Part shown: positions 1 to 64,000 of the stretch, one piece after another
How the letters are laid out: the number at the start of each line of letters is the position of its first letter
Numbering within the stretch: position 1 is the stretch's first letter
NCBI GenBank assembly: GCA_043567175.1
Contig: CP121323.1
Coordinates: forward strand, 1,382,813-1,446,812
DNA: 64,000 nucleotides
Direction of reading: 5' to 3'
Source: Erythrobacter sp.
GTDB taxonomy: Bacteria > Pseudomonadota > Alphaproteobacteria > Sphingomonadales > Sphingomonadaceae
Made by a program: the position numbers and the translations under genes
The notes under the pieces: generated by a model
Databases searched by the model: none
Seen by the model: only the letters and a program-made list of their open reading frames with translations
Told to the model about the DNA's origin: nothing

Positions 1-1
1 G

Positions 2-811
2 GCCACCCATGCACGCGAGGGCGAGCGCACGACTTTCGAGGCAAGCCAGGACCGCCCGGTCACCTTCGTCAAGCTGGAACTGAGCGGCGGCATCAATATC
101 GAGCGCGACGCCACCTTCCTCGAATTCAGCGAGATCATCGGCGAAGGGCGACAGGAGCCGGTCCCGCTGCTCTCGGCCTTTGAGGGCAAGTGGCGTGGGC
201 GCGGCGTGGTGCTCGAACTCGCGCAGGAAGGCTCGCTTGTTACGGGGTGCTATGATCGCAATGGCGAACTTGAAGGTGCAGTCTCCGGCAACATCCTGCG
301 CGCTCTGGGCACCGACCGCACAAGCGGGGTCAAAAGCGCCTTCGTCCTCAGCGTGGTCGATGGCGATGTGACCGGTGTTCGCTCGACCAATGGCGCGCCG
401 TTCAAGCTTTACGAGGGCGCGCCCGACGCCAATCTCAACACCGCCTGTTCGGCGCGCGAAAGGGTCGAGCCGCCACAGTGCGGCGCAACGCTTTACGGCA
501 TCCAGTTTGGCTACGATTCCGCCACCATCAGGCCCCAGTCCGCTGAGACGATCGCCTCGCTTGCAGCGGGGCTGAACGGGGTCGATGGCGCGAGCGTCAC
601 CATCGTCGGCCACACGTCGAGCGAGGGAAGCGATGCCTATAATCTCGAACTTTCGCAGCGGCGCGCCGAGGCGGTGGTCGAGGCGTTGAGAGCGCAAGGG
701 GTCGCCGTGGGGCTCTCCGCAAGAGGCGCGGGAGAGGCCGAACCGATCGCCGACAATGCAAGCGAGACGGGCCGCTCGCTTAACCGCCGGGTCGAGATCG
801 CCTGCTCGTAA
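2..811 (+). CDS. OmpA/MotB C-terminal domain protein, 5'-partial
   Basis: The frame of ORF 206..811 is open back to base 2. The C-terminus has OmpA-like motifs (IQFGYDSATI, GHTSSEGSDAYNLELSQRRAEAV, NRRVEI). Confidence 0.85.
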   Translation, partial: ATHAREGERTTFEASQDRPVTFVKLELSGGINIERDATFLEFSEIIGEGRQEPVPLLSAFEGKWRGRGVVLELAQEGSLVTGCYDRNGELEGAVSGNILRALGTDRTSGVKSAFVLSVVDGDVTGVRSTNGAPFKLYEGAPDANLNTACSARERVEPPQCGATLYGIQFGYDSATIRPQSAETIASLAAGLNGVDGASVTIVGHTSSEGSDAYNLELSQRRAEAVVEALRAQGVAVGLSARGAGEAEPIADNASETGRSLNRRVEIACS

Positions 812-1011
812 GGTCGCGCGGCCCCATCAGGCGAGAGGCGTGCACTGGCCTGTTTCCCGCCGCCATTGGCGCGCTGCTGGTGCTGGTCGTGATATTCTTG
901 CCGATCACCGCCTCAGGCTGCGACGCAATTCACCGGATCGAGAACCCGTTTTGCATCCGGCCCCGATCGCGATACACTCGCACATCTGCGCAATCCTTCG
1001 GGAGATCACCC

Positions 1012-1845
1012 ATGCTGAAACACATTGCCGCGGTCGCTTTGCCACTCATGCTGGTTTCAACGCATTTTTCCGCCATTGCGCAGGAAGATGCCCCCGCTGT
1101 CGCCGGCGATGCACCGCCCGCCTATGCGCAGACCGCCGCACGCCTCGCCAGCGCGATCCAGTCGGGCGAGGATCTGCAAGCGCACGAGGACATGTTTACC
1201 CTGATGCCGGAAGAGTTTGCCGAACTGGCAAAGCTCAAAGGCTGCCAGGCGGGGGTACAACCGGCTCCAACCCACGATACGGTGATCTTCAAATGGACCT
1301 GCGGCGACGGGACGGCGGTGCCAGGCCTCTCGCGAACCACTGTCATGCTGTTCGATCCCGATGGCCTGCTTCACAGCTTTGCGATCAACCAGCCGATCGA
1401 GGCGCTTGCGATTTCCGCGCAGGCGGCTGCGCAAGAAGGGGTCAACACGCACCGCTTTACGATGCGTTTTGCCCGCGCTGCGACCCGGGGCGAGGATCCG
1501 GGTTTTGGCGGCGCCCTCCCGCTCACCGAGCTTGATCGCGCCAGGCTGGCCCGGTTTGACGGCGGCGACTTCTGGGGGCCTCGTAAAGCACAACCGGGAT
1601 CGCAAAATGACGATGCAAAGACGATTAGGATCATCAGCCTTGGGCCCAAAGCCAGCCGATCGAGGCGAAAGGTCTACCTTTATTTCGACGCGGACGACCG
1701 ACCCATGGGGCTGATCTTTGCGCCGGTTCGCAACCCGGCCGCACAGCCAAGAGAAAACAAACCGGGAATGCCCGTCATGGACAGTTGGAACAATCAGGTC
1801 GGAAGAAGAAGCCAACCAACAAGCGACGACTGCATTTTCTGCTGA
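1012..1845 (+). CDS. Secreted hypothetical protein with an apparent internal duplication
   Basis: ATG at 1012 follows GGGAGA. Signal-peptide-like start MLKHIAAVALPLMLVSTHFSAIAQ. No family recognised. Confidence 0.6.
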   Translation: MLKHIAAVALPLMLVSTHFSAIAQEDAPAVAGDAPPAYAQTAARLASAIQSGEDLQAHEDMFTLMPEEFAELAKLKGCQAGVQPAPTHDTVIFKWTCGDGTAVPGLSRTTVMLFDPDGLLHSFAINQPIEALAISAQAAAQEGVNTHRFTMRFARAATRGEDPGFGGALPLTELDRARLARFDGGDFWGPRKAQPGSQNDDAKTIRIISLGPKASRSRRKVYLYFDADDRPMGLIFAPVRNPAAQPRENKPGMPVMDSWNNQVGRRSQPTSDDCIFC

Positions 1846-1885
1846 GGCTTTCCACGCTGTTCCCGCGCCAGCCTGACCAGCTGCG

Positions 1886-2701
1886 TCAGCCCACAAACGC
1901 CCGTTCGATCACGAACTGGCCGGGCTTGTTGTTCGCGCCCTCTTCAAAGCCGCGCTTTTCGAGGTCAGCGGCGTGGTCCTTGATCATCGCCATCGATCCG
2001 CACAGCATCACGCGATCTTCGTCGGGCACGAAACGCTGCGGGCCTTTTGATTGCTCGAACAGCCGGCCATCATCGATCAGCGTCTGGATGCGCCCCTGCG
2101 TGCGAAAGCTTTCGCGCGTGACGGTGGGCACATATATAAAGCGTTCGCGCTGATCGTCCTCGAGCAGCGGATCGCCTTCCAGCTTGCTTTCGAGCAATTC
2201 GCGATAGGCAAGATCCACCACGCGGCGCACCGAATGGACCACGATCACCTCGTCGAACATCTCGTAGACTTCCGGATCACGCGCGAGGCTCATGAACGGG
2301 GCAAGGCCGGTGCCGGTGGACAGCATGAACAGCCTTTTGCCCGGCAGCAGCGCATCGGTCACCAGCGTGCCGGTCGGCTTGCGGCCAAGATAGACCGGAT
2401 CGCCCGGCTTGATGTGTTGCAGGCGCGAGGTCAGCGGCCCGTCCTGGACGATGATCGAAAGGAATTCCAGTTCCTCGTCATAGCTGGGCGAGGCGACCGA
2501 ATAGGCGCGTAGCAACGGCTTGCCGTTTTCCTGCGGCAGGCCGATCATCACGAACTCGCCCGAACGAAAACGGAAACTGGCCGGCCGCGTCATCTTGAGC
2601 GTGAACAATTCCTCGTTCCACTGATGCACATGCGTGATCGTCTCGACGGTGAGCGCCGCGCTTTCGGTGAACTGGTCGCGGTCGGTAATGGGCATGTTCA
2701 T
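1886..2701 (-). CDS. fpr: Ferredoxin/flavodoxin-NADP+ reductase (bacterial type)
   Basis: Motifs RAYSVASP, GPLTSRL, LSTGTGLAPFMS, MLCGS and the C-terminal ERAFVG. Start is ATG 2701 or 2695. Confidence 0.93.
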   Translation of the reverse strand: MNMPITDRDQFTESAALTVETITHVHQWNEELFTLKMTRPASFRFRSGEFVMIGLPQENGKPLLRAYSVASPSYDEELEFLSIIVQDGPLTSRLQHIKPGDPVYLGRKPTGTLVTDALLPGKRLFMLSTGTGLAPFMSLARDPEVYEMFDEVIVVHSVRRVVDLAYRELLESKLEGDPLLEDDQRERFIYVPTVTRESFRTQGRIQTLIDDGRLFEQSKGPQRFVPDEDRVMLCGSMAMIKDHAADLEKRGFEEGANNKPGQFVIERAFVG

Positions 2702-2929
2702 GGGAAGATGTCTCGATTGTTCGGCATTGTCGGTCGGGTTGGCGCGCAAATGAACGTTTCGGACGCGCGCTTCAAGGTAGTTTCGGCATGGAGCGTGATA
2801 GACGCGCTTGAAAGCAAGGGATGCGATGCACCTTCAGCGACCAAGCATCCCTGCCGCGTCTGCCTGTAGCGAGCGATTGATCGGCGGTGTATGACCGGTT
2901 GTGGGGTGGGAAGAGGACATTGTCTATTC

Positions 2930-2956
2930 CGTCATTCCAGCGAAAGCTGGGATCGC
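2930..2956 (+). repeat. CGTC-tagged REP-like palindrome, left copy
   Basis: CGTCATTCCAGCGAAAGCTGGGATCGC, with an internal stem around GAAA. Confidence 0.85.
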
Positions 2957-2962
2957 TCACGG

Positions 2963-3247
2963 TCACAGTATGGTCTCGAAAAGGTCATCCCATTGAGGGT
3001 TGCTCTTTTCGATCTGCTCGATCTTCCACGCGCGCTTCCACGCCTTCATCGCTTTTTCCCTGGCAATCGCGTCGGTAATTTCAGCGTAATGCTCAGCATG
3101 GACCAGACGATCGAGGCCGTAACGGCGGCAGAAGGCTGAGCCTTTCCCTTGCTTGTGCTGTGTAACCCGCGCGGCGAGGTCGGCGCTGACACCGATGTAC
3201 AGCACACCGTCGCGTTTGTTGGTCATGATGTAGACCCAGCCACCCAT
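2963..3247 (-). CDS. Small GIY-YIG nuclease family protein
   Basis: WVYIMTNKRDGVLYIGVSADLAARVTQHK followed by AIAREKAMKAWKRAWKIEQIE. Confidence 0.9.
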   Translation of the reverse strand: MGGWVYIMTNKRDGVLYIGVSADLAARVTQHKQGKGSAFCRRYGLDRLVHAEHYAEITDAIAREKAMKAWKRAWKIEQIEKSNPQWDDLFETIL

Positions 3248-3273
3248 TGCCGTGAGCTAGCACGAGGTCGAGG

Positions 3274-3300
3274 GCGATCCCAGCTTTCGCTGGGATGACG
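3274..3300 (-). repeat. CGTC-tagged REP-like palindrome, right copy (inverted)
   Basis: Reverse complement CGTCATCCCAGCGAAAGCTGGGATCGC matches the left copy at 26 of 27 positions. Confidence 0.85.
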
Positions 3301-3427
3301 ATTGAGGCGCGATGCCGAAGTAAAGCAAATAGGGTCGCAAGCCGACAGTCCGCTCTTGTCTCGTTGAATCCAAAAGCCGTCGCTTGGCAGGCCGTCGCTT
3401 CTGCTGCCTTCCAAAAAGCCGGCGGCT

Positions 3428-4495
3428 TCAGTTCCACCCTGCCGCATCGTAGATCGCAACCGCCTTGGCCTGGTTGGCGCCGATGGTTGCGGTGCTCAGG
3501 TCATCGGCCCTGAATTCGCCCAGCGAGGCCACCGCCGAGGTCGGCGCGACGCCGGGGACGGCGGGGTATTCGTTGTTGCCGTTCGCAAAATAGCTCTGGG
3601 CGCTGTCGCTGGTGAGATATTCGAGGAAGCGGATCACGTTCTCGCGGTTGGGTGCGTTCTTCACGAGGCCAGCGCCGCTGATGTTCACATGGGTGCCGGT
3701 GGTCTCCTGATTGGGGAAGATCACGCCGATATTGTCGATCAGACCGCTTGTATCCTCATCGCTCGCATAGCGCGCGAGGTAGTAGGTGTTGACCACGCTG
3801 ATACCGCATTCGCCACTCGCGACCGCCTCGATATTGGCGGTGTCGTTGCCTTCGGGCGCGCGGCGGAAATTGGCGACCACGCCCTTGGCCCAGTCGAGCG
3901 CTGCATCCTCGCCCTGATGCGCGATGATGCTGGAGAGCAGCGAGATGTTGTAGATGTTGGACGAGGAACGCATGCAGATCCTCGCGCGGTGACGCGGATC
4001 GGCAAGGTCCTGGTAGGTCTCCAGCCCCTCGGGCCGACCGTCGGCAGCGTTGTAGATGATGATGCGCGCACGCGTCGAAAGGCCGAACCAGAGGCCTTCG
4101 GGGTGGCGCAGATTTTCCGGGATACGCTGTGCCAGCACTTCGGATTCAACCGGCGCGAGGACGCCGGCTTCCTCGGCGCGCCACAGCCGCCCTGCATCGA
4201 CCGTGATGAGCAGGTCCGCAGGCGAATATTCGCCTTCGCTCGCAATCCGCTCGATCAGCGCATCCGCACCCGCCTCGATGCGGTTGACCTTGATGCCGGT
4301 TTCCCTGGTGAAGTCCTCGTAGAGCGCAAGGTCGGTGTCGTAATGGCGCGAGGAATAGATGTTGACCTCGCCGGTGATCTCGACCGCGTCGGCGGCTTCA
4401 TCGGCGCTCTGCCCGCAAGCCGAGAGCACGAAGGCTCCCAATGCGGCGAAAAGGAAATTGCGGGTGCGCGAGGTGGGCCGGATGCTGTTTTTCAC
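3428..4495 (-). CDS. fbpA: Fe(III) ABC transporter substrate-binding lipoprotein (FutA/FbpA type)
   Basis: GTG start at 4495, lipobox VLSAC, and motifs VNIYSSRHY, ADLLITVDAG, VNTYY, NISG and NNEYP. Confidence 0.9.
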   Translation of the reverse strand: MKNSIRPTSRTRNFLFAALGAFVLSACGQSADEAADAVEITGEVNIYSSRHYDTDLALYEDFTRETGIKVNRIEAGADALIERIASEGEYSPADLLITVDAGRLWRAEEAGVLAPVESEVLAQRIPENLRHPEGLWFGLSTRARIIIYNAADGRPEGLETYQDLADPRHRARICMRSSSNIYNISLLSSIIAHQGEDAALDWAKGVVANFRRAPEGNDTANIEAVASGECGISVVNTYYLARYASDEDTSGLIDNIGVIFPNQETTGTHVNISGAGLVKNAPNRENVIRFLEYLTSDSAQSYFANGNNEYPAVPGVAPTSAVASLGEFRADDLSTATIGANQAKAVAIYDAAGWN

Positions 4496-4521
4496 GTGGG
4501 TGATTCTCTTTCGTCCAATAC

Positions 4522-4540
4522 TTTGCGAATGATTTGCATT
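4522..4540. promoter_or_regulatory. Fur-like iron box upstream of fbpA
   Basis: TGCGAAT-G-ATTTGCA (4524-4538) is a 7-1-7 inverted repeat with one mismatch, about 30 bp upstream of the fbpA start. Confidence 0.7.
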
Positions 4541-4613
4541 ATTATGGCGGATTGGCAAGCAAAGCCGTCTCAAGACACCGCTCTTGCCCATGCCTTTCAC
4601 GAACCGGCTTTGC

Positions 4614-5705
4614 TCAGTCCGACACGAAGACCCGCACCGTGTCGGGATCGGGATAAATGCGGTAGCGGCTGCCCTGACGGATATGGTCAGCGGCCGATTG
4701 CGGCACTTCGGCGGTGATTTCGGCGCCCCCTGGATGGCGCAGCAGCACGCGCGCGCGCTCGCCCAGCGGATGGACATCGCGCACGGCTATGCCCTGCCCG
4801 TCAGGCTCGAGCCGCAGGGCGCGCGCCTGGACAAGCAGTTCGACCTCCTCGCCTTCCCTGCCCGGCAAATCCTCGCCGCCCCTTTGGGCATATCCGCGCG
4901 CGCATTCAGGCGGCCAGCGGCCAAAGACGCTTTCATAGGCGCCCTTTTTCACGATAGCCCGGATGATCTGTGCGCCGCCGAACATCGCCCCCACGGCAGG
5001 CGTGGCAGGCGCATTGTAGAGCTCTTGCGGGGTGCCGAACTGAACGATCCGCCCGGCTTCCATCACCGCGATCCGGTCGGCAATGTCGAGCGCTTCATCG
5101 GGGTCGTGGGTGACGAGGATCGTCGTCGTCCCGCGCTCGCGCAGCAGGATCCGGCATTCACGGCGCAAGGACCGGCGCAGCACGATGTCGACGCTGGCAA
5201 AGGGCTCGTCCATCAACAGCACGCGCGGCTCGGGCGCCATCGCGCGGGCAAGCGCGGCGCGCTGCTGCTGGCCACCCGAGAGCTCGTGCGGATAGCGCTG
5301 GCCCAGCCCGCCCAGCCCGACCCGCGCAAGCCAGCCCTCGATCTCGCCTGCCCTGTCCGCGCGGCGATTCTTCGGAAGGCCAAAGCCGATATTTGCGCGC
5401 AGGGTCATGTGGGGGAACAAGGCGGCGTCCTGGAAAACAAGGCCCACGGGCCGCGCTTCAGGCGGGGGCGAGGCACCCGGCTGCGCGAGCGCCTCGCCAT
5501 CGAGCATGATTTCGCCCTCCTGCAGCGCCAGCAATCCCGCCGCGAGATTCAGCAAGGTTGACTTGCCGCAACCCGACGCGCCAAGCAGGCAGGTGATTTC
5601 ACCTGCGGGCGCTGTGAAGCTCACATCTTCCAGCGCGCGTGTTCCTCCACGCTTGTTTCCCCTGGCGCCGTAAGAATGGGCAATATGGCTGAATTCGAGG
5701 CTCAA
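4614..5705 (-). CDS. fbpC: Fe(III) ABC transporter ATP-binding protein
   Basis: Walker A GASGCGKS, signature LSGGQQQ, Walker B LLMDE and H-loop VTHD. TTG start. Confidence 0.88.
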   Translation of the reverse strand: MSLEFSHIAHSYGARGNKRGGTRALEDVSFTAPAGEITCLLGASGCGKSTLLNLAAGLLALQEGEIMLDGEALAQPGASPPPEARPVGLVFQDAALFPHMTLRANIGFGLPKNRRADRAGEIEGWLARVGLGGLGQRYPHELSGGQQQRAALARAMAPEPRVLLMDEPFASVDIVLRRSLRRECRILLRERGTTTILVTHDPDEALDIADRIAVMEAGRIVQFGTPQELYNAPATPAVGAMFGGAQIIRAIVKKGAYESVFGRWPPECARGYAQRGGEDLPGREGEEVELLVQARALRLEPDGQGIAVRDVHPLGERARVLLRHPGGAEITAEVPQSAADHIRQGSRYRIYPDPDTVRVFVSD

Positions 5706-5827
5706 ATGGCTGGTCTCAAGCAGTGTGGCCGGCGCTCGCGAAAGCGTGCGTGGTGAGCCGCCTTAGGCAATTTAGCGCTGCCGAGGCAAGCGCGCCGGAG
5801 CGCGAGCGTGATCGCGGACCACGCCGT

Positions 5828-7471
5828 ATGCCCGCACTTGGCGCCGGGGCTGCCTGGCTGGTCGCCGCGCTGGTCATCGCAGTTCTTGCCGCGGTGCCGC
5901 TGGTGGCCGTCGCCATCAATGCGCCGATGGGCGGCCTGGCGGGGCTCGCCCAGCTTTCAGGCTCGGTGCTGACCCGTTACATCCTCAACACCGCCGCGCT
6001 GATGGTGCTTACCGGAGCGCTCGCAAGCCTGATGGGCGTATCGGCGGCCTGGTTCGTGAGCGCCTGCACCTTTCCGGGCCGCCGTGTGCTTTCCTGGGCG
6101 CTGGTGCTGCCGCTGGCCGTGCCGTCCTATATTGCCGCCTATGTCTATGCCGACCTGCTCGATTTTTCGGGGCCGGTGCAAAGCGCCTTGCGCGCAGCTA
6201 CGGGCTGGGGCGTCGATGATTACAGCTTTCCGCCTGTGCGCAGCCTTGTGGGCGGGGCGATCATTCTCGCCCTCGTGCTCTACCCTTATATCTACCTGCT
6301 CGCGCGCGCTGCCTTCGCGACCCAGAGCACGGGACAGTTCCGCGCGGCGCGCAGCCTCGGCGCCCGCCCCGCCGAGGCCTTTCGCCGCATTGCCCTGCCC
6401 GCCGCACGGCCCGCAATCGCGGGAGGCCTCGCGCTGGTGCTGATGGAGGTGCTGGCGGATTTCGGCCTCGCTGAATATTTCGCCATCCCCACCTTCTCGA
6501 CCGGCATTTTCCGAAGCTGGCTGGCGATGGGCGACAAGGATGCAGCGATGGGGCTGGCTGCGCTCATGCTGTTATTCGTCGCCGGCCTGGTGGCGCTGGA
6601 GGCGAGGACCCGCAGCGGACGCAGCGAGAGCAGCGACGGATTTGCCAATGCCGCCTCGACCGAGCCGCTCGTGGCGCTTTCGCCCATGGGCCAGCTTGGC
6701 GCGCTGCTCGCCTGCACGCTGCCGGTGGCGCTCGGATTCGCGATCCCCGCGCTGCGCCTTGCGACACTGGCCTTCGAGGATGCCGCGATCCGCGCCTCGG
6801 CCGCCTTGAGCGACTATGCAGCTGCAAGCCTGTGGCTGGGTGTGGCTGTCGCGCTCACCACCACCACGCTTGCGCTGGTGCTCGCCTTTGCCAAGACGCG
6901 CAGCCCCGGTCCGCTGGTGGGAGGGATCGCGAGATTCGCAACCCTGGGTTACGCGCTGCCCGGCGCGCTGCTCGCGGTGGGCCTGCTGGCCCCGCTCGGC
7001 ACGCTCGACCAGGCCCTTACCGGACTAGCCCGATCAAGCCTTGGCTATACCGGCGGCCTGATCCTCACCGGCACCAGCATCATCCTGATATATGCGCTGG
7101 CCGTGCGGTTCCTGACGGTCGCCTATAACGCGCTGGAGGGCGGGATGGCGCGCATCCCTTCATCGCTAGACGCCGCCGCGCGCTCGCTGGGCGCAGGCCC
7201 TTCAAGAGTGCTGGCGCGCATCTACATTCCGCTGCTGCGCCCCAGCCTGCTTGCCGCCCTGGCCCTGGTCCTGATCGACACGTTGCGCGAATTGCCCGCG
7301 ACGCTGATCCTGCGTCCGTTCAACCTCGAGACGCTCGCGACGCGCACCTATCGCCTCGCCAGCGACGAGCGTTTGACCGAGGCTTCGATCCCCGCGCTGA
7401 TCCTGCTGGCAGTGGGCCTGATCCCGGTGATCATGCTGACCCGCGGCACGGCGCGACAGGACCAGAACTGA
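5828..7471 (+). CDS. fbpB: Fe(III) ABC transporter permease (two BPD_transp_1 repeats)
   Basis: Hydrophobic protein with two EAA-like loops (AARSLGA twice) and motifs LYPYIYLL and ELPATLILRPFN. Start is uncertain (5723-5828). Confidence 0.88.
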   Translation: MPALGAGAAWLVAALVIAVLAAVPLVAVAINAPMGGLAGLAQLSGSVLTRYILNTAALMVLTGALASLMGVSAAWFVSACTFPGRRVLSWALVLPLAVPSYIAAYVYADLLDFSGPVQSALRAATGWGVDDYSFPPVRSLVGGAIILALVLYPYIYLLARAAFATQSTGQFRAARSLGARPAEAFRRIALPAARPAIAGGLALVLMEVLADFGLAEYFAIPTFSTGIFRSWLAMGDKDAAMGLAALMLLFVAGLVALEARTRSGRSESSDGFANAASTEPLVALSPMGQLGALLACTLPVALGFAIPALRLATLAFEDAAIRASAALSDYAAASLWLGVAVALTTTTLALVLAFAKTRSPGPLVGGIARFATLGYALPGALLAVGLLAPLGTLDQALTGLARSSLGYTGGLILTGTSIILIYALAVRFLTVAYNALEGGMARIPSSLDAAARSLGAGPSRVLARIYIPLLRPSLLAALALVLIDTLRELPATLILRPFNLETLATRTYRLASDERLTEASIPALILLAVGLIPVIMLTRGTARQDQN

Positions 7472-7494
7472 AGCACGCGAACAAGGCGCAAAAG

Positions 7495-7512
7495 TGTAAG
7501 GCAAAACTGTCA
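7495..7512. promoter_or_regulatory. Imperfect PpsR operator upstream of bchI
   Basis: TGTAAGGCAAAACTGTCA is TGT-N12-TCA, one mismatch from TGT-N12-ACA. Confidence 0.4.
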
Positions 7513-7554
7513 CTTTCGCTTGTCCGAAGGCTCACAAGAGGCCATGACAGGCGC

Positions 7555-8556
7555 ATGGCACGTTTTCCCTTTTCGGCCATTGTTGGCCAGGATGAAATGA
7601 AGCAGGCGCTGTTGATCGCGGCTGTCGATCCGAGCGTTGGCGGCGTGATGGTCTTTGGCGATCGCGGCACCGGCAAATCAACCGCGGCGAGAGCGCTGGC
7701 AAAGCTCCTCCCGCCGATCACCGCGATCGAGAATTGCCCCTATGGCTGCTCGAAGGAAGACCAGGCGCGCTATCCCGACGTGTGCGGTAGCGGGCCCTTG
7801 CGCAAACGCGCGGTCCCCTTCGTCGACATGCCGCTGGGAGCGACAGAGGACCGGGTGATCGGCAGCCTCGATCTTGAACGGGCTCTTCGCGCAGGCGAGA
7901 AATCCTTCGAACCCGGCCTGCTGGCAAAAGCCCATCGCGGCTTTCTCTATATTGACGAGATCAACCTTCTCGAAGACCACCTCGTCGACCTGCTGCTGGA
8001 CGTGGCTGCCTCGGGCGAGAACGTGGTCGAGCGCGAGGGTCTCTCGGTGCGCCACCCGGCCAAGTTCGTGCTGATCGGCAGCGGAAACCCCGAAGAGGGC
8101 GAGTTGCGCCCGCAATTGCTCGACCGCTTCGGCCTCTCGGTCGAAGTCAGGACGCCGACCGATATCGAGACGCGGATTGCGATCATGCGGCTCGTGGCCG
8201 AGCAGGAGCGCGATCCCGAAGGCTTTGCCGAAAAGTGGGCCGAGGAAGATGACAAGATCCTCAAGCAGGTCGCGCGCGGCAAGAACAAGCTGGCCAAGCT
8301 GGAAGCGGGCGAGGACGTGCTGATGGACGCCGCGCAATTGTGTCTTGCGGTGGGCGCCGATGGCCTTCGCGGAGAGCTGACGCTGATGCGCGCGGCGCGG
8401 GCGATCGCCGCGCTCCAGGGCGCAAAGTCGGTGCGACGCGAACATCTGATAGCGATAGCCCCGTCGGCTCTGCGCCACCGCCTGCGCCGCGACGTGCTCG
8501 ATGAGACCGGTTCGACCGTGCGCATCACCCGCGCGATCGAAGAACTCTTTGGATGA
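7555..8556 (+). CDS. bchI: Magnesium chelatase subunit I
   Basis: FPFSAIVGQ, GDRGTGKST, LYIDEINLLEDH, ELRPQLLDRFG. Confidence 0.97.
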   Translation: MARFPFSAIVGQDEMKQALLIAAVDPSVGGVMVFGDRGTGKSTAARALAKLLPPITAIENCPYGCSKEDQARYPDVCGSGPLRKRAVPFVDMPLGATEDRVIGSLDLERALRAGEKSFEPGLLAKAHRGFLYIDEINLLEDHLVDLLLDVAASGENVVEREGLSVRHPAKFVLIGSGNPEEGELRPQLLDRFGLSVEVRTPTDIETRIAIMRLVAEQERDPEGFAEKWAEEDDKILKQVARGKNKLAKLEAGEDVLMDAAQLCLAVGADGLRGELTLMRAARAIAALQGAKSVRREHLIAIAPSALRHRLRRDVLDETGSTVRITRAIEELFG

Positions 8557-10319
8557 GGCCCGCAGGGCCTGTGAACGAGGAGCCAGACCAGAAGCGGCAG
8601 TCCGACCGGCAGTCCGACCCGATCGAGGACGCCTTTCTTGCCGCAAGACTGTTCCTGCTCGCCCCCTCGCTATTTGGCGGCATGGTGCTGCGCGGCTCGT
8701 CTCCCGCCCGCGATGCGCTGCTGGCCGAGCTCGGCGAAGCGGTGGCAGCTGACGGTAGACCCTTTCGCAAGCTGCCCGGCCATGTCGATGACGAGCGCAT
8801 GCTGGGAGGCGTCGACATCGCTTCAAGTCTCGCCTCGGGCCGAGCGGTGCACCAGCGCGGCCTGCTGGAGGAATGCGCGGGCGGTGCGGTGGTGATCCCG
8901 ATGGCCGAGCGCATGGAGCCGCGGGTTGCCGGTCGCCTCGCGCAAAGCGCGGATGAAGGCGCCGGCCCTGCTCTCATCCTGCTCGACGATGGGCGCGATG
9001 ACGATGACGCCCCGCCTGCAAGCCTGCTCGAACGCACCGCCTTCCATGCCGAGCTCGCCGCATCGCGCGCATCGCAAGTGCCCGCACTTGCGATCCATGG
9101 CGCGCGGTTGGAGAGCGTGGCAGCACTCGACAACGAGGCGCTGCGAGCGCTGGCTGCCACCGCCGAAGCGCTCGGGGTTGCCTCGTTGCGCCCGCTGATC
9201 TTCGCCGGCACCGCTGCGCGGGCCCATGCAGCGCTCGAAGGGCGCGAGGCGGCTCAGCAGGCTGATCTTGCCGCCGCCGTGCGCCTCGTCCTGGCCCCGC
9301 GTGCGACGCGCTTGCCGCCGATGGAGGAAGAGCCGCCTCCCGAGGACCAGCAGCCCGAAGAACAACCGCCCGAGACGCCGCCCGATCCGGGCGAAGACGA
9401 GAACAACAACCAGCAGCCAAACCCCGACGCAGCCCTTGAGGAAACGCTGGTCGAGGCCGCCGCGGCCGCGATCCCGGCAGACCTGCTTGCCGCGCTTGCC
9501 AATGGCAGGGCACCGCGCCGCGTGACCGGCGGCGGCACGGGCAAGCGGCGCAAGTCGGGCCTGCGTGGAAAGCCGCTGGGCGCAAGGCAGGGAATGCCCC
9601 GCGGCGGCGCGCGGCTGGCGCTGATCGACACGCTGCGCGCAGCAGTACCATGGCAAGAAGTCAGGCGACGCGAGAGCGGCGCGACCCGCGATGATCCCAT
9701 CCAGATGAGAAAAGAGGACCTGCGCGTGCGCCGGTTCGAGGACAAGGCGGCGCGCGTCACCATATTTGCGGTCGATGCTTCGGGCTCGGCTGCAGCCGCG
9801 CGCCTCGCCGAGGCCAAGGGTGCGGTCGAGCTGATGCTGGCGCAGGCCTATGTCACCCGCAGCGAGGTTGCGCTGGTAGCCTTTCGCGGCGAGCAGGCCG
9901 AATTGCTCCTGCCGCCGACCCGCTCGCTCACCCGCGCCCGCCGCGCGCTGAGCGAGCTTCCCGGCGGAGGCGGCACACCGCTCGCCATGGGGCTCGATGC
10001 GGCGCGCGAATGCGCCGAAGCGGTGGCCTCGAAAGGCCGCACGCCCAGCCTCGTCGTACTGACAGACGGGCGCGCCAATATCGGCCGTGATGGCAAGCCC
10101 GGGCGCAAGCAGGCGGGCGAGGATGCGATCGCCTCGGCCAAGGCGCTGGCACGGATGGGGGTGGACGCGATCGTGATCGACATCTCGGCCAGAGCCGCTC
10201 GCGAGGGCGCTGCCCTTGCCGAGGCAATGAATGCGCGCTTCCTTGCGCTGCCCCGTGCAGATTCGCGCCAGATCGCCGATGCTGTCGAGGCAGCCCAACC
10301 TTCAAGGCAAGCCGCGTGA
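8553..10319 (+). CDS. bchD: Magnesium chelatase subunit D
   Basis: Degenerate AAA N-terminus, Pro/acidic linker, and vWA MIDAS motif DASGS plus GGGTPLA. Confidence 0.95.
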   Translation: MRPAGPVNEEPDQKRQSDRQSDPIEDAFLAARLFLLAPSLFGGMVLRGSSPARDALLAELGEAVAADGRPFRKLPGHVDDERMLGGVDIASSLASGRAVHQRGLLEECAGGAVVIPMAERMEPRVAGRLAQSADEGAGPALILLDDGRDDDDAPPASLLERTAFHAELAASRASQVPALAIHGARLESVAALDNEALRALAATAEALGVASLRPLIFAGTAARAHAALEGREAAQQADLAAAVRLVLAPRATRLPPMEEEPPPEDQQPEEQPPETPPDPGEDENNNQQPNPDAALEETLVEAAAAAIPADLLAALANGRAPRRVTGGGTGKRRKSGLRGKPLGARQGMPRGGARLALIDTLRAAVPWQEVRRRESGATRDDPIQMRKEDLRVRRFEDKAARVTIFAVDASGSAAAARLAEAKGAVELMLAQAYVTRSEVALVAFRGEQAELLLPPTRSLTRARRALSELPGGGGTPLAMGLDAARECAEAVASKGRTPSLVVLTDGRANIGRDGKPGRKQAGEDAIASAKALARMGVDAIVIDISARAAREGAALAEAMNARFLALPRADSRQIADAVEAAQPSRQAA

Positions 10320-11230
10320 GCCGGCCATTGCAATGGGACCGCGAGGGCCTGATCTGGCCTCACCGTGATGCGAGCTCCTTCTGGGAAGCTGGCAGCGCGA
10401 CCTGGCACATCCAGCGAATGGGTATTGCCGACGAAGAGGCGCGCAAACCCAGCGTCTTGCTGCTGCACGGCACGGGGGCCTCGGTCCATTCCTGGCGCTC
10501 GCTCATGCCAATGCTGGCGCGCGATTTTGCCGTCACCGCGATGGACTTGCCCCGCCACGCCTTCACCAGCGGCCACCGTGCCGAAGTCATGTCGCTGCCG
10601 CGCATGGCCGCCGAGATCGCGAGGCTCAACGCCTCGCTCGGCCTCAATCCCGATCTTGTCATCGGCCATTCCGCGGGCGCCGCGCTGGCGGTGCAGCTGG
10701 CGCTGGACCATGGCTATGCAGGTCCGATCATCGGTCTCAATTCCGCGATGCGCCCCTTCCCGGGCCCAGCAGCGCAGATCTTTCCCGCAGTCGCCAAGCT
10801 GCTGTTCATCAACCCGCTTGTGCCGCGTATCTTTTCGAAAATGACAACGTTTGGGAAGGAAGCCGAGCGCTTCCTCTATCGCTCGACCGGCTCGAAGATC
10901 GATGCCGCCGGCATGGCCTGCTACGAGACTTTGTTCGCCAATTCGCGCCACACCAAGGGCGGACTGTCGATGATGGCGAACTGGGACCTGCCAACGCTCA
11001 AGACGCGGCTCCACGAATTGCGCAATCCTCTCCTGATGGTGCATTCAACCCGGGATGCCGCCATCCCGCTTGATTGGGCGAGGGAAGTGCACGGCTGGCT
11101 GCCGGGCTCGGAACTCGAGGTTCTGGACGGGCTTGGCCACCTCGCCCACGAGGAAGATCCAGAACGCGTGCGCACCGCGATCATCCGCTATGCACAGCGC
11201 CATCATCTGGTCGCGCCGGCCGAGGCATAA
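10316..11230 (+). CDS. bchO: Alpha/beta hydrolase BchO
   Basis: LLLHGTGASVHSW, GHSAG nucleophile elbow and GHLAHEE. Directly follows bchD. Confidence 0.92.
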   Translation: MSRPLQWDREGLIWPHRDASSFWEAGSATWHIQRMGIADEEARKPSVLLLHGTGASVHSWRSLMPMLARDFAVTAMDLPRHAFTSGHRAEVMSLPRMAAEIARLNASLGLNPDLVIGHSAGAALAVQLALDHGYAGPIIGLNSAMRPFPGPAAQIFPAVAKLLFINPLVPRIFSKMTTFGKEAERFLYRSTGSKIDAAGMACYETLFANSRHTKGGLSMMANWDLPTLKTRLHELRNPLLMVHSTRDAAIPLDWAREVHGWLPGSELEVLDGLGHLAHEEDPERVRTAIIRYAQRHHLVAPAEA

Positions 11231-11256
11231 AGCGGCAAAGCAAGGGAGAGACGATC

Positions 11257-11451
11257 ATGAGCAGCGGATTGTTCGGGTGGATAGAGATCATCTTCTTCTA
11301 CGGCATCGCGATCACCTTTGGCATATGGCAGGTGTGGAAGACCGACAAGGAACTCAAGAAGACCCGCGCCGAACGCCTCGAAAGAGAAGCGCGCGAGGCG
11401 GCTGAGGCAGCCAAGGGCGAGGACACCGAGGATGGACCGACCGGCCCGTGA
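11257..11451 (+). CDS. Small single-TM hypothetical protein (64 aa)
   Basis: GGGAGAG Shine-Dalgarno then ATG. MSSGLFGWIEIIFFYGIAITFGIWQVW is followed by a charged tail. Confidence 0.7.
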   Translation: MSSGLFGWIEIIFFYGIAITFGIWQVWKTDKELKKTRAERLEREAREAAEAAKGEDTEDGPTGP

Positions 11452-11501
11452 GAGCCCTCGCACAATGCCGCCTCCGCAAAACCTACGCGCCGCCCGACCG
11501 C

Positions 11502-12437
11502 TCAGGGCGAATTGTCAAACGTCACCGGCAGGCTGGCGGGGTTTGATCCGGTAGCCGAGACCCATTCGAGGTCCTTGGCTTTTTTCGTCAACCTTGGCTG
11601 TGCCGCGATGACAGCCCTGATGACCTCCTCGAGGGTCAAGCGCGCAAGCCAGGCTCCAAGACAGAAATGCGCGCCCCCGCCAAAGGTCATCATCTTTGGC
11701 GCATCGGTGTCAAGGAAGCGGTCCGGCTTGAAGGCATCGGGTGTAGCCCAGAGGTGCGGGTCGCGATTGGCCGCAAAGGTCGTCAGCATCACGATCTGGC
11801 CGGCACCGATCCGCGCCCCGTGAAGGTTGAAGGCTTCAACAGCTGTTCGCGGGGCAGCCGCGATCGAGCCCTCAAGGCGGATCGTCTCGTCCACGAGAGC
11901 GGACAACCCGGCCTCTTCAATGTCCTGCAACTCGCCCCAGTCGCCGTGACGGAACAGCACGTAGAGCGAGCATCCGATCTGGCCCAGCGTGGTATCCTGC
12001 CCGGCAATCAGCAGGTTGGAGACCATGTCCACCGTCTCTTGCCGCGAAAGCCGGTCGCCCTCATGTTCGGCCTCGATCATTCTCGTGATAAGGTCGTCTG
12101 CGGGCAAGGCGGGCCTGCGCTCGACCATGTCTTCCACATATTCGCGCAGATCGTGCAGCGCGGCCGCCGCCGCGTCGATCTGCTCGGCGGTCATGAAGGC
12201 AAACACGGCCGACAGATCGGCGATCCAGTCGAAGAACTGTCCGACATCCTCCTTCGGTACACCAAGAAGCGAGCACATCACCTGCATCGGCACATCGCGC
12301 AGCGCACCGAGCAAGTCGCCGCCGCCCTGAACTTCTAGCCGAGCCAGACGGTCCGAAGCGATCAGTGCGGTTTCGGCTCTGAGCGAAGCCAATGCCTTGG
12401 GCGTGCCGGAAAATGAGCCCGCTCGCGCGTTATGCGT
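11502..12437 (-). pseudogene. Cytochrome P450, N-terminally truncated
   Basis: I-helix AGQDTT, ExxR (ETIR), PDRF and heme motif FGGGAHFCLG are present. The frame hits an upstream in-frame stop at 12438-12440, giving about 310 codons against about 400 for a typical P450. Confidence 0.75.
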
Positions 12438-12445
12438 TCAGGGTG

Positions 12446-12472
12446 CTAATGACACCCCCCTAATGACACCCC
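12446..12472 (+). repeat. Tandem direct repeat CTAATGACACCCC x2
   Basis: Exact 13-mer at 12446-12458 and 12460-12472. Confidence 0.85.
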
Positions 12473-12501
12473 TACGCAAGGCAGCCTGGAAATGCCGCCG
12501 G

Positions 12502-13368
12502 TCAGGCTCGGGCCGAAACCAGCCAGGCCTTGCAGCCCATCATGACACCCTCTTGCGGCACATGATAATGCTCGAACAGTGCCGCCAGATCGCGGCTCGC
12601 ATTCTGGCGTATCTCCTCGCTGTGTTCATCGAGGATCCGTCCGACCCCCAGCGAGGAGAGCACAAAACCGACGGCCTCGTCGGGGGTGGTCCCCGGACCG
12701 CCGATCGGCTGCTTGCCGTCATGGGCGACGACGTCGATCTGGTCGAAACCGCCGCCTGTCAGCACCTCGCCAAGATAGTCGAGGTCTTCAAAGGCGAAGG
12801 GGCCTGGCGTGCGCGGGACAGCGGGGGGCACGTCAACGTGGCGGCGCACCACACCCATCATTTCCATCATCCACAGATTGTCTCGCGGTGGCCCCCAGAC
12901 AGCAAGGTCGATCCGTGCGCCCGGCTTCAGCATGGCGTGTAGATTGGCAAAAGCGGGGATCGGATCTTCGAAGAACATCGATCCGAAGCGGGAGAAAAGC
13001 CGGTCGAACGGACCCTGCGCAAGACTTGCGGTGGCTGCATCGGCGCAGACAAAGCGCGCCTTGGCTGTCGCTTCGGCGCCTGCGCGGCACTCGGCCTCGG
13101 CGACAAGCCCGGGCGCAATGTCCAGCCCGATCGCCTCGCCACCGGGAGCGACGGCTGCCGCGATCGCGCGCGTGGTGGCGCCGCCGCCAGAGCCGACATC
13201 CAGCACCCTTTCGCCCGGCTGATATGCAGCGCGATCGAGCAAGGCGGCTCCGATCGGCGCGATCATGCTTTCGAACCTGTCGAGGTTGGCAAGCCACCTG
13301 TCGCCCATTTCGCCGCCCCAGTCCTCGCCCTTGAGGTCTTGTGAAGGTTCGGATTGCGTTGCGCTCAA
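12502..13368 (-). CDS. Class I SAM-dependent methyltransferase
   Basis: VLDVGSGGG motif I, then GLDIA, CADAA and FSRFGSMFF. Confidence 0.88.
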   Translation of the reverse strand: MSATQSEPSQDLKGEDWGGEMGDRWLANLDRFESMIAPIGAALLDRAAYQPGERVLDVGSGGGATTRAIAAAVAPGGEAIGLDIAPGLVAEAECRAGAEATAKARFVCADAATASLAQGPFDRLFSRFGSMFFEDPIPAFANLHAMLKPGARIDLAVWGPPRDNLWMMEMMGVVRRHVDVPPAVPRTPGPFAFEDLDYLGEVLTGGGFDQIDVVAHDGKQPIGGPGTTPDEAVGFVLSSLGVGRILDEHSEEIRQNASRDLAALFEHYHVPQEGVMMGCKAWLVSARA

Positions 13369-13468
13369 ATGCTTGCTCCCATTGCTATCGGCTCTGCTTT
13401 GCGCCCTTCTGACGCTCTATGTAAGGGCCAACGGAAACTGTCCTTCGCCCCGCAGGTGCCATGGCCAT

Positions 13469-14590
13469 TTAGGACCGTGCGCGCGGCATCCGGTAAGGCA
13501 GCATGAACTGCACCACGGGGTTGGCAAAGCGCCGCATATCGAGGCTTTCCTGCACCGCGACCACCTGCTCGCCGTAGAGCTGCGAAGTAAGCTCCGCGCG
13601 CGAATAAAACGGCGTGTCCTCCCAGGTGCGCTGCACCTTGGCGAGGCCGATCTCGGAGCGTGTGCGGCGGTCGATCCGCCAGCTGCTGGGCGGCAGGTCG
13701 GCCATCGGTGGCAGCTCGGCCTCTTCGGGAATACCGGCCGCGTTAAAGCGGATGGCACTGGCGAACAGCGATCCGTCCTGGCGCTCGCCTTCATAGCAGA
13801 CCACCGCCCCTTTGCGCATATGGGCGCGGCTCCAGTGCCACACGCGAAAGCCGTCCTCGAGCGGTTCGCGCCCGCGATTATGATCGAAATAGCCCTTGCC
13901 GCTCCATGAGAGGCCCGGCTCGTCCATCTCCACCTCGATCCGCGCGCGCGGCGCCATGCAGTGCCAGATATGGTTTTCATCGCCATCAAGAGCGAAGGCG
14001 GCAGGGTTGAGCGCCTCGGGCACCACTCGCACACGGCCGCGCACCGGGCGATGATATGGGTTGAAAAGGCGCGTGTCGCGCTCCTCGATATCGATGACCA
14101 GCGCATCCCCGTCCCATTCCACATGGCTTGGTCCGATCGACAGTTCACGCTCGCCCTGCGTAACGCTGCCATGCGGGCGCTCGGTCATCACCCAGCGGGC
14201 CTTGGGGCCGTAGAGGGCAACGTTGAGGCACGAATGGTCGAGCGGGTCGCCGCGGCCCGAACGTTTATAATAGGGCGAGAAAACGCTGCCCAGAAAGGCG
14301 ATGATCGTCAGGCCGTGCTGCCCGTCTTCGCTGATCGCGTCGATATACCACCACGAGTAGCCGCCGGGAGGAATTTGCGCGTCGAAGCGCGGTCCGCGCA
14401 GATCACCTTCGCTGCAAGCTGTCCGGACAAGGCGGCCATAGGGACGCCCGCCGAGGGATGGGTCCCGCCCCCCGCGCAATAGAGGCCCGGAATCTTCGTT
14501 CGCGGACCTTGCCGCTGGAAGGAGGCCGCCCAGCCGTGCGAGGCTCTGCCATAAAGGGAGCCGCCCGTGGCCGGGAACAGCGATTCCCAT
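13469..14590 (-). CDS. crtC: Hydroxyneurosporene synthase (carotenoid 1,2-hydratase); start uncertain
   Basis: GPRFD..PPGGYSWWYIDAISEDG, GSVFSPYY, HIWHCMAP, GYFDHNRG, WHWSR, EDTPFYSR. The 5' end overlaps crtD. Confidence 0.9.
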   Translation of the reverse strand: MGIAVPGHGRLPLWQSLARLGGLLPAARSANEDSGPLLRGGRDPSLGGRPYGRLVRTACSEGDLRGPRFDAQIPPGGYSWWYIDAISEDGQHGLTIIAFLGSVFSPYYKRSGRGDPLDHSCLNVALYGPKARWVMTERPHGSVTQGERELSIGPSHVEWDGDALVIDIEERDTRLFNPYHRPVRGRVRVVPEALNPAAFALDGDENHIWHCMAPRARIEVEMDEPGLSWSGKGYFDHNRGREPLEDGFRVWHWSRAHMRKGAVVCYEGERQDGSLFASAIRFNAAGIPEEAELPPMADLPPSSWRIDRRTRSEIGLAKVQRTWEDTPFYSRAELTSQLYGEQVVAVQESLDMRRFANPVVQFMLPYRMPRARS

Positions 14591-15876
14591 TCCTGCGGCG
14601 TCATCAGGTGATGCGGCATGGGATCCTCCAGCTCGAGTCCGCAGCGGCGCAGTGTCCGCCTCATGGCCAGGTTGCATGTCTCGATCTCCTCAGGCGTGTA
14701 GGTATGGGTGTCCCCGTTGGCCGGGGCGTTGACGATCATCTGGATGCGTTCGCGCCGCCCGTTGACGAGGGCGGCGGCGGTTTCGCTGGCGCTGCGATCC
14801 TGCGCGCACAGATAGACAGTGGGATCACTCGGCGGGCTGCCGCCGGCGATATCGCGAAATTCGCTCGCATAATCGGGCGAGAAGAAGACGTTGTGGTGCG
14901 ACAGGTCGAAGCCTTTCGTCCTGGCATGGGCGTACCAGACCATCGCTGAGAGCGAGCGCTTTTCATCGGGCATGCGCGCGATCGAACGCGCGGGCCCTTC
15001 GCCGAACTTGCCCCGCGCCAGCGCCGCCGGATCAGCGTTGCTTATGACGGTGCCGGCGCTGATCGTCTCGCCGGTGGTCAGTCGTACACCGCTCACGCGG
15101 GAATTATCGGTCAGGACCTGAGCGACACGCACGCCTGTGCGGATATTGGCGCCGCAGCGCGACGCGATATCCGCCAGCGCCCTGGCAAGCGCGTGGATGC
15201 CGCCGTCGATCAGCCAGACCCCGGCCGCTTCGAGATGCGCGATCAGCATCAGCGTCGCCTGCGACCGGAAGGGGTCGGATCCGCAATAGGTCGAATAGCG
15301 GCCAAATAGCTGATGCAGGCGCGGATCCTTGAAGTGGCCGCCCAACGCTTTCCAGAAATTGTCAAACGGGCGCATCGCCATCGCATCGCCGATTCGCCAG
15401 ATCCCCATGCGCCACATCATCGGGAACGGCGTGGAGGCCGCATCACCGCGCATGAAGGGTTCATCGAGCACTTCGAAGATGCGCTTGGCCTCTGCGCGAA
15501 ATGCCCGATAGGCCGCCGCCTCGCCGGCACCGGCAAAATCGCCGATTGCCTCTTCGCTTTTTGCAGGGTCGGCAAACAGGTCGAGCGTGCCACTCTCGTC
15601 CCAGGCGTGGCGTGCGATGACGTCGGCCTGTTCGATGTGAAGATGCTCTTCAAGCGCGGTGCCGCATTCGGCGAAGACCTCGTCGAAGACGCGGCGCATG
15701 GTAAAGACGGTGGGGCCCCCGGCAACCGGCGCGCCGTCGATCTCGACCTGGCGCGCCTTGCCGCCAACGCACGCCTCCTTTTCAAGGACAGTCACGCGAA
15801 ACCCGCGCACCGATAGCAGGGCCGCAGCGGTCAGCCCTCCGATCCCGGCTCCGATAATGGCGACATTTTCGCCCAC
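14308..15876 (-). CDS. crtD: 1-hydroxycarotenoid 3,4-desaturase
   Basis: GTG start at 15876 after GGAGAG. FAD motif GAGIGG, GPTVFTMR and HPSAGVPMAALSG. Confidence 0.92.
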   Translation of the reverse strand: MGENVAIIGAGIGGLTAAALLSVRGFRVTVLEKEACVGGKARQVEIDGAPVAGGPTVFTMRRVFDEVFAECGTALEEHLHIEQADVIARHAWDESGTLDLFADPAKSEEAIGDFAGAGEAAAYRAFRAEAKRIFEVLDEPFMRGDAASTPFPMMWRMGIWRIGDAMAMRPFDNFWKALGGHFKDPRLHQLFGRYSTYCGSDPFRSQATLMLIAHLEAAGVWLIDGGIHALARALADIASRCGANIRTGVRVAQVLTDNSRVSGVRLTTGETISAGTVISNADPAALARGKFGEGPARSIARMPDEKRSLSAMVWYAHARTKGFDLSHHNVFFSPDYASEFRDIAGGSPPSDPTVYLCAQDRSASETAAALVNGRRERIQMIVNAPANGDTHTYTPEEIETCNLAMRRTLRRCGLELEDPMPHHLMTPQEWESLFPATGGSLYGRASHGWAASFQRQGPRTKIPGLYCAGGGTHPSAGVPMAALSGQLAAKVICADRASTRKFLPAATRGGISTRSAKTGSTA

Positions 15877-15932
15877 CGACTCTCTCCGTCCCTCACTTTG
15901 ATCGCCATTACTATTGACCTTACAGCCGCATC

Positions 15933-15950
15933 TGTCCAATTATTTAGACA
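15933..15950. promoter_or_regulatory. PpsR/CrtJ operator between divergent crtD and crtF
   Basis: TGTCCAATTATTTAGACA is an exact TGT-N12-ACA. Confidence 0.85.
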
Positions 15951-15971
15951 TATGATGCGTCAACCAAGCTT

Positions 15972-17174
15972 ATGCTGATGCCTGACAAGGATCCGATGGA
16001 CGCCTCGCGCCCCCTTCCCGAGCAGCCTCCCGTTCGCCCGGCCCAGCCGCGCAGTCGGCTTGAACGCTGGCGCATCGGTTACATCGCGCGTCGCAACGCG
16101 ATCTTCGGCAGCAACGGCTTTCAATATTGGTGCGCGCGTCTGCCGCTGATCAAGCGGATCGCCAAATCGCGCGCGACGCAGATGATGGATCATATCGTCG
16201 GCTTTACCTACAGCCAGGTGCTCAAGGCGGTGGTCGATACCGAGTTGATGGACCTGCTCGCCAACGGGCCGATCTCGGCTGCGCAAGTCGCCCATTACAC
16301 CGGGCTCAGCCATCATGGCTCGTTGGCGCTGCTGCGCGCGGCGCGTGCACTCGACCTTGCCGAGGAAGTGGTCGACGACGGCTGGATGCTTGGCCAGCAA
16401 GGCGCGGTGCTGGTCGCCGATGAAGGCACGCAAGCGATGATCCTGCATCACCGCCTGCTGTATCGCGACCTGCTCGACCCGCGGGAGCTCTTGCGCAAGG
16501 ACCGCAAGGAGCCGACCGAACTGTCGCGCTACTGGTCCTATGCCGGCGCGCTGCATGGCGCGGCAGAGCGGGGGCGGGAGACCGAGGAATATTCGCGCCT
16601 CATGGCTGCCTCGCAGCGATATGTGGCAGACCAGGTGCTCGCTGCGTTCTCGTTCTCGGGTGTGAAGAGCCTCGTCGATGTCGGTGGAGGCCACGGCGCT
16701 TTCGTGCGGCGCGTGGGCGAAGCCTATCCGGCAATGCAGGTGGGCCTGTTCGACTTGCCCGAAGTGGTCGAGGCGGCTCGCGGTCCCTTGAGCGAATCGC
16801 TGGGCGGCGATCGGGTCACGACCCATCCGGGCAATTTTTTCGAGGACACGATTCCGCCGGGCTACGACATGGTCAGCCTCGTGCGCATCCTGCACGATCA
16901 CGACGACGAGCCGGCGGCCGCGCTTCTCGCCAATATCCGCAAGAGCCTCGAGCCCGGGCAACGCCTGCTGATCGCCGAGCCGATGGCCCGGATCAAGGGC
17001 GCAGAGCCGATGGGCGAGGCATTCTTCGGCTTCTACCTCTGGGCGATGGGATCAGGCCGCGCGCGCAGTCCACAGGAAATCAAAGCGATGCTCAAACAGG
17101 CGGGATTTAGCAATTCCCGACTGATCGCAGGACCGCAACCGGTCATCGCCAGCATGATAGTCGCTACAGCCTGA
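15972..17174 (+). CDS. crtF: Demethylspheroidene/hydroxyneurosporene O-methyltransferase
   Basis: LVDVGGGHG, FDLP, LVRILHDHDD and YLWAMGSGRAR. Confidence 0.93.
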   Translation: MLMPDKDPMDASRPLPEQPPVRPAQPRSRLERWRIGYIARRNAIFGSNGFQYWCARLPLIKRIAKSRATQMMDHIVGFTYSQVLKAVVDTELMDLLANGPISAAQVAHYTGLSHHGSLALLRAARALDLAEEVVDDGWMLGQQGAVLVADEGTQAMILHHRLLYRDLLDPRELLRKDRKEPTELSRYWSYAGALHGAAERGRETEEYSRLMAASQRYVADQVLAAFSFSGVKSLVDVGGGHGAFVRRVGEAYPAMQVGLFDLPEVVEAARGPLSESLGGDRVTTHPGNFFEDTIPPGYDMVSLVRILHDHDDEPAAALLANIRKSLEPGQRLLIAEPMARIKGAEPMGEAFFGFYLWAMGSGRARSPQEIKAMLKQAGFSNSRLIAGPQPVIASMIVATA

Positions 17175-17183
17175 CAAAAAGAG

Positions 17184-17227
17184 TGTCCGCTTTGATTGAC
17201 ACCTTGGTCCGTAAGGCGTAATCGACA
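17184..17227. promoter_or_regulatory. Paired PpsR operators over the bchC promoter
   Basis: TGTCCGCTTTGATTGACA (17184-17201, contains TTGACA) and CGTAAGGCGTAATCGACA (17210-17227) are separated by 8 bp, the classic bchC architecture. Confidence 0.85.
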
Positions 17228-17311
17228 GATGAGAGAAACAGCTTTGGGTGTTGTGCGAGTCGCAACAATGGGTCCCCAGGCAAATGAGGAAGCCCCAACG
17301 GGTTGAGAGCA

Positions 17312-18244
17312 ATGGAAACACTGGCGGTAATTCTTGAGGGACCAGAGCGCTTGGCGCTTCGGACGCTTGAGCTTAATCCGCTCGGACCGGGCGATGTCCT
17401 GGTGGAAATTGCCTTCAGCGGCGTCAGCACCGGCACAGAGAAACTGCTGTGGACCGGGCGCATGCCGCAATTCCCCGGCATGGGTTATCCGCTTGTTCCC
17501 GGTTACGAATCAGTCGGTCGTGTGACCGATGCAGGTTCGGAAGCGCGAGGCCGTATTGGTGACTGGGTCTTCGTGCCCGGTGCCAATTGCTACACAAGCG
17601 CAAGAGGCCTGTTTGGCGGCACGGCTGCCCAGGTGATCGTCCCGTCACCGCGCGCGCTTCCGGTTCCTGAAGCGCTTGACGATTCGGGCGTGCTTTTTGC
17701 GCTCGCTGCCACAGCTCTTCACGCCATCAATAACGGCTCCGTGCCGGATCTGATCGTCGGCCATGGTGTTCTTGGTCGCCTGCTCGCCCGCCTTACGATC
17801 GCACTAGGCGCCAAGGCGCCAACGGTCTGGGAAACCAATCCAGCCCGTTGCGAGGGAGCGGTAGGCTACAAAGCGGTTCATCCCGATGCGGATAAGCGCA
17901 AGGATTACACGGCGATCTATGACGCCAGCGGGGATTCGAACCTACTCGACACACTGGTTACACGGATGGCGAAAGGCGGCGAGATCGTCCTCGCTGGCTT
18001 CTATTCCGAGCGCGTCAGTTTTGCCTTTCCTCCCGCCTTCATGAAGGAAGCGCGCTTTCGCATCGCCGCCGAATGGAGCCCGAAGGACATGACGCAAACA
18101 CGCGAATTGTCCGAAAGCGGCAAACTTGATTTCAGCGGGCTCATCACGACCCGCAGGCCCGTCAGCGAGGCCGAGAGCGCTTATCCCGAAGCGTTCAACG
18201 ACCCTGATTGTCTGAAGATGATACTTGATTGGAGCGCTGCATGA
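17312..18244 (+). CDS. bchC: Chlorophyllide/bacteriochlorophyllide 3-hydroxyethyl dehydrogenase
   Basis: [30 protein letters not shown] and FMKEAR. Confidence 0.96.
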
Positions 18245-19230
18245 CCACACTTGAACAGCAAGCTGAAGCCCTGCGCGAAGAGGCTTCTCAGGAACCCGAT
18301 CCCGTACACACGGGAGAGGTGAAGAGCGAAACTCAGATCATCGCCATTTACGGCAAGGGCGGTTCGGGCAAGAGCTTTGCGCTCTCCAACCTCAGCTACA
18401 TGATGGCCCAGCAGGGCAAGCGCGTGCTGTTGATCGGCTGCGACCCCAAGTCCGACACGACCAGCCTGCTGTTTGGCGGCAAGGCGTGCCCGACGATCAT
18501 CGAAACCTCATCGAGAAAGAAGCTTGCAGGCGAGGAAGTCACCATCGAGGATGTGTGCTTCCAGCGTGATGGCGTCTTCGCCATGGAACTGGGTGGCCCG
18601 GAAGTGGGTCGTGGTTGCGGCGGACGCGGCATCATCCACGGCTTCGAGCTGCTGGAGAAGCTGGGCTTTCACGAATGGGGCTTTGATTATGTCCTGCTCG
18701 ATTTCCTTGGCGACGTGGTGTGTGGCGGGTTCGGCCTGCCGATCGCACGCGACATGTGCCAGAAGGTGATCCTCGTCGGATCAAACGACATGCAGTCGCT
18801 CTATGTGGCCAACAATGTCTGCCAGGCGGTCGAATATTTCCGCAAGATGGGTGGGAATGTAGGCGTTGCCGGCATCATCGTGAACAAGGACGACGGCACC
18901 GGAGAAGCAGCAGCATTCGCCAAGGCGGTCGATATCCCGGTGCTGACCGCGATCCCCGCAGATGAAGACATCCGCCGCAAGAGCGCCAATTACCAGATCA
19001 TTGGAATGCCCGATGGGCAATGGGGCTCGCTCTTCGAGGAACTCGCCACCAATATAGAACAGGCTGAACCACGGCGGCCGACGCCGCTCGACCAGGACGG
19101 CTTGCTCGGTCTTTTCAGCCCGGATGAAACCGGCGGAGACATCCAGCTCAAGCCCGCGACCCAAGCCGACATGCGCGGCGGTGTGTTCGAGCAGAAGCCA
19201 AGCCTTGAAGTCATTTACGACGAGGTCTGA
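18241..19230 (+). CDS. bchX: Chlorophyllide a reductase iron protein
   Basis: [26 protein letters not shown] and DVVCGGF. Confidence 0.97.
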
Positions 19231-19233
19231 ACG

Positions 19234-20970
19234 ATGAGCAAAAGCACCATCTCGAAACCGTCAACGGATACAAACGCACCCGCGGATCGCGCACGCCCGG
19301 CTGATAGGCTGGATGTGAGCGTCGCTGACGGCACCGCTCCGGTGGCCGCAGACGACCCCGTGCTCGAAGCCAAGAAGGCCGCCGCACGCAAGATGCTCGA
19401 AGCGCGCGCCGCACAGGCAATGGAAATCGAAGAGCGCAAGGCGGCCAAGGCTGCTGAAACCGCAGAAGCCCCGGCCACGCCGGATATGGCGGCCGCGGGC
19501 GGATGCTCGAGCAAGGATACAATGCGCGAAGCCGCCCGCAAGGCCGGCAAGAGCGACATCCTCGATCAATACGCCGCCGATTACCCAGTCGATCCCGAGC
19601 GCGGACCCCATGACCAGCCGCAATCGATGTGCCCTGCCTTCGGAAGCTTGCGCGTCGGCCTCAGAATGAAGCGCACCGCGACCGTTCTCTCGGGCTCAGC
19701 TTGCTGCGTTTACGGTCTGACCTTCACCTCGCACTTCTACGGTGCGCGGCGCACGGTCGGCTATGTGCCTTTCAGCTCCGAGACCCTGGTCACCGGCAAG
19801 CTGTTTGAAGACATCAAGGAAGCGGTCGAAGGGATGGCCGATCCTGAACTCTACGACGCGATCGTCGTCACCAATCTGTGCGTGCCCACCGCCAGCGGTG
19901 TTCCGCTGCGCCTGCTCAAGAAGCAGATCAACGGCGTGCGCATTATCGGTATCGATGTGCCCGGCTTTGGCATTCCCACCCATGCAGAGGCCAAGGACGT
20001 GCTCGCCGGTGCGATGCTGGCCTATGCGCGTCAGGAAGTCGCCGCTGGCCCAGTCGCTGCGCCCGAGGGACGCTCGGACAAGCCGACGGTCACGCTGCTG
20101 GGCGAAATGTTCCCGGCAGATCCAGTGGTGATCGGGCAGATGCTCGAGCCTCTCGGCCTTGCTGCAGGACCGGTCGTACCGACCCGCGAATGGCGCGAGC
20201 TTTATTCCGCGCTTGACTGCGCCGTGGTCGCCGCGATCCACCCGTTCTACACCGCCAGCATTCGCGAATTCGAGTCAGCGGGCCGTCCGGTCATCGGCTC
20301 GGCTCCGGTGGGCGCCGATGGCACCGCCGCCTGGCTGCAATCGATCGGCGACACGCTCGGCCTGCCACAAGACAAGGTCGATGGTGTCAAGAACGCAATG
20401 ATCGGAGCGTGCAAGGGCGCCCTTGCCTCGCAGCCGATCAATGGCCGCATCACGGTCTCGGGCTATGAAGGCTCGGAACTGCTGGTGGCTCGCCTACTGA
20501 TCGAAAGCGGCGCCGATGTCCGCTATGTCGGCAGCGCATGCCCCAAGACCAAATGGTCGGACCCTGATCGCGAGTGGCTCGAGGCGCGCGGTGTGCACGT
20601 CAATTTCCGTGCCAGCCTCGAAGAGGATATCGCGGCGGTCGAAGAGTATAAGCCCGATCTCGCGATCGGCACCACTCCGGTGGTCCAGCACGCGAAATCG
20701 GAGGCGATCCCCTCGCTTTACTTCACCAACCTCATTTCGGCCCGCCCCCTCATGGGACCGGCCGGCGCGGGAAGCCTTGCCCAGGTCGTCAACGCGGCGA
20801 TGGGCAACAAGGAGCGCTTCGACAAGATGCGTGACTTCTTCGAAGGCGTGGGCAGTGAATATTCCGCCGGCGTCTGGGAAGACACTCCGGTCGATCGTCC
20901 CAAGTTCCGCAAGAAATACGCAGCTCTCAACGAAGCGGCGCGCAAGGCGTCGGAGGCGGTGGGCACATGA
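19234..20970 (+). CDS. bchY: Chlorophyllide a reductase subunit Y
   Basis: [25 protein letters not shown] and [12 protein letters not shown]. Carries a long N-terminal extension. Confidence 0.96.
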
Positions 20971-22439
20971 CACTCGTTCTCGACCATGATCGCGCCGGCG
21001 GATATTGGGGCGCAACGTACGTCTTCACGGCGGTGAAGGGCCTGCAGGTCATCATCGATGGCCCGGTGGGCTGTGAAAACCTGCCGGTGACCTCGGTTCT
21101 GCACTATACCGACGCCCTGCCTCCGCACGAATTGCCCATCGTGGTGACAGGCCTTGGCGAGGAAGAGCTCGGCAAGACCGGCACCGAAGGCGCAATGAAA
21201 CGCGCCTGGGAAGCGCTCGACACCGAGCTTCCCGCAGTGGTCGTCACCGGCTCGATCGCCGAAATGATCGGTGGCGGCGTCACGCCCGAGGGCACCAATA
21301 TCAAGCGCTTCCTGCCGCGCACGATCGACGAGGATCAGTGGCAATCGGCCGACCGCGCGCTGACCTGGCTGTGGACCGAATTCGGTCCCAAGAAAGCCCC
21401 CAAGCGCAAGGAGCGCAAGGAAGGCGAGAAGCCGGTCGTCAACATCATCGGCCCCTCCTACGGCATGTTCAACATGCCATCGGACCTGGCGGAGATCCGC
21501 CGTCTGATCGAGGGGATCGGCGCCGAGGTCGGCATGGTCTTCCCGCTGGGCAGTCACCTTGCCGATATTCGCGGCCTTGCAATGGCCGATGCCAATGTCT
21601 GCATGTATCGCGAGTTTGGCCGCAACCTGTGCGAAACGCTCGAGATCCCGTATTTTCAGGCCCCTATCGGCCTCACATCGACTACGAGGTTCCTTCGCTC
21701 GCTGGGCGCTGAGCTCGGCATTGACCCCGAACCGTTCATCGAGCGCGAGAAACACACGACGATCAAGCCGCTGTGGGACCTGTGGCGTTCAGTCACTCAG
21801 GATTTCTTCGGCACGGCAAGCTTCGGCATCGTCGCCAACGAGACCTATGCCCGCGGCATCCGCTTCTTCCTGGAAGAGGACATGGGCCTGCCATGCGCAC
21901 TCAGCTTCTCGCGTTGTGCCGGTGTGAAACCGGTCAACGAGGATGTGCGCGCAGCCATTCACTCTAACCCGCCGCTCGTGATGTTCGGATCGTACAACGA
22001 ACGGATGTACATGGCCGAAATGGGTTCGAGCGCGCACGGGCCGCAAGGCCAGTTCATACCAGCCAGTTTTCCTGGCGCGGCGATCCGCCGCCATACCGGC
22101 ACGCCCTTCATGGGCTATTCGGGCGCGACTTATCTCGTGCAGGAAGTGTGCAATGCGTTGTTCGATGCGCTGTTCCACATCCTGCCGCTTGGCACGGAAA
22201 TGGATAAATCACCGCCGACGCCCGCAAGAGAACGCACTGAATTGACTTGGGACAAAGACGCCAAGGAGCTTCTTGATAGTCTCGTCGAAGAACAACCGGT
22301 TCTGATTAGAATTTCCGCGGCCAAGAGCCTTCGCGATGCCGCTGAACGCACCGCTCGCCAGAACGGCTTGGAGCGCGTGACAAGAGATTGCCTAGCCCAG
22401 GGACGGGCCAAGGCCGTACCAGAGAGCGAGACCGCATGA
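20967..22439 (+). CDS. bchZ: Chlorophyllide a reductase subunit Z
   Basis: [30 protein letters not shown] and [12 protein letters not shown]. Confidence 0.97.
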
Positions 22440-22593
22440 CGCGTTTCTCACTCCCTTTCAAAATCGTGCGTGTGGCCACGATTAGTCAACGAATTGCCTG
22501 GGGATCGGGCTCATCCAATCCACGTGGGGGATCACGCGGGGATGCCGACGGGGGCTTAGCCCTCAAATACCCAACTGATACGGAGACTAAAAA

Positions 22594-22767
22594 ATGGTTG
22601 ATCCGACACCCGGTGAGCGCATTGGCACTTACCTGACGCCTGAAGAGGCACAGGAAATCCACAAAGGCTTCATGAGCACGTTTACGCTCTATGTCGCAAT
22701 TGCGGTCGTCGCCCATGCCCTCCTTTGGGCCCATAAGCCCTGGTTCACAGGCGGCTTTGGCCTCTGA
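22594..22767 (+). CDS. pufB: LH1 beta polypeptide (57 aa; absent from the ORF track)
   Basis: My translation is MVDPTPGERIGTYLTPEEAQEIHKGFMSTFTLYVAIAVVAHALLWAHKPWFTGGFGL. It has EIH, the AxxxH BChl ligand and KPW, with a GGAGA Shine-Dalgarno. Confidence 0.95.
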   Translation: MVDPTPGERIGTYLTPEEAQEIHKGFMSTFTLYVAIAVVAHALLWAHKPWFTGGFGL

Positions 22768-22837
22768 TCGTTTGAAAGCGCAGCTTTCGGGCTGAATTTT
22801 CAAACTTTCTCACACAACACGAAAAAGGAATTCCATC

Positions 22838-23035
22838 ATGTGGAGAATCTGGCTTCAATTCGATATCCGTCGCGTCCTCGTGGCTTTGCACGTTGGTCTG
22901 GCGGTACTCGCTTTCACCATCCATTTCCTGCTGCTCAGCACGGACCGTTACAACTGGCTTGATCAAGCATCGGGTGCACCGATCGCTTCTCAGTCAGCTC
23001 AGGTCGAGCTGCTGGACGGCCCGGCATTGGGCTGA
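22838..23035 (+). CDS. pufA: LH1 alpha polypeptide
   Basis: MWRIWLQFDIRRVLVALH...LAFTIHFLLLSTDRYNW. Confidence 0.96.
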   Translation: MWRIWLQFDIRRVLVALHVGLAVLAFTIHFLLLSTDRYNWLDQASGAPIASQSAQVELLDGPALG

Positions 23036-23055
23036 GGACAAGCGTAATGTAAGGG

Positions 23056-23071
23056 GGCAGGTTCGCCTGCC
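23056..23071 (+). promoter_or_regulatory. pufA-pufL intercistronic stem-loop
   Basis: GGCAGG-TTCG-CCTGCC has a UUCG tetraloop, at the position where puf operons carry a pufBA-stabilising hairpin. Confidence 0.7.
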
Positions 23072-23132
23072 TGCCTCCTAACATTCCTGAAAACCCTTCA
23101 AGACTTGCCCTTTGGGCGGGAAGGATGGACCT

Positions 23133-23972
23133 ATGGCGCTCCTTAGTTTCGAGCGGAAATACCGCGTGCGCGGTGGCACAATAATCGGCGGCGACCTCTT
23201 CGACTTTTGGGTCGGGCCGTTTTATGTCGGATTCTTTGGAGTAACGACGGCCGTCAGCGCAGCTCTGGGCACGATGCTGATCTTTGCAGCAGCACTCCAA
23301 GGCCCGACAATGAACCCGTGGCTGATCGATATTCAGCCACCCGCCATCGAGAATGGCCTTTCCATCATGCCGCTGAAAGAAGGCGGCTACTGGCAGTGGA
23401 TCACGGTTTGCGCGGTCATCGCGTTCAGTTCGTGGGTCATGCGCCAGGCGGAAATCAGTCGCAAACTGGGCATGAGCTATCATGTCCCGATTGCCTTCAG
23501 CGTGGCGGTTTTCGCCTATGTCACGCTCAACGTCATCCGTCCGGTGTGGATGGGCGCCTGGGGACACGCATTCCCCTATGGCATCTTCTCGCACCTCGAT
23601 TGGGTGTCCTATGTCGGATATTCCTACGGCAACTTCCACTTCAACCCGATCCACATGCTGGCGATCACGTTCTTCTTCACGAACTGCCTCGCTCTTGCAT
23701 TGCACGGCGGGCTGGTGCTCTCGGCGGTGAACCCGACCGGTGGGACCGACGTGAAGACGCCGGAATACGAAGACACATACTTCCGGGACTTCATCGGCTA
23801 CTCGGTCGGCACGCTCGGCATTCACCGCGTGGGGCTTTTCCTGGCGCTGAACGCAGGCTTCTGGAGCGCGATCTGCATCGTCATCTCCGGTCCGATCTAT
23901 GTCGGCAGCTGGGTCGATTTCTGGGAGTTCTGGCGTGAAATCCCGCTTTGGGAAGGGGAGGCCTTAACCTGA
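23133..23972 (+). CDS. pufL: Reaction centre L subunit
   Basis: [30 protein letters not shown] and NFHFNPIHM. Confidence 0.98.
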
Positions 23973-24895
23973 TGGCTACGTATCAAAACATCTTCACCCA
24001 GGTGCAGGTCAAAGCCGAGCCCGAACTCGGCGTCCCGCACCTCGACGGTAGCGAACCGCGCTACAACATGACCGGCTATTCCTACTGGATGGGCAAGTTC
24101 GGCCAGGCCCAGCTTGGTCCGCTCTATCTGGGGTGGCTCGGCATGATCAGTCTGGCATTCGGGTTTGCGGCCCTGTTCATCATCGGGATGAACTTTGCCG
24201 AACAGGCAAACTGGAGCCCGCAGACCTTCATGCGCGAGTTCTTCTGGCTATCGCTTGACCCGCCGGGACCGGAATACGGGAAGGACTTCATTGTCCCCCT
24301 GAAAGAAGGCGGCTGGTTTATCATGACTGGCGCTTTCCTGACCATTTCGGTTCTGTGCTGGCTGGCCCGCACCTATATGCGCGCTCGCGCTCTGGGCATG
24401 GGCTATCACATCCCCTGGGCCTTCGCTTCCGCGATCTGGCTGTTCCTGGTGCTGGGCTTCATTCGCCCGATGCTGGGCACCGGCTGGCACGAAGCGGTTC
24501 CCTACGGGATCTTCAGCCACCTGATCTGGACCAACAACTTCTCGCTGATCTGGGGTAACTTCTTCTACAACCCGTTCCACGCGCTCTCGATCGTCTTCCT
24601 TTACGGGTCGGCCATCCTGTTCGCGATGCACGGAGCCACGATCCTTGCAACCGGCCGCTATGGCGCCGAGCGCGAGATCGAACAGATCACCGACCGCGGC
24701 ACAGCGGCTGAACGCGGTGGCCTTTTCTGGCGCTGGACGATGGGCTTCAACGCCTCGATCGAATCCATCCACCGCTGGGCCTGGTGGTTCGCCGTCCTGA
24801 CCACGCTTACCGGCGGGATCGGCGTCCTTCTCTCGGGCACGGTCGTCGAGAACTGGTACATCTGGGCGCAAGAGCACTATTACGCTCCGGTCTGA
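23972..24895 (+). CDS. pufM: Reaction centre M subunit
   Basis: [31 protein letters not shown] and SIHRWAWWF. Overlaps pufL as TGATG. Confidence 0.98.
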
Positions 24896-24985
24896 GCTGG
24901 AATAGCGCCATAGACGCCCCTCGGTAGAGCCGCCCGCCATCCGCATCGGATACAAGCGAGCGCTCTACCGGTCGGCACAAAGATA

Positions 24986-25028
24986 CGGCCCCGCCTCCCT
25001 TCAATGGGACGCGGGGCCGGTCTTCTTT
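24986..25028 (+). terminator. Probable puf operon terminator
   Basis: CGGCCCCGC...GCGGGGCCG stem followed by GTCTTCTTT. Confidence 0.65.
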
Positions 25029-25312
25029 GAGCTGTTTGAAACGAACTGGCAGTGAGCACCCGGATCAAGGCTGGGCTATCGAAAGCTGGGACATCGAGGC
25101 TGGACTATCGATCCGGCCGATCACTCAGGAACCGCGAGCAAAAACCAGTGTCGGGCTGCAGCCATTTCGCTTGGCAGGGACACACTGGCGGTCTGATCGA
25201 ACTATCCTGCTGCAATCCAGGGGAACGCCGCCCCAGGCCTCGGAACGATGCGATGATGCGATGCCCCTCCCCCTTTCCACGCTCAGCGGCCCGGAGCCGC
25301 TGGACCCGCCAA

Positions 25313-25594
25313 CTAGACGTCCTGCGTATCCTCTCGCGAGTCTCGCTGGCGCAGGCGCTGCAGCACATCCATCACGTGAAGCGGGAAAGAGGCCGTCAAT
25401 GCCAGCGCCACCCAATACCAGGCTGCACCGACAAGCGCGGCGCGCACGGCAAGGACGATGAAAACGGCCGGGCCCAATAGCTGGGCCAGACGCGCGAGGC
25501 TCCAGCCGCGGCGGGAGAGCCAGAGAGCCTCAAGCGCGAGGACGAGCAGCACCACATCCGCTGCCCGGCCGCTGTCAAAGAAGGTCTGGATCAT
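25313..25594 (-). CDS. Small membrane hypothetical protein downstream of tspO
   Basis: MIQTFFDSGRAADVVLLVLALEALWL... has about 3 hydrophobic segments and is co-oriented with bchG-bchP-tspO. Confidence 0.7.
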   Translation of the reverse strand: MIQTFFDSGRAADVVLLVLALEALWLSRRGWSLARLAQLLGPAVFIVLAVRAALVGAAWYWVALALTASFPLHVMDVLQRLRQRDSREDTQDV

Positions 25595-25672
25595 TGCCTG
25601 CCCAAATTGCGCGGCAGGCAGAAACACAGCGCATTCAATGCGCTGAGCCAATCCTGCCGCTCATAGAAGCGA

Positions 25673-26188
25673 TCAGCCAAACGGCCGGTTAAGCTCGACA
25701 ATTGCCCAGTTCAGCATGCCTGCATAGCTAAGCCACACAAGATAGGGCAGCAGCAGCGCAGAAGCAGGCTTTGAAAAGCGGAAGCACGAGACGATCATCA
25801 CCAGCACCGCAACCCACATCAGCAAGATTTCCATGAACGCCCAATCCGGCCTTTGCAGTCGGAAGAACAGCAGGCTCCACACGACGTTCAGGAAAGCATT
25901 GAAAGCGAACAGGCTCACAACCGTTTGCGCATCGCGCGAGGTCGGGGCAGCACGCCAGGCCTTGATGAATGCGACTGTTACAAGCGCAAAGATCACCGTC
26001 CACACAATCGGGAACAGGCCATCGGGCACCGTCCAGACGGGTTTGACAAGTGCCTGGTACCAAGGGCCAAGATCGGTGACAGTCGCGCCCATGAAAGCGA
26101 CGAAGAACGCCGCGATCGTAGCCGCGAGTATGGGCAGCACCCGCATGGGATTGAGGAAGGGCCGCTCTTGAAATTCTTCAGCTCGCAT
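25673..26188 (-). CDS. tspO: TspO/MBR tryptophan-rich sensory protein
   Basis: WYQALVKPVW..P..LFPIVWT, LNVVWSLLFF and LLPYLVWLSYA. Start could be 26146. Confidence 0.93.
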   Translation of the reverse strand: MRAEEFQERPFLNPMRVLPILAATIAAFFVAFMGATVTDLGPWYQALVKPVWTVPDGLFPIVWTVIFALVTVAFIKAWRAAPTSRDAQTVVSLFAFNAFLNVVWSLLFFRLQRPDWAFMEILLMWVAVLVMIVSCFRFSKPASALLLPYLVWLSYAGMLNWAIVELNRPFG

Positions 26189-26194
26189 GGCGCG

Positions 26195-27391
26195 TCAACT
26201 CGCCTCGGCCCTGAGGCCCAGCAGGTGCGCTGTATCCTTCAGGAAGATCTTTACATGCGCCATCGGTTTCGAGCGGACCAGCTTTTTGTTCATGTAGGCC
26301 TGCCAGGTCAGCTGCTGCACATCCTCGTCATCGCACATTGAGACAAAGCGCTCGCGTCGCTTGTCGCTCGAATACCAGAAATACTGCATGATCCCCAGGA
26401 TCCAGAACACCCGTCCATGTTCCTTCATGAAGCGGCCGCGGGCTTTCGCGAGCTGCTTGGCCTCGCCGGTCTTGAGGAACTGGCTCGCCGCCTCGGCGCT
26501 GACACGGCCACCGACCATTGCGTAGTAAATGCCCTCGCCCGAAGCCGGTGCGACGATGCCGGCGGCATCCCCGGCGACGATGACGTCGCGGCCATTGTCC
26601 CACTTCTTGAGCGGCTTCAGGGGGATCGGAGCGCCCTCGCGGCGCACCGTCTCGCAGCGGTCGAGGCCAAGATCGCCGCGCATTTCGGCAACCGCACCGC
26701 GCAGGGAAAAGCCCTTGTTGGCGCTGCCCACCCCGATGCTCGCGGTCTCGCCATGCGGGAACACCCAGGCATAGAAATCGGGCGACAGGCGGCCTTGGTA
26801 GAAAACATCGCAGCGATTGGCATCGAAACTTTCGGTGTCATTGGCAGGCGACTTGATGATCTCGTGATAGGCAAAGACGCATTTCACCCGCTCCGCATTG
26901 GGCAGAGCCTGCTTGGCCACCGCAGAACGCGCTCCATCTGCGCCCAGGATACAACGCGCCCGGATCTTCTCGATCGGACCGCCGCGTTCGCGCCGGAAGG
27001 TTACAAGCGGATGCGGGTTATCATCGCGCTCAATCTTCTCAAACGTCGCGCTCAGCCGCTCGGCACCACTTTCGCAGGCGCGCACGCGAAGCCATTCATC
27101 GAAGTCCTCGCGATCGACCATTCCTACATAGCCGATCTCGCCCACCGGCATATCGACCGCGCGCCCGGAAGGCGCAATCATTCGGGCCGATCGGGCGCGA
27201 GCGACCAGCAGGCTTTGCGGGATGTCGAAATCCTCGAGCAGGCGTGGCGGCACCGCTCCGCCGCACGGCTTGATGCGCCCGCCGCGCTCCATCAGCAGGA
27301 CCGAATGGCCCGCCAGGGCCAGATCCGTCGCAGCGGTGGCGCCGGCGGGTCCACCGCCTATGACGACGGCGTCGTAAATTGTCTCAGTCAT
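26195..27391 (-). CDS. bchP: Geranylgeranyl reductase
   Basis: GGGPAGA, KPCGGAVP, FYAWVFPH and ASGEGIYYAM. Confidence 0.97.
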   Translation of the reverse strand: MTETIYDAVVIGGGPAGATAATDLALAGHSVLLMERGGRIKPCGGAVPPRLLEDFDIPQSLLVARARSARMIAPSGRAVDMPVGEIGYVGMVDREDFDEWLRVRACESGAERLSATFEKIERDDNPHPLVTFRRERGGPIEKIRARCILGADGARSAVAKQALPNAERVKCVFAYHEIIKSPANDTESFDANRCDVFYQGRLSPDFYAWVFPHGETASIGVGSANKGFSLRGAVAEMRGDLGLDRCETVRREGAPIPLKPLKKWDNGRDVIVAGDAAGIVAPASGEGIYYAMVGGRVSAEAASQFLKTGEAKQLAKARGRFMKEHGRVFWILGIMQYFWYSSDKRRERFVSMCDDEDVQQLTWQAYMNKKLVRSKPMAHVKIFLKDTAHLLGLRAEAS

Positions 27392-28752
27392 GCGAAGCTC
27401 TCCTGATCCTTATGGGGGGCTAGTTGGCGCGCGCCGGGCTTGAATGGCGCGGATGTTCCGGAAATTCCGAAAGCAAGTATGGCAGCGACGACGAAGAGCA
27501 GGCCTTCGGCGGCAAACACGATCTGGTATGCAGCGCCGAGGTCTCCAAAGATGGCGAGCGCGATATCGCGGCCCGCTGCGCCCAGAAGCCCGGCAAAGCC
27601 AAAGGCAATGGCCTGCGATGCTCCCCAAACGCCCATGCGAACGCCTTCGCGCGTTTGCTCGCCGGAACCGGCAAGACCCATCATCGCGCCGATCGCAGCG
27701 ACCGCGAAGACGCCGTTGCAGAAACCAAGAAAAAGGACATTGGCCGTCAGTGGCCAGCCCGGTCCGGCCTGCGCCGCAACCGCCAGCCCTGCAAGGCCAA
27801 GCCCTGAACCAAGGCAGCCGCTCACGATCCAGACACGCAGGTCAATCGGCATGCGCGCCTGAAACGCGCTGCCGCCCACGCCGGCAACAATCATCCCGAC
27901 GAGACTGCCCGCATTGAGCATGCCGCCCAGCTGCGTCGTCGCGCCGGGCGCCATGCCGAAAATCTGGCCGGCAAATGGCTCAAGGATGAGATCCTGCATG
28001 TTGTAGGCCATCATCGAGACGAAGATGAAAATGGTGAAACGCCGCGCGGCGGTCTCGCCAAAGATCTCGCGGATCGCGGTGGCAAAGGCGGGCGCATCGC
28101 TGTCCTTTGCGGTTTGCGCGAAGACGGGCTTGTCGCGCTCGAGCCGGAAAGTGGCGATGATGGTCAGCGCGATCGCCGTGACTGCAAGACCCATCGCGAC
28201 CCTTGTCAGCACTTGCGGCGAGAAGGGTTCGATCAACGCACCCACAGTTATGGCCGAAGCCACGATCCCGGCGATCATCATGATCCATGTCATCGCAGCG
28301 GCCGCAGAGCGGCGCTCCGGCGCAACGCTTGAAGCCAATAGGGCCAGCGCAGACGTGCCCGCCGCCCCCACACCTACGCCGATAATCGTGTAAGCAAGGA
28401 TAGCGTAAGCGAACACCCAGAAGCCGGAAGCGGCCATCATCAAGGTTGCCTGCGTTGCCATCAGAACGCCGACGGCAAGAATAATCATGCCGCCGATGAT
28501 CCAGTGCGTGCGGTTGGAGCCGCGGTCCGATCCGTGACCCCACAGCGGGCGGCCAAGCTGGATGACATAGTGCCATGAGACCAGCGCCGCCGGAATTGCG
28601 GCGAGCAGACCGTATTCGACCACCATCAGGCGGTTGAGAACCGTGGTCGACATCATCACCAGTGCGCCGATGCACGCCTGCACAAGGCCTATGCGAGCAA
28701 TGGCAAACCAGGAAAGGCCCGCATTGACACTGGATGCAAGCGGCGCGTGCAT
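27388..28752 (-). CDS. pucC: PucC/BCD-family MFS protein
   Basis: LNRLMVVE, GHGSDRG, QDLILEPFAG and MGVWGASQA. Lies between bchG and bchP. Confidence 0.88.
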   Translation of the reverse strand: MHAPLASSVNAGLSWFAIARIGLVQACIGALVMMSTTVLNRLMVVEYGLLAAIPAALVSWHYVIQLGRPLWGHGSDRGSNRTHWIIGGMIILAVGVLMATQATLMMAASGFWVFAYAILAYTIIGVGVGAAGTSALALLASSVAPERRSAAAAMTWIMMIAGIVASAITVGALIEPFSPQVLTRVAMGLAVTAIALTIIATFRLERDKPVFAQTAKDSDAPAFATAIREIFGETAARRFTIFIFVSMMAYNMQDLILEPFAGQIFGMAPGATTQLGGMLNAGSLVGMIVAGVGGSAFQARMPIDLRVWIVSGCLGSGLGLAGLAVAAQAGPGWPLTANVLFLGFCNGVFAVAAIGAMMGLAGSGEQTREGVRMGVWGASQAIAFGFAGLLGAAGRDIALAIFGDLGAAYQIVFAAEGLLFVVAAILAFGISGTSAPFKPGARQLAPHKDQESFA

Positions 28753-29654
28753 CAGATATAGCCTCCAAGGCCAAGCGCGGATGCCAGCATGCCCAGCACA
28801 TAAAGCAGGACGCCGACCGCATTGTACCAGGGCGCTTTGGCCGCAGGGTCAGACAGCAGGCGCGGCATGGCAGCAAGCTGCGCGACCAGAGATGCGCTTA
28901 CGAGGGCAGCGGATAGGTTCAGCCCCCAAAGAGCCAGCAACACGATCACGACAATCTGCGCCGCGGCCATCGTCACGCAGGCAAGCCGCGCCGCATTCCT
29001 GACGCCAAGCACCACTGGAAGCGAGGTGAGCCCGGTCTGCCGGTCACCCTCCACAGCCTTGAAATCATTGAGGACCATGATCCCGTGCGCGCCGAGTGAA
29101 TAGAGCACCAGCACCAGGATTACCTCGCGCGATGGCATGGCGCCCAGCATCACCGTTGCTCCGGTGAACCAGCTCAATCCCTCATAGGTCAGCCCGCAAA
29201 CAAGCGGGCCCAGCCAGCCATTGCTCTTGAACCGCAAAGGCGGGGCGGAATAGGCCCAGGCGAAAGCGAGGCCGACGAGCGCGGCAATAAAGACGAGCGG
29301 GCCAAGCGCCCAGCCCACCGCCGCCGAGACGAGGCTGGCGATAAGGGCAATATAGAGTCCCCAGCGCCCGGCAATGCGTCCTGACGGAATGGGACGATCC
29401 GGCTCGTTGATGGCATCGACATGGCGATCGAACCAGTCATTGACCGCCTGACTGGTCCCGCACACGAGCGGCCCGGCCAGCAAGACGCCGCCCGCGACAA
29501 ACCACAAACGCCCATCAAGGCCGGCACCGGAAGAAACCGCGCCGCACATGAAGGCCCACATCGGGGGGAACCAGGTGATCGGTTTGAGCAATTGCACGAC
29601 ATCACGGAGCGCCGGAGGAGGTGCAGAGCGAGTCGAGACCGCAGAGCGTTGCAT
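28752..29654 (-). CDS. bchG: Bacteriochlorophyll synthase
   Basis: LLKPITWFPPMWA, NDWFDRHVDAINEP and NDFKAVEGD. Confidence 0.97.
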   Translation of the reverse strand: MQRSAVSTRSAPPPALRDVVQLLKPITWFPPMWAFMCGAVSSGAGLDGRLWFVAGGVLLAGPLVCGTSQAVNDWFDRHVDAINEPDRPIPSGRIAGRWGLYIALIASLVSAAVGWALGPLVFIAALVGLAFAWAYSAPPLRFKSNGWLGPLVCGLTYEGLSWFTGATVMLGAMPSREVILVLVLYSLGAHGIMVLNDFKAVEGDRQTGLTSLPVVLGVRNAARLACVTMAAAQIVVIVLLALWGLNLSAALVSASLVAQLAAMPRLLSDPAAKAPWYNAVGVLLYVLGMLASALGLGGYI

Positions 29655-29683
29655 GAGCAGAAACTATGCCTGACAACCCAATG

Positions 29684-29701
29684 CGTCAAATTATTTTGAC
29701 A
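29684..29701. promoter_or_regulatory. PpsR operator upstream of bchG
   Basis: CGTCAAATTATTTTGACA is one mismatch from consensus and overlaps a minus-strand TTGACG -35-like element. Confidence 0.75.
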
Positions 29702-29964
29702 CATTGGATTGTACATACCCCGAAATAGGGCAAAAATCATAAGCAGGAGCGGACTTCGAGTGTCAAACACCCTCGCCTCAGTCAGTGTAAACCGGAGTTG
29801 AAAGCGCCGCTGAGGGTATCGCAAGTTCGCATCGGGCGGATGAAACCACCAAAGCCGGCAAGCCTCGCGCGCCGCTAACTTTCACGGGGGCGCGCACGGC
29901 CCATCGCGCATAAGACCTATGCGACCAGAATGCCTCGCTTTTCAAAAAAATTCGGCTTGGCGGA

Positions 29965-31389
29965 TCAGTCCGGATCCGCCGGCAGATTGCCCAGCCCATA
30001 GCGGTGCAGCTTGGAATACAGGCTCTGGCGCGAGAGGCCCAGAATTTCAGCTGCCGAAGCGCGATTGTCCGAAGTGTAGGACAAGGCGGCCTCGATACAC
30101 AGCCGCTCGATAAGGTCCGTGCTTTCGCGCACGATGTCCTTGAGCGACATGCGGCCGACAAGGTCTGTCAATTGCTCGACCGAGCGCGGCAGGTCCTCAG
30201 CGCCGGGCGGCAAATCGCGCAGTCGGCGGCCGATCGGTCGGATCACGAAGGCAAAGAGCGGCTCGTCGCTTGTACTGCGCACTGCAGACAATTCGACCGG
30301 CTCGCCCTCGATATCGGTCGCTGTGCGCAACACTGTGCTCACATTGCGGGCCGCACCGTGCTGAGCGATCTGCCCCTCTATCAGGTCGAGATCGATGCCC
30401 GGCCGTCCGATCCAGTCTGAAAGCGAACGCCCACGCAGTTGATCGACACTCGCCGCCTGAACCATTTCGACGAAGGCGTGGTTCGCGCTGACCAGTTCCA
30501 TCTGCGCGTTTGCGACGACGAATGCATCGGGCATGTCCTCGATCAGATCGATGACCGGCGATGGCAATTCATTCGACTCGCCCTCGCCGCTCGGCAGCAG
30601 GCGCACGAGCAGGAATTGACCCCGGTCCTGCGTGAAGCCGGCGATCGAAGCGCTCACCTCGCGCGCGGGCTTGAGCAACTTGATCTTGATCGGTGAGGCG
30701 CTGTCCGAACTGAGAGCTGCGCCCACGATCGTCTGCATCGGGTCACGCGAATCCTTGTCAAGCAAGCCCAGCAGCTTCTTGCCCTGCAATGTGCCCAGCC
30801 TCGCACCGAGCAAACCATGGGCAGCCGAATTGGCTTCGCGAATGCGCAAGGTCTGCGCCTCGGCAATCAGAACGGGTTCGGCGGAAAGCTCGAACAGCAT
30901 GCGATAGCGCGCCTCCAGCTGGCGCATGCGCATATAGTCGCGCTCGAGCGATTGCTGCACCTGCAGAAGCCTTGCCTGCAGCTTGCCCGCTTCGCGCAGG
31001 TCGCGCCCGAAGGCGATGCGATGCTCGCCGCCATTGACGCTGAGGACCGCGTAGCGAATTGGCACGTCGCCCTCGCGCGAGGGGTGGTTGACCTGCCGCC
31101 AGTGCTGCACCTCGCCCCGGCGAGCAGCTGCCAGCATCTCCATGATCTTGGGGCGGCTTTCTTCGGTGACGGTCTCGATCCAGTTGGTGCCCACCCAGTT
31201 TTCAAAGCTGGGGAACTCCTTGGGATCATAGGCCGCATCGAGAATGGTGCCGGTGTCGTCGAGCACAAGAGTGACGTCGCCCGCGACCATTGCGACCTTC
31301 ATGGCCGCGTCGGAGTCGAGCGAGTCGAACAGTTCCGCGGCGTTGCGGAACGGGTTCTTTCCTTCGATGCTGTGCTTGCGTGTGAGCAT
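29965..31389 (-). CDS. ppsR: Photosynthesis repressor PpsR/CrtJ
   Basis: Three PAS regions, Q-linker QQSLERDY, and C-terminal HTH ERLCIEAAL...SRQSLYSKL. Confidence 0.96.
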   Translation of the reverse strand: MLTRKHSIEGKNPFRNAAELFDSLDSDAAMKVAMVAGDVTLVLDDTGTILDAAYDPKEFPSFENWVGTNWIETVTEESRPKIMEMLAAARRGEVQHWRQVNHPSREGDVPIRYAVLSVNGGEHRIAFGRDLREAGKLQARLLQVQQSLERDYMRMRQLEARYRMLFELSAEPVLIAEAQTLRIREANSAAHGLLGARLGTLQGKKLLGLLDKDSRDPMQTIVGAALSSDSASPIKIKLLKPAREVSASIAGFTQDRGQFLLVRLLPSGEGESNELPSPVIDLIEDMPDAFVVANAQMELVSANHAFVEMVQAASVDQLRGRSLSDWIGRPGIDLDLIEGQIAQHGAARNVSTVLRTATDIEGEPVELSAVRSTSDEPLFAFVIRPIGRRLRDLPPGAEDLPRSVEQLTDLVGRMSLKDIVRESTDLIERLCIEAALSYTSDNRASAAEILGLSRQSLYSKLHRYGLGNLPADPD

Positions 31390-31404
31390 GGATTGCTGTG
31401 GGCC

Positions 31405-32334
31405 TTACATCATTTCGCGCGCGCGTGGCGGCGCGGAAGGAACCAGGCGCTCGGCGATATCGAGCGCCGCTCTTGCATCCGCGCCTGTGCCATCGGCACC
31501 GACTTCGGTCACAACAGAGGGATCTAGGTTGACCATCGGGCCACCAACGAGGACGGAAAGGTTCGGATTCTGCGCGACACTGCGGATAGCCTTGACGAGG
31601 CCTGCGAGCCCCGAAGTCGGGCAGTTGCTTGCGATGGACAGGCCGATGAGGTCAACAGGGTTTTTGGCGACGTAATCAAGAAGTTCGCGGCGCTGGGGTT
31701 TTAGCAGCACTTCACTGTGCCAACCGGCCCGTGCGAAGACTTCCTCGGCCATCTGCGCGCCAAAACTGTGGACATCTCCCGGCACCGGACAGAACAGGGC
31801 GTAGCGCGAAGGGCCATGACGGGCGCCTCCGGGCGGTGCACGCAGCGAAATGTCGCGCATGACCTCCTGCAAACGCCACAAACCCATCGTCACATCGACA
31901 AAATCGCATTCGTCCCTGTCCCACAACTCGCCCAGGTGGCGTGCTGCAGGTGCGAGCAGGTCGAGATATACGTCTTCGACGCTAAGGCCCTGCCCGAGAA
32001 AACGATCGACCTCGCTAAGCAGATCCGGCGCTTCCAGCGTCAACGGCAGTGCAGCGAAGGTCTGTGTATCTTGCGCGTTTATCTTGCTGCGCTCCTCTTT
32101 GGTGGCGAACGAACCGTCGACAACATGCGCCATCAGGAGGCGCGGGATGATATCGCCCTCAAGGACCGCGCTGACCGGATCCTGCGAGGCACATCTATTA
32201 AAGACCATGCTCGGCTTGGTTTCCGGGGGCTTGCGCCATGTGAGCGGTGTAGCAAGGATTCGGCGCAGCGCAGCGCTGCTGAACCGCAGCCCTGAAGCTC
32301 GCCCGAGTGTGCGTCCGTCGCTTGGAGCGGCCAT
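31405..32334 (-). CDS. ppaA: Cobalamin-binding antirepressor PpaA/AerR
   Basis: ARHLGELWDRDECDFVDVT and the B12-binding DxHxxG motif (GDVHSFG). Directly upstream of ppsR. Confidence 0.93.
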   Translation of the reverse strand: MAAPSDGRTLGRASGLRFSSAALRRILATPLTWRKPPETKPSMVFNRCASQDPVSAVLEGDIIPRLLMAHVVDGSFATKEERSKINAQDTQTFAALPLTLEAPDLLSEVDRFLGQGLSVEDVYLDLLAPAARHLGELWDRDECDFVDVTMGLWRLQEVMRDISLRAPPGGARHGPSRYALFCPVPGDVHSFGAQMAEEVFARAGWHSEVLLKPQRRELLDYVAKNPVDLIGLSIASNCPTSGLAGLVKAIRSVAQNPNLSVLVGGPMVNLDPSVVTEVGADGTGADARAALDIAERLVPSAPPRAREMM

Positions 32335-32495
32335 GCCGTATTCTCCCCAACATCGTTCAATCGACCCATGGATGCGAGGAGCGCACCTGAGCTGAGTGGC
32401 GGTAGCCGAGGCTTAATCCCTCTCAACTTCGGCGACTCGTTCATACGCTTATTTCAGCTCAAGCGCAAACCTGTGCAGGTCGACGGACTCTCTGG

Positions 32496-32529
32496 TGTCA
32501 ATTTTTATGTACGTCAATTAATATTGACA
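32496..32529. promoter_or_regulatory. Two adjoining PpsR-like operators between ppaA and bchF
   Basis: TGTCAATTTTTATGTACG (32496-32513) and CGTCAATTAATATTGACA (32512-32529), each one mismatch from consensus. Confidence 0.75.
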
Positions 32530-32584
32530 CTAATCCCGTGAAGGGCGTAACAATTGAATCCGAAAGAGAGGGCAAAGCTCGAAC

Positions 32585-40779
<8,195 letters not shown>

Positions 40780-40783
<4 letters not shown>

Positions 40784-42231
40784 GTTCGCAGCCCATCCCT
40801 CCCCAGGGCCCTGAAACGCCCACTTTCGGCCAGGTGCTCGCCAGCTGGCTGCCGTTCGCTGACGCCGCGAGCGCGGACCTGCCGCTGGGCCGCTTGCTGC
40901 GCCTTTCGATGTTCCAGGTGAGCGTGGGCATGGCGATGGTGCTGCTGAACGGAACGCTCAACCGCGTGATGATCGTTGAACTGGGCGTGCCGACCTTTCT
41001 CGTTGCGCTGCTGATCGCGATTCCGCTGGTCGCCGCGCCATTCCGCGCGCTCATCGGGCACAAGTCCGATACGCACCGCTCGGTGCTGGGCTGGCGGCGC
41101 GTGCCTTATATCTGGTTCGGCACGCTCATGCAGTTTGCTGGGCTTGCGATCATGCCCTTTGCGCTGATCCTGTTCGAAAGCGAGGCGACGTTCACGCTTG
41201 CGACTGTTGCGGCCGCCTGCACGTTTCTGCTGACAGGCATCGGTATTCACGTAACGCAAACCGCCGGGCTTGCGCTGGCGACCGATCTGGCGCCCGAAGA
41301 CAAGCGCCCGCGCGCGGTCGCGCTGCTTTACGTGATGCTGCTGGTGGGCATGATGTTTGCCGCCTTCGTGATGGGCGGACTGCTGATCGATTTCTCCAAC
41401 ACACGGCTGATCCAGGTCATCCAGGGCGCCGCCTGCATCACGATGGCGCTCAACCTGATAGCGCTGTGGAAACAGGAAGCGCGCGACAAGGCGCTGACCA
41501 AGCAAGACCCGGATTCCCCGACCTTCAGCGAGCTGTGGAACGCCTTCGTCTCTGATGGCTACAATGCGCGCCTTCTCACCGGCATCGGCATCGGCGCGGC
41601 CGCATTTGCCATGCAGGATGCGCTGCTTGAGCCTTATGGCGGCGAAGTTCTGGGGCTGAGCGTGGGCGCAACCACCGGCCTCACCGGCGCCTGGGCGCTT
41701 GGTGCGCTTGGTGGCTTCATGCTTTCGGGCCGCTCGCTTGGCAGGGGCAACGATCCGCTTCGCATTGCTGGCGCTGGCCTTGTGACCGGTCTGACCGCCT
41801 TTCTTCTGGTAATTTTTGCCGCGCCCTTCGGCTCGCCGCTGATGCTTTTCCTGGGCTCGCTGGCGATCGGTCTCGGGCTTGGCCTGTTCTCGGTCGGCAC
41901 GCTGATAGAGGCGATGAACCTTGCGAAGAACTCGACCGCCGGGCTTGCCCTGGGCGCGTGGGGTGCGGTTCAGGCGACATGCGCCGGAGCCGGTATCGCC
42001 CTTGGCGGTGCCATACGTGACGGTGCAGCGGCGATTGCGATGAGCGGTGATCCCACTGCTGCGATCGCCACGCGCGCCACCGGCTACACCACCGTTTATA
42101 TCCTGGAAATCCTGCTGCTTCTTGCAGGTCTCGCCGCGATCGGACCGCTTGTCGGCCGCCATCGCAGATCCACCACCGCTTCGACGGAAGGCGCAGATCA
42201 ATCGTTCGGTCTGCGTGAGTTCCCGACATGA
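40780..42231 (+). CDS. lhaA: LH1 assembly protein LhaA (PucC family)
   Basis: LPFADAAS..LPLGRLLRLSMFQ, QDALLEPYGG and LGAWGAVQA. Confidence 0.93.
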
Positions 42232-42298
42232 CCGCGACCGCCCCACGCCATGGGATAAGCCGAAGGACAGCCGCACAGATCCACCGGAGGACCTTGAA

Positions 42299-43129
42299 AT
42301 GACACTCTCTGATACGTTCGGCATTCTGGGGATGAATGCCACATACATAGTCGGCACGTTCGACGTTGCCGAATTGGCATTCTTCCTATTCTTCTTCTTC
42401 TTCATCGGCCTTGTGTTCTATCTGAACCGCGAGAGCCGGCGCGAAGGCTATCCGCTCGAGGACGAATTCACCGGCCGGCTTGACAGCATGCCGCTCACCC
42501 AGGGCGAAAAGAAGGTCTTCCAGCTGCCGCACGGCCGTGGAACCTATGTTCCCGAAGACATGCCGCGCGAGCCGGTTGAACTGCCTGCCCAGCGCATGTT
42601 CCATGCTGGCGGCGCTGCCTATGTGCCCACCGGCAATCCGATGAAGGATGGCCTCGGCCCGGCTGCCTGGGCGAATCGCCAGGACTATCCCGACCTCACT
42701 TTCGACGGACGCCTGCGGATTGTCCCGCTCGGCGATGCGCACGAAATCGAGATCGCTCCAAACGATCCCAACATCATCGGCTGGCCGGTCTATGACTGCA
42801 ATGTCGAGCTGGCGGGCAAGGTGAGCGATATCTGGGTCGACCAGTCAGAGCACATCATCCGCTATCTCGAGATCGAGACCAATGCGGGCGACAAGGTGCT
42901 CGCTCCGATGTTTGTGGCCGTGGTCCAGACCAAGGGTATTCTGGCAGGCCTGTGGCCGGCCAATCCCGAGCTGGTGCAGATCGATGCGATCACCAAGGAC
43001 CAGTATGCCGACGTGCCGCGCCTTGCCAAGGCCGGACAGATCACGCGCCTCGAGGAGGACAAGATCATGGCCTATTACGGTGGCGGCTACATGTACGCGA
43101 CACCGGAGCGTTCGGAGCCGGTGCTATGA
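42299..43129 (+). CDS. puhA: Reaction centre H subunit
   Basis: FDVAEL..FFFFFIGLVFYL.RE.RREGYPLE, GNPMKDGLGPA and ITRLEEDKI. GGAGG precedes ATG 42299; alternative start 42332. Confidence 0.96.
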   Translation: MTLSDTFGILGMNATYIVGTFDVAELAFFLFFFFFIGLVFYLNRESRREGYPLEDEFTGRLDSMPLTQGEKKVFQLPHGRGTYVPEDMPREPVELPAQRMFHAGGAAYVPTGNPMKDGLGPAAWANRQDYPDLTFDGRLRIVPLGDAHEIEIAPNDPNIIGWPVYDCNVELAGKVSDIWVDQSEHIIRYLEIETNAGDKVLAPMFVAVVQTKGILAGLWPANPELVQIDAITKDQYADVPRLAKAGQITRLEEDKIMAYYGGGYMYATPERSEPVL

Positions 43130-43785
43130 TGGACAAGAGGGATCATCCATCAATCACCGAAGCGGACGGGCCCAGCGCCAATGGCGATCCAATGGGCACG
43201 CCCGCCCTCGATGAAAAAGTTCTGTGGAAGGGCCGACCCAACCTGTCGGTCCTGACACGGACCGCGTTCCACCTTGGTGGCTATGCCGTATACATGACGG
43301 TGATGGTGCTCCTGGCCTGGGCCTGGGGTAATACCGACAGCGCGATCTTCCTGGCCATTGCCGGCCTGTTTGGTGCGGTGGTGATCCAGTTGATTGCCTG
43401 GCGCTGCGCTAACAGCACGCTCTACATCCTCACCGATGTCCGGCTCATCATGCGCATCGGAATGTCGGTGGAAGCGCGTATCAACATTCCGCTCAAGCAT
43501 ATCGAGGCGGCGCATCTCCACATGCGCGGCAGCAGGTTTGGCGACGTTGCCCTTGAACTGGGCGGCGAGCGGATGCTGGGCTACTCGCTGCTGTGGCCGC
43601 ATGCGCGCCCGTTCAGGTTTAACCGCCCGCAGCCGATGCTGCGCGCCATTCCCGACGCGCAAGGATTTGCGCAGACGCTCGCCGAGGCTTGCGCGAAATA
43701 CGCGCCGATCGAGAAGAATTTGACCAATGTCAAAGAAGGCGGCGCGGCGACGGCTAAACCCGAACTGGAAGGAGTAACCGCATGA
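43126..43785 (+). CDS. puhB: Photosynthetic complex assembly protein PuhB
   Basis: LWKGRP, YILTDVRLIMRIG and LWPHARP. Confidence 0.92.
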   Translation: MMDKRDHPSITEADGPSANGDPMGTPALDEKVLWKGRPNLSVLTRTAFHLGGYAVYMTVMVLLAWAWGNTDSAIFLAIAGLFGAVVIQLIAWRCANSTLYILTDVRLIMRIGMSVEARINIPLKHIEAAHLHMRGSRFGDVALELGGERMLGYSLLWPHARPFRFNRPQPMLRAIPDAQGFAQTLAEACAKYAPIEKNLTNVKEGGAATAKPELEGVTA

Positions 43786-44264
43786 TTGTTCGCACCTATG
43801 ACGATGAAGACTTCCGGGTCCACACGCTCCCGCTTGTCGCAATGGCCAGTGTGGTGCTGATCACTCTGGCGTTTGTCATCTCGACCAGTGTCGGCATCTT
43901 TGATCGGCAGGGTGTGCCTGACCAGGTCCGGGCAGAACGCGGCGTGGTGACAATCGACACGCGCGCCATCCAGTTCCACGATGATGTGAATGGCGATGTG
44001 TGGGTCTCCGATGCATTGACGGGCGAGGAGATCGGCCGCTATCCGCAAGGCGAAGGCGGCTTCGTGCGCGCTACGGCCCGCGCGATGACATCCAATCGCA
44101 TCCAGCATGGTCTGGGCTCCGAAGTGCCGTTTGAACTGGTCGCCTGGAACAACGGCTCGATGACTCTGCGCGACAGCCAGACGGGCCGCTCTGTCGAGCT
44201 CGCTTCGTTCGGCGGCAAGACGCAGGACATCTACAAGGAAATACTCGTGAAGGGACGGCGCTGA
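43782..44264 (+). CDS. puhC: Photosynthetic complex assembly protein PuhC
   Basis: GEGGFVR, PFELVAWNNG.MTLRD..TG and ELASFG. Confidence 0.9.
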   Translation: MIVRTYDDEDFRVHTLPLVAMASVVLITLAFVISTSVGIFDRQGVPDQVRAERGVVTIDTRAIQFHDDVNGDVWVSDALTGEEIGRYPQGEGGFVRATARAMTSNRIQHGLGSEVPFELVAWNNGSMTLRDSQTGRSVELASFGGKTQDIYKEILVKGRR

Positions 44265-44611
44265 TGGAAACCACAATCGGCAATTTCGGCGAGGCCCGCC
44301 CGGCTTCAGGCGCGAATATCGCGGATGCACCCCGCATATTCGACGTGCCCTGCATGATCACGATCGAGCAGAGCCCCGAGCATTTTCACGCACACCTTGA
44401 TCTGCCAGCGGACGTGGTGATGGAAGCGGGTGACAAGGTTCGGGTTCATGGCGATCCGATCTCCATTCCCTTCGGCAGCCGCGAAGTGTTTGAACGCACC
44501 GCAACCGTTACCCGCGCCGGCCCGCTCAAACGCCTGGCCATCAAGGCCGCAGCCTATTTGGACCTGGCTGAACTCTACGAAGTCAGCTTCAACGCCGGGA
44601 GGATCAAATGA
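44264..44611 (+). CDS. bciE: Probable BciE, the accessory subunit of the alphaproteobacterial O2-dependent cyclase
   Basis: Immediately upstream of acsF. PC.ITIEQ...[23 protein letters not shown] and ELYEVSF resemble BciE as I recall it. Confidence 0.8.
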
Positions 44612-45669
44612 ACGCCTACAAGCCGATGACCAGCGAAGAGGCGATGGATCTCGCCACGCAGGAAACCATGCTCACCCCGCGCTTCTACACCACGGATTAC
44701 GACGCCCTCGATGCGATCGACGTCAGCCCGGTGCGCGAGGAGTGGGACGCACTGATCGAGGAAATGATCGGCGATCCCAACAAGAAGCACTTCAAGAAAG
44801 ACGACCGCTTCGACGGCGTGATCGACACGCTCCCTCCTGCGCTGCGCAAGGAATTCACCGATTTCATGGTCAGCTCAATGACCTCGGAGTTTTCCGGCTG
44901 CGTGCTCTATGCCGAGATCGCCAAGCGCACCAAGAACCCGGATGTGAAGCAATTGTTCAAGCTGCTGGCGCGCGATGAGAGCCGGCATGCCGGTTTCATC
45001 AATGAATGCCTCAAGGATGCAGGGATCGGCGTCGACCTCGGCTATCTGACGAAGACCAAGAAATACACGTATTTCCAGCCGAAATTCATCTTCTATGCGG
45101 TCTATTTGTCCGAGAAGATCGGCTATGCGCGCTACATCACGATCTTCCGCCATCTCGCGCGCAACCCGCAGCACAAGTTTCACCCGATCTTCGACTGGTT
45201 CGAGGAATGGTGCAATGACGAGTTTCGCCACGGTGAGGCGTTCGCGATGTTGATGCGGGCGGATCCCAAGCTGCTGAAAGGCCACAACAAGCTTTGGATC
45301 CGGTTCTTCCTGCTATCGGTCTACGCCACCATGTATGTACGTGATCACAACCGTCCCGCCTTTCACGAAGCGCTGGGCGTCGACCCGACCGAATATGATT
45401 ACGAGGTCTTCAGGGTCTGCAACCAGATCGCGCGGCAGGTCTATCCGGTAGAGCTCGACATCGATGACCCGGCTTTCCGGCGCCAGATGGAAGTTCTGCG
45501 CCTTGCGGCTGATCGGATCGAAGAAGGCAAGACAAAGGGCGGAATTGGCGGCCTCGCCAAGCGGGTCAGCGGTATGGTCGGTGCGGGCCTCGCCTTTGCG
45601 CGGATGTATTTCCACCGCACCAAGCCCAACGCCCTGCCTGCAACGATCCGCCTGCAACCCACATGGTAA
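44608..45669 (+). CDS. acsF: O2-dependent Mg-protoporphyrin monomethyl ester cyclase
   Basis: LTPRFYTTD and diiron motifs [20 protein letters not shown] and DEFRHGE. Confidence 0.97.
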
Positions 45670-46496
45670 GCTGGGACGGCCATATTGTCCCGTTTATCGT
45701 GACGATCATGATCTGGTTCATTGCAACCGGGCTGGTCGCATGGGCGGACAACCGCGATGCCAGGACCTTTCCCAAGAGCCTGATGATCGGCGGGATTGGT
45801 GGAATCGCCGGCCTTCTGATCATTCTGGTCGTCTCACAAAGCGTATCGGTGCTTGGCGTTTATGCAGCCTTTGTCGGCGCACTGATGGTTTGGGGCTGGC
45901 ACGAGATTGGCTTTCTCACCGGTGCCGCCGCCGGACCGCGCCGCGAACCCGCCTCACCCGGCATCACTGGCGCAAAGCGCTTCGCCGAGGCGAGCGCGAC
46001 AGTGATCCATCACGAAGTGGTACTCGCCATCACGGCGCTGGTGTTGATCTCGCTCTCCTGGAGCATGCCCAACCAGATCGGCGCGACGGTGTTCGTGCTG
46101 CTGTTTGGCATGCGGCTTTCGTCCAAGATCAACATCTTTGTCGGCGTACCCAATTCGAGTGTCGAAATGCTGCCGCCGCATCTTGAATACCTCAAGACCT
46201 ATTTCGGTCGCAATCGGATGACCTGGTTGCTTGGCGGGTCGATCATCGCGATCACTGGCGTGGCGCTCTGGTTCGGTTCGCTCGCCCTCCAGGCACCGGT
46301 TGGAAGTCCTGAAATGGTTGGCGCAAGCCTCTTGACCACACTGTGCCTTCTGGGCGCACTTGAACACGTATTTCTCGCGCTGCCGTTTCGCGATGGCATG
46401 CTGTGGGGATGGGCCTTTCGCGGGCGCGCGGTAGCGGGATCGCCAGCGCCCAGTGTATCCGCAATCAGAACGAATGTGATTGACTCCGATGACTGA
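45663..46496 (+). CDS. puhE: PuhE membrane protein (DUF3623-like)
   Basis: [33 protein letters not shown] and EHVFLALP. Confidence 0.9.
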
Positions 46497-46530
46497 AATG
46501 AAGAGCAAGGGCCCTAAGGGGGGAATGACG

Positions 46531-47754
46531 ATGGATTACGAGGGTTTTTTCGCGAGCGAGCTTGATAATGTTCGCGAAGAAGGGCGCTACCGCGTCTTCA
46601 CCGACATCAAGCGCCATCGCGGCAAGTTTCCCCACGCCACCCGTTTCCTCGACGATGAGGAAACGCAGGCCGTCACCGTCTGGTGTTCGAATGATTATCT
46701 CGGCATGGGCCAGCACCAGGTTGTGCTCGACGCCATGCACGAAGCGCTTGACGAATGCGGCGCAGGCGCAGGCGGCACGCGCAATATTTCGGGCACCAAC
46801 CACTATCACGTGGAGCTCGAATCCGAACTGGCCGACCTGCACGGCAAGGAGAGCGCCCTGCTGTTTACATCGGGATATGTCTCGAACTGGGCAGGCATCG
46901 GCACGCTGGCGGCGCGCATTCCGAACTGCGCGGTGTTTTCTGACGAATTGAACCACGCATCGATGATCGAAGGCATTCGCTATTCAAAGGCCGAACGCCG
47001 GATCTGGAACCACAACGATCCCGAGGACCTCGACCGGCATCTGAGCCAATTCGATCCCGACCGCCCCAAGCTGGTCGCGTTTGAAAGCGTCTATTCTATG
47101 GACGGCGATATCGCGCCAATCGCTGAAATTCTCGATGTATGTGAGAAGCATGGCGCTCTCAGCTATATCGACGAAGTGCACGCGGTCGGCCTGTACGGCC
47201 CGCGCGGCGGCGGCATTGCCGAGCGTGAAGGCCTGATGGACCGGATCGACGTGATCGAAGGCACGCTGGGCAAGGCCTATGGCGTGATGGGCGGCTATAT
47301 CGCGGCCTCGCGCAACCTGGTTGATTACGTCCGCAGCTTTGCGAGCGGTTTCATCTTTTCCACGGCCCTTCCCCCCGCTGTCGCGGCGGGCGCGGCAGCG
47401 AGCATCCGTCACCTCAAGGCATCGAGCGAGGAACGCGACAAACAGAAAGAGCGCGTCGCGCAAGTACGCCGCAAGCTTGACATGATGGGCATCCCGCACC
47501 TTGCCAATCCCAGCCACATCATCCCGGTGATGGTTGGCGATGCCAAGAAGTGCAAGATGATCAGCGACTGGCTGATGGACAATCACGGCATCTATGTGCA
47601 GCCGATCAACTATCCGACCGTTCCGGTGGGAACCGAGCGTCTGCGCATCACGCCCTCGCCGGTCCACAGCGACGGGGACATCGATCGCCTGATTAACGCG
47701 CTGAGTGAAATCTGGTCGCAATGCGAGCTCGCGCGGATGGCAACGGCTGCGTAA
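46531..47754 (+). CDS. hemA: 5-aminolevulinate synthase
   Basis: [27 protein letters not shown] and GTLGKAYG (PLP lysine). Start is 46525 or 46531. Confidence 0.97.
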
Positions 47755-47867
47755 TCCCCAAGATACGATGAGCGGGGGGCCTTTTTGCCCAAGGCAATCG
47801 GACCCCGCCGCTTTTCGGGTGGGGCCTTGTCAGGGCGTCAGGGCTGGTTGAATTGATTTGAAAAGGA

Positions 47868-47903
47868 GGCCCGCCCCCCCTGCTGCGGGCCAGCTCTTTT
47901 TTT
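47868..47903 (+). terminator. Possible terminator after hemA
   Basis: GGCCCGC...GCGGGCC stem followed by a T7 run. Confidence 0.5.
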
Positions 47904-47963
47904 CGGCTTTGGCCGCATGGTTTTATCGATTTAGTACCCAGAGTATGAGGAGGATAGAACGGT

Positions 47964-48467
47964 ATGCGTGCGATCATCGTAAATGCGATAGCGGCGACGA
48001 GCCTTGTGGCTTTCACAGCCTGTGGCAGCGAGCCTTCCGCCCCGGCTGGCGAAAGCGCCGGCGCCGCAGATGCAGCCGGTCAAGCTGCGCAAGCCGCTCC
48101 CGAACCCGATCCGTCGCCTGCGGTCGAGGCGACGCCGGTCGCTTTTGCCGACCTGACGGGCGATGCGTCAAAGGGGGAAAAGGTCTTCATCAGGTGCAGC
48201 ACCTGTCACGTCCTGCAGGACGGGCAGAATCGCGTCGGCCCGCACCTTTACGGGGTCGTGGGACGCCCGGCAGGCAGCGTCGATGGGTTTAACTATTCCG
48301 CCGCGAACGCCGAGAGCGGCATCACCTGGACCCCTGAGATACTCTTCGACTATCTTGAGTCGCCGCAAACCTATCTCAAGGGTACCCGAATGGCTTTTCC
48401 GGGGATCAAGGACCCGCAGGAGCGGGCTGACCTGATCGCCTATCTGCAAGCCAATGGCGAGGTCTGA
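47964..48467 (+). CDS. cycA: Cytochrome c2-family protein with a lipoprotein signal and low-complexity linker
   Basis: CSTCH heme motif, GPHLYGVVGRPAG and axial Met in GTRMAFPG. Lipobox-like AFTAC. Confidence 0.9.
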   Translation: MRAIIVNAIAATSLVAFTACGSEPSAPAGESAGAADAAGQAAQAAPEPDPSPAVEATPVAFADLTGDASKGEKVFIRCSTCHVLQDGQNRVGPHLYGVVGRPAGSVDGFNYSAANAESGITWTPEILFDYLESPQTYLKGTRMAFPGIKDPQERADLIAYLQANGEV

Positions 48468-48554
48468 TGGGCGGCACCGTTTTCACGGGCGGGGCATCTG
48501 CGCACAGGCCTCACCTCGGCGCAAGCGTCATTTGAGCACCGGAAAAACGGCCTG

Positions 48555-48569
48555 ACACACACACACACA
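48555..48569 (+). repeat. (AC)7 microsatellite
   Basis: ACACACACACACACA. Confidence 0.9.
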
Positions 48570-48612
48570 AGAAAAAGGGCGGCGTGGCATCCCACACCGC
48601 CCCTTCTTTTTT
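48569..48612. terminator. Bidirectional terminator between convergent cycA and pseudoazurin genes
   Basis: An A-rich run, then a GGGCGGCGTGG/CCACACCGCCC stem, then a T-rich run. Confidence 0.8.
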
Positions 48613-48628
48613 CCGGTGGAAACGCGGC

Positions 48629-49207
48629 TTAGAGGCCGGCTTCTTCGAAGATTTCGCCGAACACGCGGCCCGCGAGGCCCGGGTGGCTCACGGCCTTCGC
48701 CGCTTCGACGTTATCACCGCCTTCAACGACGACCAGGCCGACCATGCCGGCAGCATAGTGCGGAACGCACTTGTAGCCGTAAACGCCCGCCTTCGGCACC
48801 ACATAGGTGACGCCCTGATTGATCTTGCCTTCCCAACCTTCGACGCCTTCAGGCAGCATCCCCGGGATCGACGAGGACTGGTGCGTCGGGTCGGTGGGAA
48901 CGAATTCGATCGTGTCGCCAACATTGGCGGTCACAAGGCGCGGCTTGAAGACCTGCAGCTTGCTCGAATCATCCGGATCCTTGGTATACATCTCGATTTC
49001 GATGACCGTGCCGTTGGCGTCGACCGACGGAGCCGGCTCGGCAGCCTCTTCGGCTGGCGCTTCTTCAGCCATCGGCTCTTCAGCCGGGGCCGCCGCTTCT
49101 TCGGTGGTGGCTTCGGCTTCTTCAGCCGGAGCGGCACCGCCGCCGCATGCGGTCAAAGTGGCAAGGCTGGCAAAAGCAGCTGCGCCCAGAATTACATTAC
49201 GCTTCAT
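48629..49207 (-). CDS. Pseudoazurin-like blue copper lipoprotein
   Basis: Lipobox LTAC and an A/E/P linker. VFKP..V.A.VGDTIEFVPTD..H, with the type-1 Cu loop YKCVPHYAAGM. Confidence 0.88.
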   Translation of the reverse strand: MKRNVILGAAAFASLATLTACGGGAAPAEEAEATTEEAAAPAEEPMAEEAPAEEAAEPAPSVDANGTVIEIEMYTKDPDDSSKLQVFKPRLVTANVGDTIEFVPTDPTHQSSSIPGMLPEGVEGWEGKINQGVTYVVPKAGVYGYKCVPHYAAGMVGLVVVEGGDNVEAAKAVSHPGLAGRVFGEIFEEAGL

Positions 49208-49461
49208 GTGTATCTTCCCTCTGAAAACTTACATCCTCCCGTAGGGCACAAGGCCATAGACCAGATGGATTGCGATGAAAAGCTTCCATCAGTTCACTGT
49301 CTCCATCGAGTTTCCGGCCCGGAATGCCCGCCGGGATGCACTCTCTGTTCAAAATCCTGCGCACGGCAAGAGTTCCCGGACAATTCCTGAAATGGGGCCC
49401 TGCCCGGACGAAGTATCCCACACAGTTGCGCTTGCGGGGCTGCACGCTATGAACGCGCATC

Positions 49462-50256
49462 ATGAATAACAAAGCACCCTGGCACGCCCGCCTCGCCCGC
49501 ATTCTTGCGATCATCCTGCCCCTCTTTCTGCTGGTCGCTGCACTGGGCACCAAATTCGGCCTGTGGGGCTGGCAAGTGGGACTGAGCGCCTTCGGCCTTG
49601 GCGGGCTGGTCCTGATCGGTCTGACCGCCGTGATCGCGCTTGTCTCGATTGTGCTGATCCTGCGCTCGGGCAGCCGGCTGGGGCTTGTCTCGTCGGCATT
49701 CGCACTTGTTGTCGCGCTCGGCTTTACCGGGCTGTTCGCGCCGGTCATGCTGGGCGCGGGCAACCACCCGATCCACGACATGGCGACCGACACCGCGAAC
49801 CCGCCCGCCTTTTCGCCGGAAATCCTCGCGATGCGCGCCGAAGCCGGCGCCAACCCTCTCAACGCCTACGATATGCCGCTGGGCGAGACCGAGCAGTTTG
49901 CCGGGACCGAGCCGCCGCTCTCGGGCATGACCACGGCGGATATCATCGCCGAGAAATATCCCGAGCTCGAACCGCTCGAAATCGGGGAAACGGGCGAGAA
50001 CGAAGCGGTCAACGCGATCCAGCTGGCAATGGCAGACATGGGCTTCACCAATATCCGCTACAATCCTGAGGCCGGCACGGTCGAAGGCGTCGCGGAGACC
50101 TTCTGGTTCGGCTTCAAGGATGATGTGGTCGCGCGCGTTTCCGAAGGTTGGGTCGATTTCCGCTCGGTAAGCCGGGTGGGGCAGAGTGACCTGGGCGCCA
50201 ACGCGAAGCGGATCGTGGAACTGCGCGAGCGCACCGCCGGGAAACTGGGCCTTTAG
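49462..50256 (+). CDS. DUF1499-like membrane protein
   Basis: N-terminal TM segments, then PIHDMATD...PP.F and FWFGFKDDVVARV...DFRSVSRVG.SDLGANAKRI. Confidence 0.82.
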   Translation: MNNKAPWHARLARILAIILPLFLLVAALGTKFGLWGWQVGLSAFGLGGLVLIGLTAVIALVSIVLILRSGSRLGLVSSAFALVVALGFTGLFAPVMLGAGNHPIHDMATDTANPPAFSPEILAMRAEAGANPLNAYDMPLGETEQFAGTEPPLSGMTTADIIAEKYPELEPLEIGETGENEAVNAIQLAMADMGFTNIRYNPEAGTVEGVAETFWFGFKDDVVARVSEGWVDFRSVSRVGQSDLGANAKRIVELRERTAGKLGL

Positions 50257-50259
50257 AGC

Positions 50260-50865
50260 TCAATTGCGAAAGGTGCTCGCCGCAAGCGCGCTGCGCTGGA
50301 CCACGGTCAGCGAGCACAGCGCCGCATAACCATAGGCGATGGGCACGAACCAGCCGGAAAACAGGCACATGGCGACGAAGACCGCGATAGTCTCTGTCCC
50401 TTCGGCCAACCCTGTCGAGTAAAAGAAACTCTTCCTTCCGTGCGCCTCGCTGGCCGCCCCGCGTTCGGCGGCGATGACGGCAAAGGCGAGGAAGCTCACG
50501 CCTGTCAGCACGAAGCTCGCAACTAGCACCAGCGCGGCCAGAGTGTTGGCCGGGTCCAGCAATCCGAAAGCAAGCGGGATAGAGACGTAGAAGGCGAAAT
50601 CGGCGACAATGTCGAAATATCCGCCCAGCGGCGTTGGCCCGCGCACCCGGGCAACTGCGCCGTCCAACCCGTCGAGCACGCGATTGGCGAGGATCAGGCC
50701 CAGCCCGGCGGCTAGGTTCCCTTGCGCAATCGCGACTGCCCCGCCCAGCCCCAGCGCAAGCCCGGTGAAGGTCAGCGCGTTGGCAGTCACACCGAGCCTC
50801 GCCAGCATGTTCCCGATTGCATTCAAGGGAGGATCGATCAGCGGGCGCAGCTTTACATCCAGCAT
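50260..50865 (-). CDS. CDP-alcohol phosphatidyltransferase family protein (YnjF-like)
   Basis: Signature DGLDGAVAR...GGYFDIVAD and GLAEGTET. Confidence 0.9.
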   Translation of the reverse strand: MLDVKLRPLIDPPLNAIGNMLARLGVTANALTFTGLALGLGGAVAIAQGNLAAGLGLILANRVLDGLDGAVARVRGPTPLGGYFDIVADFAFYVSIPLAFGLLDPANTLAALVLVASFVLTGVSFLAFAVIAAERGAASEAHGRKSFFYSTGLAEGTETIAVFVAMCLFSGWFVPIAYGYAALCSLTVVQRSALAASTFRN

Positions 50866-50869
50866 GGCG

Positions 50870-52153
50870 TTACGCGGCGCCTGTGAAGGTCACGAGCCCG
50901 ATCCAGGCCCCCGTCATCGCGGTGGCGATATTGCCCGCGATCCAGCTCTTCATGCCCAGCCCCGCAGCCTCAGCGCGGCGCTCGGGGCAAAGGGTCCCGA
51001 TGGTCGAGACAAGCAGGCCGACGCTGGCAAGGTTGGCAACCCCGCACAAGGCGTAGGTCACGATCAGCAGGCTGCGCTCGCCCAGTGCACCTGCGGGCAG
51101 GGCAGCCAGTTCGAGATAGGCGACATATTCGTTGAGGATCGCCTTTGTACCCATCAGTCCGCCGGCGGTTGCCGCCTCGGCCCATGGCACGCCGATCAGC
51201 CACATCAGCGGGGCGAACGCCCAGCCGAACACGCGTTTCAGGGTGAGAGGCTCGTCACCGACCAGCGGCAACAGGCTCAACGCCTCATCGGCCAGCGCCA
51301 CCAACGCAAAGACGACGATGATGATCGCGATCACGGCGAGGAACAGCTGCATACCGTCCATCGTGCCCTTAACGATCGCATCGATGCTGGATTCGTATTT
51401 GAGGCCCGCTTCGCTATCCTCGGCCGCGGTGGCTTCGTCACCCGGCGCACCGGGGACCATGAGCTTTGCGATCAGGAGCGCAGCCGGCAGCGAGACAAGC
51501 GAGGCGGCAATCATGTGGCCCACCGCATTGTCAACGCTCTCACGCAAGGTGGTCGCGTATAGAATCAGGATCGCGCCCGAGATCGTCGCCATTGCCAGCA
51601 CCATGATCTGAAAGAGCTCCGCGCGGCTTACGCGGGCGAAATAGGCGCGCACGGCAAGCGGGCTTTCGACCACGCCGAGAAACATGTTCGCCCCTCCCGC
51701 AAGGCCAACGACCCCGCTCACTCCAAGCGTGCGGCGCAGCAGAAAGGACAGGCCATTCACCGCCACCCTAAGCGCGCCCCAGTGCCACAGCACCGCCGCC
51801 AGCGCGGAGAAGACGATGACGAGCGGAAGGATCTGGAAGGCGATGATTAGCGGGGGCTCTGCGCCCTCTTTCAGTTCGAAGGGCAACGGCGCGCCGCCCA
51901 GATAGCCGAACATGTAGGACGACCCTTCGAGGGTCGCGCGCTCGATCGCAGAAACGCCGCGGTTGAGATATTCCATCGCCGCCCAGACAAAGGGCACGCG
52001 GATGATGAGCAACGCCAGCGCTGCCTGCAAGGCCAGCGCGCCTGCGATCCATTTGAGCGAGGGGCGCCCGCGCCGGTTCTCGCTCAGCCCCCATGCGAGC
52101 GCGACGAGCACGCAGATCCCGGCAAGCGGGCGTATTTGGTCAAACCAGTCCAT
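50870..52153 (-). CDS. Concentrative nucleoside transporter (CNT/NupC family)
   Basis: FQILPLVIVFSAL, NMFLGVVESPL, MATISG, GTKAILNEYVAY and ALCGVANLASVG. Confidence 0.9.
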   Translation of the reverse strand: MDWFDQIRPLAGICVLVALAWGLSENRRGRPSLKWIAGALALQAALALLIIRVPFVWAAMEYLNRGVSAIERATLEGSSYMFGYLGGAPLPFELKEGAEPPLIIAFQILPLVIVFSALAAVLWHWGALRVAVNGLSFLLRRTLGVSGVVGLAGGANMFLGVVESPLAVRAYFARVSRAELFQIMVLAMATISGAILILYATTLRESVDNAVGHMIAASLVSLPAALLIAKLMVPGAPGDEATAAEDSEAGLKYESSIDAIVKGTMDGMQLFLAVIAIIIVVFALVALADEALSLLPLVGDEPLTLKRVFGWAFAPLMWLIGVPWAEAATAGGLMGTKAILNEYVAYLELAALPAGALGERSLLIVTYALCGVANLASVGLLVSTIGTLCPERRAEAAGLGMKSWIAGNIATAMTGAWIGLVTFTGAA

Positions 52154-52187
52154 GGCCTCTTGCGCTCTAGGTCAGCCTGGCCCGCGG

Positions 52188-54323
52188 TTAAAGCCGCCAG
52201 TTGAAGTAGCGCTGGGCGATGGCGAGTGCCCATTCGGGCTTGTGCGCCTTCTTCCAGTTGCCAGCGGCGAACTTGTTGGCCTCGGCCATGGTCGGGTAGG
52301 AATGGATCGTGCCGAGGATCTTGTCGAGGCCAATCTTGTGCTTCATCGCCAGCACATATTCGGCCAGCAACTCGCCAGCATGGGCAGCAACGATAGTGAC
52401 GCCAAGGATCGTGTCCTTGCCAGGCGGGGTGAGCACCTTGACGAAACCTGTGGTTTCGCTCTCGGTGATCGCGCGGTCAAGATCGTCGATATCGTAGCGG
52501 GTAACCTCGTATTCGATGCCCTGCTCCCTCGCTTCGGCTTCGTTGAGGCCGACCCGAGCGACTTCGGGATCGAGGAATGTCACGGCGGGGATCACGCGGT
52601 AATCCGCCTCAAAACGCTTGAACTGGCCGAACAGAGCGTTGACGCTGGCGAACCAGGCTTCGTGGCTGGCGACATGGGTGAACTGATAGGGGCCAATCGC
52701 ATCGCCTGCGGCGTAGATATTGGGGTATCTGGTGGCGAGAAAGGTGTCTGTGCTCAGCGTGCCCTCGGTCTCGATGCCGAGCTCTTCGAGGCCAAAGCCG
52801 GTGAGCCGCGCTCTGCGTCCGACTGCGATGATGAGGGCGTCGAAAGGGATGCGTTTTTCATCATCCTCGCCCTGCGCGATGAGCACCTTGTCCTCCACCC
52901 GCACCGCACGGTGGCCGGTGAGCAAATTTACCCCTGCGCCTTCGAGCACGCGCTGCGCCAGTTCGGAGACGTCCTCGTCCTCGCGCCCGAGCACGCGTTC
53001 CCCCATCTCGACCTGAGTGACTTTCGAGCCGAGCCGTCCAAGTGCCTGGGAAATCTCGCATCCGATCGGTCCGCCGCCCAGCACCGCGACGCGCTCAGGC
53101 GGGCGTTCGAAAGTGCCGAGCCCCTCCCACATGGTCTCGCTGGTGAGATAGCCTGAGCCTTCGATGCCATCGATCGGAGGCACTACTGGCCGCGCTCCGG
53201 TGGCGATCACGATGCTGCGTGCGGTAAGGCGCTGCGTGCCGCCATCATTGAGCGCGATCTCGACCGTCCAGGGATCGACCAGCTTCGCATAGCCCTTGAT
53301 CACGTCGACGCCGAGGCCGGTATAGCGCTCGACGCTGTCGGCCGGTTCGATCGTCTTGATGATATCCATGACGCGCGCGATCGTCTGTTTGAAAGGCACT
53401 TCGGGTTCGTGCGGCGTGATGCCGTAACGGTCGGCGTGGCGCATGGTGTCGGCGACCTTGGCGCTCTTGATCAACGCCTTGGAGGGCACGCACCCGGTGT
53501 TGAGGCAATCGCCGCCCATGTCGCCCGCCTCGATCAGCGTCACCTTGGCCTTCACCTGCGCGGCGATATAGGCAGAGACCAGCCCGGCAGAGCCCGCGCC
53601 GATGACGATCAGGTTGCGATCAAAGCTCTTTGGCTTTGAATAGACTGCATAAACCTTGCGCCGCTTGATGATGGCGATGATCCCCTTGGCGATCCAGGGC
53701 ACGATGGCGAGGAAGACGAAGGAACCGAGCAGGGTCGGGGAAAGCAGGCCCGACGTGTCCTCGATCTGCGCCAGCTGGGTGCCCGCATTGACATAGGCGA
53801 TGGTGCCCAGCAGCATTCCCGCCTGGCTCACCCAGATGAAGGTCAGTGTGCGAATCCGCGTCAGTCCCATGACGAGGTTGACGACGAAGAACGGAAAGAG
53901 CGGGATCATCCGGATCGTGAAGAGGTAGAAGGCTCCGTCGCGTTCCAGCCCCGAATTGATCGCCTTCAGCCTCTCGCCAAAGCGCGTCTCGACCAGATCG
54001 CGCAGCAGGTAGCGCGACGACAGGAAGGCAAGCGTGGCGCCGATCGTCGAGGCGAGGGAAACCACGATCGTGCCGGTGACAAGACCGAACAGCGCACCAG
54101 CGCCAAGCGTCATGATCCCTGCCCCCGGGATCGAGGCCGCCGTGGCTGCGACGTAGATCACGGAGAACCCCGCAATAACCTGCACCGGATTATCGGCGTA
54201 ATAGCCCCGGGCGCTCTCGACGGCCTGCTTGAGCCCGCCAAGCGTCAGATACTGGCCCAGGTCGAACACGAAATAAGCCGCGATCAGGGCAGCAAGGCCT
54301 GCGATGATGATGAACTTCTTCAT
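52188..54323 (-). CDS. Fusion of a DedA/VTT (TVP38-like) membrane domain and a pyridine nucleotide-disulfide oxidoreductase
   Basis: N-terminal SIPGAG.MTLGAGALFG and RMIPLFPFFVVN. C-terminal GAGSAG, redox disulfide GGDCLNTGCVPSK, GGGPIGCE and HSYPTMAE. Confidence 0.9.
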   Translation of the reverse strand: MKKFIIIAGLAALIAAYFVFDLGQYLTLGGLKQAVESARGYYADNPVQVIAGFSVIYVAATAASIPGAGIMTLGAGALFGLVTGTIVVSLASTIGATLAFLSSRYLLRDLVETRFGERLKAINSGLERDGAFYLFTIRMIPLFPFFVVNLVMGLTRIRTLTFIWVSQAGMLLGTIAYVNAGTQLAQIEDTSGLLSPTLLGSFVFLAIVPWIAKGIIAIIKRRKVYAVYSKPKSFDRNLIVIGAGSAGLVSAYIAAQVKAKVTLIEAGDMGGDCLNTGCVPSKALIKSAKVADTMRHADRYGITPHEPEVPFKQTIARVMDIIKTIEPADSVERYTGLGVDVIKGYAKLVDPWTVEIALNDGGTQRLTARSIVIATGARPVVPPIDGIEGSGYLTSETMWEGLGTFERPPERVAVLGGGPIGCEISQALGRLGSKVTQVEMGERVLGREDEDVSELAQRVLEGAGVNLLTGHRAVRVEDKVLIAQGEDDEKRIPFDALIIAVGRRARLTGFGLEELGIETEGTLSTDTFLATRYPNIYAAGDAIGPYQFTHVASHEAWFASVNALFGQFKRFEADYRVIPAVTFLDPEVARVGLNEAEAREQGIEYEVTRYDIDDLDRAITESETTGFVKVLTPPGKDTILGVTIVAAHAGELLAEYVLAMKHKIGLDKILGTIHSYPTMAEANKFAAGNWKKAHKPEWALAIAQRYFNWRL

Positions 54324-54390
54324 GATGCCCCTTTTGAGCGCGGCCCGGATAGGCCCGCCTGATCCCCATTCGAGCCTGGACGCGTCAAGG

Positions 54391-55512
54391 TTACGCGCGA
54401 CTGGCTGATGTGGCGCTGAGCCTGGCGTAGTTGGCGATCCAGCGTTTGTCGATCCATGCCTTGAGCATCGCCACCCAACGCCGTTGCGCGCTGAAGGGGC
54501 CGTAGCTGGCAATCGCTTCGCCATTGCCGGTCGAGAGCAGATAGAGGCTTGCCGCGCGCGGAGTGTAGCTGCGCGTCGGCTCACCGCCTGAAAGGACCGC
54601 GCGCAGATTGGCCGCGATGACCGGGCCGGCATGCACCGCATGGACGCCCGAATGCGGGACGTGGCGATCCATTCGCTGCGCACAATCGCCTGCGGCAAAG
54701 ATATGCTGGTGCGAGGTCGAGCGCTGGTAGCGATCCACCGCGATGAACCCGGCAACGTCTACCGCCAGCCCGCCCGCGCCCGGCCAGTCCGGCGCGCCCG
54801 AGCCGATGGCTGCCACGATTTGATCAGCCACGACCTCGACTTCGCCCGCCATCAACACGCTTCGCTCGATCCACGCATCGACCTCGAAAAGAGAAATGCC
54901 CTGCCGCGCGATCTCGCGCTCGACCTTGCGGCGAACGCAGGATGAGAAATCGGGAAGCAGCCCGGCCTCGCCCACGATCAACGACACTTCGGGCTGCCGG
55001 CCGCCGCGCGCGCGATTACGAAGGGCGAAAGCAAGCTCGACCCCGCCTGCGCCGCCGCCCACCACGGCGAACTGGCCCGCTTCGCATACCTCGGCACTCA
55101 GTCGGTCGACAAAACGGTTGATCGGCCGCACATCGCACAGCCTGGGATCGTCTCCGATGATCTCGGCAGCCCGACCCACACCGCCTACGTCGATACTGGC
55201 GACCGAAAACGGGATCACCCCGTTCTCGAGCGTGAGGACATGACGGCTCACCGGATCGATCGACACGCTTCGATCCAGCACCAGTTCGACCCCCGCGGCG
55301 CTCGCCAGTCCGGCCAGATCGACGAGGCCGTCTTCGCGCCTGTGCTCGCCGGAAATCCAGCCCGGCACCATGCCCGAATAGCGCAAGGTCGGCTCGGGCG
55401 TCAGCAACAGCGCGCGCGGCGCGGGGCGTCCTTGCCTGGCCCAGTCGGCCAGCACTGCCACGTGGCTGTGCCCCCCTCCAATCAGGGCGATATCGAAAGC
55501 GTCTGCGCTCAC
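54391..55512 (-). CDS. Stand-alone FAD-dependent oxidoreductase resembling the domain found N-terminal to some SelD proteins
   Basis: LIGGGHSHVAVL, YSGMVPG, GGGAGGVELA, IFAAGDCA and GVHAV. No SelD domain follows. Confidence 0.8.
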   Translation of the reverse strand: MSADAFDIALIGGGHSHVAVLADWARQGRPAPRALLLTPEPTLRYSGMVPGWISGEHRREDGLVDLAGLASAAGVELVLDRSVSIDPVSRHVLTLENGVIPFSVASIDVGGVGRAAEIIGDDPRLCDVRPINRFVDRLSAEVCEAGQFAVVGGGAGGVELAFALRNRARGGRQPEVSLIVGEAGLLPDFSSCVRRKVEREIARQGISLFEVDAWIERSVLMAGEVEVVADQIVAAIGSGAPDWPGAGGLAVDVAGFIAVDRYQRSTSHQHIFAAGDCAQRMDRHVPHSGVHAVHAGPVIAANLRAVLSGGEPTRSYTPRAASLYLLSTGNGEAIASYGPFSAQRRWVAMLKAWIDKRWIANYARLSATSASRA

Positions 55513-55776
55513 TTGCGACGTGTCCCCCAGGGAAGCGGTGCCCGGAGGGGCAAGTTGATGGAAAGAGAGGCGTGTCTGGTCAAGAACAGGTCCAATCAAG
55601 CGCTTGCGGCGTAGTAAGATGAGGTTATTTGCCCCTGCGCGTTCACCCGGCGCGTTCAAGTGAAAGTCAGGTTTGGAAGGCTAGGTTCCCTCTTGCGTCA
55701 AAGCGAGCCGGGCTCCGGCGAAGCTTTCGAGGCCCCTATCACCCCTTAATCGCTTGCACAGTTTGCATGAAACGCT

Positions 55777-55801
55777 GGAACTTTGCATATATGATCGCGT
55801 T
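55777..55801 (+). promoter_or_regulatory. EcfG/SigT-type general stress promoter motif
   Basis: GGAAC-N16-CGTT, about 110 bp upstream of the ABC gene start. Confidence 0.55.
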
Positions 55802-55910
55802 GTTTTTACAGGATGGTAGGTGTGCGTCGGCTAGGGATCAGCGGACCTTCACAAATCCCCTTACCCCGCGTTCGAGGCGCCGCTTTGCGCCGAATGGATC
55901 ATAACAGGCC

Positions 55911-57677
55911 ATGGCCGTGAAGAACATGTCATACGGCGAGAGAGTGTCGCTTCCGGATTTTTTCCGGACGTTTTTCAACATCCTGCGCCCGGAAGGCAAC
56001 TTTTACTGGCTCGCGCTGATCTATGGCGTGGGCATCAGCCTGCTCAGCCTCGCAACGCCGATTTCGGTCCAGATGCTGATCAACACGGTCGCAAATACCG
56101 CGATGGCGACGCCGCTGGTCGTGCTGACCTTGACGCTGTTCGGCCTGCTGATGATGTTTGCACTGCTTTACGCCTTGCGAATTCACCTCATGGAAATGTT
56201 TTCGCGACGTTTTTACGCGCGCATGGTAGCTGAAATCTCGCTCCTTTCGGTCTACGCCAAAAATCCCTTCTTCGGTGATGCGCGCAAAAGTTCACTGTTC
56301 AACCGCTATTTCGACGTCATCAATGTCGAAAAGGCGATCCCGATCCTGTTCGTTGGCGGTTTCACCGTTGTTCTCCAGGTATTTACGGGGTTCATTCTCG
56401 TTTCGCTCTACCACCCCTATTTCCTGCTCTTCACGCTGATCATGACAGCCGCGATATGGCTGATATGGGCGGTCTGGGGCGCGCGCGCGGTGCGCTCGGG
56501 AATTGACCTCAGCCATGCCAAGCACGGCACCGCCGCCTGGCTTGAAACGGTGGGCGAGAGCAACGGCTTCTTCAAATCGCAGCGCCGGATCGATTACGCC
56601 TTCAAGCAAAGCAACGCGCATACCGACAATTACATCACGGAACGCAAGAAGCACTTCCGCAACCATTTCGGCCAGACCATCGCTTTCCTCACGCTCTACG
56701 CGGCGGCGAGCGCGGCGCTTCTGGGTCTGGGTGGCTGGCTGGTCATCACCAACCAGTTGACGCTTGGACAGCTGGTTGCGGCCGAGCTGGTCCTGTCCAC
56801 CGCTTTCTTCGGAGTTGCGCAGCTGGGCACCTACCTCACCTATTTCTACGACCTTTGCGCAGCGATCGAGGAGATCTCGCTGTTTTACGATGTCGAACAG
56901 GAAGAGCCCGCCGGCGATGATCCCATCAATGTCAGCGAGCATACACTCGTGCTCAGCGGGGTGCGCGGCCGCGCGCGCCACGAAGATGCCGAGTTCAACC
57001 TCGAAATCCCGAGCGGCGCGATCGTCATGGCATCGGCCAGCCATCACGGCGTGCAGAGATTGTTCACCAATATTCTCAAGATGCACCAATTGCCTGAGGG
57101 CGGCTTTGCTTCCCTGGGCGGTGTCGATTTCAACGAAATCGAAGCGCATAACCTGCGCAAGGACGTCCATGTGCTCGACCGGGCGAGCTTCGTGGGCATG
57201 ACCGTGCGCGAATATCTTGGCCTTTCGTGCAAGCAGACCGCCCCGCAGCGCATGATTGGCGCGCTTGAGACGGTCGGCCTGATCGAGACAATCTCGACCC
57301 TCGAAAAGGGCCTCGACACGCCGATCGCCGCCACCGGCTGGCCGCTGTCCTCGGTGGAATTGCAGCAATTGAAGCTTGCCAATGCCCTGCTGGAGCGGCC
57401 TCGCATCCTGGTGCTCAGCAAGCTGTTCGACCTGCTCGACGAGGACAATCTGTCCGCCGCAGTCAACGAATTGCGCGAACAGGCCTATTCGACGGTGATC
57501 TATTTCTCGAACCGCCGGATCGATCTTGGCTTTGACCGCTTCCTCCACATGGAAGCCAAAAAGCAGGGCTATTATGACAATTTCGACGATTTCTGCCTCG
57601 CAGTGAACAGCAAGCCGCCGCGCATGCCGGGCGGCCCGCGCGCGCTTTCGTCCAACCTTCTTGGAGCGGCGGAATAG
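55911..57677 (+). CDS. Type I secretion-like ABC transporter (TMD plus degenerate NBD)
   Basis: Six-TM domain with QLTLGQLVAAEL. The NBD region has no recognisable Walker A, Walker B or H-loop. Confidence 0.82.
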   Translation: MAVKNMSYGERVSLPDFFRTFFNILRPEGNFYWLALIYGVGISLLSLATPISVQMLINTVANTAMATPLVVLTLTLFGLLMMFALLYALRIHLMEMFSRRFYARMVAEISLLSVYAKNPFFGDARKSSLFNRYFDVINVEKAIPILFVGGFTVVLQVFTGFILVSLYHPYFLLFTLIMTAAIWLIWAVWGARAVRSGIDLSHAKHGTAAWLETVGESNGFFKSQRRIDYAFKQSNAHTDNYITERKKHFRNHFGQTIAFLTLYAAASAALLGLGGWLVITNQLTLGQLVAAELVLSTAFFGVAQLGTYLTYFYDLCAAIEEISLFYDVEQEEPAGDDPINVSEHTLVLSGVRGRARHEDAEFNLEIPSGAIVMASASHHGVQRLFTNILKMHQLPEGGFASLGGVDFNEIEAHNLRKDVHVLDRASFVGMTVREYLGLSCKQTAPQRMIGALETVGLIETISTLEKGLDTPIAATGWPLSSVELQQLKLANALLERPRILVLSKLFDLLDEDNLSAAVNELREQAYSTVIYFSNRRIDLGFDRFLHMEAKKQGYYDNFDDFCLAVNSKPPRMPGGPRALSSNLLGAAE

Positions 57678-57679
57678 AC

Positions 57680-58750
57680 ATGGCAGCGATCGAACAGGAC
57701 ATGGCGCACTTCACGGCGCTTCAGGACGTGAAGCTGCCGCGGATCTTTCGCACCACCTTCCTCCTGCTGCTGGTCTCTCTGGTCGCGACCGCAGCATTCC
57801 TCATTTACGTGCCCTGGGTGCAGAATGTCGGCGGGCGCGGGGTCATCACCACGCTCAACCCGAACGAGCGCCAGCAGGACATCAACGCTCTTGTCTCCGG
57901 CCGGATCGAGGAATGGTATGTGCGCGATGGCAGCCAGGTGAGCAAAGGCGATCCGATTGCGCGCATCGCCGATATCGACCCGCAACTGATCGAGCGGCTC
58001 GAAGCCGAGCGCGCTCAGGTCGAAGTGCAATTGCAGGCCGCCAAGAGCGCGCAGGCCACCGCCGAGATCGATCTTCGCCGGATGCAGGAACTGTTCCAGT
58101 CCGGTCTCGTCGCGCGGCGCGATTACGAACAGGCGATGATCCGTGTTGACCAGATGCGCGGCAGCGTGGCCGAAGCCGAAGCCAACCTCGCGCGCACGAA
58201 TACGAACCTGTCGCGCCAGTCCAACCAGCTGGTGACTGCCCCGCGCGACGGCTTCATCCAGTCCATCAATGGCGGCGATGCGGCGACCTTCATCAATGCC
58301 GGAGACGTGCTGGCGACCTTTGTGCCGCAAAACTCCGAACGCGTGCTCGAAGTGTTTCTCGACGGCCGCGATGTCGGCCTCGTCTATACAGGCGCACCGG
58401 CGCGCATCCAGTTCGAAGGCTGGCCGGCGGTGCAGTTTAGCGGCTGGCCCTCGGTCGCTGTCGGCACCTTCCCGGGCGAGGTCATCGCGGTAGACCAGTC
58501 GGCGCAGATCAACGGCCAGTTCCGGGTCCTCATCAAGGAACGGATCGTCGAAGGCGACGAGCGTTGGCCAGAGGAACGCTTCGTGCGCTTCGGCGCCGCG
58601 GGGCAGGCTTTTGTCCTGCTTGAAACCGTGCCGGTCGGCTACGAGATCTGGCGCCAGCTCAACAACTTCCCGCCCGAACTTCCCGCCGCAGCGGCCGCCG
58701 CCTCTGCCAGCGCTTCAGCGGCGAGCCCCGCAAGCCAGCAAGGCGGCTGA
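57680..58750 (+). CDS. HlyD-family membrane fusion protein
   Basis: N-terminal TM, PWVQ...G.G, VSGRIEEWYVRDG..V.KGD, a coiled coil, and QFEGWPAVQFSGWP. Confidence 0.9.
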   Translation: MAAIEQDMAHFTALQDVKLPRIFRTTFLLLLVSLVATAAFLIYVPWVQNVGGRGVITTLNPNERQQDINALVSGRIEEWYVRDGSQVSKGDPIARIADIDPQLIERLEAERAQVEVQLQAAKSAQATAEIDLRRMQELFQSGLVARRDYEQAMIRVDQMRGSVAEAEANLARTNTNLSRQSNQLVTAPRDGFIQSINGGDAATFINAGDVLATFVPQNSERVLEVFLDGRDVGLVYTGAPARIQFEGWPAVQFSGWPSVAVGTFPGEVIAVDQSAQINGQFRVLIKERIVEGDERWPEERFVRFGAAGQAFVLLETVPVGYEIWRQLNNFPPELPAAAAAASASASAASPASQQGG

Positions 58751-58753
58751 TCG

Positions 58754-60268
58754 ATGGTCCTGCCCGCCAAGAGAGGCGCCTCTCCCAGCTTTTGGGGCCT
58801 GGGCTGGCTGGCGCTGATCGCGCTTTCGCTGGCCGGGACGGCGACCCTGTGCGCGCCCGTTCACGCGCAGAATATCGAGCCCAATGAAGAGCCGCTGGCG
58901 CAAGCCCTGCGCAACGGGCCGCTGCTCCCCGAGGAAGTGCTGCGCTCGTCTGCGCTTACCTTCCCGCGCATTCTCGAGGCGTTCGAACGCGAAGCCGCCG
59001 CGCGTGCCGACCAACTGGCCGCCGATGGCGCCTTCGACCTGATGCTCGATGCCGAGTATTATGACCGTTACACTGGCACCTTTTCGGGCGGGTTCGCACA
59101 AGGCAAGGCAACCCAGCCGATCGCGCCGTTCGGCGGTGAAGTCTTTGCCAGCTACCGCCTCTCGGATGGGCGCTTTCCGATTTACGAGAATATCTACAAC
59201 ACCAACGAATTGGGCGAATTCAAGGTCGGCGCGCTGTTTTCGCTGCTGCGCAACCGGCGCATCGATGAACGCCGCTTCAGCGTCGAAGATGCGCGGCTGG
59301 CCGCAAGCCAGGCCCGGCTTGATGTGCTGCTGGTGCAGCTCAACGTGCAGTTCGAGGCGCTGCGGAAATACTGGACATGGGTCGCAGCGGGCAACGAAAT
59401 CCGGGTCTATGAAGACCTGCTCGAAATCGCCGAAGCGCGCGCGGTGGGCCTTGCGCGACAGGTCGAGGCGGGCGCGCAGCCCGGCATTGCGCTCACCGAA
59501 AACGAACAGAACCTCATCCGCCGCCGCAGCCTGCTCGAAGAAGCCAAGCGCGGCTTCATCACGGCCGCCAACAGCCTGTCATTCTATCTGCGCGACGAGA
59601 GCGGCACATTGATCGTGCCGTCGCGCGAACAACTGCCGGACGAGCAAACGCTCAGCGAATTGCCCGATGTCCAGACGCTGATGGCGATGGCGCGCAGCGA
59701 TATCCTCGACCAACGCCCCGAATTGCGCAATTTCCGCATCCAGCTCGAACGCGCGCGCAACCGGGTAGAGCTGAAGCGCAACGACCTGCAACCCAATCTC
59801 GATTTCAGCGTTGAGCTGAGCCGCGATTTCGGGCCTATCGGCGATGGCGGATCGACTTTCGATTCGACCGATACGGTGGTCGGCCTCACCTTTTCTGTAC
59901 CGCTGCAACGCCGCATGGCCCGCGGAGCGGTGGACCGCGCCGAGGCTGAATTGCGCGAAATCGAGCTGCGCAAGGAACGCACCGCCGATCAGATCCGGGT
60001 CGAGCTCGACAATATTCTCGCCAATCTCAACGCAGCGCTGCGGCTGGCCGATCTCGCCGATGACGAAGTGGAGCAGGCGACCACGATGGTGACCGCCGAG
60101 CGCAAGCGTTTTCGCCTTGGCGCGGGCGATTTCTTCCTCGTCAACCTGCGCGAGGAACGCGCTGCGGATGCACAGGTCCGCTCGATCCGCGCCGAACTCA
60201 ACGGCCGGCTAGCCACCGCGAGCTATTCCGCCGCAACGATGAACCTCACCGAACTCGGCCTGGAATAA
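58754..60268 (+). CDS. TolC-family outer membrane efflux protein
   Basis: Signal peptide, AADGAFD, P.LDF.V, VGL.FSVPL and ERKRF.LG. Confidence 0.88.
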   Translation: MVLPAKRGASPSFWGLGWLALIALSLAGTATLCAPVHAQNIEPNEEPLAQALRNGPLLPEEVLRSSALTFPRILEAFEREAAARADQLAADGAFDLMLDAEYYDRYTGTFSGGFAQGKATQPIAPFGGEVFASYRLSDGRFPIYENIYNTNELGEFKVGALFSLLRNRRIDERRFSVEDARLAASQARLDVLLVQLNVQFEALRKYWTWVAAGNEIRVYEDLLEIAEARAVGLARQVEAGAQPGIALTENEQNLIRRRSLLEEAKRGFITAANSLSFYLRDESGTLIVPSREQLPDEQTLSELPDVQTLMAMARSDILDQRPELRNFRIQLERARNRVELKRNDLQPNLDFSVELSRDFGPIGDGGSTFDSTDTVVGLTFSVPLQRRMARGAVDRAEAELREIELRKERTADQIRVELDNILANLNAALRLADLADDEVEQATTMVTAERKRFRLGAGDFFLVNLREERAADAQVRSIRAELNGRLATASYSAATMNLTELGLE

Positions 60269-60380
60269 GCACGATGTGTGGACGGCCCTGATACCGGCCG
60301 GCTGCCATGAAAGCCCGGACGGGCCTTGCGCCAAAAGTCGCAGGCGCATCGCGCGCACGCTTGCGCTATAGGCAAAGTCG

Positions 60381-62258
60381 ATGGCCAGCGAGATCAGCGA
60401 GATTGCCCGGTTCCTGAGGGCCACGGCGCCCTTCGACACGCTTTGCGATGAGGTGGTCGCATCGCTCAGCCGTATGGTCGAGGTGAGCTATCGCAAGACG
60501 GGCGAAATCATCATCGAGGCCGGCAAGCGCAATGATAACCTGTTCATCGTGCGCTCGGGCGCGGTCGAGCTTAAACTGGCGGGCGAGGAACTGAGCGCAC
60601 GGCTCGAACCGGGCGCTTGCTTTGCCTATCCCTCGCTGCTGCGCGGCGGCGAGGTGCGCAACACAACGAGCGCAATCGAGGACACGCTTCTTTACAGCAT
60701 CCCCGCCGAACGCTTCCACCACTTGCGCGAAAGCCATGAGGATTTCGCCGCATTCTTCGCCAATGACGAGGCCACTCGGCTCGCCCATGCCCTGAAACAA
60801 CGGCGCGAGGGAAGCGGCTTTTCTCTGGACGACCGACCGATCGGAGAGTTGATCGCGCGCTCTGCGCCAGTGACCTGCTCCTCGCTCACTACCATCGCAC
60901 AAGCGGTGCAACTGATGCACGAGCACGATGTTTCGACGCTTGCGATCTGCGATGGCGGCGCGCTCACCGGCATCTTCACCGACAAAGATTTGCGCAACCG
61001 GGTCGTGGCCACCGGCATGGCACTGAGCGAACCCATCAGCGGCGTGATGACCAGGGGACCGCGCTCGCTCGGGCATCACGCAACAATTGCCGAGGCGATG
61101 GCGATGATGGCGAGCGGGGGCTTTCGCCACCTGCCGGTGATCGACGAGGCCGGCGAGATGCGCGGGATCCTGTCAGCCACGGATATCCTCTCGGCGATCG
61201 GCAGCAATGCGATCGATGCCGGCATGATGATCGCCAAGGCGAAGAGCGAGGACGAGCTGGTCGCGGCTGCACGCCGCATCCCCGAAAGCTTTGCCGCCAT
61301 GGTCGATAGCGGTGTGCATGCGGGCCACGCGATGCGCTTCGCCTCGGCGCTGGGCGAGGCGTGCCACCGCCGCGCCGCAGCGCTCACCGAGGCTGAACTC
61401 GGCCCTCCCCCGCGCGCCTATGCGCTGGTCGTCTTCGGATCGCTCGCGCGCGAGGAACAGCTGATCGGTTCGGACCAGGATAACGGCCTCATCATCGCGG
61501 ACGAAGAGGGCGAATCCCGCGTGCCCGAGGCAATCAGCGACTATTTCGCAAAACTTGGCACACGGGTCTCGGACATCCTGAATGCTTGCGGCTTCGTCTA
61601 TTGCAAGGGCGGGATCATGGCGAAGAACGCCGAGCAACGCCTGACGCTGCAAGGGTGGCGCGCGCGCTATGAAAGCTGGGTCGCCCAGCCCGACGAGGAC
61701 CGGGTGATGCGCGCCACCATATTCTTCGACATGCGCACCGTGCACGGCGACCGCAGTCTCACCCGCGCCCTGCGCGGCGATGTCGTGGCGCGGGCAGCGC
61801 GCGACCCGCTGTTCATCAGCTTTCTTGCCCGGGATGCCATGCGCACCAAGGTACCGCTGGGCATCTTTCGCAATCTCGTGCTCGACAAGGGCGCGGACGG
61901 GCAAAAGGTCTTCAACGCCAAGGCGCAGGCAATCATGCCGATCATCGACATTGCCCGCACACAGGCTCTGGCAGCGGGGATCGAGGACGTGAATACCATC
62001 GCCCGGCTGCGGGCGCTCGCCAAGGCCGGTCGGATGAACGCCGACGATGCGCGCAGCCTTGAAGACGCGCTGCTGTTTGTCAACGAACTGCGTATCAGCC
62101 ACCAGGCCCGCCAGGTCGCCCGCGGCGAGAGGCCCGACAATGCCATCGCGCCCTACGACCTCTCTTCGCTCGAACGCGATTATCTCAAGGACGCCTTTGT
62201 CGTCATCCGCGACGCTCTGGATGCGCTGCGACGCAACTTTGCCGGCGGGATCGCGTGA
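60381..62258 (+). CDS. cNMP-binding + CBS pair + DUF294 nucleotidyltransferase protein
   Basis: PFD.L cNMP domain, GIFTDKDLRNRV, RHLPV, and the NTase motif GSLAREEQ...SDQDNG plus CKGGIMA.N and FFDMR. Confidence 0.9.
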   Translation: MASEISEIARFLRATAPFDTLCDEVVASLSRMVEVSYRKTGEIIIEAGKRNDNLFIVRSGAVELKLAGEELSARLEPGACFAYPSLLRGGEVRNTTSAIEDTLLYSIPAERFHHLRESHEDFAAFFANDEATRLAHALKQRREGSGFSLDDRPIGELIARSAPVTCSSLTTIAQAVQLMHEHDVSTLAICDGGALTGIFTDKDLRNRVVATGMALSEPISGVMTRGPRSLGHHATIAEAMAMMASGGFRHLPVIDEAGEMRGILSATDILSAIGSNAIDAGMMIAKAKSEDELVAAARRIPESFAAMVDSGVHAGHAMRFASALGEACHRRAAALTEAELGPPPRAYALVVFGSLAREEQLIGSDQDNGLIIADEEGESRVPEAISDYFAKLGTRVSDILNACGFVYCKGGIMAKNAEQRLTLQGWRARYESWVAQPDEDRVMRATIFFDMRTVHGDRSLTRALRGDVVARAARDPLFISFLARDAMRTKVPLGIFRNLVLDKGADGQKVFNAKAQAIMPIIDIARTQALAAGIEDVNTIARLRALAKAGRMNADDARSLEDALLFVNELRISHQARQVARGERPDNAIAPYDLSSLERDYLKDAFVVIRDALDALRRNFAGGIA

Positions 62259-62265
62259 GGCGGCG

Positions 62266-62937
62266 ATGAGCCTTGTCAGCCGCTGGCGGGACGAACGCGC
62301 TCTCAAGGCGCTCGCCCAATCGGGCTTTCCCAGGCTTCGCGCCTATGGCCGCTGCAGCTGGCCCGATCGGCAAATGCCAGCACGCGAGGCGCCTTATCTG
62401 GCGCTTGATTTCGAGCTTGATGGCCTGAGCCGCGGCGCGCACCTGCTGCAGGCGGGCTGGACGCCTTTCGAGGGCACGCGCCTGCGGCTCGATGAAGCGC
62501 AGTCGCTCGACATCCGCAGCTATAACGAACTCGACCGCATAGCGGTCACCGTGCACGGGATCGGCGAGGAGCGCGCCGCAAAGGGCCAGCCGATCCTCGA
62601 GGTTATCCGCAGCCTTCTCGATGCGCTGAGCGGGCGGATCATGGTCGCCCACGCCGCCGCAATCGAGCAGCGCGCACTGGCCGACACCGTCTATGCGCTT
62701 GCACAATTGCGATTGCCGGTGCGCGCGGTGTGCACGCTCATGCTGGAGCGGCGGCTCAACCCCAATCTCGTGGGCGCCGAAGCCTATCGCCTGGCCAATA
62801 CCAGGGCGCGCTACGGCTTACCCGAATACCAGCCGCACGATGCGCTGACTGATGCGATCGCGGCAGCGGAGCTCTTCCAGGCGCAGCTCTCGCGCATGCC
62901 TGAGAGCGTGACGCTTGCAGATATCGAAACGGGCTAA
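62266..62937 (+). CDS. DEDDh 3'-5' exonuclease domain protein
   Basis: ALDFE (ExoI), VAHAAAIE (ExoII variant) and HDALTDA (ExoIII). Confidence 0.85.
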   Translation: MSLVSRWRDERALKALAQSGFPRLRAYGRCSWPDRQMPAREAPYLALDFELDGLSRGAHLLQAGWTPFEGTRLRLDEAQSLDIRSYNELDRIAVTVHGIGEERAAKGQPILEVIRSLLDALSGRIMVAHAAAIEQRALADTVYALAQLRLPVRAVCTLMLERRLNPNLVGAEAYRLANTRARYGLPEYQPHDALTDAIAAAELFQAQLSRMPESVTLADIETG

Positions 62938-63058
62938 GACTAAAGTCGCTCTCGCATGGGCCGGCCCCTTTCCATAGCCTTCAGGCCAAGATCCCGGAGA
63001 GTCCCGCCTTGCATCCCAAGGCCTCTTTGCGATCCGTGAACCTTCAAGGGAGAGGGAC

Positions 63059-63400
<342 letters not shown>

Positions 63401-63411
63401 GGGGCTGAGAC

Positions 63412-64000
63412 ATGGATACGCAAACTCTCATATACCTGTTCGTCGGCGCCACCTTCGCGCTCTATATCGGTATCGCGATATGGACGCGGGCAGGCTCGAC
63501 AAAGGAATTCTACGTCGCTGGCGGAGGTGTAAATCCGGTTGTCAACGGCATGGCAACCGCAGCCGACTGGATGAGCGCTGCCAGCTTCATCTCGATGGCC
63601 GGCCTCATCGCGTTCATGGGCTATGATGCCAGCGTCTACCTGATGGGGTGGACGGGCGGTTATGTGCTGCTCGCGCTGCTGCTGGCGCCTTACCTCAGGA
63701 AATTCGGCCAGTTCACTGTCCCTGATTTCATCGGCACGCGCTATTATTCCAAGGTTGCGCGCGTGGTGGCGGTGATCTGCCTGATCTTCATCAGCTTCAC
63801 CTACATCGCAGGCCAGATGCGTGGCGTCGGGATCGTGTTCTCGCGCTTCCTCGATGTCTCGATATTCTGGGGCGTGATCATCGGCATGGGCATAGTGTTT
63901 GTCTATGCGGTCCTGGGCGGGATGAAGGGCATCACCTACATGATGTGTTCTGCATTACGCTGGCGCTTATGGTTGGCACTGCGGGGCTGCCGCACGTGAT
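63412..64000 (+). pseudogene. ActP-like sodium:solute symporter, 3'-partial, with an out-of-frame internal deletion
   Basis: [26 protein letters not shown] and GGMKGITY are present. From 63942 a different frame reads [19 protein letters not shown], a motif that normally lies tens of residues further downstream. Confidence 0.75.

Follow-up and report, generated by a model that had tools for sequence, protein, structure and literature searches.

A hairpin-bracketed GIY-YIG nuclease cassette between fpr and fbpA in Erythrobacter sp.: a probable variant of the SRM-ssnA-SRM architecture with comparative evidence of insertion

REP palindromes flank RAYT HUH/Y1 transposases and are recognised by them as ssDNA hairpins. 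Such REP/REPIN-RAYT systems were reportedly described by Nunvar in 2010, Bertels and Rainey in 2011, and Ton-Hoang in 2012.

A comparable arrangement with a different enzyme is provided by the Ssn family and its NTS/SRM repeats, described by Chenal et al. (Nat Commun 2025; PMC11893778). Ssn proteins are 94-aa single-domain GIY-YIG enzymes (CDD cd10448, GIY-YIG_unchar_3), and inverted NTS/SRM hairpins, CGTCATTCCCGCG..GCGGGAATC, stand on both sides of their genes (PMC11893778). The Neisseria NTS, CGTCATTCCCGCGMAVGCGGGAATCYRG, is an oriented form of the dRS3 repeat and was generalised as the Ssn-related motif, SRM; ssnA is the gene most frequently flanked by NTS, and an SRM was found nearby in 71% of homologues and on both sides in 42% (PMC11893778). 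Purified SsnA binds the motif as ssDNA only and in one orientation only, and cuts a few nucleotides 5' of it (3 nt as read from the oligonucleotide design). Cleavage depends most on the three bases before the palindrome and binding most on the C just after it; the N. meningitidis enzyme (Nm SsnA; NMV_0044) does not bind the RNA form of the motif, and its mutants Y6A, Y17A, and E64A abolished cleavage (PMC11893778). Binding and cleavage of the cognate hairpin in ssDNA form have been demonstrated for four family members (N. meningitidis, N. elongata, N. wadsworthii, and Wolbachia), and in N. meningitidis the enzyme reduces transformation by NTS-containing DNA (PMC11893778). Mobility of NTS-ssnA-NTS was raised as a hypothesis only, and both this question (whether the unit is or was mobile) and the role of the enzyme outside Neisseria were left open by that study (PMC11893778).

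Literature searches combining GIY-YIG with REP or REPIN terms returned nothing, and a search with the hairpin sequence led to the Ssn paper. An initial sequence-only reading of the present locus had stated that no biochemical characterisation was known; this statement is outdated, since the architecture and the assays were published in 2025 (PMC11893778). That study had already reported the architecture, the activity specific to ssDNA, and the parallel to IS200/IS605 and REP/RAYT (PMC11893778); the present locus adds a probable new member with a variant hairpin.

Cassette architecture and relationship to the Ssn family

The window, which is the whole 64-kb stretch of Erythrobacter sp. DNA analyzed here, contains an intact ORF for a 94-aa GIY-YIG protein between two inverted, CGTC-tagged 27-nt palindromes (Table 1). 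The two arms are equal at 26 of 27 positions with CGTC at each outer end, and the neighbouring genes are fpr-like and fbpA-like; all of this agrees with the sequence-only reading. The arm on the 3' side of the gene forms an 8-bp stem with one G.T pair and a GAAA loop, preceded by the 5' CGTC tag and with a C directly after the palindrome, and the arm on the 5' side forms a perfect 8-bp stem with a GAAA loop. Extension of the inverted repeat to 32 nt leaves 91% identity. Folded as ssDNA, the arms reach −7 and −9 kcal/mol (z-scores of −2.6 and −3.5, respectively). One hairpin is separated from the stop codon by 6 nt, the other from the ATG by 26 nt. When up to three mismatches are tolerated, the window holds two copies of the hairpin, which are the two arms themselves, whereas the expectation from shuffles is 0; this excludes an abundant repeat that flanks the gene by chance. 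With no other motif copy in 64 kb, the window offers no local target population, and neither flanking module of the cassette (Table 1) recurs in it.

Table 1. Features of the cassette and its surroundings (positions in the window)
Feature	Position	Strand	Remarks
fpr-like gene (neighbour)	1886-2749	-	
Extra DNA relative to empty sites (approximate)	2850..3425	.	from alignment to the fpr-fbpA intergenic regions of relatives
Flanking module, 3' side of gene	2904..2929 (wider 2893-2929)	.	CTTCCCACCCC on gene strand; reads ..GTCCGCTCCCCACCCAC..
SRM/NTS-like hairpin 3' of ssnA	2930..2956	+	CGTCATTCCAGCGAAAGCTGGGATCGC
Core cassette with hairpin boundaries	2930..3300	.	371 bp; similarity to most other-genome cassettes stops 0-3 nt from the ends
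ssnA-like gene	2963..3247 (stop codon included)	-	intact 94-aa single-domain GIY-YIG nuclease
SRM/NTS-like hairpin 5' of ssnA	3274..3300	-	CGTCATCCCAGCGAAAGCTGGGATCGC
Flanking module, 5' side of gene	3301..3354 (wider 3301-3358)	.	..AGCGGAC..GCT..CGACCC..; common to L122, L163, L164
fbpA-like solute-binding gene (neighbour)	3428-4777 as listed, ends 3428	-	449 aa

The ORF product matched Pfam GIY-YIG (PF01541; E = 1e-14, residues 3-76), and Pfam found no second domain. Residues Y6, Y17, R27, H31, E64, and N83 are present, and the corresponding Y, Y, R, H, E, and N are invariant across the family alignment. The protein has the same length as Nm SsnA, 94 aa, and carries Y6, Y17, and E64 at identical numbers. 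It is 50% identical to a Dyella protein, which in turn is 56-72% identical to proteins flanked by the canonical NTS. NCBIfam has no specific model for it and gave only sub-threshold UvrC and intron-endonuclease matches. Its PDB relatives are UPF0213 proteins only (1ZG2 and 1YWL; E = 4.7e-5 and 6e-3); these UPF0213/YhbQ proteins are likewise stand-alone GIY-YIG domains of ~95-107 aa and represent the only solved structures with detectable similarity, but they belong to a different subfamily.

The hairpins of the window retain the critical GTC 5' of the palindrome and the C directly after it. Both arms miss the published SRM pattern, HGTCWYN(0-2)YYVSBRHN(0-5)WNVSBRGN(0-2)RNCYNB, by one position (G at Y, 2 nt after the palindrome), and both match when its last three positions are removed. 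A match on both sides of the gene was obtained at 59 of 80 loci of the Erythrobacteraceae set with the shortened core versus 11 of 80 with the full pattern, and the GATCGC tail is typical there. The degenerate SRM pattern also matched at 12033-12062 (+), with no good stem by eye, and at 50450-50479 (−), whereas shuffles gave 0.56 matches on average and at most 2; these two matches are probably due to chance, as the pattern has a background rate in GC-rich DNA.

These features make it probable that the 371-bp unit belongs to the Ssn family, as an SRM-ssnA-SRM cassette whose hairpin is a variant. The locus shares with the published family the single-domain 94-aa GIY-YIG protein with Y6/Y17/E64 and the bracketing inverted hairpins, each with CGTC on its 5' side, a stem of 8 bp, a loop of the GNRA type, and a C following the palindrome; in the wider set of relatives, the repeat is likewise scattered through the genome, and protein and hairpin co-vary. 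It differs in the stem (ATCCCAGC/GCTGGGAT here, ATTCCCGC/GCGGGAAT in published Ssn) and in the tail (GATCGC here, AATCCR in published Ssn). The host here, an Erythrobacteraceae-like alphaproteobacterium, is not known to have any link to transformation, and the copy in the window is demonstrably an insertion (see below). The locus would also add a predicted enzyme/hairpin specificity pair (ATCCCAGC stem, GATCGC tail) to the uses proposed for the family as ssDNA tools.

An Rfam scan of 2600-3600 at E ≤ 1 matched nothing, and a promoter scan of 2700-3500 found no promoter-like site for the ssnA-like gene. Terminator-like sites in 2700-3500 were limited to the fbpA terminator (3421-3438) and one site in the fpr leader; the SRM hairpins, which lack a T-run, do not resemble terminators. 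As a separate observation, the fbpA-like ORF has a long N-terminal extension ahead of the solute-binding domain, with Pfam matches beginning at residue 151, and the real start of this gene is probably well downstream of 4777.

Bracketing, co-variation, and constraint among homologues

A scan of the window protein against one genome per species yielded 80 loci with 64-89% identity, mostly from Erythrobacteraceae and other Sphingomonadales. In approximately 66 of these 80 close homologues, the motif precedes the ATG by ~29 nt and recurs in inverted form ~15 nt beyond the end of the gene, with CGTC always outward, and at most of these loci the unit is 365-375 bp long. Only 11 further motif copies were present in ~470 kb of flanks, so that the repeat is rare away from the gene in these relatives as it is in the window.

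A profile-based scan headed by the Dyella homologue gave 80 distant homologues (L281-L360), 56-72% identical to the Dyella protein and distributed among Dehalococcoidia, Planctomycetota, Nitrospirae, Cyanobacteria, Omnitrophota, CPR, and Beta-, Gamma-, and Deltaproteobacteria. Approximately 55 of these 80 cross-phylum homologues are bracketed by inverted CGTCATTCCCGCGAAAGCGGGAATCCA-type hairpins, which is the published NTS. Homologues are thus usually flanked by the repeat, both near and far. Most of L281-L360 carry near-identical CGTCATTCCCGCG..GCGGGAATC hairpins. The distribution over L281-L360 implies that enzyme and motif would have spread together, horizontally and widely.

More distant homologues carry other hairpins that are equal on both sides of each gene (CGTCGCCCCTGCGCAGGCAGGGGCC, CGTCGCCCCAGCGAAGGCTGGGGCC, and CGTCATGCCAGCTCCAGCTGGCATCC), a second subfamily has CGTCGCCCCGTGCTTGACACGGGGC, and the hairpin classes with cognate proteins include GCCCCTGC and GCCCCGTG. 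These discrete classes track the protein subfamilies. Among 114 loci at which the gene has a perfect-stem hairpin on either side, similarity was 0.944 between hairpins of the same gene and 0.804 between those of different genes. At the same loci, protein identity correlated with hairpin identity (rho 0.47; reached by 0 of 500 permutations), a correlation that stems in part from shared ancestry and is supportive, not decisive. A family HMM run on all motif loci found no GIY genes beyond the tblastn matches.

The sequence-only reading had tied the nuclease to the palindromes around it, with a chemistry other than HUH and in parallel with REP/RAYT. This held in all three respects, given the flanking, the rarity of the motif elsewhere, the co-variation, and the published ssDNA assays of homologues.

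At loci conserved between species, orthologous and vertically inherited copies had dN/dS values of 0.08-0.14, and the hairpins were 92-100% identical versus 38-75% for the short spacers. On comparative grounds, gene and hairpins are thus conserved together. The ssnA-like gene of the window had dN/dS values of 0.06-0.15 against relatives, by which measure it is still under purifying selection. Such strong conservation of resident copies and their hairpins, together with the insertion and amplification described below, makes the question of domesticated versus selfish testable in culturable Erythrobacteraceae.

Some individual loci deviated from the common arrangement. A 23-nt insertion exactly in the loop splits the downstream hairpin of L155 (~3290-3350), and the downstream hairpin of L174 (~3290-3320) is truncated past the first stem arm. 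Sphingomonad-type sequence also occurred in records assigned to distant taxa, namely L045 (Acidimicrobiales MAG), L056 (Burkholderiaceae MAG), L194 ('Arthrobacter sp. TPD3018'), and L269 and L274 ('Synechococcus sp. UW140' MAG). The sequence in question is the exact 25-mer, an ssnA homologue at 67%, or an Fpr that shares 89-90% identity with that of the window, and these records are likely the result of mis-binning, contamination, or mislabelling, or otherwise of recent transfer.

Insertion sites, borders, and additional copies

The sequence-only reading had suggested a search for an empty fpr-fbpA site in relatives. In all 77 relatives with conserved gene order (Fpr identity 86-96%), both the GIY gene and the motif are missing from this site, and the fpr-fbpA intergenic region measures 122-236 nt versus ~729 nt in the window. 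Because the intergenic sequence has diverged even in the nearest relatives (Fpr 96% identical), the junctions of the extra DNA (Table 1) are approximate, and its outer ~55 and ~70 nt may be native intergenic sequence. Comparison of these sites demonstrates, at the level of sequence, that the cassette was inserted into the fpr-fbpA intergenic region as a discrete unit.

A second polymorphic site was observed between two genes that are 12-25 nt apart in ~45 relatives and are separated by a cassette in L163. In L265, a cassette of the other subfamily occupies the same site in the opposite orientation. Presence/absence polymorphism at orthologous sites, a trait of insertion sequences, is thus seen at both fpr-fbpA and this second site. 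Another genome has an unrelated insertion of ~377 nt without SRM at the same intergenic hotspot (L228, ~4600-4976).

Most comparisons across genomes lose similarity 0-3 nt beyond CGTC, which is the expected position of Ssn cleavage. No direct repeat indicating a target-site duplication was found at the borders of about 55 cassettes. A subset of cassettes is extended by additional modules, which measure ~26 nt on one flank and 45-58 nt on the opposite one (flanks of L121-L143, L163, and L164). The 3'-side module of the window also occurs at cassettes at other loci (L122, L143, L137, L131, L140, L134, L139, and L164), and the core with both modules (2904-3354, 451 bp) is 84% identical to the L122 cassette, which lies at a different locus in another genome. 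The modules may be part of a larger composite repeat or the mark of a preferred target.

E. sanguineus DSM 11032 has at least seven copies on different contigs, which share 401-434 bp at 94-97% identity and nothing else; other genomes have two copies. In six of the seven E. sanguineus copies ATC replaces ATG, three have premature stops, and dN/dS is relaxed (0.33). Since the inactivating change is common to them, these copies multiplied after gene death, and they were therefore copied by something in trans or by recombination. The start codon is also absent from both copies in E. donghaensis.

The hairpin was mostly found away from the gene. The exact 25-mer was present at 120 loci, only eight of which have a GIY homologue. 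In relatives, inverted doublets of the form '+ 24-66 nt −' have CGTC outward as in the cassette in 75 cases versus one of the opposite polarity, and the doublet folds as one long, REPIN-like hairpin (−38.8 kcal/mol); the 64-kb window has no inverted doublets. In L051, most of the gene is deleted and both hairpins are kept. Nested double brackets (+ + gene − −), ~80 nt on either side of the gene, were noted in L154 and L157, as if the cassette had landed inside an existing doublet.

The locus and its relatives thus provide comparative evidence of cassette insertion at new sites and of amplification as dead copies. The insertion, the dead-copy bursts, and the REPIN-like doublets exceed what has been reported for the family (PMC11893778).

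Predicted activity and alternative explanations

By analogy with the characterised homologues, the window protein would bind the hairpin CGTCATYCCAGCGAAAGCTGGGATC only in ssDNA and in one orientation only, and would hydrolyse the strand ~3 nt 5' of CGTC. On the + strand this would put the cut near 2926/2927 and on the − strand near 3303/3304, in each case just beyond the boundary of the unit. The cellular role is likely to be the processing or restriction of motif-bearing ssDNA, such as transforming or conjugative DNA or ssDNA at the replication fork. Because its sites are on opposite strands and its chemistry is hydrolytic, the enzyme alone cannot excise or paste the unit, and any role of Ssn in its spread would thus go via host repair. 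A possible route is a nick at a replication fork that leads to a break and to repair from another SRM-bearing locus.

Several known systems resemble the cassette in part. As in REP/REPIN-RAYT systems, a single nuclease gene is flanked by palindromes that are recognised as hairpins in ssDNA, the repeats are scattered both singly and as inverted doublets, and the gene is inherited vertically under purifying selection. In contrast, Ssn is a hydrolytic GIY-YIG enzyme whereas RAYT is an HUH/Y1 transposase that forms a covalent intermediate, the head reads CGTC here and GTAG in REP, and ssnA can be multi-copy and pseudogenised. IS200/IS605 elements, in which the Y1 transposase TnpA carries out peel-and-paste ssDNA transposition, also have end hairpins, recognition of ssDNA, cleavage close to the foot of the hairpin, and no duplication of the target site. 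Unlike them, the cassette is far smaller (0.37 kb) and has no Y1 transposase, and its hairpins are inverted, which places the cleavable sites on different strands instead of a single one. No transposase of the DDE, HUH, Ser, or Tyr type is present in the cassette, whose sole ORF is the GIY-YIG hydrolase. GIY-YIG homing endonucleases (I-TevI and the Seg proteins) share the GIY-YIG core and possibly a selfish spread via nuclease-provoked repair. However, the window protein has no separate DNA-binding domain and is encoded in a chromosomal intergenic region with no intron, intein, or phage, and characterised Ssn members leave dsDNA uncut.

Mobility of the cassette is supported by the recurrence of the bracket, the co-variation, the empty sites, the multicopy genomes, and the doublets. 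It is a possibility, though a tentative one, that SRM-ssnA-SRM is an active selfish element, that is, autonomous or trans-mobilised mobile DNA of ~0.37-0.45 kb. The copying would be provoked by nicks at the borders or SRMs, through homing-like or break-induced repair, a step about which we are doubtful; the short SRM doublets could conceivably be its gene-less, MITE/REPIN-like derivatives. The site that is empty in all 77 relatives argues for such an element, as do the use of the second site by two subfamilies (L163 and L265), the E. sanguineus copies at unrelated loci and the pairs of copies in other genomes, and the shared ATG-to-ATC change, which points to spread in trans after inactivation. 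The common polarity of doublets and cassettes, the internal deletion in L051, the nested brackets of L154 and L157, the end of inter-cassette homology at the expected Ssn cut, and the likeness of homologues across phyla point in the same direction. On the other hand, a GIY-YIG hydrolase has no strand-transfer step, inverted hairpins cut on opposite strands give no single-strand excision (PMC11893778), and target-site duplications are not seen. Many cassettes are old residents of conserved loci under strong purifying selection, like host genes; inserted or repeated segments often exceed 371 bp and include flanking modules, so that a larger mover or recombination is possible; and the window has a single cassette with no further SRM in 64 kb. 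The sequence-only reading had proposed a minimal selfish or REP-amplifying element: the empty site and the multicopy genomes agree with the former, but that the nuclease itself copies the repeat and drives the spread seems to us rather unlikely. More specifically, the unit might be a currently active mobile DNA of ~0.4 kb driven by a hydrolytic ssDNA endonuclease and not by a transposase, a view that we advance with reservation; the empty sites, the hotspot used by two subfamilies, the burst of dead copies, the borders at the predicted cuts, and the cross-phylum likeness of the proteins are consistent with it. If true, it would be a GIY-YIG counterpart of REPIN-RAYT which, unlike RAYTs, still jumps, and which also spreads gene-less doublets.

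Two further explanations were weighed. The hairpins could be REPs or REPINs spread by a RAYT (HUH Y1) encoded elsewhere, with Ssn as an unrelated host or competitor nuclease that recognises them. The ATTCCCGCGCAGGCGGGAATC REPIN population of Neisseria, which has the NTS palindrome, was assigned to a Group 2 RAYT, and REPIN decay was linked to RAYT frameshifts (Bertels and Rainey, bioRxiv 10.1101/2021.07.10.451892); the doublets in relatives are also REPIN-like in forming one long hairpin. Nevertheless, the 5' tag is CGTC and not a GTAG-type REP head, and the only recurrent ORF family within 600 nt of 120 motif loci was GIY-YIG (six to seven loci). No recurrent transposase or RAYT was found beside these 120 loci, which is weak evidence as a single-copy gene elsewhere would be missed, and none of the best 25 Pfam families occurred in more than 2 of 115 motif neighbours. 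We regard a RAYT origin as improbable. It is even harder to credit that the protein is an ordinary small repair nuclease (COG2827, UvrC-N-like, Cho-like) whose hairpins only stabilise, terminate, or regulate its own transcript, and we consider this very improbable. Small COG2827 genes have been proposed to act in repair, one Caulobacter copy was reported with an SOS box (PMC1839093), the fixed distances of the hairpins to start and stop would suit 5' and 3' stem-loops of an mRNA, and purifying selection is strong. Against this, the site is empty in relatives and some genomes have pseudogenised multi-copy sets. A purely regulatory role of the hairpins is likewise unlikely, because most copies, including the doublets, are off-gene, the hairpins are not terminator-like, and Nm SsnA leaves the RNA form unbound (PMC11893778).

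Follow-up and report, generated by a model that had tools for sequence, protein, structure and literature searches.

A lipid-tethered pseudoazurin at the edge of the Erythrobacter photosynthesis gene cluster: a candidate copper donor alternating with cytochrome c2

Reaction centers (RCs) of the purple-bacterial type receive electrons from cytochromes (c2, cy, c8 or the tetraheme PufC) or from HiPIP; a blue copper protein is an accepted donor to photosystem I, and in Chloroflexota such a donor is under debate. Plastocyanin and cytochrome c6 of cyanobacteria and algae are both soluble and serve photosystem I under a copper-dependent reciprocal regulation. A transmembrane helix serves as the anchor of cytochrome cy. 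In Neisseria, a non-phototroph, the protein Laz possesses an azurin-type domain, an AAEAP-type linker and an outer membrane anchor, and functions in respiration and peroxide defense. With Cu(II) bound, pseudoazurins show a blue spectrum, and their midpoint potential lies at about +230 to +280 mV. Auracyanin of Chloroflexus and Roseiflexus, a blue copper protein anchored in the membrane, has long been put forward as the periplasmic donor to a type II RC; this role is debated, and a 2023 study assigns it in Roseiflexus to a cytochrome c551 (PMC10873879). Regarding pseudoazurin in connection with photosynthesis gene clusters (PGCs), the RC, aerobic anoxygenic phototrophy or lipoproteins, the literature searched offers passing mention only; one genome comparison (PMC4919336) touches on the gene in a brief remark and annotates it in a supplementary table. 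A review from 2025 that covers the photosynthetic apparatus in aerobic anoxygenic phototrophs makes no mention of copper. Such genes are currently annotated as 'plastocyanin/azurin family protein' and treated as lying outside the PGC.

We analyzed a 64-kb stretch of Erythrobacter DNA, hereafter the window. It harbors a PGC running from bchI to hemA (7555–47754; bchIDO, crtD, puf and bch genes, puhE and hemA), the flanks of which were annotated by Pfam and NCBIfam. Of the PGC itself, the left part up to crtD and the segment from puhE to hemA were annotated directly, and the other genes via homologs in PGC-bearing loci. The gene order parallels the published gene table of NAP1 (PMC4919336); the window contains an Erythrobacter-type PGC with a pseudoazurin gene at its hemA end. 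There is no pufC in the 64 kb, which hold a single credible CxxCH open reading frame (ORF), and pufC is missing in six out of seven phototrophic Erythrobacter genomes in an earlier comparison (PMC4919336). Given that pufC is absent, the photo-oxidized special pair (P+) must be reduced directly by a mobile or tethered carrier.

Two genes for small redox proteins lie beyond hemA, which encodes 5-aminolevulinate synthase (46480–47754, forward strand) and, as indicated by a comparison of hemA-end neighbors in related loci, is the last gene of the PGC. The first is cycA (47964–48467, forward strand), assigned from the ORF list and Pfam to a lipoprotein cytochrome c2 with the lipobox FTAC, an Ala/Pro-rich linker, a CSTCH heme site and Met143; it is a class I cytochrome c with a GTRM motif. 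The second is the pseudoazurin gene (48629–49207, reverse strand), which forms its own transcription unit and converges on hemA. Between them, a hairpin (48572–48607) bordered by an A-run and, on its opposite side, a T-run folds with −26 kcal/mol (z −4.0) on the forward strand and −33 kcal/mol (z −5.1) on the reverse strand. This stable fold on both strands bears out the bidirectional intrinsic terminator that the sequence-only reading had described as common to the two genes.

The ORF list, Pfam, a PDB match and an alignment of homologs all support a complete pseudoazurin coding sequence of 192 residues plus a stop codon, with AGGGAAG located 7 nt upstream of the ATG start. A codon-by-codon check of the signal peptide (residues 1–20) and lipobox L18-T-A-C21 (49145–49207, reverse strand) confirmed the LTAC motif proposed earlier. 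The signal peptide reads MKRNVILGAAAFASLATLTA and is directly followed by the predicted lipidation site Cys21 (49145–49147), in agreement with the pattern [LVI][ASTVI][GAS]C; the alignment revealed that the lipobox is kept in nearly all homologs of the clade and its sister clades. The Gly at position +2 after this cysteine would place the protein in the outer membrane by the Lol rules of E. coli, which may not be those of Sphingomonadales. Residues 22–62 (49022–49144, reverse strand), with the sequence GGGAAPAEEAEATTEEAAAPAEEPMAEEAPAEEAAEPAPSV, constitute a 41-residue acidic Ala/Pro/Glu tether that contains 12 Glu and neither Lys, Arg nor Asp, and is predicted to be disordered; composition, the AlphaFold2 (AF2) model and Tandem Repeats Finder (TRF) were used in its assignment. 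In the AF2 model, pLDDT is below 50 for residues 11–54 and above 90 for residues 61–192. Across 21 homologs, the linker spans 34–47 residues with a net charge of −7 to −16. Concerning the tether of about 40 residues with 'AAPAEE-like repeats' in the sequence-only reading, the composition stands and a clean repeat does not: the sole repeat reported by TRF is a weak 21-nt unit of 2.5 copies with 65% match.

The lipobox and linker of the window's cytochrome c2 confirmed that both carriers share the same lipid–linker–redox design. Such a design is predicted to be that of the tethered donors of the cytochrome cy class. Like Rhodobacter capsulatus cytochrome cy and the local c2, the pseudoazurin combines a membrane anchor (here a predicted lipidated cysteine), a long flexible Ala/Pro-rich linker and a small redox domain, and its proposed job, from bc1 to the RC and oxidase, is the same; in contrast, its cofactor is copper rather than heme and its fold is unrelated. 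Neisseria Laz resembles it in having a lipobox and an Ala/Glu/Pro-rich linker before a cupredoxin domain.

The tether is followed by the pseudoazurin (cupredoxin) domain with two C-terminal helices (48632–49021, reverse strand), as judged from the PDB match, alignment, AF2 and Foldseek. The Cu ligands are His109 (48881–48883), Cys147 (48767–48769), His150 (48758–48760) and Met155 (48743–48745), all on the reverse strand, in a C-x2-H-x4-M pattern. All four are invariant among 23 homologs, and the intact type-1 copper site noted earlier is therefore upheld. The subfamily can be recognized by the motifs PTDP[ST]HQSSS and CVPHYA[AG]GM. The ORF matches PDB 3tu6 with an E-value of 1.9e-25. In the AF2 model the eight-stranded cupredoxin sandwich is followed by helices at residues 167–171 and 178–189, which is the pseudoazurin fold. 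The best 27 Foldseek matches are all pseudoazurins, with target-normalized TM-scores of 0.89–0.95 and rmsd of 1.1–1.9 Å; plastocyanins match weakly (target-normalized TM-score 0.67–0.75), and no auracyanin is found among the best 50 structural matches. The Pfam PF00127 score (42.4) is above its cut-off of 21.2, and the score for the NCBIfam pseudoazurin equivalog TIGR02375 (104.6) is just under the cut-off of 109.85, which a sister-clade protein (L050) exceeds with 111.8. The dN/dS of the domain is 0.09–0.23 against 14 relatives, demonstrating that the domain is under purifying selection.

Compared to the solved pseudoazurins of Achromobacter cycloclastes, Alcaligenes faecalis, Paracoccus pantotrophus and Sinorhizobium meliloti (3tu6), with which it shares 33%–41% identity, the domain is alike in fold, the two C-terminal helices, the ligand set and the C-x2-H-x4-M loop. 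Differently, it is part of a lipoprotein with a 41-residue acidic tether, and its genomic linkage is to a PGC instead of nir or nos genes. The solved proteins have chains of 122–127 residues, 9–13 Lys and a net charge of −3 to +3 over the aligned spans, against −8 for the domain here and −6 to −16 in its homologs. Moreover, the basic docking residues that surround the hydrophobic patch in the denitrification-type pseudoazurins, donors to NirK, cd1 or N2OR, are not retained: Lys38 is replaced by Pro/Thr (PTDKGHN becomes PTDPTHQ) and Lys57 by Glu (FKSKIN becomes WEGKIN or WEGEIN). An acidic pseudoazurin domain might dock poorly if the RC surface is acidic; the local c2 domain is acidic too, with a net charge of −4.

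A classical pseudoazurin would donate to a copper nitrite reductase, N2O reductase, cytochrome c peroxidase or periplasmic dehydrogenase encoded elsewhere, and would merely hitchhike with the PGC. The close relatives with solved structures all function as such carriers, and the inspection covered about 20 kb around each copy, so partner genes may sit elsewhere. Nevertheless, we consider such a role improbable. The window contains neither nirK nor nos, as the sequence-only reading had noted, and the association with nir/nos that would have pointed to denitrification does not appear in related loci, where no nir, nos, ccp or cox/oxidase gene was found in the annotated flanks. A literature search for nirK in Erythrobacter genomes gave no usable result. 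The altered Lys38 and Lys57 positions in a strongly acidic domain and the score just under the equivalog cut-off also argue against it, as do the synteny kept on the PGC side while the outer side varies and the positional alternation with c2, both described below.

A genome scan gave 67 loci. In 46 of these, the pseudoazurin gene is located at the hemA end of hemA–puhE–acsF, either directly beside hemA or with only a tethered c2 between. The same placement in three further isolates (Sphingomicrobium sediminis, E. insulae and Erythrobacter sp. THAF29) brings the total to 49 related loci, in at least four outer contexts. The outer flank carries DUF1499 in most of them, as in the window, where the DUF1499 gene (49462–50256, forward strand) is divergent from the pseudoazurin gene and represents the commonest chromosomal context. 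It is replaced by DUF3422 with unrelated genes beyond in L037, L048, L068 and L049, by GH97/amylase/MFS genes in L015 and L031, and by a 2Fe-2S subunit in L025, whereas L014, L030 and L044 have a TonB-receptor/phosphatase/phytase insertion. Locus L048 is strain AP23, the PGC of which was considered a horizontal acquisition, since the closely related LAMA 915 lacks one (PMC4919336). A second arrangement is seen in the sister-clade loci L050, L071 and L072, in which the tethered pseudoazurin gene lies directly upstream of, and co-directional with, bchI–bchD–bchO.

Within the clade, all but one of the loci with enough flank are at a PGC end. In L039, a single metagenome-assembled genome (MAG), an intact and selected pseudoazurin gene is joined directly to the iron ABC permease and the PGC is absent, which suggests either that the protein is of some use without phototrophy or that the PGC was lost recently. 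Sister-clade copies L047/L073, L052–L058 and L064 have no PGC genes within 10 kb, and the sister-clade flanks show no recurrent redox partner; HflK/C, a fatty-acid desaturase, ChuX, an AMP-binding enzyme and urate-pathway genes are found instead. The co-occurrence with PGCs expected from the sequence-only reading is found at the 49 loci described above. As for equal presence in non-phototrophs, which would have spoken against that reading, no named non-phototroph was seen among the named hits; L039 and the sister-clade copies just listed have no PGC nearby. Because of these copies, we regard the link between tethered pseudoazurin and phototrophy as strong but not exclusive.

Physical linkage alone would yield co-inheritance of the pseudoazurin gene with the PGC. 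Simple hitchhiking was rejected in view of the adjacency across different outer flanks, the second arrangement at the bchI end and the purifying selection. Co-inheritance by linkage would also account for a passenger without present electron-transfer function, such as a copper buffer or a decaying gene. We hold this to be very improbable, given the low dN/dS and invariant ligands, the conserved lipobox and linker composition, the related sequences in metatranscriptome assemblies and the PGC association in two different arrangements.

Comparison of the loci revealed that the copper and heme carriers replace one another across genomes at the same position. Tethered c2 stands there alone in E. 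longus DSM 6997 (L075), NAP1, L077, Altererythrobacter (L074) and strain BO-6 (L076), two Altererythrobacter being among the relatives in this state. Both carriers, in either order and orientation, are present in the window, L001, L027, L028, L045, L049, L078, E. litoralis DSM 8509 and JL475. Pseudoazurin alone occupies the position in about 40 loci, and the cultured strains YT30, E. rubeus and E. insulae are pseudoazurin-only. The c2 copies with readable N-termini are all lipoproteins with Ala/Pro/Glu linkers, and all five tethered c2 relatives looked up are at a PGC edge. This pattern is reminiscent of plastocyanin and cytochrome c6, in which a cupredoxin and a class I cytochrome c are apparently interchangeable RC donors and genomes carry one, the other or both; the carriers here differ in being tethered and in being associated with a type II RC.

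It is also conceivable that the protein is a general respiratory carrier only, passing electrons from bc1 to aa3/cbb3 oxidases or to a periplasmic peroxidase, and that it sits by the PGC only because the cell's general tethered c-type carrier is encoded there too. These bacteria are obligate aerobes in which the path from bc1 to oxidase is always running, and cytochrome cy of R. capsulatus serves both the RC and the cbb3 oxidase. The retention of the gene in L039, the several sister-clade members away from a PGC, and the pseudoazurin gene's own promoter with no PpsR site would fit such a role. On the other hand, a carrier with a respiratory role alone should also occur in the many non-phototrophic Erythrobacteraceae, whereas the named hits include no named non-phototroph; the clade loci with enough flank, bar one, keep to a PGC end in several contexts, including that of a horizontally acquired PGC; and the tethered c2 relatives looked up lie at the PGC edge as well. 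We thus find an exclusively respiratory role rather unlikely. It overlaps with the function in photosynthetic electron return that we favor, and a dual role is likely.

Upstream of the pseudoazurin gene, an alignment of 28 upstream regions identified a promoter-like conserved element, GCTTTTCATCGCAATCCATCTGGTCTAT (49256–49283, reverse strand), 49–76 nt before the ATG, within the 255-bp divergent intergenic region common to the pseudoazurin and DUF1499 genes. Neither PpsR-type TGT-N12-ACA nor FNR-type TTGA-N6-TCAA sites occur in the 52 upstream regions scanned, and control of pseudoazurin by PpsR or FNR was rejected for want of a matching site. Over the whole window, TGT-N12-ACA is found 6 times against 4.9 expected, namely at chance frequency; two intergenic sites inside the PGC (15933 and 17184) suggest that this type of motif is in use. 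A promoter common to c2 and pseudoazurin was also considered and rejected: by eye, the upstream region of E. longus c2 is similar to the promoter-like element of the pseudoazurin gene, but MAFFT did not align the two. The sequence-only reading had further invoked a Fur-boxed iron transporter at the other PGC edge. The 19-mer Fur consensus is matched best at 4525 (14/19), and 4 of 20 shuffled sequences scored as high; the box is no better than chance and was dropped as evidence, and the iron ABC transporter is merely a conserved chromosomal neighbor. Any control by copper or iron, such as a reciprocal regulation like that of plastocyanin and c6, would be conjectural. Among expression data, related pseudoazurin sequences turned up in metatranscriptome assemblies only, and in run X3 the contig depth is 14–33 for the pseudoazurin gene against 0–3 for c2, in a mixture of many organisms that possibly includes DNA; these data lend weak support to transcription of the gene.

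The above features enable us to propose a putative model, which we consider probable, although by no means certain, from genomic evidence. The pseudoazurin would be a periplasmic type-1 copper carrier that an N-terminal lipid and a flexible, acidic linker of some 40 residues hold on a membrane, and would belong functionally to the PGC. Initially, it would take electrons from cytochrome bc1. Afterwards, it would return them to the photo-oxidized special pair in an RC lacking the tetraheme PufC subunit. The lipid-tethered c2 of the same position would be interchangeable with it in this role, and terminal oxidases may also be fed, as they are by cytochrome cy in Rhodobacter. We infer these redox partners, the direction of electron flow and the anchoring membrane alongside what was observed directly, that is, the architecture, ligands, fold and selection of the protein, its linkage to PGCs and alternation with c2, and neighborhoods with no pufC, nir or nos. 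Accordingly, the core of the sequence-only reading, a copper alternative to c2 for the RC or oxidase, agrees with the genomic pattern and passes each of the sequence-based checks proposed with it; its Fur-box argument failed, and the tie to phototrophy is not exclusive. The model resembles that long proposed for auracyanin; that protein comes from another phylum and another cupredoxin subfamily, and its partner is alternative complex III rather than bc1.

In summary, this study describes a PGC-linked pseudoazurin that is anchored by a predicted lipid and alternates with a tethered cytochrome c2. We tentatively suggest, as a prospect a little short of even, that Erythrobacter and its relatives, a large assemblage of aerobic anoxygenic phototrophs from marine and saline habitats, run cyclic electron flow through a lipid-tethered copper protein rather than c2; it would be the first copper donor to a proteobacterial type II RC and would make phototrophy copper-dependent in the many pseudoazurin-only genomes. 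The idea is directly testable, since several carrier states exist in cultured strains. If true, a PGC-linked copper carrier in Proteobacteria would represent a third cofactor class for electron return to type II RCs and would account for the re-reduction of PufC-less Erythrobacter RCs where the genome has no c2 at the edge of the PGC. The light-energy gain of an abundant group of ocean photoheterotrophs would then be tied to copper, and a small demand for heme iron would be relieved.

Sequence analysis revealed that the pseudoazurin gene (48629-49207, minus strand) encodes 192 residues starting with MKRNVILGAAAFASLATLTAC, in which a short basic stretch and a hydrophobic core precede the lipobox L-T-A-C (Cys21 at 49145-49147, minus strand; Gly at position +2). 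The following residues 22-62, GGGAAPAEEAEATTEEAAAPAEEPMAEEAPAEEAAEPAPSV, include 12 Glu but lack Lys, Arg and Asp altogether. In the tether DNA, Tandem Repeats Finder detected a weak 21-nt periodicity (2.5 copies, 65% match); thus, of the acidic repeats described in the sequence-only reading, the Ala/Pro/Glu-type composition stands, but a clean repeat does not. In an AlphaFold2 model built on an alignment of 23 homologues, residues 11-54 have pLDDT values below 50, and those from residue 61 onwards exceed 90. The C-terminal 130 residues match solved pseudoazurins, best that of Sinorhizobium meliloti (3tu6, E 1.9e-25), and superposition of the model on 27 pseudoazurin entries gave TM-scores of 0.89-0.95 (normalised to the target) at an rmsd of 1.1-1.9 Å. 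The superposition takes in both C-terminal helices, and plastocyanins rank far below as structural matches. The ligand positions His109, Cys147, His150 and Met155 are invariant across the homologue alignment. The protein passes the Pfam PF00127 threshold and narrowly misses the NCBIfam pseudoazurin equivalog cut-off (104.6 vs 109.85), which accounts for the bare name 'plastocyanin/azurin family protein' that many relatives carry. The dN/dS of the domain against 14 relatives is 0.09-0.23, rough values given near-saturated synonymous sites, and indicates purifying selection.

The gene adjoins a complete Erythrobacter-type photosynthesis gene cluster (PGC), identified by gene annotation, homology to PGC-bearing loci and a gene order parallel to the NAP1 table, which runs from bchI (7555) through bchD, bchO and crtD to puhE (45663-46496) and terminates with hemA (46480-47754). 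Its left flank encodes a ferredoxin-NADP reductase and an ABC transporter, the NAP1 orthologues of which carry a ferric-iron transporter annotation; the right flank encodes a DUF1499 protein, a CDP-alcohol phosphatidyltransferase, a nucleoside transporter and efflux components. Inside the cluster, a cytochrome P450-like ORF and a SAM methyltransferase follow bchO beside carotenoid genes (11502-13368, minus strand), and a P450 also adjoins bchO and crtB in the related loci L071 and L072.

Between hemA and the pseudoazurin gene, cycA (47964-48467, plus strand) encodes a class I cytochrome c whose haem site reads CSTCH and which has Met143; its N-terminus likewise has a lipobox (FTAC), with an Ala/Pro-rich linker behind it. 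The two carrier genes are convergent and meet at a hairpin (48572-48607) set between an A-run and a T-run, with folding energies of -26 kcal/mol (plus strand) and -33 kcal/mol (minus strand), respectively 4 and 5 standard deviations under shuffled sequence. Accordingly, the sequence-only reading had correctly recognised the lipobox, the acidic tether of about 40 residues, the intact copper ligands, the tethered c2 neighbour and the common terminator. An (AC)7.5 dinucleotide repeat (48555-48569) lies directly 5' of the hairpin, downstream of the cycA stop codon. In the hemA-cycA gap, two G+C-rich inverted repeats, each followed by a T-run (47790-47905), leave only about 60 nt upstream of cycA for a promoter of its own. 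Since cycA is the only credible CxxCH-containing ORF, the tetrahaem subunit gene pufC is absent from the window, in agreement with its absence from 6 of 7 Erythrobacter phototroph genomes compared (PMC4919336). Given a reaction centre (RC) without PufC, the photo-oxidised special pair (P+) must be reduced directly by a mobile or tethered carrier.

The relatives found by protein search share 55-100% identity, the named ones coming from Erythrobacter, Qipengyuania and Sphingomicrobium. Scanning one genome per GTDB species yielded 67 homologue loci, a pattern-based and incomplete set that missed several named genomes of the protein search; the window proteins were compared with all of them within ±10 kb of each homologue. 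The co-occurrence with PGCs asked of the gene was seen: in 46 of the 67 loci it sits at the hemA end of hemA-puhE-acsF-puhCBA, adjoining hemA or separated from it by a tethered c2 alone. The same arrangement is found in three further isolates (Sphingomicrobium sediminis, E. insulae and Erythrobacter sp. THAF29), and two contigs of the scan end before the PGC side can be judged. Many loci are closely related and thus not independent observations; what counts as independent evidence is that the outer contexts are distinct, that a second arrangement exists at the bchI end and that c2 can take the place of the pseudoazurin gene beside hemA.

This adjacency might be merely inherited synteny, but three findings argue otherwise: a varied outer flank, the bchI-end arrangement and the purifying selection on the domain. 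While the hemA side stays constant, the outer flank is DUF1499 in most loci, a DUF3422 gene with unrelated genes further out in four (L037 8475-9761; L048 8355-9770; L068 6638-7900; L049 10701-12011), GH97, amylase and MFS genes in two (L015, L031) and a 2Fe-2S subunit in L025, with an inserted TonB-receptor/phosphatase/phytase block in L014, L030 and L044. The DUF3422 gene may also travel with the PGC. In addition, L037 (10517-10732, minus strand) and L068 (8647-8868, minus strand) carry an ORF of 71-73 residues between the pseudoazurin gene and hemA, with no Pfam match and no similarity to c2. L048 is strain AP23, whose PGC was judged horizontally acquired, given that LAMA 915, closely related to it at 99.5% 16S identity, lacks a PGC (PMC4919336); the pseudoazurin gene at its edge thus appears to have moved along with the cluster. 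Sister-clade tethered pseudoazurins (L050, L071, L072) occupy the other PGC end, directly upstream of and co-directional with bchI-bchD-bchO. Other sister-clade members (L053 9416-10423, L057 9272-10399, L058 9476-10402) have acidic Ala/Glu/Val/Asp linkers of about 150-250 residues, and the metagenome-assembled genome JBCCTF holds a soluble copy (L056) together with the tethered one (L058). The hemA-edge copies group as a single clade in a neighbour-joining tree of the domains, with L039 nested inside. In L039 (4986-7298), a metagenome-assembled contig, the whole PGC is absent from the site and the intact pseudoazurin gene is joined across a 10-bp gap to the iron ABC permease, which lies on the far side of the PGC in the window; the nested position fits a loss of the PGC with the pseudoazurin gene kept. 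The L039 protein has a less acidic linker and a long branch.

Comparison of the position beside hemA revealed an exchange of cofactors. In cultured phototrophs, the stretch from hemA to the DUF1499 gene contains 'cytochrome c2' alone in E. longus DSM 6997 and NAP1, and both c2 and pseudoazurin in E. litoralis DSM 8509 and JL475, in reversed order between the two (PMC4919336, supplementary gene tables). We confirmed the c2-only state of E. longus directly (L075) and found it in an uncultured Erythrobacter (L077) and two Altererythrobacter genomes with differing outer flanks (L074, L076). Both carriers occur in six scanned loci (L001, L007, L027, L028, L045, L049), pseudoazurin without c2 in about forty, and L078 has the two genes in tandem. 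The c2 copies with readable N-termini all display a lipobox and an Ala/Pro/Glu linker; the L007 copy (10653-10985) lacks both a lipobox and an in-frame start codon ahead of its linker and may be a pseudogene or an assembly error. Judged from these sequences, the hemA neighbour at the PGC edge is always a predicted lipid-tethered periplasmic one-electron carrier, its cofactor being haem or copper depending on the lineage, with a minority having both. Because either carrier fills this position, the two probably do the same job, position sharing being the strongest evidence; the c2-only, pseudoazurin-only and both-carrier states support the proposal of a copper counterpart to the tethered c2.

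A denitrification-type role was also considered. No nirK or nos gene is present in the window, and the nir/nos association was not seen elsewhere either, as the annotated flanks (±10 kb) of the compared loci contain no nir, nos or oxidase genes. Pseudoazurin docks onto nitrite reductase via a ring of lysines. Two lysines conserved in the aligned solved pseudoazurins are replaced in this family (PTDKGHN to PTDPTHQ; FKSKIN to WEGKIN or WEGEIN), and the domain net charge is -6 to -16, versus -3 to +3 over the same span in the solved proteins; the local c2 domain is acidic too (-4). A nir/nos-type role is thus probably not that of the tethered protein.

The pseudoazurin gene has a 255-bp upstream region of its own, common to the divergent DUF1499 gene. 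Alignment of 28 upstream regions revealed a conserved promoter-like element, GCTTTCAAT, about 12 nt and then CTGGTyTAtG (49256-49283, minus strand, in the window), and at many loci the 5' leader then contains a short inverted repeat, CCCGC...GCGGG (window span 49215-49283, minus strand). Judged by eye, a comparable element, GCTTTTCGTTGCAC...CTGTCTCGA, belongs to the E. longus c2 gene (L075, about 5935-5965), a likeness hinting that either carrier may be driven by the same promoter. No PpsR-type or FNR-type palindromes were found in 52 upstream regions scanned; PpsR-like sites are present at intergenic positions inside the PGC. A Fur-boxed iron transporter had been adduced in favour of a copper/iron swap. 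The best Fur-consensus match (14/19, 4525-4543) lies close to where the iron-binding-protein gene probably starts; shuffled sequence reaches the same top score, and we dropped this statistically unsupported argument; the iron transporter is simply a conserved neighbour in this chromosomal context. Related sequences in metatranscriptome assemblies are weak evidence of transcription in nature.

Altogether, the gene product is a lipoprotein targeted by the Sec route and a lipobox, in which a disordered acidic tether of about 40 residues carries a pseudoazurin domain with all its copper ligands. The gene is under selection and linked to the PGC; it is positionally interchangeable with the tethered c2 and accompanies an RC without PufC. 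These features enable us to propose a putative model. After lipidation, the domain would be held in the periplasm on a leash, which fully extended would span roughly 13-15 nm, so that the domain could reach both cytochrome c1 and P+. It would be reduced by cytochrome c1 of the bc1 complex and in turn reduce P+ at the periplasmic face of RC-LH1, and would probably also feed terminal oxidases in the manner of Rhodobacter capsulatus cytochrome cy. Pseudoazurin potentials, typically about +230 to +280 mV, are close to that of cytochrome c1 and far lower than the P/P+ potential of about +450 to +500 mV, making this path feasible. We therefore moderately favour a PGC-linked tethered copper carrier, interchangeable with c2, that re-reduces the PufC-less RC.

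The protein shares fold and ligands with pseudoazurin, of which it represents a divergent, tethered and acidic subfamily. Its proposed mode of working is reminiscent of cytochrome cy and the local lipoprotein c2, and at the gene-content level the pair resembles plastocyanin and cytochrome c6. It has the architecture of Neisseria Laz and the proposed role of auracyanin but belongs to neither family. In the literature searched, the gene appears only in PMC4919336, in supplementary-table rows and one passing remark ('an inserted gene ... the pseudoazurin gene'), and a copper donor for a proteobacterial RC is nowhere proposed. If true, the donor role would thus be new, within that literature, as one filled by a copper protein for the proteobacterial RC.
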